Positions 1 through 64,000 of a DNA stretch of 64,000 bases are shown here, piece after piece. This DNA comes from an uncultured Christensenella sp. Lineage in GTDB: Bacteria > Bacillota > Clostridia > Christensenellales > UBA3700. Position 1 is the first letter of the stretch, and each line of letters begins with the position of its first letter. The notes beneath the pieces are model-generated. The model made no database searches. It was not told where the DNA came from and was given only the letters and a program-made list of their open reading frames with translations. The stretch lies in contig CASEHD010000003.1 in the NCBI GenBank assembly GCA_949287655.1, positions 6,897 to 70,896 on the forward strand, in the 5' to 3' direction. Position numbers and translations under genes: made by a program.

Positions 1-2
1 CT

Positions 3-1004
3 TCGGACGGAGTATATGAATCGGCTCGATTCAGCGTTTCACAAATAGGGCTCGAAAAACTGCTCCTCGAGACGATCAAGGACAGCGAAGATTTGATCGA
101 AGTGAAAGACAAGCTGGAAGAGATCTACCTGACATACGGCAATCACGACGACAGCAGCACGATAGCTCTTAAGACTTTCGGTTACGAAGGATATGAAGAT
201 CTTAAAAAAGCCGCATCAAAACGGTTGGAAGAGATAACGGCGGATTACTTCGGCAAAATGCCCGATTTTCTTGATAAGGATTATATGTCCGAGGTAGAAA
301 ACGCTGAAAAAGCCGAAAGAATCAGACAAAACGCGATATCCGCAGAACTTTTGAAATTTGAAAAAGTTTCCGAATATTGCAAAAAAAAAGTGACAGGATC
401 GGATAAGACGGAAGAGATCGCTGCGCTCCAATCGCAAATCACAGAGAAAAAGGCAGTGATCGAAGAGACAAGAAAAAATATAGTAGATTTTCTTTGCGAA
501 AACGTAGGGGTAACGGATAACGTCGGCGATGACGGCGATAAATGCGGCGAGTCTCTGAATAACAATGAAAAGTTCTGTTTGTTCAGAAAGATCAGACGAA
601 TTACCGAAAACGAAGCGAAAGAGTTTGCGGAACGCCTTATCAATAAGGAGATAACGCCTGACAAGACGGGTATCGGACGTTCTCTTTCAAATAAGCTCGC
701 GCAGCTTCTCGAAGCAAACAAAATCGCGGAAGACGAGATCGCGCCGATCGAAAAAAAGCTTGAAAGCGAAATTAAGACCGCGGCAGATAAATATTGGTCG
801 GACGTCACCAAAGAAAACGCCGATATTACAGTTTTCTGCATGAACGAAGGTCTGATATCGGAAGAAGAGGCGGACAAACTTAACAATGATCATCCCTCAA
901 AGAAAAACGTAGACGAAGAAAGCGTACGTAAAGCTGCATTACAGCGTGAACTTTGTGAAAAATACGACGCCGTATTTTATTCACTTGTAAAGGAGACTGA
1001 ATAA
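3..1004 (+). CDS. hypothetical coiled-coil protein, 5' end cut by window edge
   Basis: The frame of ORF 93..1004 stays open back to nt 3, so the TTG at 93 is probably internal. Glu/Lys-rich, heptad-like; no motif recognised. Its stop overlaps the next start (TAATG at 1004). Confidence 0.55.
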   Translation, partial: SDGVYESARFSVSQIGLEKLLLETIKDSEDLIEVKDKLEEIYLTYGNHDDSSTIALKTFGYEGYEDLKKAASKRLEEITADYFGKMPDFLDKDYMSEVENAEKAERIRQNAISAELLKFEKVSEYCKKKVTGSDKTEEIAALQSQITEKKAVIEETRKNIVDFLCENVGVTDNVGDDGDKCGESLNNNEKFCLFRKIRRITENEAKEFAERLINKEITPDKTGIGRSLSNKLAQLLEANKIAEDEIAPIEKKLESEIKTAADKYWSDVTKENADITVFCMNEGLISEEEADKLNNDHPSKKNVDEESVRKAALQRELCEKYDAVFYSLVKETE

Positions 1005-2512
1005 TGGAAAGTATAAACGGTTACGAGATAACTACAGAATGGAAAAACAGTACCTGCGGAAAGATTGCATGCGCTACGCGCGGCGGCAAAAAGTATTTTA
1101 TCAAGAAATACCAGACGCCGGTCGAGCCGTTTGATAACGGAGCGCTCGACGCCCGTACCATCGAAGAAAACAGAAAAAAGTTCGATAAGTATGTGTCGAT
1201 CAGAAAGGAAGTAAACAACACTTTAAGAAGCGTCGCGGGCTCCGGCGGGAACATCGTTCCTCCCGTCGACGAGTTTATCTATGATCATCATTATCACGAA
1301 GTTTCGGAATTTATCGAAGGCGTCGTACCGGATGAGAAGATCGCGGCAACGATTGCGTCGTTGAAACCCGACGAGGTCCAACTCATACTTCTGACAGCAG
1401 TCAAGGCGTTGGATAGCATACATACGCGCAAAATGATTCACAGCGACCTGAAAGTCAAGAACATACTTCTTGCAAAAAGCCGCGGCGGTATGTTGATGAC
1501 GAAGCTTGTCGACTTCGACAACGCTTATTTTGAGGAAAAACTTCCCGACGAGGTCGTCGGCGATATAAACTATTATTCGCCGGAACTGGGGGCTTTTTCA
1601 ACTCTCGACGAAGAGGATAAGGAGTCTGCGTCAATTGCCCTTACGACCAAGTCGGATATTTTTTCCCTCGGGCTTATATTCCATCAATATCTGACCGGCA
1701 AATTCCCTGAACCCGTTTCGCTGTCCGAAATGTTGAAGAAGCGCAAGGAAAGAGGTAAGGCGATATATTGCTGGGCAGTTCTTAACGCCGGAGGCGGGCT
1801 CAAAGTAAGTGAGAAGATCACCAACAGAGTATATGCTGCTTTAATAGAACAGATGCTGGATAAAGATCCTGCAAAGCGTCCTACCGCAAACGACATCTGG
1901 AAAACTCTGAAAGGATTAAAATCTTCTTCCGGCGGCGCGTCGCCGTCTCCCGCGAGGCCCACTGCGATCCCGTCGGGAAGAACGTCCTACGGTTCGACGA
2001 CGACCCCGAGACCGACCCCTTCGCCCAGACCGGCGGCATCTGCGGCTGCGACGATCCCGTCTACCATAGCGATGGACGATCCGTGGCCGGAAGACGCGAT
2101 CGTGTTCGATAAAGAGAAGATCAGAAGCAGCGGTTACGCTAGCGTAAAGAGAGCGACTCAATCCGGAATAAACGGTTATAAATTATCTTTATCTGACGGC
2201 AGAGGCATGTTTATGAACAAAAACACGCTGATTTCGAGAAAATATGCGACTGCAGCAGGCACCGGAGCCGTCGCCGGAACAGGCTCATCTGCGCCGACTC
2301 CGCCTCCCGCGGCGGTCACAGGGTTCTGCGAACCCTGGCCGGAACACGGCATCGTCTTTAACGAGGCCGCTATCAGGGCTAGAGGCTACGTAAGCAGCGA
2401 GAGATCTGAGACGTCCGGCGTAAAAGGCTATAATTTTTACAGAGCGGACGGCAGAAAGGACTTTGTAAGGGACAGTCTTGCCGTAATGTTCAAAATGGCG
2501 ACGAGAGTCTGA
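1004..2512 (+). CDS. atypical soluble Ser/Thr protein kinase with duplicated C-terminal domain
   Basis: Hanks-type core: 'YFIKKY' (beta3 Lys), 'IHSDLKVKNILL' (catalytic loop), 'DFDNAY' (DFG-like), 'YYSPE' (APE-like). No TM segment. P/S/T/A-rich linkers are followed by two ~57-aa repeats. AGGAG lies 8 nt upstream. Confidence 0.8.
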   Translation: MESINGYEITTEWKNSTCGKIACATRGGKKYFIKKYQTPVEPFDNGALDARTIEENRKKFDKYVSIRKEVNNTLRSVAGSGGNIVPPVDEFIYDHHYHEVSEFIEGVVPDEKIAATIASLKPDEVQLILLTAVKALDSIHTRKMIHSDLKVKNILLAKSRGGMLMTKLVDFDNAYFEEKLPDEVVGDINYYSPELGAFSTLDEEDKESASIALTTKSDIFSLGLIFHQYLTGKFPEPVSLSEMLKKRKERGKAIYCWAVLNAGGGLKVSEKITNRVYAALIEQMLDKDPAKRPTANDIWKTLKGLKSSSGGASPSPARPTAIPSGRTSYGSTTTPRPTPSPRPAASAAATIPSTIAMDDPWPEDAIVFDKEKIRSSGYASVKRATQSGINGYKLSLSDGRGMFMNKNTLISRKYATAAGTGAVAGTGSSAPTPPPAAVTGFCEPWPEHGIVFNEAAIRARGYVSSERSETSGVKGYNFYRADGRKDFVRDSLAVMFKMATRV

Positions 2513-2523
2513 ATGATCGGAGC

Positions 2524-3579
2524 GTGAAAAAAATGAACGTCGTACGTACCGAAAGAGAATTGATAGCCCGGATAAAGAGTTCCGAGCCGGGAATTATCGT
2601 TCCGTGGAGCAACGGAGAGACTCTGTTTCGGAAAACGACTGAAAACAACCCGAAATTGTTATATTTGATCGACGAATGCAGGGTAAGCGAAAGATTTGAC
2701 CCGACGCTGCGGTGTCCCGTGACTGAGCTGACGATAAAGTATAATAAGGACGGGCTTTCGTACGACGACGTATTCGCCGTCGGCGACGCTTCCGATGTAA
2801 TGGCGCGATTGTTCGACTGCGTAGGAAATTTTAAGCCGAAAATCGGGCTCGTCTCCCGCGACTACATCGACATCGGCGTATTGATCAACCTGTTCGGAAA
2901 CAGATATTCTGCGATGTATCCGCACGCAGTGTCGCTGTCGGCAACGACGGTAAAATCGAATAAACTGTGCAGATATACGATATCGATCACATATCGCATT
3001 ACGCGCGATAAGATGGTCGTAATGGGAAACGCGGTAGAGCGCGAGTCTCAAAGAGTGGCGTCTCTGTTGTTTGAACCGTCAATGCCCGACGCGGTGAAGA
3101 TATACCTCGCGCACAATTATCTGTCCACGTCGATCGAGTATTACGGCGCTGATTCCGTCAACCCTCTCGAAAAGAGTTTTGTACACAGCGCTTACGGCGC
3201 GTTCGTTACAAAAAAATGTGTCTGTCAGGGAGTTGCGAACGCGTTCAAGATACTTATGGACAAAGCGGACGTAGACTGCGAAGTGGTATGCGGTCAGATC
3301 GTTGGAAGTTCAGGTTACCACGCGTGGAATATCGTCAGGAAGGAAGACGGCTGTTGTTTTCACGTCGACGCGACCTGGGATATTTCGTCCGGATATCCCG
3401 TGTTTACGTATTTTGGTAAAAACGATTCTTTTTTTAAAGATACCAGGGTATGGAACAAGGACAACTATCCGAAATGCCATTCGAGGCAGAACCTTTATAT
3501 GCTTGCGAGACAATATATAGTCGAAAACGCAGACAGACTTATCGCAAAGAAAATTCCGCCCGAGGTCATCGGGTTGTGA
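2524..3579 (+). CDS. transglutaminase-like cysteine protease domain protein
   Basis: Cys-His-Asp triad in canonical order: 'CVCQGVANAF' ... 'GYHAWNIV' ... 'FHVDATWD'. Only 11 nt after the kinase stop. ATG 2533 (GGAG 10 nt upstream) is an alternative start. Confidence 0.75.
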   Translation: MKKMNVVRTERELIARIKSSEPGIIVPWSNGETLFRKTTENNPKLLYLIDECRVSERFDPTLRCPVTELTIKYNKDGLSYDDVFAVGDASDVMARLFDCVGNFKPKIGLVSRDYIDIGVLINLFGNRYSAMYPHAVSLSATTVKSNKLCRYTISITYRITRDKMVVMGNAVERESQRVASLLFEPSMPDAVKIYLAHNYLSTSIEYYGADSVNPLEKSFVHSAYGAFVTKKCVCQGVANAFKILMDKADVDCEVVCGQIVGSSGYHAWNIVRKEDGCCFHVDATWDISSGYPVFTYFGKNDSFFKDTRVWNKDNYPKCHSRQNLYMLARQYIVENADRLIAKKIPPEVIGL

Positions 3580-3646
3580 TAAAAGCGCAAACGCGCGAAA
3601 AAAAACGCCGGTTGACGCCGGCATGGATAAACTACGGAGAATAATT

Positions 3647-4594
3647 ATGGATAGCAAGTTCGTAAAAGCGTACTGTACGCAAACAGGCGAGTATTTCGCT
3701 CTCGAAGTCAAAAAAATCGGAAGCAAATGGAAAGTTGTCAATTTTACGCAGCTCCCGGAATCCGACGCAAAGATAACCGCAAGCGAGGTCGAACAGTCTT
3801 CTTTTGAGACAAACGGCAATCTTCTGCCATGCCCCGACTGCGGCAACAGAAAGGTCGGCGGCTGCTCCTGCGCAAGGGGTAAAGGCGGTTGTTCACGCGG
3901 TATGAAATACCGTTTCAACTGTATCTACTGCGATAAGCTGAAAATTGATTACAGCGTGCCCGCGGCAAGCGAAAACGGATTGAAGGAAGGTACGAAGATC
4001 ACGCTTTCTCAGGGGCAGGAAGTCGTCATCAGATTTGCAGACAATAAGCCGCTTACCGACATATTCGTCGGCGTAGGCTGGGACCCGCTGTCAATCGGAA
4101 ATAATATGGACGTTATGGACGTGGATTCCGCTGTCGTCATCTCCGATAAACACGGAGATAATGATCTCATATGTTTCTATCGTAAAGAACATTGGAGCGG
4201 GTGCGCGAGACTTTACGCAGACAACCTGACCGGCAGAGACAGAGATACCGCATCTTTCAATACGGGCGACGACGAAAATATCGAGGTTGATCTTAAACGC
4301 GTTCCGGCGGATAAGGACAGACTGTATTTTATTGTCAACATCTACCATTGCAGAAGTAGATCTCAGACTCTCAGCAGCGTAAAGAATTTCTACATCCGCC
4401 TTTGCGACAGGGCAAGCAAGACCACGCTTATCGAGTACAAGGTCAATGACAGCCAGATCAACGGCAGTGATACGGGTATCGTCATCGGCGTAGCAAAGAG
4501 AAAAGGTTCAGACTGGACCTTCAAGGCTATAGGCAAGAGCTTCAACGTAAGCGATCTTAGTGAGCTTGCCGAAAAATGCAATGGACTTGACTGA
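3647..4594 (+). CDS. TerD-domain protein with N-terminal Cys-rich (zinc-ribbon-like) region
   Basis: TerD signatures: 'VGVGWDP', 'DVDSAVV', Ca-binding-type 'ADNLTG...TGDDENIEVDL', 'IVNIY'. N-terminal Cys cluster 'CPDCGNRKVGGCSC..GGC..NCIYC'. Start placed at ATG 3647 (GGAGA 6 nt upstream); the track start 3623 lacks an SD. Confidence 0.8.
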   Translation: MDSKFVKAYCTQTGEYFALEVKKIGSKWKVVNFTQLPESDAKITASEVEQSSFETNGNLLPCPDCGNRKVGGCSCARGKGGCSRGMKYRFNCIYCDKLKIDYSVPAASENGLKEGTKITLSQGQEVVIRFADNKPLTDIFVGVGWDPLSIGNNMDVMDVDSAVVISDKHGDNDLICFYRKEHWSGCARLYADNLTGRDRDTASFNTGDDENIEVDLKRVPADKDRLYFIVNIYHCRSRSQTLSSVKNFYIRLCDRASKTTLIEYKVNDSQINGSDTGIVIGVAKRKGSDWTFKAIGKSFNVSDLSELAEKCNGLD

Positions 4595-4648
4595 TATCTG
4601 CAGCAGCGCGGCGTTATAAGCCGTCGCCGTTGTCCTATATAAAGATCG

Positions 4649-4675
4649 AAAAGCCGCTTGAAAGCGGCTTTTTTA
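4649..4675 (+). terminator. rho-independent terminator after the TerD gene
   Basis: 'aagccgctt gaa aagcggctt' stem followed by a T-run. Confidence 0.8.
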
Positions 4676-4723
4676 ACGGGAATAATATTTTAATTTCGCT
4701 TTAATATCGTCAAATTTTGCATT

Positions 4724-4747
4724 ACGCCGCCAAAAGCGGCGTTTTTT
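4724..4747 (+). terminator. second intrinsic terminator-like hairpin just upstream of spoIIAA
   Basis: 'acgccgc caaaa gcggcgt' 7-bp stem followed by TTTTTT, 50 nt before the spoIIAA start. Confidence 0.6.
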
Positions 4748-4798
4748 CGACCTTGTCATTGTTTTATAATATTCTCACCGCAAAAAAAGGAGGATCAT

Positions 4799-5110
4799 AT
4801 GCAGCTGAGTATGTTAAACGACGGCGACACGGTTGTCGCCGCATTCGAGGGCGAGCTGGACGAGCATACGGCGGCGGACGTACGCAACGCGCTCGACAGC
4901 CGCATTGCGCGCGGCGGATTCAGGAATTTCGTTTTCGACTTCTCCCGTCTTAAATTTATGGACAGCACCGGCATAGGCGTGTTGCTCGGAAGATACAAAA
5001 CGCTGAAAAGAAGGGGCTCGGGGATATATATTTCTTCGCCCAACCCGCACGTGGACAAGATATTGTCGCTTGCCGGTATCTATTCGATTATTCAAAAAAT
5101 AAATCTGTGA
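4799..5110 (+). CDS. spoIIAA: anti-sigma F factor antagonist SpoIIAA (STAS domain)
   Basis: 'FDFSRLKFMDSTGIGVLLG' with the phosphorylatable Ser in DSTG. First gene in the spoIIAA-spoIIAB-sigF order. AAGGAGG SD. Confidence 0.9.
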   Translation: MQLSMLNDGDTVVAAFEGELDEHTAADVRNALDSRIARGGFRNFVFDFSRLKFMDSTGIGVLLGRYKTLKRRGSGIYISSPNPHVDKILSLAGIYSIIQKINL

Positions 5111-5117
5111 GGTCAAT

Positions 5118-5546
5118 ATGAACAAACTTTATATCAAAATTTCCGCCGATATCGCCAACGACGCGTTTATAAGAAGCACGGTCGCCGCGTTCTGTCTGGA
5201 GCTAGACCCGACCGTCGAGCAGATAGAGGACGTAAAGACGGCGGTATCCGAAGCGTTTACAAACTGCGTTATTCACGGTTACGACGGAAAAGAAGGCAAT
5301 TACGTTTATCTCGATCTGTGTGTAGACGACGGAAAATTGTCAATAATAATCAGCGACGGCGGCAAGGGTATCGAAAACGTAAAGCAGGCGATGGAGCCGT
5401 TCTTCACGACAAAACCCGAAGAGGAAAGAAGCGGTATGGGCTTCACTCTTATGAGCACTTTTATGGATGAGATCCGCGTGGACTCCACGCCGGGAAAAGG
5501 TACGACGGTTGCGATGGTTAAAAATATCGGAAAAGAGGTTGCCTGA
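5118..5546 (+). CDS. spoIIAB: anti-sigma F factor / Ser kinase SpoIIAB
   Basis: GHKL motifs: 'AVSEAFTNCVIHGY', 'DGGKGI', 'GMGFTLM'. Correct size and position. Confidence 0.9.
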   Translation: MNKLYIKISADIANDAFIRSTVAAFCLELDPTVEQIEDVKTAVSEAFTNCVIHGYDGKEGNYVYLDLCVDDGKLSIIISDGGKGIENVKQAMEPFFTTKPEEERSGMGFTLMSTFMDEIRVDSTPGKGTTVAMVKNIGKEVA

Positions 5547-6262
5547 TGCTTGATCACAATGAGACTGTCGACCTGATCGTTGCGGCGCAGAGCGGCGACG
5601 AAAAGGCAAAGGAAAAGCTGATCGTGAACAATATGCCGCTTATCAAGTCGATAGCGGCGCGATACCGCAACAAGATGATAGAATACGACGATCTTCTTCA
5701 GCTCGGCGCGATGGGACTGGTAAAAGCGATCAACAATTTCGACGTCTCTTTCGGGGTCAGATTTTCAACTTACGCGGTGCCGATGATAGCGGGCGAGATA
5801 AAAAGGTTCATCCGCGACGACGGCGCGATAAAGGTCAGCCGCGCGCTCAAGTCTATTTCACTGAAAATCAGGCAGATTACGTCCGAATATAAACAGACGC
5901 ACGGCGACGCGCCGACTGTCGAATATCTTGCGAAAAAACTGGGCGTAGACCCGCAGGAAGTCGTTTTCGCGATGGACAGCAGCAAGTATCCGGTATCGCT
6001 TTATGAAAAATACGACGACGAAAACTCTCAATGCGTGATGGACAAGCTGGCGACCGGCGAAGACGGCGACGAGTTGATAGACAAGATGATTTTAAAGGAC
6101 TTTATAAAGACATTGCCTTGTCGCGAAAAGACTGTGATAGTTTTAAGATATTTCAAGGACAAGACGCAAAGCGAGATCGCAAAGATACTGGGCGTTTCGC
6201 AGGTGCAGGTGTCGAGAATAGAAAGCAGGATAATAAGCGAGATGAAAAAAGCCCTGGCATGA
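5546..6262 (+). CDS. sigF: sporulation sigma factor SigF
   Basis: Sigma-70 region 2 'YDDLLQLGAMGLVKAINNFD' and 'STYAVPMIAGEIKRFIRD'; region 4 HTH 'QSEIAKILGVSQVQVSRIE'. Start overlaps the spoIIAB stop (TGATG). Confidence 0.9.
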   Translation: MLDHNETVDLIVAAQSGDEKAKEKLIVNNMPLIKSIAARYRNKMIEYDDLLQLGAMGLVKAINNFDVSFGVRFSTYAVPMIAGEIKRFIRDDGAIKVSRALKSISLKIRQITSEYKQTHGDAPTVEYLAKKLGVDPQEVVFAMDSSKYPVSLYEKYDDENSQCVMDKLATGEDGDELIDKMILKDFIKTLPCREKTVIVLRYFKDKTQSEIAKILGVSQVQVSRIESRIISEMKKALA

Positions 6263-6476
6263 AACGTTGCGGCGGACGTAGTATTATTTATTGATTATTG
6301 CTTGCAAAAGCAGGGCACAGGCAAAGTGTGCGACCGAATTTTCGGGACGTCGGTCGACACAACTTCTTGGCGTCTGTTTATTTTCTGTTCGGGTTACGGC
6401 AACTGCAACTAATCGCCGATGCCGATCATGTTCTCGATAGTTTCGACAACAGTAAACGCGCCGACGCATCATCCGT

Positions 6477-6704
6477 TATACCAGACCAGAATAATACGAA
6501 CCTGGTTTAAAGCGGCAAATTTCCGTAGCTACTGCGTTAAATGCCCTGATAATATGTCTAATATTACCTGCGGCATTTGCCTTGTATCGACAAAAATTTG
6601 CCGGCTTAAAACTGCATGCACCCTCAGGCGATGATTTTTAGTGTGCTAAAAAACGCATAAAAGGCGCACCTCAGGGCTGGTTCGTATTATTCTGGGCTGG
6701 TATA
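6477..6704. repeat. MITE-like element with 26-bp terminal inverted repeats (copy A, complete)
   Basis: Left end 'tataccagaccagaataatacgaacc' (6477..6502). Reverse complement of the right end 'tataccagcccagaataatacgaacc' (6679..6704). 25/26 match. Nested internal inverted repeats (6506..6523 vs 6594..6612). No ORF. Confidence 0.75.
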
Positions 6705-7043
6705 GTTCTGATTTGCAATATAATTACCGTCGGCGGTCGATCCGCCGTTTTTTATGCGGTTAAAATGTCGAAATCCGCAAATAATACCCATATACAAGAC
6801 CCGAATATATTCGATTAGGTTTTAAGCGCGGATCTTTGTCGATTCCAGTCAAACGCGCCGACGATATATCCGATATTACAGCCGGCATTGCGTTTTACCC
6901 GCCGCGCCGGCGCAAAAGAATATTCGCGTTATCCGGGTCGGTACAGCGGAGGTGAGCTATGAGAAACAATCACAGCAGCGGCTACAACGAATACAAAGAA
7001 TCAGTTTTCCCGACAAAAAGACCCACAGGAGAGGTGCACGACA

Positions 7044-7490
7044 ATGGACAAGAAAGAATATGCGGAATTGGTAAAACAGACGTCCCCGAAAACTAAGGAA
7101 GGCAGGACGATCCTGCTTGCATTCGTTGCGGGAGGACTTATTTGCGTGATAGGTCAGGCGGTATCGGACGCGCTTTCCGCACTTTTGCCGGCGTTCGACA
7201 AAAAGGATATCGGTGCGCTGACGGGAGTGGTCATGATATTCTTAGGCAGCCTTCTGACAGGACTGGGCGTTTATGACAAGATCGGATATTACGCGGGCGC
7301 GGGGTCTGTGATACCGATAACCGGTTTTGCAAATTCGATAGTTTCGCCGGCAATCGAATACAACAAAGAGGGCATTGTGTTCGGACTTATGGCGAAGATG
7401 TTTTCAATTGCGGGTCCTGTCATCGTATCAGGAGTCAGCGCGTCTGCGCTGATAGGCGTTGTATACTTTATAATTGGGTTGTTTAAATGA
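7044..7490 (+). CDS. spoVAC: stage V sporulation protein AC
   Basis: 148-aa multi-TM protein with 'GSVIPITGFANS', followed by spoVAD and spoVAE. GGAGAGG SD. Confidence 0.85.
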   Translation: MDKKEYAELVKQTSPKTKEGRTILLAFVAGGLICVIGQAVSDALSALLPAFDKKDIGALTGVVMIFLGSLLTGLGVYDKIGYYAGAGSVIPITGFANSIVSPAIEYNKEGIVFGLMAKMFSIAGPVIVSGVSASALIGVVYFIIGLFK

Positions 7491-8491
7491 AAAAAGGCAG
7501 ACAAACGTATATTACGGACAAAAAAATATATATAGCGAATACCGCGTCGATCGCAGGCGTTGACGAAGGGAAAGGACGTCTCAGAGACTTTTTCGACTAT
7601 GTGATTGATGAAAGCGAATTCGGCTGTAAATCGCACGAGAAGGCTGAAATAAAGCTGAGAAAGCACGCAATCGAAAGCCTTTTGAAGGAAGCGGAGATAA
7701 ACGCCGCGGACATCGACGCGATAATAGGCGGAGATCTTCTCAATCAGCTGGTACCTTCTGGGTTTTCGGCGCGCGAATTCGACGTGCCGTTCTGCGGACT
7801 TTACAGCGCGTGCGCCACTTTCGGACAGGCGCTCGCAACCGGCGCGATACTGTTGCAGGGCGGCGCGGAAAGGGTTATATGCTGTACGAGTTCTCATTTC
7901 GCGACAGCGGAAAGACAGTACCGTTTTCCGCTTGAACTGGGCACACAGCCGCCTCCGACGGCGCAATGGACGGTAACGGGCGCGGGCTGTGCGCTGCTCA
8001 CAACCGCAAAGCCGAAATACAAATGCCCGAAAATAGCCGCGTTTACTCTCGGAAAGGTAATTGATATGGGGCTTGACGACCCCAACAATATGGGCGCGGC
8101 TATGGCTCCCGCGGCATATGACACGATATCCGCGCATTTAAGAGAACGCGGGGTAGGCGCGGATTATTACGACCTGATCGTGACAGGAGACCTGGGCAAG
8201 CTGGGAAGAGAGCTGCTGTGCACGATGCTCGAGCGGGAATGCGGCGCGGTCAAAGACAGGGTCAACGACTGCGGCTGCATGATATTCAAAGACAGACAGA
8301 AATGCGGACTCGGCGGGTCGGGCGCGGGTTGCAGCAGTCTGGTATTTTGCAGTTATCTTTACAAGACCATGAAAGAGGGCGGATTAAATAAAATACTGCT
8401 GGTGCCGACCGGCGCGATGCTCTCGAAAGATTCGTCCCTTCAGGGCGAAAGCATACCCGCGATAGCTCACGCGGTCGCGATAGAAGCGTAA
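7487..8491 (+). CDS. spoVAD: stage V sporulation protein AD
   Basis: 334 aa, thiolase/KAS-like ('GLYSACATFGQALATG', 'TAQWTVTGAG'). Overlaps spoVAC by 4 nt. Confidence 0.85.
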   Translation: MKKGRQTYITDKKIYIANTASIAGVDEGKGRLRDFFDYVIDESEFGCKSHEKAEIKLRKHAIESLLKEAEINAADIDAIIGGDLLNQLVPSGFSAREFDVPFCGLYSACATFGQALATGAILLQGGAERVICCTSSHFATAERQYRFPLELGTQPPPTAQWTVTGAGCALLTTAKPKYKCPKIAAFTLGKVIDMGLDDPNNMGAAMAPAAYDTISAHLRERGVGADYYDLIVTGDLGKLGRELLCTMLERECGAVKDRVNDCGCMIFKDRQKCGLGGSGAGCSSLVFCSYLYKTMKEGGLNKILLVPTGAMLSKDSSLQGESIPAIAHAVAIEA

Positions 8492-8504
8492 ACGGAGAGG
8501 ATTT

Positions 8505-8873
8505 ATGGATATATTTCTTACCTATCTTAAAGTGTTTGCGGTCGGCGGACTCGTCTGCGCGATCGGTCAGATACTGATAAACAAGACGAAAATGACGTCT
8601 GCGCGAGTGCTCGTGACATTTCTGCTGGCGGGCGCGTTACTTGAAGCAGTCGGACTGTTCAAATATATAGAAGAGTTCGGCAAGGCGGGTATAACGATAC
8701 CGATAACCGGCTTCGGAAAGTCTCTCGCGGCAGGCGCGATAGACGGTGCGAAAGACGGACTGTTCAAAGCATGTACGGGCGGTTTGGCGGCAGTCGCGGC
8801 TGGACTTACGGCGGCGATAACGTTCGGATTTGTGATCGCGCTTATATCCAAATCAAAACCGAAAAGCACCTGA
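8505..8873 (+). CDS. spoVAE: stage V sporulation protein AE (SpoVAEB type)
   Basis: 122-aa TM protein with 'GITIPITGFGKSLAAGA', paralogous to SpoVAC. Third gene of the operon. Confidence 0.8.
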   Translation: MDIFLTYLKVFAVGGLVCAIGQILINKTKMTSARVLVTFLLAGALLEAVGLFKYIEEFGKAGITIPITGFGKSLAAGAIDGAKDGLFKACTGGLAAVAAGLTAAITFGFVIALISKSKPKST

Positions 8874-8896
8874 AAGCGGCGAAAAGCCGCTTTTTA
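8873..8896 (+). terminator. rho-independent terminator after spoVAE
   Basis: 'aaagcggc gaaaa gccgcttt' followed by a T-run. Confidence 0.75.
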
Positions 8897-8932
8897 AATG
8901 TCTTTGAACGTTCTTGCCGCATATAATGTAAT

Positions 8933-9592
8933 ATGGCTTACCGCTGCAAAAAGAGAAAAAGGGTGAAACTTATCGCGATATTGCTGGTGACTGCGCTAGC
9001 GCTGGTCGGAGCGGGGGTATACGTGCGCTCAAACGTCGTTCCGTTGGTGACGGAAAAGGCGTATTATTCGATACGCGGAGAGGCGGTCCTGGCGCTGAAC
9101 AACGCGTATCAGAAGACGGTCGAAGAGATGACCTCTCTCGGATACACGGATTTTGTGACAGTTACCGAGGACGCGAGCGGCAAAGTTTCGTTTATCAGCG
9201 TGGATATGCTTAAAGTCAACAATGTTATGAGTTTTTTGAGCACGGTCGTATTGAACGAGATGCAGTCGCTGGCTGCCGACGGCGTAGACGTTCCGCTGGG
9301 CGCGTTCAGCGGCATACTGCTTCTGGGCGACAGCGGCAAAGACGTGACCGTTGAGATAGAAACGGTCGGGATTGCAGAGTGTAATTTCCGTTCCGACTTC
9401 GAGACTATCGGCATAAATCAGGTAAGACACGCGCTTTACATAGACATCGTCGCCAGCGCGAACGTTGTTTTGCCGTTGTACGCGAAAGATGTATTCTGCG
9501 AAAGCTCGCTGCTTCTTTGCGAAAATGTGATAGTCGGCGAAGTTCCCGAATTTTACCTTGAAAATCAGGGCGTTTTCGACATTTCGAGGTAA
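8933..9592 (+). CDS. yunB: sporulation protein YunB
   Basis: N-terminal TM, then 'VPLGAFSGILLLGDSGKDVTVEIETVG...FETIGINQVRHALYIDIV', which fits the YunB family as I recall it. Confidence 0.65.
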   Translation: MAYRCKKRKRVKLIAILLVTALALVGAGVYVRSNVVPLVTEKAYYSIRGEAVLALNNAYQKTVEEMTSLGYTDFVTVTEDASGKVSFISVDMLKVNNVMSFLSTVVLNEMQSLAADGVDVPLGAFSGILLLGDSGKDVTVEIETVGIAECNFRSDFETIGINQVRHALYIDIVASANVVLPLYAKDVFCESSLLLCENVIVGEVPEFYLENQGVFDISR

Positions 9593-9640
9593 AACAGTTG
9601 CCGTAAACGATTTTTTATTGTAAAATGGTATAAAAGCTAC

Positions 9641-9878
9641 GACACGGGAACGTGCCTTGTTTAAGCTTCCGACAGAGATACCGCCCGGTACGCTGAAAGG
9701 ACGGTTCGGTTAAGCGGCAGGGGAATTCGCCCGTCAGCTCGTTTTCTGAAACGGCAGTAGGAAAGCGCGGTGGCGCGTTATAGCCGCAATGAGGTCCGCA
9801 AAATTTTTAACGGATTGCGGACGAAGTTAGGTGGTACAGCGTGAGAACGCCCTGATTTAAGGGACGTTCTTTTTTTTA
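9641..9878 (+). promoter_or_regulatory. T-box leader (Phe) with terminator, upstream of pheS
   Basis: T-box sequence 'agttaggtggtacagcgtg' (9825..9843) overlaps the 5' arm of terminator 'agaacgccc..gggacgttct' plus T8. 'gacagaga' GA motif. UUC triplet at 9726..9728 in 'ggaattcgcc'. Not folded. Confidence 0.8.
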
Positions 9879-9890
9879 TACGGAGGACTT

Positions 9891-10910
9891 ATGAAAGAAA
9901 AAATCGAAATCCTAATGCGTGAAGCTCTCGCGGCGGTAGAGGCATGCGAAAGCAATGCGGATCTCGGCAAAGTCAAGGTGAAATACCTCGGTAAGAGCGG
10001 AGAACTGACTGCGCTTTTACGCGGCATGAAAGACGTGCCTGCGGATCAGAGACCCGTTATCGGCGGCTACGTCAACGAGGCGAGAGACGCGATAACCGCG
10101 GCGGCGGAGAGCAAGGAAAAGACTTTGAAAGCTAAGGAAACGGAAGAAAAAATGCTCAAAGAAAGCATTGACGTGACTTATCAGCCGACAGACGTAAAGC
10201 TCGGCAGTCTGCATCCGTGCACTCTCGTCAAGAACGAGATCGTCGATATATTCACCTCGCTCGGTTTTTCGGTCGCGCAGGGACCTGAAGTCGAACTTGA
10301 CTTTTTTAACTTCCAGGCGCTCAATATCCCGAAGGATCACCCGGCGAGAGATATGCAGGATACGTTCTATCTCGGCGACGAAATGCTTTTGAGAACGCAT
10401 ACTTCGCCCGTGCAGGTAAGGACGATGCTTGACAAGAAGCCGCCGATAAGGATAGTCGTTCCGGGCAAGGTATACCGTCCCGACGACGACGCGACGCACA
10501 GCCCTATGTTCCAGCAGATAGAAGGACTTGTTGTGGACAAACATATCACACTTTGCGACCTGAAGGGTATACTTTCGCTTTTCGCGAAAGAGCTTTTCGA
10601 TAAGAATACCAAGATAAGGTTCCGTCCGTCTTATTTTCCGTTTACGGAGCCGAGCGTAGAGGTCGACGTCACTTGCTCGCAATGCCACGGCAAGGGGTGC
10701 CGTCTCTGCAAGGGCACAGGCTGGATCGAGGTGCTCGGCGCGGGCGTCGTAAATCCCAAAGTCCTCGAAAACTGCGGGATAGACAGCAACGAATACAGCG
10801 GTTTCGCTTTCGGTATGGGCATTGAGCGTATCACGATGATTAAGTACGGCATACCAGATATGAGAATCCTTTTCGAAAACGACGCAAGATTCTTAAGAAG
10901 TTTCAGATAA
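9891..10910 (+). CDS. pheS: phenylalanine--tRNA ligase alpha subunit
   Basis: Class II motifs: '[12 protein letters not shown]', '[11 protein letters not shown]'. Confidence 0.95.
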
Positions 10911-10923
10911 GGAGAAAGAAAAA

Positions 10924-13320
10924 ATGAAAGTATCTTTGAATTGGCTGAAAGATTTTGTAGATATAGACATCGACGTTCACGCGCTGGCGGACAAGCTGGT
11001 TTCCGCCGGTTTCGAAGTCGAGGAGATAATAGACAAGGCGTCTGAGATGAAGAACGTCGTACTCGGCAGGATAGTCAGACTCACAAAGCACCCCGACGCG
11101 GATAAGTTGCAGATATGCGCGATCGACGTCGGCGCCAAGGAGACCGTTCAGATAGTTACCGGCGCGCAGAACGTAGCCGAAGGCGATCTTGTTCCCGTCG
11201 CGATGGACAACTCGCTTCTTCCGACAGGACAGGTCATCAAAAAAGGCAAGCTGCGCGGCGTTGAGTCATGCGGTATGCTTTGCTCGGGCGAAGAATTAAA
11301 GCTTACGGAAGCGGAATATAAGGGCGCGAGCGTTTACGGCATACTCATCATGAACGGCGAAAAATATCCGGTCGGAACCGATATGAACGTTGTGCTCGGC
11401 AACGACGACATAATTCTCGATATCGGCGTTACCGCCAACAGAAGCGACTGCAACAGCGTGCTGGGCATCGCGAGGGAAGTTGCGACCGTGCTCGGAAAGC
11501 CGCTCAGAATGCCTGAAATCGGCTTTGAATGCGAAGCGGACGACGTAAGCGACTACGTGAGCGTAAAGGTAGAAGATACCGCGCTGTGCCCCAGGTATAT
11601 GGCGGCTGCCGTGCGAGATATAAAGATATGTCCGTCGGCTGAGATAATTCAGAAGAGACTTAAAAGCGTAGGCTTAAGACCGATCAGCAATTTCGTGGAT
11701 ATCACCAACTACGTGCTGATAGAGATCGGTCAGCCGATGCACGCGTTTGACGCGGATAAGCTTGCGAATTCCTGCATAATCGTGCGCCGCGCCAAGAACG
11801 GAGAAAAAATCGTCGCTCTCGACAATAAGGAGTATACTTTAAACGACAGCATGCTCGCGATATGCGACAGCGACAAACCGTGCGCGATCGCAGGCGTTAT
11901 GGGCGGCAACAACAGCTGCGTCGACGAAAATACGAAAGATATCATTTTCGAAAGCGCGAAATTCGCACGCGACAACATAAGAAGGACTGCGAGAACGCTC
12001 AACCTGCATTCCGATTCTTCTTTCAGATACGAAAGGGGCATCGACCTCGAAAGCCAGCGTCTCGGACTTATGCGCGCGCTCACTCTCGTATACAAATACG
12101 GTTACGGCAAGATCGCTAAGGGCGTCGTCGACTGCTGCAACGCGGATCTCACGCAGAAGACTCTGCACGTGGAAGCGTCTAAGATCGACGATATTCTCGG
12201 CATAATCGTGCCGCGCGAAAAAATGGTGTCCGTACTCAACAGCCTGCAGATTGAGACGACTCTCGAAGGCGATACACTGGTATGCAAAGCGCCTCTTTTC
12301 CGCGACGATATAGAGAACGCGAACGACCTCGCTGAGGAAATAATCAGACTCTACGGTTACGACAATATAACAGAGACCCTTATGGACAAGGGCAAACAGA
12401 CGGTCGGCGGCAAGACGGAAGAACAGAAGGCGGTCGATACGATCAAAAACATATGCGTAAGCAACGGATACAGCGAAACGCTGACTTATTCGTTTACTTC
12501 GCCCAAGGGCTTCGACGCGCTCAGACTTCCAGAAGACGATCCGGCGAGAAATTGCGTGACGATATTGAATCCTCTCGGCGAAGATATGTCGGTGATGAGG
12601 ACAACGCTCGCGTACAGTATGCTGAACGTGCTTTCGTCCAACGCGCTCAAGAGTATTAAAAGCGCACGTTTCTTCGAGGTGTCAAATGTATATCTGCCAG
12701 AAAGCCTGCCTGTCGACAAGCAGCCCGAAGAGAGAGAACGTCTGGTCATAGGCGCGTACGGCAAGGACGAGAGTTTTTACACCGTAAACGAAGTCGTAAG
12801 AGTTATCATCGACAAATTCGGACTCAACGTATCGTATAAGCGTTCAGACCGTCCGTACCTGCACAGCGGCAGAAGCGCGGAGCTTTACGTCGGTAAATTC
12901 AGCATAGGTTACGTAGGTGAAGTTCATCCGTCCGTCGCTGCTTCTCTCGACGTAAAAGACAGACTTTATATCGCCGAAATCGATCTTGCGAGCGTTGAAA
13001 AATACCGCAAAAAAGGTTATAAATTCGAAGAAATCGGCAAATATCCGCCCGTTGAAAGAGATATCGCCGTTACCGTAAACGAAAGCGTTACGGCTGCTGA
13101 ATTGCTTTCCTGTGTGACAAGCGCGGGAGGCTCGATGATGAAGAGCGCTAAAATATTCGATATCTACCGCAGCGACGCGATAGGCGCGGGCAAGAAGAGC
13201 GTCGCGGTCAATATGGTGTTCAGACTGACCGACAGGACGCTTACAGACGAAGAAGTCGGCGCGAAAGTCGAAAGAGTTCTGACAAAGCTGACGTCGCAAC
13301 TGGGTGCGGCGCTCAGATAA
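10924..13320 (+). CDS. pheT: phenylalanine--tRNA ligase beta subunit
   Basis: 798 aa. N-terminal tRNA-binding domain ('HPDADKLQICAIDVG'). Follows pheS. Confidence 0.95.
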   Translation: MKVSLNWLKDFVDIDIDVHALADKLVSAGFEVEEIIDKASEMKNVVLGRIVRLTKHPDADKLQICAIDVGAKETVQIVTGAQNVAEGDLVPVAMDNSLLPTGQVIKKGKLRGVESCGMLCSGEELKLTEAEYKGASVYGILIMNGEKYPVGTDMNVVLGNDDIILDIGVTANRSDCNSVLGIAREVATVLGKPLRMPEIGFECEADDVSDYVSVKVEDTALCPRYMAAAVRDIKICPSAEIIQKRLKSVGLRPISNFVDITNYVLIEIGQPMHAFDADKLANSCIIVRRAKNGEKIVALDNKEYTLNDSMLAICDSDKPCAIAGVMGGNNSCVDENTKDIIFESAKFARDNIRRTARTLNLHSDSSFRYERGIDLESQRLGLMRALTLVYKYGYGKIAKGVVDCCNADLTQKTLHVEASKIDDILGIIVPREKMVSVLNSLQIETTLEGDTLVCKAPLFRDDIENANDLAEEIIRLYGYDNITETLMDKGKQTVGGKTEEQKAVDTIKNICVSNGYSETLTYSFTSPKGFDALRLPEDDPARNCVTILNPLGEDMSVMRTTLAYSMLNVLSSNALKSIKSARFFEVSNVYLPESLPVDKQPEERERLVIGAYGKDESFYTVNEVVRVIIDKFGLNVSYKRSDRPYLHSGRSAELYVGKFSIGYVGEVHPSVAASLDVKDRLYIAEIDLASVEKYRKKGYKFEEIGKYPPVERDIAVTVNESVTAAELLSCVTSAGGSMMKSAKIFDIYRSDAIGAGKKSVAVNMVFRLTDRTLTDEEVGAKVERVLTKLTSQLGAALR

Positions 13321-13406
13321 ACCGAGAATTGCCGTCGGCGGTATTTATCGCCGCCTCAAGGCAATAACCTGATAAATCAATTTAACGTTTTTTCGGAGCC
13401 GGATTT

Positions 13407-15665
13407 ATGGAATTACTTGCGCCGGTAGGAAGCGTACGCGCGTTATATGCCGCGATCAACAGCGGAGCCGACGCCGTTTACCTCGGGGTAGACGGTTTCA
13501 ACGCGCGCGCGAAAGCGAAAGGTTTCACCACCGAAAATATCAATTATTATATAGACCTTTGCCACCTTCACGGGGTTAAGGTCTATATTACTTTCAATAC
13601 CGCCGTAAAGGAAAAAGAACTTGAAGAGTTAAGTCGTTTCGTTGCCGCATGCACGCGCGCCGACGCCTTTATCGTCGCGGATCCTGGCGCGTTGGATATA
13701 TTCAGTAAATACGACGTTCCTTTGCACGCCAGCACGCAGATGGGCGTAAACAACCTCGAAGGCGCGCTTTTTATGCAGAAAAAGGGGTTTACCCGCGTAG
13801 TCGTAGCCAGAGAGACCGCGAAAGAAGATATAATTGCGATAAAAAAGAACACTTCGCTCGAACTTGAATATTTCGTACACGGCGCGCTTTGCGTAAGTTA
13901 CAGCGGATCGTGCCTTCTTTCGTCTATGATGAGCGGCGACAGCGGTAACCGCGGAAGATGCAATCAGCCGTGCAGGTTGCCGTACAGGAGCAGTATAAGC
14001 GGCAAAGAAGGGTATTTATTGTCTCCGTCCGAACAATGCCTTATCACAAAGCTTGACGAGCTGAAAAAAATAGGCGTAGACAGCCTGAAAATAGAAGGAA
14101 GGCTCAAGCAGCCGCATTACGTTTCCACCGTCGTAAGTCAATACAGAAAGGCTCTGAACGGCGCGAAAGCGGATAAAAACGCTGTATCGGAGCTGAAAAA
14201 GGCGTTTAACCGCGGAGAATTCACATGCGGATATATTTTCGACGACACAAAAGAGATAATGTCGCCCAAAGTGCAGAGCAATATCGGCGTAGTTATCGGA
14301 AAGGTGATATCCTGCGACAAAACCGGGGTTACAGTAAAAGCTTTCGGACAGCTGAGAGACGGCGACGGACTGAAATTGCTTTATAACGGCGAAGAAGTCG
14401 GAGGTTTCGGCGTAAAAATTCTTAAAAAAGACAAGGATATTTACAAACTTTCTGCAAAAGGATCGTTCCCGGTCGGCGCCGAAGTAAGACGTACGCTTGA
14501 TTCTCATAGCGCTGACGAAGAGATCGCGTTAAAGAAGATAGAAGCGGGTCTTTCGTTTATCTGCGACAAAGACTTAAACGTCACAGTATCCGCAAACGCG
14601 TGCGGAGTGACCGCAACGGTTACGGGAAGAGCACAGCAGGCTGTAGGCAGACCGCTGACCGCAGAGGATGTTGTATCATCTCTTAAAAAGCTGGGAGATA
14701 CTCCGTTTGAATGCAGCGGAGTTTTTGCAGAGCTTTCGGGACAAAATGTTTTTATGGCAAAATCGGTCATAAATGAATTGAGAAGAAAAGTCGTAAGAGA
14801 ACTTGAACGCGCGATCATTGAAAGATACGAAAAAAATATGCAAAGGCGCGTTATGATGCCTTCTCTCAGCAAAGGCAATGCCGACGATAAAGGAGAGGAA
14901 AGACGAGTTATTGTAAACACCGACGATTTAAACGTAATCAAGTCTCTATCCGGTCGAAAAATATCGATAAGTTTTCAAATCTACAATTTTAGCCGATTTA
15001 TTTCCGATATAGATATATTTTTAAGCTTAATTGAGAATAATTTTCAAACATATTTGCACCTGCCTCCCGTCGTTCGCGGTGACGAAACGCAGGTCTTGCG
15101 CGACATTCTCGACAGGTGCAAAGGAAAAATAACAGGTCTTGTCTGTGAAAATTATTACGCCGTTGAGTTGGCGGAAGAATACGGGTTCAAAACTTTGGCG
15201 GGTATCAGACTTAACGTGTTCAATTCACATTTTAAGACTGTTTCCGGTATGGACGATATAGTTTTTTCACCCGAGCTTACTTTAAAAGAGATCGACGATA
15301 TCGGCGATAAAAACGGCTTTGTCTATGCCTACGGACTGCTTCCGGTAATGACTCTTTGCCATTGTCCCGTGCAGGTATCCACCGGTTGCGGCTGCGGGAA
15401 TTGCGCTTATGAAGGCGATTTTTATTACAGCGACAAAATTAAGTCTTATCTCGTAAAGAGAACTAAGATAAAACACTGTATTTTTGAGCTTTTCAACCCC
15501 GCGATTGTAGACATATCGGCAAAAGCTGAGAAAATACGTTACAATTTGTATATAAATATGGTAAACTGTAAACGTAATCCCCTTGACGTCGTCTTCGGCG
15601 TGACGCGCGGAGGCGCGGCTCAGCCCGCTTCCAACTGCGCTCATCTGTTCAGGGGTATAAAATAA
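13407..15665 (+). CDS. U32 family peptidase-like protein (long form)
   Basis: 'MELLAPVGS...AAINSGADAVYLG' and 'EYFVHGALCVSYSGSCLLSS', typical of the U32 core. Confidence 0.8.
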   Translation: MELLAPVGSVRALYAAINSGADAVYLGVDGFNARAKAKGFTTENINYYIDLCHLHGVKVYITFNTAVKEKELEELSRFVAACTRADAFIVADPGALDIFSKYDVPLHASTQMGVNNLEGALFMQKKGFTRVVVARETAKEDIIAIKKNTSLELEYFVHGALCVSYSGSCLLSSMMSGDSGNRGRCNQPCRLPYRSSISGKEGYLLSPSEQCLITKLDELKKIGVDSLKIEGRLKQPHYVSTVVSQYRKALNGAKADKNAVSELKKAFNRGEFTCGYIFDDTKEIMSPKVQSNIGVVIGKVISCDKTGVTVKAFGQLRDGDGLKLLYNGEEVGGFGVKILKKDKDIYKLSAKGSFPVGAEVRRTLDSHSADEEIALKKIEAGLSFICDKDLNVTVSANACGVTATVTGRAQQAVGRPLTAEDVVSSLKKLGDTPFECSGVFAELSGQNVFMAKSVINELRRKVVRELERAIIERYEKNMQRRVMMPSLSKGNADDKGEERRVIVNTDDLNVIKSLSGRKISISFQIYNFSRFISDIDIFLSLIENNFQTYLHLPPVVRGDETQVLRDILDRCKGKITGLVCENYYAVELAEEYGFKTLAGIRLNVFNSHFKTVSGMDDIVFSPELTLKEIDDIGDKNGFVYAYGLLPVMTLCHCPVQVSTGCGCGNCAYEGDFYYSDKIKSYLVKRTKIKHCIFELFNPAIVDISAKAEKIRYNLYINMVNCKRNPLDVVFGVTRGGAAQPASNCAHLFRGIK

Positions 15666-15702
15666 TTTTCGTCCGACCTGCCGTCGGGCGGTAAGGCGGT
15701 TT

Positions 15703-18054
15703 ATGACTTCCGACAAAACTATTAAGTCTCTTGAATTCGATAAAATACTTAAAATTTTAAGCGGTTACGTATTTTCCCGACCTGCCGCGGACCTCGTTTT
15801 GAACATCAAACCTGAAAATTCGCTTGAAAAAGCACAGGTCCTGATTGAAAAGACAATGCAGGCAGACAGAGTAGCGTATGAATTCTGTTGCAGTCCGTCG
15901 TTATCCGTCGACGACGTTTCAGTCCATATTCAGGCGCTCAGAAAAGACGCGACTTTGGGCTGTAAAGCGCTTTTGCAGATCGCGAGAGTGCTCAACTGCG
16001 CAAAAAATTTCAAATTGTCGCTTTCAAAGATACCGGAAGGCGAGTGTCCGCTCATTGAGGAATACGCCGCGAATATGTTTACCGACTCCGAAGCCGAAAA
16101 GAGGATTGCAGAATCGGTGATGAACGAATCGGAGCTTTACGACGGCGCGTCTTCCAACTTGCGAGATATAAGAGCGGCGATACGCCGTACCAACGATAAG
16201 ATAAAACAGAAACTGAACGGATATATAAGCGGCGCTTACGCGAAATATCTGCAGGACAACATCGTTACTATGCGCGGCGACAGATACGTCATTCCGGTAA
16301 AGAGCGAGTGCCAAGGGCAGATCCCCGGGCTAGTTCACGACAGATCGTCTACCGGTGCGACCGTATTTATCGAGCCTTTCGCGGTCGTCGAACTCAACAA
16401 CGAACTCAGAGAACTCTTTATCGACGAGCAGAACGAGATCGCCGTTATCCTTCAGTCGCTTTCGTTTATGCTTGCGCAGATAGTCGACGGGATAGAAAGG
16501 TCTTTCAATCTTATTACCGAAGTCGACGTGATATTTGCGAAAGCACGCTACGCAAGAGAGATAAAGGCGGTCGCGCCCGTCCTTAACGGAGACGGGATAA
16601 TAGATATCAAAAAGGGCAGACATCCGCTTATCGATCCGAAAAAGGTCGTGGCGGTAGACGTAAGACTGGGCGAAGATTTCAAAGTACTGCTCATCACCGG
16701 ACCCAACACCGGCGGCAAGACTGTCACGCTGAAGCTGGTCGGATTGTTGTCGCTGATGGCGTGCTCGGGTATGTTCGTGCCGTGCGAAGAAAACAGCAGA
16801 CTTGCGGTATTCGACGGCGTATATTGCGATATCGGCGACGAACAGAGCATTGAACAGAATCTTTCGACTTTCTCTTCGCACACGGTCAATCTTATTAAGA
16901 TAACCGAACAGGCGGACTGCAACAGCCTGGTCCTTCTCGACGAGCTGGGCGCGGGCACAGATCCCGCGGAAGGAAGCGCGCTCGCGATAGCTGTCATCGA
17001 ATATCTGCTTGAAAAAAATTGCCGTTGCATAACTACGACGCATTACAACGAACTCAAAGAATATTCATACCGCGCCGAAGGCGTAAGCAACGCTTCGATG
17101 GATTTCGATCCCGAAACTTTCGCGCCGGTTTACAGGCTCCTTATCGGCGTTTCTGGAAGCTCAAACGCGATAAAGATAGCGTCAAAACTCGGTTTGCCGC
17201 ACGGTATAACCGAAAGAGCGAATCAGCTTTTAAGCGATGAAAAGGTAAGTTTCGACAGCATAATCGCGGCGGCGGAAAGCAGTCGCAGGCAAGCCGAAGA
17301 GAGCAGAAAAAGAGCGGAAGAACTGGAAAGAGACGCGCGGGCGGAATACGAAAAAGCGCGCGAACTTACAAAGCAAGCCGAAGACAAAAATAAAAAACTC
17401 GACGAAAAACTCGCAAAAAAGGCGAATGAACTTTTAGGCGACTATATGGAAGAAGCGGACGAGATCATCGACAAGATGCGAGAAGATCTGAAACGCGGCG
17501 ACGAACAGGCGCTTTTCGACGCGAGAAGACTCAGAAAACAGCTGGAAAACGTGCGCGTAAAGAAAGGGGATGCGGAGGTTGAAGAGAGATACGAAAAGAC
17601 GGGCGGCGAGATATCCGTCGGCGACAGCGTATATGTTAAAAAGCTGAATGCGACCGCAAAAGTCGAAAAGATAGACGACAGAAAGAAGAGATATACCGTG
17701 TCGTGCGGCAACCTGACAACCGTTGTCAATTTCGACGACGTTTCGAAAATAAGGATAACGCAGGAGAAAAAGTCGGTTAAACGACGCGTTCTTCCCGATA
17801 CGACCGAAGGCTGTCCGCATGAGATCAACGTAATAGGTCAGACCGTCGACGAGGCAATTTACAACGTCGATTCATATATTTCCAGGGCGCTCTTGTGCGG
17901 TCTCAGAGAGGTGAGGATAGTTCACGGAAAAGGTAGCGGCGCGCTGCGCGCGGGTCTGCACGCGCATTTTGCGAGAGATCCGCATATAGAATCTTTCAGA
18001 TCGGGAAAATACGGAGAGGGAGAGGACGGCGTAACCGTCGTTACGCTCAAATGA
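15703..18054 (+). CDS. mutS2: endonuclease MutS2
   Basis: Walker A 'GPNTGGKT', 'DELGAGTDP', long coiled coil, C-terminal Smr 'IVHGKGSGALR'. Confidence 0.9.
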   Translation: MTSDKTIKSLEFDKILKILSGYVFSRPAADLVLNIKPENSLEKAQVLIEKTMQADRVAYEFCCSPSLSVDDVSVHIQALRKDATLGCKALLQIARVLNCAKNFKLSLSKIPEGECPLIEEYAANMFTDSEAEKRIAESVMNESELYDGASSNLRDIRAAIRRTNDKIKQKLNGYISGAYAKYLQDNIVTMRGDRYVIPVKSECQGQIPGLVHDRSSTGATVFIEPFAVVELNNELRELFIDEQNEIAVILQSLSFMLAQIVDGIERSFNLITEVDVIFAKARYAREIKAVAPVLNGDGIIDIKKGRHPLIDPKKVVAVDVRLGEDFKVLLITGPNTGGKTVTLKLVGLLSLMACSGMFVPCEENSRLAVFDGVYCDIGDEQSIEQNLSTFSSHTVNLIKITEQADCNSLVLLDELGAGTDPAEGSALAIAVIEYLLEKNCRCITTTHYNELKEYSYRAEGVSNASMDFDPETFAPVYRLLIGVSGSSNAIKIASKLGLPHGITERANQLLSDEKVSFDSIIAAAESSRRQAEESRKRAEELERDARAEYEKARELTKQAEDKNKKLDEKLAKKANELLGDYMEEADEIIDKMREDLKRGDEQALFDARRLRKQLENVRVKKGDAEVEERYEKTGGEISVGDSVYVKKLNATAKVEKIDDRKKRYTVSCGNLTTVVNFDDVSKIRITQEKKSVKRRVLPDTTEGCPHEINVIGQTVDEAIYNVDSYISRALLCGLREVRIVHGKGSGALRAGLHAHFARDPHIESFRSGKYGEGEDGVTVVTLK

Positions 18055-18545
18055 ATTCGTACAGCTTAACTTACGTTTTCGACAAGAAAAAGCCGCTGAA
18101 AACGGCTCTTCTCGCGCTTGCTCTGGGCGTAGATCTCATCAATATCGCATTTTTCGTCTCCGCAATCTGCGGCGACTATATAAAATTTGCTTATCTCACG
18201 GCGGGTATCGTCGCCATGCTTGCGCTTAGATTGCCGACATTAAAGCTGACATACGGCGTTAAATACGTTTTCAAGGACGGGCTTTGCGTTTACAGGATAT
18301 ATCCGCATAGGCAGGAGCTTATATTGTCGCTTTCGGGTGAATTCACGATATCTGCGCTGACGAGAGAGCAAAAGCAGAGCCTTCCCGAAAGCGTTAAAAA
18401 GCTTTATTACGCCGAGGGGGACAGCGAGGTGTTTCTGATAGCAACATCAGGCGGCTGTTACGCTCTGGCTCTCGACGACTATATGCTCGCTCTCATACTG
18501 TCTTTTTACGGTAAAAAGTTGAATAAAACGGGTGAAAACGCGTGA
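18051..18545 (+). CDS. hypothetical membrane protein, translationally coupled to mutS2
   Basis: ATGA overlap with the mutS2 stop. Two hydrophobic helices in the N-terminal half. No motif recognised. Confidence 0.5.
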   Translation: MNSYSLTYVFDKKKPLKTALLALALGVDLINIAFFVSAICGDYIKFAYLTAGIVAMLALRLPTLKLTYGVKYVFKDGLCVYRIYPHRQELILSLSGEFTISALTREQKQSLPESVKKLYYAEGDSEVFLIATSGGCYALALDDYMLALILSFYGKKLNKTGENA

Positions 18546-18788
18546 ATTTTATTGTATTAACCGCATTTCAAAACGGAAAATCTGATTTATTACAGATTAT
18601 TTTATTATGAATTTAATCTTTATCTTGCCGATCGGATCAACCGGATTTTAATTTACCGTATCCGAAACCGGCGTTTTACGGTCTATCCGGATGCGCGCAA
18701 CTTCATTTAAGCGCTTAAACGCTTGCGGGCGCGCGATTACTGTGATAGAATTATGCGGTAGACGGCGTGCGCCGCATAAGGAGTTAAA

Positions 18789-19931
18789 ATGATCTATCTG
18801 GATAACGCCGCGACCACGGCAATGTTTCCCGAATGCGTCGATATCATAAAAAAGTACGCGGTAGACGAGTATTTCAACCCGTCAGCGCTGTATGCGCCCG
18901 CAATAATCGCGGCGAAAGCGGTAAAGGGAGCGAGAGAACAGCTCGCGAAGGCGCTGGGATGCGCGGCGGACAATATCGTTTTCACCGCTTCGGGCAGCGA
19001 AGCTGACAACTTCGCGCTGTCCTCAGGTCCGCGAAAGAGAAAGGGCAGGATCGTAATATCGGCGGTCGAGCACGCCGCTGTATTCAACTGCGCAAAAGCT
19101 ATGGCGGACAAGGGGTACGAAGTCGTTGTCGCGCCTTGCGACAATTACGGTCGCGTCATCGAAGAGGAATTTGTAAAGCTTCTTGACGACGACGTCGTTC
19201 TCGTTTCGATAATGCACGTTTGCAACGAAACCGGCGCGCTCAACGATATAAAAAAGCTTTGCGCCGAGGTCAAAAAGAAGTGCAAAGACGCCGTATTTCA
19301 CAGCGACGGCGTACAGGCGTTCTGCAAGACGCGGTTTTCGGTAAAAGATCTGGGCGTGGATCTGTATTCGGTAAGCGGACACAAGATACACGCGCCAAAA
19401 GGTATCGGCGCGCTGTACATAGCGCCAGGGCTTAATCTGCAACCATTTATTTACGGCGGCGGACAGGAGAGGAATTTGCGCTCCGGCACCGAAAACGTAG
19501 CGGAGATATGCGCTTTCGGCTATGCAGCGGAGAGGATGTCGGCGGATATAAACGCTAACTTCGACAGACAAAAAGAATTGCAAAAACTTCTTGTCGGAGG
19601 TCTTAGGTCGGCGTTTTCAGACGGCGTAAGGATAAACACGGATATCCAAAGAAGCGGCGCTCATATCGTAAGCTTTTCCTTTAACGGCATACGCGGCGAA
19701 GTTATGCTTCATTTCCTCGAAAGCATAGGGATAATAGTCGGCACCGGCAGCGCGTGTTCGTCAAAAAAAGCGGCTGAAAGGATCCCGGCGGCGCTCGGTC
19801 TGACCGGCGCGTTCAGAGAGGGAATTTTAAGGATAAGTTTTAACGAAAATACGGGCAAAGACGATATCAATGCGCTTCTCGCCGCGCTTATCGAAGGCGC
19901 GAATTTACTGGGAAAATACAGGAGAGTGTGA
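18789..19931 (+). CDS. cysteine desulfurase (NifS/IscS-like)
   Basis: PLP Lys in 'SGHKIHAPKG', 'RSGTEN', active-site Cys in 'GSACSS'. Paired with thiI. Confidence 0.85.
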   Translation: MIYLDNAATTAMFPECVDIIKKYAVDEYFNPSALYAPAIIAAKAVKGAREQLAKALGCAADNIVFTASGSEADNFALSSGPRKRKGRIVISAVEHAAVFNCAKAMADKGYEVVVAPCDNYGRVIEEEFVKLLDDDVVLVSIMHVCNETGALNDIKKLCAEVKKKCKDAVFHSDGVQAFCKTRFSVKDLGVDLYSVSGHKIHAPKGIGALYIAPGLNLQPFIYGGGQERNLRSGTENVAEICAFGYAAERMSADINANFDRQKELQKLLVGGLRSAFSDGVRINTDIQRSGAHIVSFSFNGIRGEVMLHFLESIGIIVGTGSACSSKKAAERIPAALGLTGAFREGILRISFNENTGKDDINALLAALIEGANLLGKYRRV

Positions 19932-21109
19932 TGAAAAGCAAGGTAATACTGCTGAGATACGGCGAAATATTCTTAAAAGGCAGAAACAAAAGCTATTTTG
20001 AAAAACTGCTGATCGACAACATAAAGGCGAAACTCGCCGATATCGACTGCGAATTCGTAAGAACTCAGAACAGATACTATATAGAAAACTACGACGAAAA
20101 GCTGACGGACGAGATAGTAAGCCGAATGAAAAAAGTGTTCGGTCTTCATTCTTTAAGCGTCGCGACCAAAGTAAAGACGGACTACGACATGTTAAACGAA
20201 GTCGCGCTGGAATACGCTCCGGACGTAAACGCGACTTTCCGCATCACGGTCAACCGCGCGGATAAATCGCTCGACAAAAACTCCGCTCAGATAGGTGCGG
20301 ACGTCGGCGCTTATGTTCTTATGCGCCGCAAAGGTTATAAAGTGGATCTGCATAAGCCGGAAATAGAGATAAAGATAGATATCCGCGAAAGGGGTTATTC
20401 GTACGTTTTCAGAGACATAGAGCTTTGCGCGCAGGGCATGCCGGTCGGCTGTTCGGGCAAAGGTATGCTGCTTTTAAGCGGCGGTTTCGATTCTCCCGTT
20501 GCCGGATACAGAATGGCTCGCCGCGGTATGCAGATATCGGCGATACACTATCACAGTTTCCCGTATACCAGCGAACTGGCGAAACAAAAAGTCGTCGATC
20601 TCGCCGAGGTGCTTGCCGATTACGCTGGCGAGATCAGACTTTTCGTCGTGCCGTTTACCGAGATCCAGTTCGCGATACATGAAAATTGCAGAGCGGATTA
20701 TATGATAACGATAATGCGCCGTATAATGATAGATATTGCTGAAAGAGTCGCGAAAGAGAACGGCTGCGGCGCGCTGATAACGGGTGAAAGTCTGGGGCAG
20801 GTCGCCAGCCAGACTTTGCAGAGTCTTACCGTGACCAACGACGCGGTAGACGGTATTCCCGTATTCAGACCGCTTATCGGTATGGATAAGTATGAGATAA
20901 TGAAGACTGCGGAGGAGATAGGAACGTATAAGCTGAGCGAACTGCCTTATCAGGATTGTTGCACGGTGTTCCTTCCCAAAAATCCGGTCATCAAACCTTC
21001 GCTCGAAATTGCCAAAAAGGAACAGGCGAGGATAGAAAACCTTGAAGAGCTTATCGAAAACGCGATAAAGAATATAGAAACAGTCACTCTCGAACCCTGC
21101 AAAAGATAA
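19928..21109 (+). CDS. thiI: tRNA 4-thiouridine synthase ThiI
   Basis: THUMP-type N-terminus. PP-loop 'LLLSGGFDSPVA'. 4-nt overlap with the desulfurase gene. Confidence 0.9.
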   Translation: MMKSKVILLRYGEIFLKGRNKSYFEKLLIDNIKAKLADIDCEFVRTQNRYYIENYDEKLTDEIVSRMKKVFGLHSLSVATKVKTDYDMLNEVALEYAPDVNATFRITVNRADKSLDKNSAQIGADVGAYVLMRRKGYKVDLHKPEIEIKIDIRERGYSYVFRDIELCAQGMPVGCSGKGMLLLSGGFDSPVAGYRMARRGMQISAIHYHSFPYTSELAKQKVVDLAEVLADYAGEIRLFVVPFTEIQFAIHENCRADYMITIMRRIMIDIAERVAKENGCGALITGESLGQVASQTLQSLTVTNDAVDGIPVFRPLIGMDKYEIMKTAEEIGTYKLSELPYQDCCTVFLPKNPVIKPSLEIAKKEQARIENLEELIENAIKNIETVTLEPCKR

Positions 21110-21149
21110 CCGGCAATACAATTCATTTGAAATATTACGATAAAACACA

Positions 21150-21176
21150 AAAAAACGCGGAAAAACCGCGTTTTTA
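21150..21176. terminator. bidirectional terminator between thiI and the PBP gene
   Basis: 'aaaaaacgcgg aaaaa ccgcgttttt', with an A-run and a T-run on either side. Confidence 0.8.
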
Positions 21177-21268
21177 TGCTAAATCATCAATATCGGGTCG
21201 GGTATGCGATTGTTATAAAAATCGGGTTAATTTAGAATTATTCTAAAAACCGAACTAATTTATAACAA

Positions 21269-23533
21269 TTACCAGCCCACCGGAACGGTATATATTTCGC
21301 CGATCGTCTCTCTGCCGAGGTCGTCGATATAATATGGAACGACTACGTAGCGATTATAACCGAGAATCCCGTCGGCAGTATCGGTCACCGTCAATTCGCC
21401 CGCTTCGTTCTCTGCGTTTAAGATAACTTTGTCGTCGGTAAACAGAGATCTTTTTACGACTTTGTAATTTAAATGCGGGTCTGCGGTAAACGTTATCGTG
21501 ACTTTATTGCCGTCCACGCTTGCTTCCAGTCCTTTTGCGGTCGGATAATCGAAAGAAGAGTCTTTTTCTTCGGGCATATTGAAATAAGGGAATATCTCTT
21601 TGACGACGTATCTTTCGGGCGCGCTGTCGGAAGCCGCGATTATCTTTCCGTCCTTTTCGTAAGATATTTTATCGATGTTTATCTCGCTTATCCCTTTGGG
21701 CACGCTGAAATTTTCAGGCGTAAAACCGAGGTTAACTTCAGTCAGATAGTCTTTGCATGCGAGAGTAGGCAGCCCGCCGCCTGTTATTTTCGACGAGATC
21801 GGGCAGTCGTATCTTTCGGACCCCTGCCAGAAAAGCACACAATCGCGCGTCGTATAGCTTACATTGTACGCGTCGGCGTTTCCGTTTCCCGCCGCGACCG
21901 TTCCCGTCTTTGAAGCGACTTCGAAGTTGAGTGAAGACAGCTTTTTCGCAGTCCCGTACTTGGCGGCAGATATCAGAGAATTCGTCATAAGATAAGCGGT
22001 TTCTTCGGAAAACACGCGTTTCCCGCCGTTTTCGAAGTTTTTATATACGATGTTTCCGTTCCTGTCTTCGATATATTTTATAAAAGTCGCGCGTCTGTGC
22101 GTCCCGCCGCAGGCAAGGGTAAGATATCCGCTCAATATCTCGATAAAGGACACGCCGTCAGCTGTGCTGCCGAGAGCGAGAGACAGATTGTCGTCGTTTT
22201 CGGACAGTCTGAATCCCATGTCGGCAAGCGCGCGGTATCCGTTCTGCACGCCGATCTGCCTTAAAGTCGCGACGGCGGGAATGTTGAGAGAATAGGCGAT
22301 AGCGTCGCGCGCGGATATCTTGCCGTAATATTTACCGCCGTAGTTTTCAGGCGAATATCCGTTGAAATCGGTCGGGGCGTCGTCGAGTACGCTCGCGGGC
22401 GCAAGCGCTCCCGCTTCAAACGCCGGCGCATAGCAGACGAGAGGTTTTAGCACAGATCCCGCCTGTCTTCTGAATTCGCCGAAGTCGACAGCGAAATTTG
22501 AAAAAAGCGCGCGTACGCCGCCGGTCTTTACGTCGCAGTCGAGCGCCGCGAAAAGGGCATTTTCATCGATATAATACGCATTGTCGTCGATAATGCCTTT
22601 AAGAGCGTTTTGTCTTTGAACGTCGAGGTACGTGTAAAGTTTATATCCCTGCGCCCGCAGTCCTTTTTCGTCTGTTTTCAGTATGTCGCAAGCTTCGCTA
22701 AGCGCGTTCACAACATATGTTCTGTCAAAATCGAGCGCGCTTTTGTCGTCGGCTATAACGACGTTTTCGTTTATTGCGGCGTTGTATTCGTTGTCCGTGA
22801 TCATTCCTTGTTCTTTCATTAGAGACAGCACGAGTTTTGCGCGTTCGATCGAATTTTCGGGGTTGTTTATCGGATTGTATTTTGTAGGACTTTTGACGAT
22901 CCCGGCGAGTATTGCGCATTCAGCGAGCGAAAGGTCTTTGACTTCTTTTGCGAAAAAGCGTCGCGAAGCGTTCTTTACGCCGTATTCTCCCGAGCCGAAA
23001 TAAAGCATATTGAGGTATGTTTCGAGAATTTTGTCTTTCGTCATTCTCCTTTCGAGAGATACGGCGAGGCGTGCCTCTTTAAGTTTCCTCGAAAAACTTT
23101 TTTCATTGGAAAGAAAAGCGTTTTTTACTATCTGCTGTGTGATAGTAGAGCCGCCCTGAGCGCGCCGTCCGCTTCTGACGTTGGCGACGAAAGCTCCCGC
23201 GATCCTGATATAGTCTACGCCGTGATGATCGAAAAATCGTTTGTCTTCCAGAGCGACGAACGCCTTTTTCAGGTTTTCGGGTATGTTTTCGCCGTCCGTC
23301 CGTATCTCTTCCGCGGCGCAGTAAGAGGTAAGGTTGCCGTTTGCGTCGTATACCTTGGGCAGAGAGTTTTCCGGCGATATCGCGTTTACGTCGATATCGG
23401 CGTCCGTATTGATGTATATTACGAACCCCGCCGCGGTCATAAGCGCGAAAAACAACGCTACCGCGAGAGCGACGGCGACGCCGCCGACGAATTTCTTTGC
23501 GAAAGTTGTTTTACTGTTTTTATTTGCACGCAT
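21269..23533 (-). CDS. class A penicillin-binding protein (PBP1A type)
   Basis: GT51 motifs 'EDKRFFDHHG', 'GGSTITQQ'. Transpeptidase 'SVLK' (SxxK), 'SLN', 'KTGT'. N-terminal TM. Confidence 0.9.
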   Translation of the reverse strand: MRANKNSKTTFAKKFVGGVAVALAVALFFALMTAAGFVIYINTDADIDVNAISPENSLPKVYDANGNLTSYCAAEEIRTDGENIPENLKKAFVALEDKRFFDHHGVDYIRIAGAFVANVRSGRRAQGGSTITQQIVKNAFLSNEKSFSRKLKEARLAVSLERRMTKDKILETYLNMLYFGSGEYGVKNASRRFFAKEVKDLSLAECAILAGIVKSPTKYNPINNPENSIERAKLVLSLMKEQGMITDNEYNAAINENVVIADDKSALDFDRTYVVNALSEACDILKTDEKGLRAQGYKLYTYLDVQRQNALKGIIDDNAYYIDENALFAALDCDVKTGGVRALFSNFAVDFGEFRRQAGSVLKPLVCYAPAFEAGALAPASVLDDAPTDFNGYSPENYGGKYYGKISARDAIAYSLNIPAVATLRQIGVQNGYRALADMGFRLSENDDNLSLALGSTADGVSFIEILSGYLTLACGGTHRRATFIKYIEDRNGNIVYKNFENGGKRVFSEETAYLMTNSLISAAKYGTAKKLSSLNFEVASKTGTVAAGNGNADAYNVSYTTRDCVLFWQGSERYDCPISSKITGGGLPTLACKDYLTEVNLGFTPENFSVPKGISEINIDKISYEKDGKIIAASDSAPERYVVKEIFPYFNMPEEKDSSFDYPTAKGLEASVDGNKVTITFTADPHLNYKVVKRSLFTDDKVILNAENEAGELTVTDTADGILGYNRYVVVPYYIDDLGRETIGEIYTVPVGW

Positions 23534-23592
23534 ATTAATATTTACCCGTAATTTTATTTGAATTTTGAGCTTGTTTTCGGTATAATTGTTAT

Positions 23593-24915
23593 ATGCAAAA
23601 ATACAGGATTATTACTTACGGCTGCCAGATGAACGTTCACGAATCCGAAAAAATAGCGGGCATACTGACAAAGCTGGGATATACGGAGGCAAACGAAGGG
23701 GAGGACGCGGACGTCGTCGTCTTCAATACCTGTTGCATACGCGACAACGCGGAGCGCAAGGCTATGGGGCATATCGGCATGCTCAAGACGGAAAAGAAAA
23801 AGAATCCTGCTATGATCGTCGCCGTTGTCGGTTGTATGACCCAGCAGGACGGCGCGGGCAGGGCACTCAGAGAAAAATTCCCGTTTATCGACATAGTCCT
23901 GGGCACGTCAAATCTCGCGCTTCTGGAAAGGTATATCCCGTCAGTCGCCGCGAGCCGTGAGAAATACGTGGATATCGACGAAAACGAATTGCCGCCGATA
24001 AACGAAAACGAGAGCTTTTACCGCACCAGCGGCGCCAACGCGTGGCTCAATATAATGTACGGCTGCAACAATTTCTGTACTTACTGCATCGTGCCGTACG
24101 TGCGCGGCAGGGAAAGAAGCCGCACGAAAGAGGCGATAAAAGACGAGTTTCTGCGCCTTGTCGACGAAGGCTATAAGGAGATAACCCTTCTGGGGCAGAA
24201 CGTCAATTCTTACGGAAAAGACCTTTACGGCGGCGAGTACGGCTTTGCGGAACTTCTCGAAGAGCTCGCTCAAGTGGGCGGCAAGCGCAGGATACGCTTT
24301 ATGACCTCGCACCCTAAGGATTTTAACAGAAAGCTTATAGACGTCATCGCCGGATATCCGAATATATGCAACAATATCCATTTGCCTGTGCAGTCAGGGT
24401 CGGATAAGATATTAAGGCTGATGAACAGGCATTATACGCGCGAATATTACCTCGACACGATCGCTGCGATACGCGAAAAACTTCCCGATTGCGGCATTAC
24501 GACAGACATCATGGTAGGTTTTCCGTACGAGGAAGAGAGCGATTTTCAGGACACTCTCGATATGGTGGAGAGAGTCAGATACAGCAACGCGTTTACTTTT
24601 GTATATTCGATGAGGAAGGGTACGCCCGCCGCAAAGATGCCGCAGGTGGATCCCGCGGTCGCGAAGGACAGGATAATGCGCCTTATCGCAGCACAGAACA
24701 AGATAACAAAAGAGCTCTCGAAAGAATACGAAAATAAGGTCTGCGAAATACTTTGCGAAGATGTTTCGCCCAACAAAAAAGGTTGCCTCTGCGGCAGGAC
24801 GGACAGCGGAAGACTGGTAACTTTCGAAGGAGGCAAGGATCTTATAGGTAAGTTCGTAAACGTAAAAATAACCCGCTCTCAGTCGGCTTCGCTTTTCGGC
24901 GTAACGGAGGAATAA
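23593..24915 (+). CDS. miaB: tRNA methylthiotransferase MiaB
   Basis: 'YGCQMN', radical-SAM 'CNNFCTYC', TRAM-like C-terminus. Precedes mutS. Confidence 0.85.
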   Translation: MQKYRIITYGCQMNVHESEKIAGILTKLGYTEANEGEDADVVVFNTCCIRDNAERKAMGHIGMLKTEKKKNPAMIVAVVGCMTQQDGAGRALREKFPFIDIVLGTSNLALLERYIPSVAASREKYVDIDENELPPINENESFYRTSGANAWLNIMYGCNNFCTYCIVPYVRGRERSRTKEAIKDEFLRLVDEGYKEITLLGQNVNSYGKDLYGGEYGFAELLEELAQVGGKRRIRFMTSHPKDFNRKLIDVIAGYPNICNNIHLPVQSGSDKILRLMNRHYTREYYLDTIAAIREKLPDCGITTDIMVGFPYEEESDFQDTLDMVERVRYSNAFTFVYSMRKGTPAAKMPQVDPAVAKDRIMRLIAAQNKITKELSKEYENKVCEILCEDVSPNKKGCLCGRTDSGRLVTFEGGKDLIGKFVNVKITRSQSASLFGVTEE

Positions 24916-24916
24916 T

Positions 24917-27508
24917 ATGGGACTTTCACCGATGATGAAATACTATCTCAGCGTTAAGGAAAAGTATAAGGACGCGATCCTGCTTTTCAGGCTGGGAGAC
25001 TTTTACGAAATGTTTTTCGAGGACGCTAAAGTTGCCAGTGAAGTCCTCGATCTTACGCTGACAGGCAGAGATTGCGGGCTTGAACAGCGCGCGCCGATGT
25101 GCGGCGTGCCGTATCATGCGGTCGACGGCTATATCTCCAAGCTGATCGCGAACGGATACAAAGTCGCGATATGTGAGCAGCTGACTTCTCCCGAAGAAAG
25201 CAAGGGCAATATGCTTGAACGAGACGTCGTCAGGGTGATAACTCCGGGCACGGTCATCGAGGACGATATTCTCGACGACAAAAAGAATAATTATCTTGTC
25301 AGTATCGCGGCGTATAAAAATACTTTCGCGCTCGCATGGGCGGACGTTTCGACAGGCGAATTCAACACGCTCGACAAAGAACTGACAGATTTTTCGTCGA
25401 TTGAGGACGCTTTGATAACGGTCACTCCCGCGGAAATAATCTGCAACGCCGCTACGCTTGCGCTTACGGGCGACGTTTCCGAAATGAGACTTTCCAAGCT
25501 TCCCAAATTCCAGAATTACAACGAATGGAGTTTTGAATATTCGAACGCGGAAAAGTCGCTGAAAGAACAGTTCTGCGTTTCAAGCCTCGACAAATTCGAG
25601 ATAAAGGATAAGAAAGCCTGCGTTATGGCTGCGGGCGCGCTGTGCACATATCTGAAAGAGACGCAGAAGCGCGCGCTTTCGCATATATCGGGGCTCCGCT
25701 ATATCCGCAACGAAAAGTATATGGTAATGGACGCGACCGCGCGACGCAACCTCGAAATAACTCAGAATGCGCGCGACGGTTCGACAAAGGCGACCCTTCT
25801 CAAAGTCATGGATAAGACCAGAACTTCGATGGGCGCGAGAAATCTCAGAAGATGGCTGGAACAGCCTTTAAGAGACGAAAAGGAGATAAACGACAGGCTG
25901 GACGCGGTCGAAGAACTTATCTCTTCAAGTAAGGTCAGAAGTAATCTGGACGTTGCGCTCGGACTCGTAAAAGACCTTGAAAGACTGTGCACCAAACTTG
26001 TATACGGCAGTCCTTCGCCGCGCGACTTTATCGCGATAAAACAGTCGCTGGAAGTGATACCGTCGATAAAGGAAACGCTTTCTCAATGCAAGAATCCGCT
26101 TCTTTGCTCGCTGAACGACAATATGTTCGAGCTTGAAAGCGAGTACAACATGCTCGCCGATATGCTGGACGACAATCCGCCCGCGCTGACCAAGGACGGC
26201 GGCTTTATAAGAAGAGGTTACAGCGAGGAACTCGACGGTTACAGAAATGCGAATACGGACGGCAAATCGTGGCTCGCAAAACTCGAAAACGACGAAAAGG
26301 AAGCGACCGGAATAAAGAACCTCAAAGTCGGATATAACAAGGTGTTCGGATACTATATCGAGGTCAGCAAAGGCAACGTCGACAAAGTACCTTTCAGATA
26401 CGTCCGCAAGCAGACCCTTACTACGGGCGAGAGATACATAACCGAAGAGCTGAAAGAGATTGAAGATAAGATACTCGGCGCGGTCGAAAAGAGCGTGAAG
26501 CTTGAGCTTATGTTCTTCGAGCAGATAAAACTTCAGATGCTGAAAGCTATACCCATGCTGCAATCCACAGCGCGCGCGGTAGCGGTATGCGACACACTTT
26601 TGTCGTTTGCAAAACTTTCTGCGGCGAACAATTACTGTAAACCGGTGATAAACGACGATATCGAAGTCATCAATATAAAGGACGGCAGGCACCCGGTCGT
26701 CGAAGCTCTTATGAAAGCGGACGAATTCGTCCCCAACGATACAGAACTGGACTGCTATCAGAACAGGACGATGATAGTCACGGGCCCTAATATGGCGGGC
26801 AAAAGCACTTATATGAGGCAGGTCGCGCTGATTACGTTTATGGCGCACGTCGGCTGTTTCGTGCCGGCAAAATCTGCCGAAATATCAATTACGGACAGGA
26901 TATTCACGCGTATCGGCGCGAGCGACGACCTCGCTTACGGTCAGAGCACGTTTATGGTCGAAATGGTCGAGGTCGCGACGATATTGCAGAACGCGACGAT
27001 GAGAAGTTTGCTTATCCTTGACGAGATCGGCAGGGGAACGTCGACTTTCGACGGCCTGTCGATCGCGAAAGCGGTGCTGGAAGACGTGACTTCCAGGATA
27101 CGTTGCAAGACGCTTTTCTCGACTCATTACCATGAACTTACAGAACTCGAAGGAACGCTCGAAGGCGCGGTAAACTATAAGATAGTCGCCGCGGAAAAGG
27201 ACAAGGGAATAATCTTCCTGCACAAGATAATGCGCGGCGGTACGAACAAGAGTTTCGGCATAGAGGTCGCAAAGCTTGCCGGGCTTCCGCAGAAAGTCAT
27301 CGCCCGCGCCCGCGCGGTATCCAGAGAGCTGGAGGCGGACGCGCACCGATCCAAAGTCGCGAAAGCCGACAACCGCGTGCCCGATATGGTCGATATGATG
27401 GAAGAAAAGGCTATAATTGACGAACTCAGGAGCATCGATGTGAACAATATGTCGCCGATACAGGCTTTGAACTCTCTGAGCGAACTTGTCAAAAAGTCGC
27501 TTAAATAG
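24917..27508 (+). CDS. mutS: DNA mismatch repair protein MutS
   Basis: 'GDFYEMFFEDA' mismatch-binding motif, Walker A 'GPNMAGKST', 'DEIGRGTSTFDG'. Confidence 0.95.
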   Translation: MGLSPMMKYYLSVKEKYKDAILLFRLGDFYEMFFEDAKVASEVLDLTLTGRDCGLEQRAPMCGVPYHAVDGYISKLIANGYKVAICEQLTSPEESKGNMLERDVVRVITPGTVIEDDILDDKKNNYLVSIAAYKNTFALAWADVSTGEFNTLDKELTDFSSIEDALITVTPAEIICNAATLALTGDVSEMRLSKLPKFQNYNEWSFEYSNAEKSLKEQFCVSSLDKFEIKDKKACVMAAGALCTYLKETQKRALSHISGLRYIRNEKYMVMDATARRNLEITQNARDGSTKATLLKVMDKTRTSMGARNLRRWLEQPLRDEKEINDRLDAVEELISSSKVRSNLDVALGLVKDLERLCTKLVYGSPSPRDFIAIKQSLEVIPSIKETLSQCKNPLLCSLNDNMFELESEYNMLADMLDDNPPALTKDGGFIRRGYSEELDGYRNANTDGKSWLAKLENDEKEATGIKNLKVGYNKVFGYYIEVSKGNVDKVPFRYVRKQTLTTGERYITEELKEIEDKILGAVEKSVKLELMFFEQIKLQMLKAIPMLQSTARAVAVCDTLLSFAKLSAANNYCKPVINDDIEVINIKDGRHPVVEALMKADEFVPNDTELDCYQNRTMIVTGPNMAGKSTYMRQVALITFMAHVGCFVPAKSAEISITDRIFTRIGASDDLAYGQSTFMVEMVEVATILQNATMRSLLILDEIGRGTSTFDGLSIAKAVLEDVTSRIRCKTLFSTHYHELTELEGTLEGAVNYKIVAAEKDKGIIFLHKIMRGGTNKSFGIEVAKLAGLPQKVIARARAVSRELEADAHRSKVAKADNRVPDMVDMMEEKAIIDELRSIDVNNMSPIQALNSLSELVKKSLK

Positions 27509-27515
27509 GTGAGAT

Positions 27516-29534
27516 ATGGCAGATATAAACATACTTGACAGCAGCGTTTACAATCTGATATCGGCAGGCGAGGTCGTCGAAAGACCGTCGTCTGTCGTAA
27601 AAGAACTGGTAGAAAACGCGATAGACGCAGGGGCTACAAAGATAACGTTGCAGATCGAGGAGGGCGGTATACGCTCGATAACCGTGACAGACAACGGCTG
27701 CGGTATGGACGCGCGCAATCTCGCTAAGGCGTTTTTGCCGCATGCGACCAGCAAACTGAAAGAGGCGGGAGATCTTGACAGTATTGCGACTTTGGGTTTC
27801 AGAGGAGAAGCGCTCGCTTCGATAGCCGCCGTCTCGCAGGTCACGGTAAAGACAAAAACCGCCGACGGAAAGCTGGGCAACGAAATGAAGGTGAGCGCGG
27901 GAAATGCAGGGGAGATAACCCCGTGCGGCTGCAACGACGGTACCGTGATAAAGGTCGAAAACCTGTTTTACAACACGCCCGTCCGCGCGCGCTTTTTAAA
28001 GAAAGCCAAAGCGGAAGAAGGATTCGTCACGCAGACGGTAAGCGCGCTAATCCTTTCAAATCCGGACGTTTCGTTCAGATATATCGTCGACGGCAAAGCG
28101 GTCTTCAATACGATCGGCGGGCTTGAGGACGCGGTTTTTCAGGTCTATTCAAACGACGTCGCCAACGAACTGATATATTTTGACGAAAGTTTTCCCGGCG
28201 GATACAGAGTATACGGCTATACCGGCAAAAAGTCGCTTTCCAAACATAATAAAAACTATCAGACGATAATAATCAACGGCAGAACGGTCCGGAACCAGAC
28301 CGTAAGCGTCGCTGCTATGCAGGCGTACGGCAACGCGATGATGAAACGCTGCTTCCCGGTGTTTGTTCTCAACATAGTCATGCCTTTCGACGACGTCGAC
28401 GTAAACGTTCACCCCGGCAAAAGCGAGGTGCGTTTCCGCGACTCCAACAAAGTGTTCTCATGCGTCTACCATGCGATCTCGATGGCTTTGGCGAGCGAAG
28501 AGGGAAGCGTTAAATTAGAAAAGCAAACAGATGTTCATATTTTGCAACCGCCGCACAAAAACGAAACGGCTTTTGAAAAGACCGAAGACAATGACGCTAA
28601 GCAAAACGAAAACGCCGGTAATGATAACGAAGATAACGCCGTTTCTTCCGTAAAAACAATAAAATACGGCGCACTTCCCGCCGATAACGGCGTGAATACG
28701 GATATTTCGTCCGTTATACGACCAGCCGCCGGAAACAGGCAAAAATACATCTTTAACGATGACGATGAAAAAATAAAAGGACCGGACAAAGTTATCTCAA
28801 AGCAACAACGAAAGATAGAATACTCAGAAGACGGCGGCTTTGCGCCGAAGTCGGCTTCTTCTGTCGGAAGCGGCGCTTTTAGAGTTTCCGCACCCGAGGT
28901 CGTTCAACCGTCGATCTACGACGACGGCGAGATATTTTCTGAGATCGAATCAAGCCTTTCATCGGGTTATGAGGTTGTCGGTCAGATTTTCAACACATAT
29001 CTTATACTGCAACAGGACGGCGTAGTCTATATCGTCGATCAGCACGCGGCGCACGAGAGATTTTTATATGACGAACTGATAAAAAAAGTCAATGCGCGCG
29101 AAGCGATCAGCCAGCCGATGATAGTGCCGTACATTCTCGACTGCGATAACTCCCAGCACGATTTTATTCTCGGTTGTATGGAAAATCTCAGGGCTCTCGG
29201 TTTTGATATAGAGGATTTCGGCGGGTTAAGTTTTAAGATAAACGCAATTCCGCAGGTCCTAGGCAATATAAACCTCGGCGTGTTTTTTGCGAATATCTTT
29301 TCTGAGCGCGGCAGGATCGGCAATATAAAGAGCGCGGATCTTATCAACGACAACCTGGCGCAGACCGCTTGCAAAGCCGCGATAAAAGCCGGCGATAAGC
29401 TGAGCGAGGAACAGATACGCAGCCTTCTCACGCAGATGAAAGACGGCGTTCCCGTTCAGTGTCCTCACGGCAGACCGGCGATCATTGCCGTTACGCGCAA
29501 GGACCTCGACAAGCTTTTCAAGAGGATAGTATGA
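27516..29534 (+). CDS. mutL: DNA mismatch repair protein MutL
   Basis: GHKL 'ELVENAIDAG', 'DNGCGM', 'GFRGEAL'. C-terminal endonuclease motif 'DQHAAHER'. Confidence 0.95.
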   Translation: MADINILDSSVYNLISAGEVVERPSSVVKELVENAIDAGATKITLQIEEGGIRSITVTDNGCGMDARNLAKAFLPHATSKLKEAGDLDSIATLGFRGEALASIAAVSQVTVKTKTADGKLGNEMKVSAGNAGEITPCGCNDGTVIKVENLFYNTPVRARFLKKAKAEEGFVTQTVSALILSNPDVSFRYIVDGKAVFNTIGGLEDAVFQVYSNDVANELIYFDESFPGGYRVYGYTGKKSLSKHNKNYQTIIINGRTVRNQTVSVAAMQAYGNAMMKRCFPVFVLNIVMPFDDVDVNVHPGKSEVRFRDSNKVFSCVYHAISMALASEEGSVKLEKQTDVHILQPPHKNETAFEKTEDNDAKQNENAGNDNEDNAVSSVKTIKYGALPADNGVNTDISSVIRPAAGNRQKYIFNDDDEKIKGPDKVISKQQRKIEYSEDGGFAPKSASSVGSGAFRVSAPEVVQPSIYDDGEIFSEIESSLSSGYEVVGQIFNTYLILQQDGVVYIVDQHAAHERFLYDELIKKVNAREAISQPMIVPYILDCDNSQHDFILGCMENLRALGFDIEDFGGLSFKINAIPQVLGNINLGVFFANIFSERGRIGNIKSADLINDNLAQTACKAAIKAGDKLSEEQIRSLLTQMKDGVPVQCPHGRPAIIAVTRKDLDKLFKRIV

Positions 29535-45967: not shown

Positions 45968-46746
45968 TTACCGGTCCTCAGTTCTTCGCTGCGCTTTCTG
46001 CATGCCGTCATAGCGTCGATGACGATCTTATCCATCTGATTGTTCTCGAAAACGTTGACCGCTTCGATGGTCGTGCCGCCCTTTGAGCATACGTTTGAGA
46101 TAAGCAGTCCGAGCGGAACGTCGGGGTTCGCTTTTATCATCTCGCATGCGCCGATTATCGTGTCTATCGTGAGTTTTTTCGACGTTTCCTTGTCAAGTCC
46201 GTTTATTACGCCGCCCTCGATCATAGCCTTGGCGAAATAATACGCGTACGCGGGACCGCTTCCGCTGACGCAGGTAACCGCGTCGAATTTATCTTCCGGT
46301 ATAAAGTAAGCTTTGCCTACACTGTCGAAGATCGCCTTGCAAAAATCGTTGTGCTTTTTGTCGAGATCGTTGACCGCGATAGCCGCCGCGCCTTTGCCGA
46401 TCTGCGCCGGAGTATTGGGCATAACGCGGATGACCTTGCCTTGCATATTAAGTTTTTTGCCGATACATTCGCTGTCTATGCCCGCCATTATGCTGATAAC
46501 GCAATCTGCGCTGCAGCTGAAGTCTATGCTTTTGAATACCTGCGGTTTGACCGAAAGCAACAGATATTCACAGTTATTCGCGACGAATTCGTTGTCGTTT
46601 ACGCAGAAAATGCCGCCGGCGTCTTTGCAAAGGGGATCAGATGCCGCTATTTGCGATTTGTCCAGGATCCCGCTTTTAAGGATACCGCCGATGATTGCTT
46701 TTGCCATATTTCCGCAGCCGATAAAGCCGAGTTTGAATTTTTTCAT
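45964..46746 (-). CDS. proC: pyrroline-5-carboxylate reductase
   Basis: 'IGCGNMAKAI' Rossmann motif, 'GSGPAYAYYF', 'SKGGTT'. Confidence 0.9.
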   Translation of the reverse strand: MKKFKLGFIGCGNMAKAIIGGILKSGILDKSQIAASDPLCKDAGGIFCVNDNEFVANNCEYLLLSVKPQVFKSIDFSCSADCVISIMAGIDSECIGKKLNMQGKVIRVMPNTPAQIGKGAAAIAVNDLDKKHNDFCKAIFDSVGKAYFIPEDKFDAVTCVSGSGPAYAYYFAKAMIEGGVINGLDKETSKKLTIDTIIGACEMIKANPDVPLGLLISNVCSKGGTTIEAVNVFENNQMDKIVIDAMTACRKRSEELRTGK

Positions 46747-46845
46747 AAGTTCACCTCACGTAATTGTTATTTTACCATAAAGCCTAACAAACGGCAACAA
46801 ATAGCAAAACAAAAAACGCTGTTTCAGCCGATTTTCAAGGTAATT

Positions 46846-46877
46846 TAATAAGAAACCGCCGCCCTTTCGGACGACGG
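46846..46877 (-). terminator. rho-independent terminator after the anti-sigma gene
   Basis: Minus strand: 'ccgtcgtcc gaaa gggcggcgg' (two G-U pairs) followed by 'tttcttatt'. Confidence 0.65.
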
Positions 46878-46914
46878 ATATCCTGAGTAGTACGGTGAAA
46901 CAATTAATATTTTA

Positions 46915-49128
46915 TTAACCTTTTCTTTCCGGGACAATTTCAAGCCCGTCGTTATATCTTTTAAGACTGCAGATATATTTTTCTCCGTTTACGTTTATGC
47001 CGATGTCTTTTTCTAGAACGCAGTTTCTGGTGTCGATATCGATGGTTCTCGGTCCGTAAAGATATTCGTAGCCTTTCTCATCGCTGTAACTCATGATCGC
47101 GTAAGACGGCACGTATCCGCGTCCGTATCCCGCATTGTTCAGAGTAAGCCACGCTTCAATCAGCGATGTAAGATCCGTCTTATAATCAACTTTTATCCTT
47201 TGATCTGAAGTCGGGTCGATTTCGGTTTTGCTCAATATCGTGTAGTCGTCATTGTCTTCACGGTTCATTAATGTCGTACAGAGATAATACTCTTTATCTG
47301 AGGCAGGATCGGATATGCTCACGTCTGTCGAGAACGCAATTTGCAATATTTCGCCGTCCATCACACTGTCATCTTTGATCCCGTACGTGAACGTGAGCTT
47401 GCCTTTCATCTCTTTCGGATATTCGTATTGGTCGATACGCACGGCATTAGCGTTGATAAATTCTTCAATTTTTCCGAGTTCTTCCGCGTCGACCTTTTCT
47501 GCGTAGTATTTCTTGCCGAATCCGACCACAAAGTCGTTGAACGAATTGCCGAACTCCGCTCCGCTCTTGAGCGATAAGGCGTATTCTACCGCAAGATTAT
47601 TTGCAAATCTTTGCAACTGCCCGGTAATGATTTGCAGCACGCTGTCGTAATCGCTGAAATATTTTTCGTCGTTCGAGATAATTTCGTCGACGTATCTGGT
47701 GACGGACGGATAAAGGGTAAGGTGAGAACAGTCTATAAACACTCCGTCCGACGTGTTCTTTAATCTTTTACATTCGATGCAGGTATAATTGTATCTCAGC
47801 TCCGGTATCGATATAAGAGCATCGCCGAGTCTATTGTGAAAACGTTCTCTGTTTTCCTTAGATATGAGATCTTCGGGATAGTAATTGACGCCGTAACCGC
47901 CCGGTATATATCCGCTCATGTCGTTGTCGCCTTCATAATAAGCATTGTCCCATACGTTTGAGTAATATATCGTCGAATCAGCCGACTTTTTGTAATACGC
48001 CACCGTTCCCGAAGTCAACAATTTGTGGTGCTTGTCAGCTGTTTCGTAGTTGGCTTTCATAAGCGTAACGTCTTGTCCGGACGAATAATCCAGCTGTACG
48101 ATAAGAGTATTTATGCCGTAATCGTACATATCGTTCTTGTCGTATGCATCGTCGTTGCCGTTAATAGGATCGACAAATTCGTTTTCCCGCCTATATGTTA
48201 CGGCATACTTTGTCGTCGAGCAATCCTTTACATTGATAAGCCTTTGTGCATATATCGGATAATATTCGCCTTCTTTTACGCAAAGAAAGTCGCAAACCGT
48301 GCAATCTACGACTTCTCTGCCGAGTTCGTCATAATAATATTCGACTTCTATATACTGTCGCTGGTAAGCGTCTTCGTAAAATATACCTGCTTCTACGTCG
48401 TATGTCTCGCCTCTCGTTTTCCAGCCGAGTCTTCTCATCGTGATTTTTTCCGATTCCTCATCGTACGAAAGATTATACGAGTTTAACATATAGTGACCGC
48501 TTTCGCTTTCCGACATTCCGGGAACCTCGTACGGCAGCTGAAACCACTGGTCGTAACCCGGGATAACGCGAAGAGCCAACGATATCTCGAATTTTAGATC
48601 GTCTATTGTCTGTGTCGATTCCGTAGCCGTTCCGCTTATCGTCGCCATACAGTTGTTGAATTCTTCATAGTCTCCCTTTGAAAAAGACATTATTTCAACG
48701 TCGGCTTTATATACGTTCTTAAATGCCTGATCGTTTGCGCCGTCGCCGAGTTTTGAAGAAAGCGCGCTTGCGTTATTGTCGATCGACGCGAGAAGTTCGG
48801 CGTTGGGCAGATACTGCGCGTTTTCGGCGACGTCTGCTATATGGGTCGCTTCTTCCGGCATTATGGGATTTTTTACCGTGAATTTGCGTTCGATATTTGC
48901 GAGGGGAAGTAAGAAACAGCCTGCGCATACGACGATAATTGCGACAGCCGCGATCGCCGCAGCCCATTTGAACGCAACCCTTCTTACATAAGACTGCTTT
49001 GATACGACCGTTACGTCTTTTTTGCACTTTTTATCAGCTGCCTTTTTCAGCTCTCTTTTTATTTCGGATCTTTTGTCTTCTGCAAGTACGGTTCCCGATA
49101 TGATACGACAATATTTGTTATTCTTCAT
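46915..49128 (-). CDS. putative anti-sigma factor / large extracytoplasmic protein
   Basis: 11-nt overlap with the upstream ECF sigma gene. Short cytoplasmic N-terminus, one TM ('AAIAAVAIIVVCAGCFLL'), ~650-aa external domain with no motif recognised. Role inferred from position only. Confidence 0.5.
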   Translation of the reverse strand: MKNNKYCRIISGTVLAEDKRSEIKRELKKAADKKCKKDVTVVSKQSYVRRVAFKWAAAIAAVAIIVVCAGCFLLPLANIERKFTVKNPIMPEEATHIADVAENAQYLPNAELLASIDNNASALSSKLGDGANDQAFKNVYKADVEIMSFSKGDYEEFNNCMATISGTATESTQTIDDLKFEISLALRVIPGYDQWFQLPYEVPGMSESESGHYMLNSYNLSYDEESEKITMRRLGWKTRGETYDVEAGIFYEDAYQRQYIEVEYYYDELGREVVDCTVCDFLCVKEGEYYPIYAQRLINVKDCSTTKYAVTYRRENEFVDPINGNDDAYDKNDMYDYGINTLIVQLDYSSGQDVTLMKANYETADKHHKLLTSGTVAYYKKSADSTIYYSNVWDNAYYEGDNDMSGYIPGGYGVNYYPEDLISKENRERFHNRLGDALISIPELRYNYTCIECKRLKNTSDGVFIDCSHLTLYPSVTRYVDEIISNDEKYFSDYDSVLQIITGQLQRFANNLAVEYALSLKSGAEFGNSFNDFVVGFGKKYYAEKVDAEELGKIEEFINANAVRIDQYEYPKEMKGKLTFTYGIKDDSVMDGEILQIAFSTDVSISDPASDKEYYLCTTLMNREDNDDYTILSKTEIDPTSDQRIKVDYKTDLTSLIEAWLTLNNAGYGRGYVPSYAIMSYSDEKGYEYLYGPRTIDIDTRNCVLEKDIGINVNGEKYICSLKRYNDGLEIVPERKG

Positions 49129-49597
49129 AGTAGTTCCCTTCCTCTAATAATTCTTTCAGAGACTCTCTTGCTCTGCTGAGCCGTATATTTACTGCATTCT
49201 TCGTTTTGCCTGTCATTTTGCCGATTTCTTTCGCGCTGTAACCTTCGTAATAAAAAAGATATATAATGTTTCTGTCGAGAGGATCCAGTTTCTCGAGTTC
49301 CTCCAGACCGTCCGATAATTCGAAAGATCCGGAGATCAGTCTTTCGTCAAGCGGCAGATTTTTTCTGCGAGCCGATTTAAAATAATCCTTACATTTATTG
49401 ACGGTTACTTTTATCAGCCATCGTTTCGCGTGTTCGGCGCTCTTAAAAGGCAGCTTTTTCAGCATTGCAAGGAAAGTTTCCTGCACAATGTCCTCCGCTT
49501 CCTGCCTGATGCCCGTATATTGCAACGCAAGCCTGAAGACAAGGTCTCCGAACGCCTCAACTATTTCATCGGCCGTCAACGTTTTAACTTCTTCCAT
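49118..49597 (-). CDS. ECF-type RNA polymerase sigma factor
   Basis: Region 2 'AEDIVQETFLAMLKK' and 'AKRWLIKVTVNKCKDYF'. Region 4 'LDPLDRNIIYLFYYEGYSAKEIGKMTGKTKNAVNIRLSRAR'. Confidence 0.85.
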   Translation of the reverse strand: MEEVKTLTADEIVEAFGDLVFRLALQYTGIRQEAEDIVQETFLAMLKKLPFKSAEHAKRWLIKVTVNKCKDYFKSARRKNLPLDERLISGSFELSDGLEELEKLDPLDRNIIYLFYYEGYSAKEIGKMTGKTKNAVNIRLSRARESLKELLEEGNYYEE

Positions 49598-49887
49598 CGA
49601 GATCTCCTTATTAATATAATCGAATCAAAACGTCAAAATCTTTCGATCAAATTTAATTATATTGGAAAAATTTTTCCGGAACAACAAAATACAATGCGAT
49701 CGGAAACCGTAAATTATATATCCATACACAAAACCGTTATAATCTTGTTAAAAAACCGCTCTTGCCGGTAGAATTGACGCAGATTACAGTATTATTGAGC
49801 GCGTACGTACGAGACTTTTACAGAGCTCAGCGACTGAATAGCAAAGTAATGATTTTGTCAGTTTCTTAATCCCGCGTCTTCCCTGCG

Positions 49888-49923
49888 AAAAAAATAAGAC
49901 TGAACAAAAATTCAGTCTTATTT
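49888..49923. terminator. bidirectional terminator next to tRNA-Trp
   Basis: 'taagactgaa caaaaa ttcagtctta' flanked by an A-run and a T-run. Confidence 0.75.
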
Positions 49924-49998
49924 TGGCAGGGGAGACGCGATTCGAACACGCAACCAATGGTTTTGGAGACCACTACTCTACCGTTGAGCCACTCCCCT
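49924..49998 (-). tRNA. tRNA-Trp (anticodon CCA), CCA end encoded
   Basis: Hand-folded cloverleaf: acceptor AGGGGAG/CTCCCCT; anticodon stem GTGGT/ACCAT with loop CTCCAAA; T-loop TTCGAAT; 75 nt. Confidence 0.9.
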
Positions 49999-50210
49999 AA
50001 GTTTTATTAAGTTTTAATTATCCGCTTCTCTTTCTCTCTACGGCGAAATCTATTTTACAATGTAAGCGCCGTCAAAGTCAATCGAAATGTACTTTTTTGA
50101 TTTATTTATTTTAAATATTCTCCAAAATGCTTTTTAATGCCGCAAAAAGGTGGAAAAATCGGCTTGAATACGTTATAATGTTTACAGATTTATTTTTGAG
50201 GAGTCGAAAA

Positions 50211-51647
50211 ATGACCGATACAAGCATTTACAACAATCCGCTCATCACAAGATACGCAAGCCGGGAAATGGCGGCGAATTTCTCTGACGACAAGAAATTC
50301 AGGCTGTGGAGAAAACTCTGGATAGCGCTTGCGGAATCGGAAAAAGAACTGGGGCTCAACATCACCGACGAACAGATAACCGAAATGAAAGAGCATGCAG
50401 AGGATATCAACTACGACGACGCGCGCAAATTCGAAAGCGAAGTAAGACACGACGTTATGGCGCACGTTAAAGCGTACGGAAAGCTCGCGCCCAAAGCGAT
50501 GCCGATAATCCATCTTGGCGCTACTTCGTGTTACGTTACCGACAACGCTGAGGTGATCGTAATTGACAACGCGCTCGATATCGTGCTCGACAAGCTTATA
50601 AATTTTATGGACAAATTGCGCAAATTTGCGCTCAAATACAAAGATCTGCCCACGCTCGGCTTTACTCATCTGCAGCCCGCTCAGCTGACCACTGTCGGTA
50701 AACGCGCTGCGCTGTGGCTCAGCGATCTTCTGCTCGACCTGGAAAACCTTAAACACCTCAAATCCTGCGTCAAACTGCGCGGAGTGAAAGGTACGACAGG
50801 CACGCAGGCGAGCTTCCTCGACCTGTTCAACGGCAACGGTGAAACGGTCAAAGAACTTGAAAAGAAGGTCGTTCAAAAGATGGGATATGAAAAGGCGTAC
50901 GGCGTGACCGGTCAGACATACCCGAGAAAATTCGACTACAACGTACTCTGCGTTTTGTCTCAGATCGCGCAAAGCTGCTACCGCTTCTCTAACGATATCA
51001 GAATACTTCAGAATATGAAGGAGATCGAAGAGCCGTTTGAAAAGACGCAGATCGGATCTTCCGCAATGGCTTACAAGCGCAACCCGATGAGAAGCGAGCG
51101 CGTCGGATCCATCGCGCGCTACGTGATCTCGCTGCCGACAAACTGCGCGATAACCGCGTCTACCCAGTGGTTTGAACGCACTCTCGACGACAGCGCTAAC
51201 AAGCGTATCGTCATTGCTCAGGCTTTTCTTTCAGTCGACGCGATACTCAACCTCTGCATGAACATAAGCGAAAACCTCGTCGTGTACGATAAGGTGATAA
51301 AGAAACATATCGATGCGGAACTGCCCTTTATGGCTACCGAAAACATTATGATGGAATGCGTCAAAGCGGGCGGCAACCGTCAGGAACTGCACGAAAGGAT
51401 AAGGGTCCTGTCAATGGAAGCGTCGAAAAACGTCAAGATGGAAGGTAAAGACAACAATCTGATAGAGCTTATAAAGAACGATAATATGTTCGCGGCGGTC
51501 AAGGACAGACTGGACGGCATACTCGACGCGAAAAACTTTATCGGAAGAGCTCCCGACCAGGTCGTCGAATTTATAGAAAATGAGATCGATCCCGCGATCG
51601 CGGCTTCCGGCGTAGAGCTGGGCAAGAAAGGCGAAGTAAACGTCTGA
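50211..51647 (+). CDS. purB: adenylosuccinate lyase
   Basis: Fumarate-lyase signature 'GSSAMAYKRNP'. Start moved to ATG 50211 (GAGGAG SD), giving the typical N-terminus 'MTDTSIYNNPLITRYAS'. Confidence 0.9.
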   Translation: MTDTSIYNNPLITRYASREMAANFSDDKKFRLWRKLWIALAESEKELGLNITDEQITEMKEHAEDINYDDARKFESEVRHDVMAHVKAYGKLAPKAMPIIHLGATSCYVTDNAEVIVIDNALDIVLDKLINFMDKLRKFALKYKDLPTLGFTHLQPAQLTTVGKRAALWLSDLLLDLENLKHLKSCVKLRGVKGTTGTQASFLDLFNGNGETVKELEKKVVQKMGYEKAYGVTGQTYPRKFDYNVLCVLSQIAQSCYRFSNDIRILQNMKEIEEPFEKTQIGSSAMAYKRNPMRSERVGSIARYVISLPTNCAITASTQWFERTLDDSANKRIVIAQAFLSVDAILNLCMNISENLVVYDKVIKKHIDAELPFMATENIMMECVKAGGNRQELHERIRVLSMEASKNVKMEGKDNNLIELIKNDNMFAAVKDRLDGILDAKNFIGRAPDQVVEFIENEIDPAIAASGVELGKKGEVNV

Positions 51648-51674
51648 GATATTTTTTGATACCGTTTAATGCGA

Positions 51675-51702
51675 AACGGCGGGTTTTGCCCGTCGTTTTT
51701 TT
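51675..51702 (+). terminator. rho-independent terminator after purB
   Basis: 'cggcggg ttttg cccgtcg' followed by T7. Confidence 0.7.
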
Positions 51703-51763
51703 ATTGTAAAACCGACGTTATTTGCTTTTTAGCAATTTTAGTCGCATTTTTTTAACATACTCA

Positions 51764-52918
51764 TTAGTCGTTTTCGGTAAGCCGGTACATCCAGTCCGCA
51801 TATATACCGTAGCCTTTTGTCGGATCGGAAGTGAAAACGTGCGTGACTGCGCCGACGAGTTTGCCGTTCTGGATTATCGGGCTTCCGCTCATACCCTGGA
51901 CTATACCTCCGGTCAATTCTATCAGCTTTTTATCCGTTATCCTTATCACCATCGACTTGTCGGCGGGCGAAGACTGATCGTTCACTTTTATTATCTCGAT
52001 GTCGTAATATTGCGGTTCTACGCCCTGAACGGTGCTGTATATCTGAGCTTTTCCCGGTCTTACGCTCAGTCTCGAAGCGATCTTTACTGTTTTCAGACTT
52101 TCGCTGCTTCCCGAATATAAGCCGTAATTGCCGAATCTGCAATTCGTTTCAATAGTTCCTACAGGCGACGATTTTGAGCTGAAAGCGCCGTTCAGTTCTC
52201 CCGCTTTTCCGATCTTGCCTTTTACGCTGCCGGAGATATAAGCGTTGAATATCCTGCCGCCGTCGATCCTGACGATATTGCCGTCCTCACCCATTATCCC
52301 GTGTCCGAGACATGCGTACTTGTGAGTTTCGGGATTTATAAACGTTGCGGTTCCTATGCCCGCGATGCTGCCTTGCAGAGTAAGACCTATCCTGTAATTG
52401 CCGCTCAAAACGTCTTTGGCGGGGTATACGGTGTATTTGAGAATGTCGCTTCCTCTCATTATGCACAGTTCGGCGGGCTGACCGTTTTTTGCGTTGAGTA
52501 TTTCCGTTACAGCCTTATCGTCGCCGACCGGAACACCGTCTACGGCGACAAGCACGTCGCCCGGTCTGATATCGGTGTTTTCGCACGGAGACACAGCGCC
52601 GTCGGCGGTCACAACGCCCGTTTTGCCCGTCACTATCAATCCTTTGATATCCAGTTCAAGCCCGAGAGGAAAACCTCCTAACAATACTTCGCGATCTTCG
52701 CTTTTTTCGGCTTTTTGCGAATTAACGCCTATAAGCCCGAAAAGTTTTGTTTCAACTTTACCATGCTCTTCGTCCAGAACGTTTATGCTGAAAGGCGAAG
52801 AAGTCTGCGCGACATCGTAACCGTCAAAACATTGTGCGCCTCCGTTGCAGATGCCGAAATAACCTACGGCTGCAACACAGACCGCCAGAAGTAAAATTAC
52901 GCCGAATATTCTCTTCAT
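51764..52918 (-). CDS. spoIVB: SpoIVB peptidase (S55)
   Basis: PDZ segment, 'CLGHGI' (His), 'GMSGSPIIQNGKLVGAVTHV' (Ser). Sits after recN as in Bacillus. Confidence 0.9.
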   Translation of the reverse strand: MKRIFGVILLLAVCVAAVGYFGICNGGAQCFDGYDVAQTSSPFSINVLDEEHGKVETKLFGLIGVNSQKAEKSEDREVLLGGFPLGLELDIKGLIVTGKTGVVTADGAVSPCENTDIRPGDVLVAVDGVPVGDDKAVTEILNAKNGQPAELCIMRGSDILKYTVYPAKDVLSGNYRIGLTLQGSIAGIGTATFINPETHKYACLGHGIMGEDGNIVRIDGGRIFNAYISGSVKGKIGKAGELNGAFSSKSSPVGTIETNCRFGNYGLYSGSSESLKTVKIASRLSVRPGKAQIYSTVQGVEPQYYDIEIIKVNDQSSPADKSMVIRITDKKLIELTGGIVQGMSGSPIIQNGKLVGAVTHVFTSDPTKGYGIYADWMYRLTEND

Positions 52919-52974
52919 GTTAAAACTCCTTACGGGTGTTAGTTTGAGATTAAGCGGCGTAAATTATGTAAAAG

Positions 52975-53003
52975 TATAAAAAAACGACGGATTTGCCGTC
53001 GTA
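52975..53003 (-). terminator. rho-independent terminator after recN
   Basis: Minus strand: 'acgacggc aaat ccgtcgt' followed by T7+. Confidence 0.75.
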
Positions 53004-53025
53004 ATTATGCCGATTGCTTTAAAAA

Positions 53026-54711
53026 TCAACGTAATTTATAATTATTGGCGTATTCTTTCATCTCTTTAGCGTGAGGTAAAGCGTGCATGCCGTATTCGCT
53101 GCCGCCCAGAAGTCTCGCGATCTCCTTAAGAGTTTCTTCTTCGTCGAGAAGGTCGACGTGAGTGAAAGTCTTTCCGTTTTCCGTCGTCTTGACAATGAGA
53201 TAATGAGCGTCCGCCATACTTGCCAGCTGTGGCAGATGGGTCACCGCAAGCACTTGTTTATCCGTAGAAATGTTGTAAAGCTTTTCCGCTACGACCTGCG
53301 CTATCCTGCCGCTTATACCCGTGTCTATCTCGTCAAAGACCATCGTCTGAATACCGTCTACGTCCGATATAATGTTCTTTACCGCAAGCATAAAGCGCGA
53401 AAGTTCGCCGCCCGATATGACTTTGCTGAGCGCTTTCGGCGGCTGCCCTGCGTTTGCCGAGAACATGAACAGTACGTTGTCCGCGCCGCTCTCGTTCACG
53501 CCTTCGATATCGAAAGTAATATCCGCATAGAAAGTCGCACTGTTCATCCCCAGTTCTTTTAGCTGCGCGCAGATGTTGACTGCGAGTTTTTTCGAATATT
53601 CTTCGCGGATACCGTGTATTTCTTTACTGTTTTTAAGCAATTTGCTCTGTGCGATCTCCAGCGCGGAATTGAGCTTTTCGATATTGTACTCCGCGTCGTC
53701 GTAAAAATTAAGCTCTTCCCTTATTTTATCTGCGTAAGCAAGTATATCCGCGACTGTTGCGCCGTATTTACGCTTTAATGTACGCACGAGCGCGAGCCTC
53801 TCTTCGACCCTTTCGGCTTCGTACGGATTGTATTCGCTCTCTTCGAGCAGACTTTCCAGCGTCTCCGCGATATCTTTTATCTCTATCTTTGCGCCGTCAA
53901 GTCTTTCGATAAGCTCTGTATAACGCGGGTCGTATTCTTCTACGGACGAAAGCTCAGACTTAGCGCCGGATACTGTCGTCACCGCGCCGCCTTCGTCGCC
54001 GTTCAGATAATTTTGAGCCGCTGCGAGCGCGTCGGATATCGCGCGGGAATTGTTGAATTTCTTGCGCTTTGCTAAAAGTTCCTCTTCTTCTCCGTCTTTA
54101 AGATCCGCCTTTTCTATCTCGTCAAGTTCAAATCTTAGTATATCGGTCTTCTTTGCGACGTCGGACATCGAGCCGTATTTTGCGAGTTCTTTTTTTATCG
54201 CGTTCACTTCATCCCAAAGTTGCTTTTGAGTTTCGAGAGGCTTATTCAGCGCGATTTTTGCGTATTTGTCGAGAATAAATATATGGTTTTCGTCGTTTAA
54301 AAGCCCGGTAGCTTCATGCTGACCATAGATGTCCGTAAGCGCGATCGCTACTTCTTTCAGCATCGCCAGGGTGACTTTTTCGCCGTTTATCCTGCACGTA
54401 TTTTTGCCGGCGTCCGTCATAATGCGCGTCAGTACAAGCTCGTCGCCGTCACATTCGATATCCATTTCCGCAAGGATATCTCTGACCTTCGGGCTGTCCG
54501 AGATATCGAAAAACGCGCTGACCTTCGCCGTTTCCTTTCCGTAAGATATCAGCGATTTGTCCGCACGCGTACCGAGGACGAAGTTAAGGCTGTCTATTAT
54601 AATGGATTTACCCGCGCCAGTTTCGCCCGATAGAATATTCAGCCCTTTAAAAAAGCTTATTTCCAGCTTTTCGATCAGGGCTATATTGTCGATCTGTAAA
54701 GTTTCCAGCAT
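53026..54711 (-). CDS. recN: DNA repair protein RecN
   Basis: Walker A 'GETGAGKS', long coiled coil, 'GGELSR', Walker B 'MVFDEIDTGISG'. Confidence 0.95.
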   Translation of the reverse strand: MLETLQIDNIALIEKLEISFFKGLNILSGETGAGKSIIIDSLNFVLGTRADKSLISYGKETAKVSAFFDISDSPKVRDILAEMDIECDGDELVLTRIMTDAGKNTCRINGEKVTLAMLKEVAIALTDIYGQHEATGLLNDENHIFILDKYAKIALNKPLETQKQLWDEVNAIKKELAKYGSMSDVAKKTDILRFELDEIEKADLKDGEEEELLAKRKKFNNSRAISDALAAAQNYLNGDEGGAVTTVSGAKSELSSVEEYDPRYTELIERLDGAKIEIKDIAETLESLLEESEYNPYEAERVEERLALVRTLKRKYGATVADILAYADKIREELNFYDDAEYNIEKLNSALEIAQSKLLKNSKEIHGIREEYSKKLAVNICAQLKELGMNSATFYADITFDIEGVNESGADNVLFMFSANAGQPPKALSKVISGGELSRFMLAVKNIISDVDGIQTMVFDEIDTGISGRIAQVVAEKLYNISTDKQVLAVTHLPQLASMADAHYLIVKTTENGKTFTHVDLLDEEETLKEIARLLGGSEYGMHALPHAKEMKEYANNYKLR

Positions 54712-54717
54712 AGGAAA

Positions 54718-55173
54718 TTACCACAAATAAGATTTCAGAAGATCTACCGTTTCTTTTACGTCCGCGTCCTGCGCGACGACCGCGAAGATAGTGTCGTCGC
54801 CCGCGAGAGTGCCTATTATCTGCGAGAGATTGAGATGGTCGATAAAAGCGCACGCGCTGTTAGCGCCGCCGGCGACCGTCTTTATCACGACGAGATTGTT
54901 CGCGTACTGGATCGAAAGCACGCATTCTTTGAAGATATTGCCGAATTTGACCGATATCTTATGCGGTGCGGCTTCGGCTTTTACGTACTTGTATTTCTTA
55001 TCCGAGCCCAGGATCTTGATAAGCCCCAGCTCTTTGATGTCGCGAGATACCGTCGCCTGAGTGGCGCAGAAACCGCGCTCGGTAAGAAGTCTTACCAGTT
55101 CGTCCTGAGTTTCGATGTCCTTTTCTGCGATAAGGTCCACGATACATTGCTGTCTTTTTGCTCTTATCATCAC
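54718..55173 (-). CDS. argR: arginine repressor
   Basis: wHTH 'TQATVSRDIKELGL'. C-terminal 'GTLAGDDTIF'. Confidence 0.9.
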   Translation of the reverse strand: MMIRAKRQQCIVDLIAEKDIETQDELVRLLTERGFCATQATVSRDIKELGLIKILGSDKKYKYVKAEAAPHKISVKFGNIFKECVLSIQYANNLVVIKTVAGGANSACAFIDHLNLSQIIGTLAGDDTIFAVVAQDADVKETVDLLKSYLW

Positions 55174-55994
55174 TCACCCCAATATGCCAGTTTCTTTATC
55201 AGTTTGCTGTAAAAACTGCTCTTTTCAAACCTGATGAAAGTAGCGGCATGATCACACTTTTTAATAGTAATTTTTTGCGGATCTTCGACAAAAGAGATTA
55301 TTTTGCCGTCGATCGTAAGTCTCAGATCGTTGCTGTCGCTTGAAAGGTCGACGCGGCAGTTGTCGCTTATGACCATAGGACAGAAATGCAGCGAATGAGG
55401 ACAGATCGCGTTTATTATCAGCGCGTCCAGGTCAGGGCTCAATATGGAACCGTTGCAGGACAGCGAATAACCTGTCGAGCCTGTCGGAGTGCTGACCATT
55501 ACGCCGTCGGCTCGCACTTTGTCCGCTCTTACGCCGTCAATATCGACGGCTATGCTGCATATGTTGGAATTATCGGTCTTTGCAAGTACGACTTCGTTCA
55601 GAGCTATAAAGGCGTTGTCGCCGTTTTCGACGGATATCATCGACCTTTTTTCACAGAAATAGTCGCCTGAAAGCAGTCTGTCGGCGCATTCTTCAAGTCT
55701 GTCGGCGTTCACTTCTGTCAGAAAACCTATATGCCCTAGGTTGACGCCGAGCATCGGAATGTTTTTTACCGCGCAATAAGGCGCGATATTCAGCATTGTG
55801 CCGTCGCCGCCGAACGCGACGAGCACGTCGACGCCGTCGGTAAGCTCTCTCAGTTTTTCGTGAGTGTCGCTTTCCATTTTACGGTCGCTGTAAAATTTAT
55901 AAGATACACCTTTCTGCTGAAGTATCGACAAAAATTTTTTGGCGGTCGCGCTGTCGCTGTCCTTATTCAGATTGGTATAAACGCCGATTTTCAT
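55170..55994 (-). CDS. nadK: NAD kinase
   Basis: 'AFGGDGTML', 'NLGHIGFL', 'STPTGSTGYSLS'. Confidence 0.9.
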   Translation of the reverse strand: MKIGVYTNLNKDSDSATAKKFLSILQQKGVSYKFYSDRKMESDTHEKLRELTDGVDVLVAFGGDGTMLNIAPYCAVKNIPMLGVNLGHIGFLTEVNADRLEECADRLLSGDYFCEKRSMISVENGDNAFIALNEVVLAKTDNSNICSIAVDIDGVRADKVRADGVMVSTPTGSTGYSLSCNGSILSPDLDALIINAICPHSLHFCPMVISDNCRVDLSSDSNDLRLTIDGKIISFVEDPQKITIKKCDHAATFIRFEKSSFYSKLIKKLAYWGE

Positions 55995-56152
55995 AATTTT
56001 ATTATAATACCAAATGAATAAATATTCAATAGAATCTATAAAATATTTAAAATTTAAATAAATTTATACACAATTTTTACCGTTCAAAGCGTTTTTTAAC
56101 TGTCGGTGAATATTTTCGATAAGAATTTGAGTATATCCGCCGTATATGCAAT

Positions 56153-56866
56153 TTATTTTTTAAGCCGGATGAGATACTCGGCATTCTTACCTTCTCTCTC
56201 AGGAGCATTCGTTATGCCGAGAATTTCCGCTCCCAATCCCTCGGCGAAAGCGCGTATGTCGTTTACTACCGCGGTTCTTACTTTTTCCGACAGGACAAGT
56301 CCGGTTTTGGACAGATTTTTTCTTCCCGCCTCATACTGCGGCTTTATCAACGCGACTATTTCGCCGCCCTTCTTTACGACCGAATAAACGGGCGGAAGCA
56401 CCAGTTTAAGCGATATAAAGCTTACGTCCACGCAGGCAAATTCACATTCTTCGCCCAAAACCGCGGCGCTTAATTCGCGCGCGTTGAAATTGTCGACCAC
56501 GACTACGCGGGGATCGTTTTTAAGCTTTTCGTCAAAAGCGCAGTCCGCAACGTCTACGGCGTAAACTTTAGCCGCGCCGTGCGACAGCAGACAGTCAGTA
56601 AAACCTCCGTTTGACGCGCCTACGTCGACGCACACTTTGTTTTTTACGTCGAGTTTGAAATCGTTGAAAGCCTTTTCGAGTTTATCGCCGCCTCGCGAAG
56701 CGAAGCGGTACTCCCGTTCAACGGATACTTTGTCGCCGTCCTTTATATTTAAGGAAGACTTTTTCACGGCAACTCCGTTTACGTTCACGAAACCGTCAGC
56801 GATCATATTCGCCGCTTTTGTGCGGCTGTATCCGTATTTGTCGCTGAGATACAAATCGAGTCTCAC
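56153..56866 (-). CDS. tlyA: TlyA-family rRNA 2'-O-methyltransferase
   Basis: S4-like N-terminus plus FtsJ-type SAM motif 'CVDVGASNGGFTD'. Confidence 0.85.
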   Translation of the reverse strand: MRLDLYLSDKYGYSRTKAANMIADGFVNVNGVAVKKSSLNIKDGDKVSVEREYRFASRGGDKLEKAFNDFKLDVKNKVCVDVGASNGGFTDCLLSHGAAKVYAVDVADCAFDEKLKNDPRVVVVDNFNARELSAAVLGEECEFACVDVSFISLKLVLPPVYSVVKKGGEIVALIKPQYEAGRKNLSKTGLVLSEKVRTAVVNDIRAFAEGLGAEILGITNAPEREGKNAEYLIRLKK

Positions 56867-58546
56867 GCTGTCACCTTAGAGAAAATCTTTTCGGCAATGC
56901 TTTCGGGGTCAATGCCCGTCGCCTTCATTATATATCCGACGCTGCCCTGCGGATAGGGCTTTTCGTCGAACGCGAATACGGTGACATCCGCGTTTACGTC
57001 GCTTTCTGAATAGTATGCGACGATTCCTTCGCCGAAACCGCCCGTTTTTACTCCGTCTTCAAGCGTGAATATACGCTTTTCTTTTATAGAATCGAGAAGC
57101 TCCTTGTCAAGCGGCTTTACGAAACGTGCGTTGACGACGTCTGCCGCAACGCCTTTTCCTTTTAATATCTCAGCGGCGGCAACGGCGGTAGCGACGCTTA
57201 CCGCGCCGGTCGCAAGGATGACGACATCCTCTTTGCCTTCCGTAAGATATTCCCATTTGCCGACCTTAATCGGCGTATGCACGGCATATTTGTGGCAGTC
57301 TTCCGCCTTCGGATAGCGTATCGCAAGCGGAGTTTTGCAGTCGAGCGACCATTTAAGCGCGGATTTTAGTTCTTCTCCGTCCTTCGGGCATATCACTGTA
57401 AGATCGGGAAGCGCGCGCATGAACGATATGTCGAAAACTCCCTGGTGAGTCTCGCCGTCGCCCGCGACTATGCCGCATCTGTCAACGAGAAGCGTAACCG
57501 GCAAAGAGTTCAGACAGACGTCGTGTATCAGCTGATCGTACGCCCTTTGAAGAAAGGTCGAATATACGGCGAAATATGGCTTTTTACCGCCGAGCGCAAG
57601 TCCCGCGGACATACACATCGCATGCGCTTCTGCAATGCCTACGTCTGCAAATCTGTCCGGAAAGCGCTTTTCGAATTCGTCAAGCCCGGTACCCGACGCC
57701 ATCGCGGCGGTTACCGCATAGACGTTTTTATCTTTTTGTGCAAGCTTGCACAAGGTCTCGCCCGCTATCTGCGAAAAAGTAGGATATTTTTGCGCCGACG
57801 GAGAATAGCCGTGGTATTTTTCGGGATCGTTTTCCGCCTCTGAATACCCCTTGCCTTTCTTTGTAAGAATGTGGACCATCACGGGTTCGTCCGCCGCTTT
57901 AGCCTTGCCGAATGCGCGGACAAGCGCCTTTATATCGTGGCCGTCCACTACGCCGATATATTTAAGATTGAACAAAGAGAACGGGCGTTTTACTCTTTCG
58001 CGTCTGAGCCTTTCTAAGTAATTTGAGATGAGTCCGACGTTTCTCGAAATGCTCATCTCGTTGTCGTTGAGCACGATTATCTGTTTATGACCCGTGCCGG
58101 CGAGGTCGTTCAGCGCTTCGTAAGCGAGCCCGCCCGTCATTGCGCCGTCCGCCGTTAAGCGCTCTCGCAAGTCCGCACGCGATCGAAAGCGAAGTCGAAG
58201 CGTGCCCTGTGTTGGCGACGTCGTATTCGCTTTCCTGCGTTTTCGGGAAGCCTGAGATGCCTGCGTCTCCTCTTAAAGTCCCCAGAAGGTCCTTTCTTCC
58301 GGTAAGTATCTTGTGGGCGTAACATTGATGACCTACATCGAAAATTATCTTGTCTTTGGGCGCGTCGAACACGTAATGCAGCGCGACGACCGCCTCGACA
58401 GCGCCGAGATTGGACGAAAGATGTCCGCCGCATTCGAATACGGTCTTTAAAATCAGTTCTCTGATCTCACCGCAAAGAATATCCAGCTGACCGTAGTTCA
58501 GCTTTTTAATGTCTTTGGGATAATTGACCTTTTCGAGAATGCTCAT
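56863..58546 (-). pseudogene. dxs: 1-deoxy-D-xylulose-5-phosphate synthase, split by a frameshift/short deletion
   Basis: The N-terminal 153-aa ORF (58085..58546; 'GGHLSSNLGAVE', 'VGHQCYAHKILTGR', 'GHASTSLS') and the C-terminal 435-aa ORF (56863..58170; 'DGAMTGGLAYEALN', 'VLNDNEMSIS') are in different frames. They abut near 58146..58157. Confidence 0.8.
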
Positions 58547-59139
58547 AGCCGTTTCCTTTTGAATATTTTAATCAAGGCGTTCAGCCTTGCCGCCGTAAAA
58601 AGAACGATGTTTCTGCTGTTTCTGACCGCGATCCGCTTGCAGAACGCCTTGCCGCCGACGGTTACCGAGGCTATCACGGCGGATACGAGTATCGAAGGCA
58701 GAAAAGCGTCCGTGCCGAACGCGTCGGACAGAACCGCGACAATGCTGGCGCCGCACGCACCGCTCATAACGCCGCAGATATCGCCTATCACGTCCGCGCA
58801 AAAATTATTGACTTTTTCGGCGTTGGAAATAAGCGCTTTCGCGACTTTGAGCGTACCCTTGTTTTTAACCGCGGTCTCATCGACGGCGCAGGCGGAACAA
58901 GACGCGACGCTTACTCCTATTACATCAAAAATTATACTAGTAATTATCATAAAAATCAACAACATTGTTGCAATAAGTATGTTGCTGCCTCCGACCGCGA
59001 CCTGAGAAAGAACGCTGGATATAAGCGAAAGAATAAAAGTCAGCACAACGATTTTCAGCGCCCAGTCGGCAGAACGTCGTCCCGAGCGTTTTCGTTTACC
59101 TTTGCTTTTATTGTTGTAAAAACCGAATAATTTAGCCAC
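58543..59139 (-). CDS. hypothetical membrane protein
   Basis: Basic N-terminus, 4 predicted TM helices, Cys-containing helices. 4-nt overlap with the dxs start. No family recognised. Confidence 0.5.
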   Translation of the reverse strand: MAKLFGFYNNKSKGKRKRSGRRSADWALKIVVLTFILSLISSVLSQVAVGGSNILIATMLLIFMIITSIIFDVIGVSVASCSACAVDETAVKNKGTLKVAKALISNAEKVNNFCADVIGDICGVMSGACGASIVAVLSDAFGTDAFLPSILVSAVIASVTVGGKAFCKRIAVRNSRNIVLFTAARLNALIKIFKRKRL

Positions 59140-59241
59140 GGTAAATTATATTTTGGAAATCTATCAAAATTACCATAATGCAAAAAAGTACCGCGCAATG
59201 CGGTACTTTATCCGATATATCGATATCGCCGTTTTTATTTA

Positions 59242-60114
59242 TCAATAGTTTCTGCCGACAAGATAATGACAAAGTCTTATCAGCTTGTCCGCTTTTTCGC
59301 CGTATTTTGAGACGCATGAGACCGCGCGCATCGTGTAATCCTTAGCCTTGCTCTCCGCTTCCTTCACCCCGAACATCGCGACATAAGTCTTTTTATCGCT
59401 CTTTTCGTCGCTTTTCACGTTCTTTCCGAGTACGGCTTCTGTCGACGTACAGTCGAGAATGTCGTCGGTTATCTGATAAGCTACTCCCATATAGTCGGCA
59501 AAATTGAGAAGATCTATCTCCTCTTCCTTAGTGCAGCCGCATGATACGGCGCCGGAAAGAAGCGCGGCTATCAGAAGTCCCGATGTTTTTTTAGAATACA
59601 TAGAAAGCAACGACTTTTCGTCGCAACCCGCGCCGTTGTTTTCGGTCACGTCCATACATTGACCGCCGATCATGCCCGTCGTTCCCGCATATTTAGCGAT
59701 ATAGCTTGCCGCGAGCACGTCCCGCGAGGAATTAATCGTCTCCATAAGCACTTCGTACGCGGAATTCAGCATCGCGTCGCCGGCAAGCAGCGCGACCGCT
59801 TCGCCGAACTTTACGTGAGTCGTCGGTTTTCCGCGGCGCAGCGTGTCGTTGTCCATGCACGGCAGGTCGTCGTGGATCAGCGAATACCCGTGTATGAGTT
59901 CGACCGCGAGCGCGAAGTCCTGAACCTCTTCGCACGATTTTCCCGCAAACTCCGCTCCCAGATAGCAAAGCATCGGGCGCAGTCTCTTTCCACCGCCCGT
60001 CATAGCGTACGCGACAGCCTCTTTTACGGGAGACGGACAATCCAGCCTGTGGATAAGGTAATCGTCTAAAGTTGCGTTGAATATTCCGGCATATACGCCG
60101 ATAATGTCTTTCAT
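59242..60114 (-). CDS. ispA: farnesyl diphosphate synthase (polyprenyl synthetase)
   Basis: First Asp-rich motif 'LIHDDLPCMDND'. Second Asp-rich motif 'QITDDILD'. Confidence 0.9.
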   Translation of the reverse strand: MKDIIGVYAGIFNATLDDYLIHRLDCPSPVKEAVAYAMTGGGKRLRPMLCYLGAEFAGKSCEEVQDFALAVELIHGYSLIHDDLPCMDNDTLRRGKPTTHVKFGEAVALLAGDAMLNSAYEVLMETINSSRDVLAASYIAKYAGTTGMIGGQCMDVTENNGAGCDEKSLLSMYSKKTSGLLIAALLSGAVSCGCTKEEEIDLLNFADYMGVAYQITDDILDCTSTEAVLGKNVKSDEKSDKKTYVAMFGVKEAESKAKDYTMRAVSCVSKYGEKADKLIRLCHYLVGRNY

Positions 60115-60347
60115 CAGTTGTTATCCGCCTTAAAATCGTTTTTTTGCAGGTTGTCGAGTTCTCCTTTGAGTTCGGTTATCTTTCCGTTCGCCTCGTCCAG
60201 CTTAGCCTTGCACAGCGATGAAAGTTTTACGCCTTCTTCAAAGAGTTTAATCCCTTCGTCCACCGTGGTTTCGGGGTTTTCGAGTTTTTCGGTTATCTCG
60301 TCTATTCTCGCCAGCATGCTTTCAAAAGATCTTTCATCCTTTTTCAT
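60114..60347 (-). CDS. xseB: exodeoxyribonuclease VII small subunit
   Basis: 'FESMLARIDEITEKLEN...L.EGIKLFEEGVKL'. Start moved to ATG 60347 (GAGGTGA 4 nt upstream) rather than 60368, which lies inside xseA. Confidence 0.85.
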   Translation of the reverse strand: MKKDERSFESMLARIDEITEKLENPETTVDEGIKLFEEGVKLSSLCKAKLDEANGKITELKGELDNLQKNDFKADNN

Positions 60348-60351
60348 ATCG

Positions 60352-61548
60352 TCACCTCTTTTCTCCAACGGTCACGTTGTTTACCGTCGCTTGCGCATAC
60401 CCGTCGCCCGAATTTACCGTTATATTGTCGCCGACGGATAGCTGCGCTATATTTCTTATTCTTCCTTTTTCGCCTGTTAGCGTGAAAAAGCCTTTTTCAA
60501 GTATTGATACCGGATTTGCCGCGCCGAGAGAGGTCAGAGACTTTTCATATCTCACTCTCTTATCCCTGAGCAGATTTTCAGCCGCGCCGCGCATATACTC
60601 AGAAGAAAGCGCGAACGCCGCGAAAGACGCGGTATTTCTCGCCGAAGCCGCCGCCAGCATGCGCCTTGACGCCGTAGAAAGGTTTCTTGCGCTTGCCGAC
60701 ACTTTGTCTGTAAGCAGACTTTTCGCACGCGCCGCGAAAGCCGAAAGCTCTTCTCTTATAGCGGTCGTATCGTAAGCTATGAGTTCCGCCGCCGCGGTAG
60801 GCGTTGCCGCTCTTGCGTCCGCGACAAGGTCGCACAGCGTGTAGTCTGTCTCGTGTCCGACAGCCGAAATTATCGGTGTTTTTGCCGCGTATATGCTCCT
60901 CACAAGCTTTTCGTCGTTGAACGGCATGAGATCTTCCCGAGATCCGCCTCCTCGGGCTATTATTATCACGTCGAATCCCAGTTCGTCCGTTACCCGAAGC
61001 GCATTGACAATGCTTGACGCGCTGTTTTCGCCTTGCACCTGCACTCCGTACACATTTATATCTATTACTTCGTTATAACGCCTTACCGTTGTGATTATAT
61101 CGCGTATAACCGCGCCCGTCGTCGAAGTCAGAACGCATACGTTTCTGCAATACGCGGGCAGTCTTTTTTTGTGTTCTTCCGCAAACAGTCCTTCTTTCAG
61201 AAGCTTGTTTTTCAGCTCTTCCAGCTGCATTGCGAGAAGCCCCGCGCCGTACGGCGTTATCCTGTCCGCGTTCAGACTCAGCCTGCCGTTTTTGCCGTAA
61301 TACGATACGCTTCCGCGCACGATTATCAGCTCTCCGTTTTTCGGTACGTATGTTTTGGCGCAGTTGAAGCTGTTGCAGGCAATCTGCGCGTCTTTGTCCT
61401 TCAAAGTAAAATAGGCGTGCCCGCGAACGACGCTTATGCCGCTGACCTCGCCTACCACGTCTATATCGTGCAGCATTTCCTCCGCAACGAAGACGTTGTG
61501 AATATACATATTGACTATGCTTACGCTGAGATATTTCGGCGAGTTCAT
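60352..61548 (-). CDS. xseA: exodeoxyribonuclease VII large subunit
   Basis: OB-fold N-terminus 'VVGEVSGISVVRGHAYFTLKD'. Catalytic region 'IIIARGGGSREDL'. Confidence 0.9.
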   Translation of the reverse strand: MNSPKYLSVSIVNMYIHNVFVAEEMLHDIDVVGEVSGISVVRGHAYFTLKDKDAQIACNSFNCAKTYVPKNGELIIVRGSVSYYGKNGRLSLNADRITPYGAGLLAMQLEELKNKLLKEGLFAEEHKKRLPAYCRNVCVLTSTTGAVIRDIITTVRRYNEVIDINVYGVQVQGENSASSIVNALRVTDELGFDVIIIARGGGSREDLMPFNDEKLVRSIYAAKTPIISAVGHETDYTLCDLVADARAATPTAAAELIAYDTTAIREELSAFAARAKSLLTDKVSASARNLSTASRRMLAAASARNTASFAAFALSSEYMRGAAENLLRDKRVRYEKSLTSLGAANPVSILEKGFFTLTGEKGRIRNIAQLSVGDNITVNSGDGYAQATVNNVTVGEKR

Positions 61549-62399
61549 CTTTCAGCCTTAGCCGTTGCCGCCCGTAAAGTGTTGGCAAGAAGCATCGTTA
61601 TTGTCATCGGTCCGACGCCGCCCGGCACCGGAGTTATGAAAGACGCCTTTTTCTCTACGTTTTCAAAGTCGACGTCGCCTACCAGTTTGCCGTCCACGCG
61701 GTTTATACCGACGTCTATCACGATCGCGCCGTCCTTGACCATGTCTGCGGTCACGAATTTGGGTCTGCCGATAGCCGCGACAAGGATATCCGCCCTTGAC
61801 GTTATTTCTTTAAGATCTTTTGTCTTGCTGTGGCATACCGTGACCGTGCAGTCGGAGTTGAGCAAAAGCATTGCCATCGGCTTTCCGACCGTATTGCTTC
61901 TTCCGATGACGACAGCGTTCTTGCCGGAAAGATCTACGCCCGTCGTTTCAAGCATTTTCATCACGCCGAACGGCGTGCACGAGATCGTCCCAGGTCTGTT
62001 CATCGCGAGAAGTCCGAGGTTTGTCGGCGAAAAACCGTCGACGTCTTTTTCGTCGGGTATAAGTTCAAGTATCCTTTTTTCGTCGTAGCCTGCCGGAAGA
62101 GGCAGCTGAACGAGTATTCCGTCCACCGAATCGTCGCCTGCAAGCGTTTTGACCGTGTTTTCTATCTCCGACTGCGCGACGCCGTCCGCGTATTCGTAGT
62201 GAAGAGATCTCATTCCGACCTCTGCGCAGCCCTTTATCTTATTTCTCACGTATGTCTGCGACGCGGGATCTTCCCCAACGATTATTACTGCAAGGCAAGG
62301 CTTTCTGCCGTATTTTTCTTCAAAAGCTTTTACGTCTTCCTTTATCTTCGATCGGGTATCCGCAGCGACCTCTTTACCGTATATCAACATATCAGTCAT
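61545..62399 (-). CDS. folD: bifunctional methylenetetrahydrofolate dehydrogenase/cyclohydrolase
   Basis: 'VGEDPASQTYV', 'GRSNTVGKPMAMLL', 'PVPGGVGPMT'. Confidence 0.95.
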   Translation of the reverse strand: MTDMLIYGKEVAADTRSKIKEDVKAFEEKYGRKPCLAVIIVGEDPASQTYVRNKIKGCAEVGMRSLHYEYADGVAQSEIENTVKTLAGDDSVDGILVQLPLPAGYDEKRILELIPDEKDVDGFSPTNLGLLAMNRPGTISCTPFGVMKMLETTGVDLSGKNAVVIGRSNTVGKPMAMLLLNSDCTVTVCHSKTKDLKEITSRADILVAAIGRPKFVTADMVKDGAIVIDVGINRVDGKLVGDVDFENVEKKASFITPVPGGVGPMTITMLLANTLRAATAKAER

Positions 62400-62808
62400 T
62401 CCCTCCGATCTGCTTTAAAATTCCCGCGAGCACGCCGTTTACGAAAACGTAGCTGTCAGGCATGGAGTACGTTTTTACTATATCCAGGATCTCGCTGATC
62501 GAAACCGCCGGCGGGATATCCGGCATAAACATTAATTCGTACGTTGCGAGAAGCAACGCAGCGAGGTCGGGTTTAAAAATACGTTCAATGCTGAAATTGC
62601 GCGAATTCGCGCCGATAAGCTCTGAAAGTTCTTCATAACGCTCTTTCACTCCGCCGACGACGTTCTTTATATAGTCTTTATCCGCCACGGTGATCTCGCT
62701 GTCCGCGAATACCGTATCCATGGTCGGGGAACTTTCCTGATTATCCTTATTGAAAAGCCACTCGAAAACGAGTTTGTACGCGTAATCGCGCGCCTTTTTT
62801 CTGCTCAT
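62392..62808 (-). CDS. nusB: transcription antitermination factor NusB
   Basis: 138 aa: 'RKKARDYAYKLVFEW', 'AALLLATYELMF', 'VFVNGVLAGI'. Conserved position upstream of folD. Confidence 0.9.
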   Translation of the reverse strand: MSRKKARDYAYKLVFEWLFNKDNQESSPTMDTVFADSEITVADKDYIKNVVGGVKERYEELSELIGANSRNFSIERIFKPDLAALLLATYELMFMPDIPPAVSISEILDIVKTYSMPDSYVFVNGVLAGILKQIGGND

Positions 62809-62868
62809 ATGTCTCTCCGTCGGAAACCCTCCGGCGCATAATACGCCGAAGGGTCCTTAAATTTTTCG

Positions 62869-63216
62869 TCAGTTGGAATAAACTACGCCCGCTACGTTGA
62901 CGTTTATCGCCCTTACCTTATATGAAGTCGCTTTTTCGACTTCGTTCTTGATTTTTTCCTGAAGACTTGCCACTACCCTGGGGATAACGTAACCGTAATA
63001 TACGTTTACCGACACGTCGATTATCGCGGTCATATCGTCGTACAGCTCTACCGAAATAGCTGTGCTCTTCTTATTTTTACCCAGCTTTATGTTTTTTGAC
63101 AGACCCGCTTCGTACGATACGGAAGCAATACCGTCGACCTGAGACGCCGCGCTGCCCGCAACCGAAGTTATGATGCTGACGTAGGTCTCCCTGGCCTGAT
63201 AGTTGTCCTGTGACAT
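62869..63216 (-). CDS. Asp23/Gls24-family envelope stress protein
   Basis: 115 aa: 'IITSVAGSAASQVDGIASV', 'VNVYYGYVIPRV..LQEKIKNEVE'. Same position as yqhY in Bacillus. Confidence 0.8.
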   Translation of the reverse strand: MSQDNYQARETYVSIITSVAGSAASQVDGIASVSYEAGLSKNIKLGKNKKSTAISVELYDDMTAIIDVSVNVYYGYVIPRVVASLQEKIKNEVEKATSYKVRAINVNVAGVVYSN

Positions 63217-63272
63217 ACCACACCTCCGAAATATGCTTTTATTGTATCATATCGCAGCGGGTTTGACAAGCG

Positions 63273-63806
63273 TTAAGCGGTATATGGGACTACAACGACC
63301 TCGCTTGCGGTATAATCGGTTTCTTCAAGTATCACGTTGAGTATCTGCGCGACTTCCTGCGCTTCCAGCTCGCTCTTGTTGATGATGACGTTGACGTTGT
63401 TCGTGCTCATTGTAACGACCGCGTCGTCAAAACCTTTCGCCTTGATGAGGCTCTCAATGACGAGTTCCGCTTCTATATTGTTCAGAAGATCCTCTCTCAT
63501 CGTCTCGGCGGTAGCCTTCGCTTCTTCGGTCGAGGTCTCGGATGCGATGATCGCGTCGAGATAGCTCATCTCTTCGGCTCTCGCGGTCTCGCGGCTGGTG
63601 CGGTATGTATTGAAAAAGGTCTCGACCACGTCGCCGCCGGTCGTCTGCCCTCCGTCGTCCGTCTTTGAGAACCAGTCGCTGTTCAGCGCGAAATTAAGCA
63701 CGCCGGTTAGTACCAGAAGCGCTACCATACTGCAAAGGATGATCACCTTTTTTGCATTTGAGGAAAGTTGCTTTTTAACTTTCACTGCCTGAGTTTGTTC
63801 TGCCAT
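63273..63806 (-). CDS. spoIIIAH: stage III sporulation protein AH
   Basis: N-terminal TM, 'FFNTYRTSRETARAEEMSYLDAII', 'AELVIESLIKAKGFDDAVV'. Last gene of the spoIIIA operon by position. Confidence 0.8.
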   Translation of the reverse strand: MAEQTQAVKVKKQLSSNAKKVIILCSMVALLVLTGVLNFALNSDWFSKTDDGGQTTGGDVVETFFNTYRTSRETARAEEMSYLDAIIASETSTEEAKATAETMREDLLNNIEAELVIESLIKAKGFDDAVVTMSTNNVNVIINKSELEAQEVAQILNVILEETDYTASEVVVVPYTA

Positions 63807-63897
63807 AAAATACCTCCATGGATCGAAAAATATATATTTTGCGCCTTACGGCTTTTTGCCTTTTTCTTATTCCCAAAATATTATATTAACTGTCAAT

Positions 63898-64000
63898 TCA
63901 TTTTATACACTTTGATTTTGCTTCCGTCGACTTTGAGCAGCGCACATATCGCGTCTATTATCTTTAGCTTTACCGCGACGTCGTCACCGCCTTCCGCAAC
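63898..64000 (-). CDS. spoIIIAG: stage III sporulation protein AG, C-terminal fragment (runs off the window)
   Basis: Minus-frame end '...VAEGGDDVAVKLKIIDAICALLKVDGSKIKVYKMN*'. The 'VAEGG' tail pattern and the position before spoIIIAH support the call. Confidence 0.55.

Follow-up and report, generated by a model that had tools for sequence, protein, structure and literature searches.

The locus analysed here is a TerY-P triad (vWA, PP2C phosphatase and kinase) joined to a TerD protein, a gut-Clostridia variant of a known module. It lies at the edge of the window (the whole stretch of 64,000 nucleotides that was analysed, from an uncultured Christensenella sp.), and the four window genes are the 3' half of a seven-gene, ∼8-kb operon with the order three TerY-like vWA genes, PP2C, kinase, transglutaminase-fold gene and Cys-rich-TerD fusion. 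The assignment is made because gene 1 of the window encodes the PP2C phosphatase and three vWA genes precede it. Three elements appear to be undescribed: the transglutaminase-like partner, the Cys-rich module at the N-terminus of TerD, and the family of cargo-swapping cassettes to which the operon belongs. The operon is most likely a cytoplasmic phospho-switch conflict or stress module.

Results

Operon structure and genomic setting

Direct reading of the sequence confirmed the layout proposed in the first-pass annotation, with four co-directional, tightly packed genes and a terminator at the end. The annotation had also allowed that the operon might be larger than what the window contains, and this proved correct: a public contig (L001) that matches the window at 100% identity across 6633 bp supplies a further 6.7 kb of upstream sequence, with three VWA_4 genes and the missing 5' part of the phosphatase gene. 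The earlier statement that the operon has no vWA or phosphatase gene was an artefact of the window edge: gene 1 is itself the phosphatase gene, and the identical contig carries the vWA genes upstream. Claims of missing partners at a window edge need flanking sequence before novelty is asserted.

A promoter with a perfect match to TTGACA-17-TATAAT is located upstream of the operon, and an Rfam search of the operon and its upstream region returned no riboswitch or leader. The operon is closed by an intrinsic terminator read from the sequence (GCCGC-TTGAAA-GCGGC followed by T6; 4649-4674, plus strand), which is usable in both directions because an A-run flanks the hairpin. A second terminator-like hairpin (4724-4748, plus strand) precedes spoIIAA. 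The hairpin scan of L001 lists both: 11340-11363 on the minus strand, for which use in the plus direction was read from the sequence itself, and 11415-11433 in plus orientation. The spoIIA operon (spoIIAA-spoIIAB-sigF) begins 205 bp past the TerD gene, an acetyltransferase/XRE regulator lies on the other side, and no defence island is obvious around the locus.

Signal peptides and TM segments are absent from all seven operon proteins. The window version encodes no nuclease or pore-forming effector and no ATPase, toxin, immunity or membrane component, and a metabolite-biosynthesis arm is absent from the operon as judged by the gene content of L001.

The vWA, phosphatase and kinase genes

The three TerY-like vWA genes (VWA_4/VWA_2, from the gene calls of L001 and Pfam) are found 1.1-3.2 kb upstream of window position 1. 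In the homologue alignment, the MIDAS-like residues D17, T19 and D133 never vary, and S21 is kept in at least 90% of sequences. A direct comparison with enterobacterial TerY gave a weak match (hhalign probability 54%), and the nearest relatives of the vWA and PP2C proteins outside the clade belong to a stand-alone vWA-PP2C-kinase triad on the Herpetosiphon plasmid pHAU01.

Gene 1 (3..1004, plus strand), whose product was initially described as a coiled-coil protein, encodes within the window the C-terminal residues 262-595 of a PP2C phosphatase that is 595 aa long; the full ORF was obtained from L001. Its start lies 784 bp before window position 1, and its stop codon is TAA 1002-1004. The window part includes the last two catalytic motifs, SDG at ∼3-11 and HDDSST at ∼144-161, and a charged C-terminal tail from ∼230 to 1001; a crude heptad test on this tail scored no better than shuffles (15% of windows versus 12 ± 7%) and so does not support the coiled-coil assignment. 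In 13 homologues, the PP2C motifs GEDA, VADGLGG, GTT, AGDSR, NASDG and HDDSST show no variation. All 15 PDB matches of the phosphatase profile are bacterial PP2C phosphatases (15/15, best E 2.5e-5), and the middle gene of the Herpetosiphon triad was matched with an hhalign probability of 99.1%. The sole Pfam match was to SpoIIE (weak, E 0.013), which we read as reflecting only the shared PP2C fold.

The kinase gene (1004..2512, plus strand; 502 aa, Pkinase E 2.7e-24) begins with an ATG at 1004 that shares 1 nt with the stop codon of gene 1 (TAATG), as annotated earlier, and ends at TGA 2510-2512. The kinase domain (∼1004-1930) is followed by a Pro/Ser/Thr-rich linker and two tandem ∼60-aa ‘PWPEH’ repeats (∼2072-2250 and ∼2324-2509), which vary from 2 to 4 copies among 14 homologues. 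A Pfam search of the C-terminal repeats gave no match, and a homologue search with the repeats alone as query returned nothing. The protein was correctly placed in the cytoplasm by the first-pass annotation, since it lacks a TM segment and a signal peptide, and the reported motifs HSD (residues 146-148) and DFD (residues 170-172) are present. The label ‘degenerate’ did not stand: K34, D148, K150, N153, D170, SPE, D218 and R292 are invariant in the 14 homologues, and the protein is a non-RD Ser/Thr kinase predicted to be catalytically competent. A pseudokinase was ruled out because all kinase catalytic residues are invariant.

The transglutaminase-like protein

Gene 3 (2533..3579, plus strand; stop TGA 3577-3579) encodes a transglutaminase-fold Cys-His-Asp protein of 348 aa. 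The 11-nt gap previously given between the kinase gene and gene 3 applies only if translation begins at GTG 2524. ATG 2533, which leaves 20 nt, is the more likely true start because a GGAG at 2519-2522 lies 10 nt upstream, because 20 of 20 homologues begin at that column, and because the public gene call is also 348 aa.

An N-terminal alpha/beta domain (residues 1-180) precedes a catalytic core with C231 (3223-3225), H263 (3319-3321) and D279 (3367-3369). The triad had been recognized as intact, and it is conserved across the family: in 21 sequences H263 and D279 are invariant and C231 is kept in at least 90%. The protein matches Pfam Transglut_core at 25.3 bits (cut-off 23) and a transglutaminase-related NCBIfam entry at E 7e-22. 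With the predicted AF2 model (mean pLDDT 87.6) as query, the best Foldseek match was S. pyogenes TglA (9crn, E 1.5e-8), for which a literature search found no paper, and further matches were transglutaminase-like cysteine proteases including 4xz7 and 3isr. Gene 3 shares the Cys-His-Asp core, the fold and the two-domain layout with such bacterial peptidases (TglA 9crn, Cytophaga 3isr), but its family is narrow (21 clusters at 90% identity among 5.8 billion proteins), cytoplasmic, and occurs almost only within this cassette. The putative enzyme may be a protease, a cross-linker or a deamidase.

The Cys-rich module and TerD domain

Gene 4 (3647..4594, plus strand) starts at ATG 3647, 67 nt after the stop codon of gene 3, the gap noted at first annotation; an alternative ATG is found at 3623. 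Its product is a fusion of a Cys-rich module (residues 1-105, 3647-3961) and a TerD domain (residues 118-310, 3998-4576), in agreement with the initial description. The TerD domain is matched by Pfam at E 4e-34 and by the PDB entry 3ibz (E 2.4e-20 in the sequence comparison, 3.5e-15 in the fold search); 2kxt also matches, and the DVD, DNLTG and GDDE motifs of the Ca site are conserved. The Pkinase, Transglut_core and TerD assignments of the first-pass annotation were all recovered by profile searches.

The N-terminal module has about 8 conserved cysteines and a confident predicted fold (pLDDT 83-96), and it probably binds Zn. Among 1.84 billion proteins it has 69 representatives, in every case N-terminal, and a fold search with the whole fusion as query returned TerD-domain matches only. 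The module is possibly TerY-C-like. The Cys spacing is co-linear with that of TerY-C, and real TerY-C outscores 99.4-100% of shuffles against an HMM of the module. The Pfam TerY-C model PF15616 gave no match at E <= 10, and hhalign yielded E 0.005-0.009, yet a probability of only 5-7%. Because of this low profile-profile probability, we treat the kinship as a lead only.

A cassette family in gut Clostridia

The order vWA (1-3), PP2C, kinase, 0-7.8 kb of cargo, transglutaminase and Cys-rich-TerD recurs in ∼20 independent loci, with transglutaminase identities of 33-68%. The hosts are gut Clostridia of chicken, yak, sheep, horse, rabbit, deer and human, and the flanks vary among loci, containing ICE genes, ABC transporters or DNA-repair genes. 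Co-occurrence extends well beyond close relatives, with the genes kept together at 33-45% identity in differing contexts and gut hosts. Compared with their nearest relative, the cassette proteins show 61-85% identity and the flanking acetyltransferase 92%, a comparison that rests on a single flanking gene.

The cargo between kinase and transglutaminase includes ZnR-LRR_5 and ZnR-Sel1 proteins with RanBP-type Zn ribbons, an M48 peptidase, a GDSL lipase, and SUKH with Tox-GHH, and is typical of conflict systems. Within the operon, some relatives encode a SUKH immunity protein, a Tox-GHH toxin and an ATPase resembling TraG/VirD4; in others, genes for a SpoVK-like AAA ATPase and for a DUF4231 protein lie immediately upstream. 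These toxin- and secretion-type extras are sporadic. The vWA, PP2C and kinase genes stay together in relatives, and the transglutaminase gene is common in the family without being universal: one relative locus (L026) has an M48 peptidase and TerD but lacks it.

Discussion

On balance, we favour a TerY-P-type phosphorylation switch coupled to TerD, in a cassette family conserved in uncultured gut Clostridia. The conflict, defence or stress-signalling role suggested in the first-pass annotation is plausible. As to trigger, substrates and a defensive role, we infer the following working. The vWA proteins could act as metal- or ligand-dependent scaffolds or sensors, and the kinase and phosphatase would set a threshold of phosphorylation, either for these proteins or for the outputs. 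The Cys-rich N-terminal module, the RanBP-type Zn ribbons of the LRR/Sel1 cargo and the kinase repeats may dock interchangeable outputs or sensors onto the hub. The trigger could be a phage or other invader, or envelope or ion stress read via TerD, and once triggered, the thiol enzyme would cleave or cross-link its target.

TerY-P triads and TerD proteins occur widely and have been connected with resistance to phage, colicin and tellurite. The cassette is a compact, fully cytoplasmic version with seven genes, no membrane partner and no nuclease. The predicted Cys-His-Asp enzyme and the Ca-binding-type TerD are candidate outputs for enzymology, and the natural cargo variants indicate which parts are core and which are swappable.

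A broader proposal, which we regard as tentative, is that the cassettes form an undescribed modular immune or conflict family of gut Clostridia in which the vWA/PP2C/kinase hub recruits swappable sensors and effectors via three docking modules, the window copy being a minimal core. The sensors and effectors would comprise TerD, the transglutaminase-like enzyme, the M48 peptidase, LRR and Sel1 proteins, lipase and toxins, and the docking modules the TerY-C-like Cys-rich N-domain, the RanBP-type Zn ribbons and the kinase PWPEH repeats. If this were true, the only outputs of the window copy would be the thiol enzyme and the Ca-sensing TerD.

The three vWA genes, TerD, PP2C and kinase also make up the terY/terX arm of tellurite clusters (PMC12054061), which raises the question whether the operon is a Ter-type module for chemical or metal stress (tellurite, metal or membrane damage), in which TerD binds Ca2+ or metal and the triad regulates the response, rather than an anti-invader system. 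The conserved Ca-site motifs and the possible kinship of the Cys-rich module to the metal-binding TerY-C domain are consistent with this. However, TerC, TerB and TerA/Z/E-type partners were not found in the window or the 6.7 kb upstream, the operon has no metabolite-biosynthesis arm, and variable LRR/Sel1/toxin cargo in changing contexts suits a conflict system better than metal homeostasis, and we consider this explanation unlikely.

It is less probable still that the triad controls export or activation of polymorphic toxins, as a regulator or accessory of secretion or inter-bacterial toxin delivery. This idea draws on the SUKH, Tox-GHH and TraG/VirD4-like genes inside some relatives' operons, the SpoVK-like ATPase and DUF4231 protein upstream in others, and TerY-P triads reported beside WXG100/FtsK secretion genes (PMC4978471, PMC11090510), but such extras are sporadic; ATPase, toxin, immunity and membrane components are all missing from the window version, and neither signal peptides nor TM segments occur in any of its seven proteins.

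A module for sporulation or developmental signalling could be suggested by the spoIIAA-spoIIAB-sigF genes that directly follow the operon and by the weak SpoIIE match. The operons are set apart by two terminators, the match reflects the PP2C fold only, and no homologous cassette in other genomes has spoIIA genes within 10 kb on each side; this lack of synteny largely refutes the link, which we regard as very improbable. A self-contained system of coiled-coil, atypical kinase, transglutaminase-like protease and Zn-ribbon-TerD proteins, without vWA and phosphatase, was suggested by the four genes visible inside the window and can practically be dismissed, given the phosphatase domain of gene 1, the upstream vWA genes and the conserved association of vWA, PP2C and kinase in relatives.

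Comparison with known Ter-type systems

The TerY-P triad consists of a TerY-like vWA protein, PP2C and a Ser/Thr kinase (Anantharaman, Iyer & Aravind 2012, as cited in PMC11090510 and PMC4978471). Such triads are predicted signalling switches, and TerY-P-like modules have been reported as stand-alone anti-phage systems (PMC11090510, PMC7699616, PMC4978471), with anti-phage activity of TerY-P attributed to Gao et al. 2020 in the summary of PMC7699616. None of the PADLOC-DB 2.0 models recognizes the vWA, PP2C, transglutaminase or TerD proteins, and the kinase matches only generic kinase-containing models (mad6, PD-T4-6 and MkoA-type); PHROGs gave only generic kinase and TerD matches.

The locus is itself an instance of the triad that the first-pass annotation had named as a comparator: both have the same three components, arranged as vWA(s), PP2C and kinase within a single operon, a kinase with an extra C-terminal module, and variable, apparently mobile contexts. 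They differ in the 260-440-aa charged tail of the PP2C and in the transglutaminase-like gene and TerD fusion that follow the triad, with a cargo slot between, and apparently also in the kinase tail, which here consists of 2-4 tandem ∼60-aa repeats with no Pfam match, a C-terminal Zn ribbon or OB fold being described for other triads (PMC11090510).

The gene combination, unfamiliar to the first-pass annotation, is new only in part. A TerD paralogue joined to the triad is already present in classical ter clusters (VWA-TerD-VWA-VWA(TerY-C)-PP2C-kinase); the combination of TerY or triad, TerD and transglutaminase was not described in the literature searched, the figures of the founding Anantharaman et al. 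2012 lying outside the comparison. The terY/terX arm (terY-C, terY, terX, terY, terW with terZABCDEF; IncHI2-type plasmids, Azospirillum) likewise has three vWA genes, a TerD-family gene, PP2C and kinase in a co-directional block, and its TerY-C Cys pattern resembles the N-terminal module of gene 4. Protein similarity to classical clusters (TerY, PP2C, kinase) is at the superfamily level only, and TerC, TerB, TerA/Z/E and the biosynthetic arm are absent here; a tblastn search of the window and L001, using the plasmid proteins TerC, TerB and TerA as queries, gave no match at E <= 1. Whereas TerD lies between vWA genes in the classical clusters and a possibly related Cys-rich module is carried by a vWA protein, here TerD comes last and carries the Cys-rich module itself, and the transglutaminase-like gene is an addition.

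Organization of the operon

The locus is a cytoplasmic seven-gene operon. An exact look-up of the kinase protein matched two public contigs, and the contig L001, which is 100% identical to the window across 6633 shared bases, reaches 6691 bp further upstream. On L001, gene 1, which enters from the 5' end of the window and has its stop codon at 1002-1004 (plus strand), is a 595-aa ORF, and upstream of it lie three paralogous vWA genes matching VWA_4/VWA_2. All seven operon proteins lack signal peptides and TM segments. The first-pass annotation, which had read a four-gene system and taken phosphatase and vWA genes to be absent, is refuted on this point by L001, since gene 1 encodes a PP2C phosphatase and the three vWA genes precede it.

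The four co-directional genes it described are present at the 3' end of the operon. The kinase gene (start 1004, stop 2512, plus strand) overlaps the stop codon of gene 1 as TAATG, as had been noted. The 11-nt gap proposed before the third gene holds with a GTG start at 2524, but an ATG at 2533, leaving a 20-nt gap, fits better: it is better spaced behind the GGAG at 2519-2522 and agrees with the start in all 20 homologues and with the public gene call. The 67-nt gap before the fourth gene (ATG 3647) was confirmed, as was the clean terminator that ends the operon, a GC-rich hairpin followed by T6 (4649-4674, plus strand).

Within the 67-nt gap lies a GC-rich stem-loop with an A-run ahead of it (window 3605-3624; L001 10296-10315). 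It is terminator-like on the minus strand only, where no gene needs terminating, and may serve in the processing or stability of the mRNA. Upstream of the window, L001 carries a divergently transcribed double-HTH XRE-type regulator (2059-2538) and a perfect TTGACA-17-TATAAT promoter (2919-2947) ∼520 bp upstream of the first vWA gene, with two short ORFs (46 and 51 aa) between promoter and gene; this region (L001 2059-3465) may control the operon. At the far upstream end of L001 (100-900), a 179-aa ORF gives tblastn self-matches at several offsets, and is therefore internally repetitive.

Downstream, a spoIIAA-spoIIAB-sigF operon starts 205 bp past the TerD gene and is followed by spoVAC/spoVAD/spoVAE-like genes (window 4799-6262 and 7044-8873), so the host is a spore-forming member of the Clostridia. 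Judged by the flank, its nearest relative is Candidatus Ornithoclostridium faecavium. The sole Rfam match in the 64-kb window is a tRNA gene (49927-49998, minus strand).

Phosphatase, vWA proteins and kinase

The 595-aa protein has all PP2C signatures (GEDA, VADGLGG, GTT, AGDSR, NASDG, HDDSST) within its first 330 residues, and the six motifs are invariant across 13 homologues. A profile of these homologues matched bacterial PP2C phosphatases in 15 of 15 PDB hits (best E 2.5e-5). The last two motifs can be read inside the window (3-11 and 144-161, plus strand), and the 'coiled-coil protein' of the first-pass annotation is therefore the phosphatase tail. The portion of the protein inside the window has no Pfam domain; the tail is ∼38% E/K/D/R with few Pro and Gly. 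We do not endorse the coiled-coil label, because a crude heptad test of the tail gave no excess over shuffles. The vWA proteins retain MIDAS-like positions (DxTxS, GGGDxPEN, TDA).

Kinase, transglutaminase-like and TerD proteins all match their Pfam profiles (Pkinase, Transglut_core and TerD). In the kinase (Pkinase E 2.7e-24) the reported HSD and DFD motifs are both present, and 14 homologues show no variation at K34, D148, K150, N153, D170, SPE, D218 or R292, which rejects a pseudokinase reading; the protein is a non-RD kinase. Its C-terminus consists of a Pro/Ser/Thr-rich linker and two tandem ∼60-aa repeats, PWPEH..I.F....I...GY......G.KGY.F (window 2072-2509, plus strand). Pfam has no family for the repeat. 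Relatives carry 2-4 copies in tandem at the C-terminus of the kinase, and some cargo proteins of related cassettes have stand-alone copies. Further sites were seen on other public contigs (L005 4863-6635, L011 5252-5779, L014 2128-2634, L016 2246-2821).

Transglutaminase-like and TerD fusion proteins

The transglutaminase-like protein scores 25.3 bits against Transglut_core (cut-off 23), and the Cys-His-Asp triad is intact as first described: across 21 family sequences H263 and D279 are invariant and C231 is kept in at least 90%. Its predicted model is confident (pLDDT 87.6), and the protein is similar to S. pyogenes TglA and to further cysteine proteases of the transglutaminase-like type. The family is small (21 clusters among 5.8 billion proteins).

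The TerD fusion family comprises at least 142 clusters. The TerD domain, assigned earlier with Ca-binding-type motifs, is upheld by Pfam (E 4e-34), by a predicted model (pLDDT 84) that matches TerD structures, and by conservation of the Ca-site motifs. Its Cys-rich N-terminal module was found in only 69 proteins among 1.84 billion representatives in an exhaustive HMMER search, at the N-terminus in every one. In 18 of 40 longer carriers the module is followed by TerD, in 4 by vWA domains and in the remainder by regions without a Pfam match or by sporadic other domains; paralogues combining the module with an unknown domain adjoin the TerD gene in several cassettes. The module's Cys pattern (CxKT...Y ... 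CPxCG-x7-CSC-x4-6-C-x8-9-CxxC) and the metal-binding TerY-C domain of enterobacterial TerY are co-linear. hhalign gave E 0.005-0.009, yet a probability of just 5-7%, and the Pfam TerY_C model did not match the module; with the module HMM, real TerY-C sequences outscore 99.4-100% of composition-matched shuffles. A possible relationship to TerY-C is thus a lead, not a result.

The cassette in other gut Clostridia

Contexts of relatives were examined at 33-68% identity. Gene order in the cassette is conserved, its cargo is swappable, and its genomic context varies. The recurring order is vWA(1-3), PP2C with tail, kinase, cargo, transglutaminase, Cys-rich-TerD. PP2C proteins are 590-775 aa in closer relatives and 906 aa in the distant L020 copy, and kinases about 500-576 aa and 642 aa, respectively. 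Hosts are uncultured Clostridia from the gut of chicken, yak, sheep, horse, rabbit, deer and human, including Ornithoclostridium, Oscillospiraceae, Christensenellaceae and "Eubacteriales", and flanks vary by locus (ICE genes, ABC transporters, UvrA/RecD2).

Cargo genes sit between those for kinase and transglutaminase, in a slot of 0-7.8 kb. Some cargo proteins join a RanBP-type Zn ribbon to BspA-type LRR or Sel1 repeats (L011 5792-7735, L013 7813-9523, L015 7929-9905, L022 4546-7186); the short N-terminal ribbon is shared and resembles a common tag carried by variable recognition proteins. Further cargo comprises a GDSL lipase and an M48 peptidase paired with a 408-aa protein, and one lineage (L028/L029 2717-5286) carries SUKH immunity, Tox-GHH toxin and TraG/VirD4-like ATPase genes in the slot. 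The transglutaminase is frequent, not universal: L026 ends in M48 and TerD alone. The window copy is a minimal version free of cargo, as are L009, the relative nearest to it, and L017. L009 shares the window copy's upstream flank, where an acetyltransferase is 92% identical as against 61-85% for the cassette proteins, a hint from one flanking gene that the cassette is diverging faster than its flank. Directly after its TerD gene, L009 encodes a Zn-ribbon/acidic/TM protein.

Proposed function

Judged from conserved residues, the catalytic sites of kinase, phosphatase and thiol enzyme are intact, as are the metal-site residues of the vWA and TerD proteins. The vWA proteins would serve as scaffold or sensor, kinase and phosphatase would set a phosphorylation threshold, and small shared modules would dock outputs onto this hub. 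The thiol enzyme and TerD would be outputs or co-sensors responding to invaders or to ion/envelope stress. With moderate confidence, we read the operon as a conflict or stress phospho-switch. A defensive role is somewhat likelier than one in chemical stress, given the LRR, Sel1 and toxin cargo and the absence of TerC and TerB (TerC, TerB and TerA were all missing from the window and the upstream contig). A sporulation role was rejected for want of synteny, since homologous cassettes in other genomes had no spoIIA genes in the 10 kb on either side.

Comparison with known systems

The combination of vWA, PP2C and kinase is the TerY-P triad, a predicted metal-sensing phosphorylation switch that adjoins many DNA-processing, secretion and restriction modules (PMC11090510, PMC4978471); stand-alone anti-phage action has been reported for TerY-P-like modules (PMC7699616, PMC11090510). 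Outside the clade, the vWA and PP2C proteins have their nearest relatives in a stand-alone triad of Herpetosiphon plasmid pHAU01 (vWA proteins 44.5% identical; PP2C hhalign probability 99.1%). Ahead of the vWA genes, some cassettes (L003 1-4032, L030 893-3160) encode a DUF4231 protein, a SpoVK-like AAA ATPase and a further two small proteins; this arrangement echoes the vWA-flanked ATPase extensions of CoCoNuT systems (PMC11090510).

PADLOC models gave no match for the vWA, PP2C, transglutaminase or TerD proteins, and no triad combining a transglutaminase-like partner with a Cys-rich-TerD gene at the end was found described in the literature searched, which excluded the 2012 survey of triad contexts. 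The biosynthetic arm of a classical ter cluster (L034 11617-12696) also encodes a thiol enzyme, whose annotation reads 'cysteine protease StiP domain'. On an IncHI2 plasmid, VWA - TerD - VWA - VWA(TerY-C) - PP2C - kinase adjoins terZABCDEF in a cluster named terY-CYXYW-ZABCDEF (PMC12054061), and an Azospirillum plasmid has four TerD genes, TerB, TerC, three VWA genes, PP2C and kinase, all in one direction. The operon proteins resemble these ter proteins at superfamily level only. A TerD paralogue joined to a TerY-P triad is an already known arrangement. The observations of the first-pass annotation largely stand, and its interpretation was right in direction; the supposed absence of vWA and phosphatase genes, the point suggesting novelty, was wrong. 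The locus is a variant of the TerY-P triad plus TerD.
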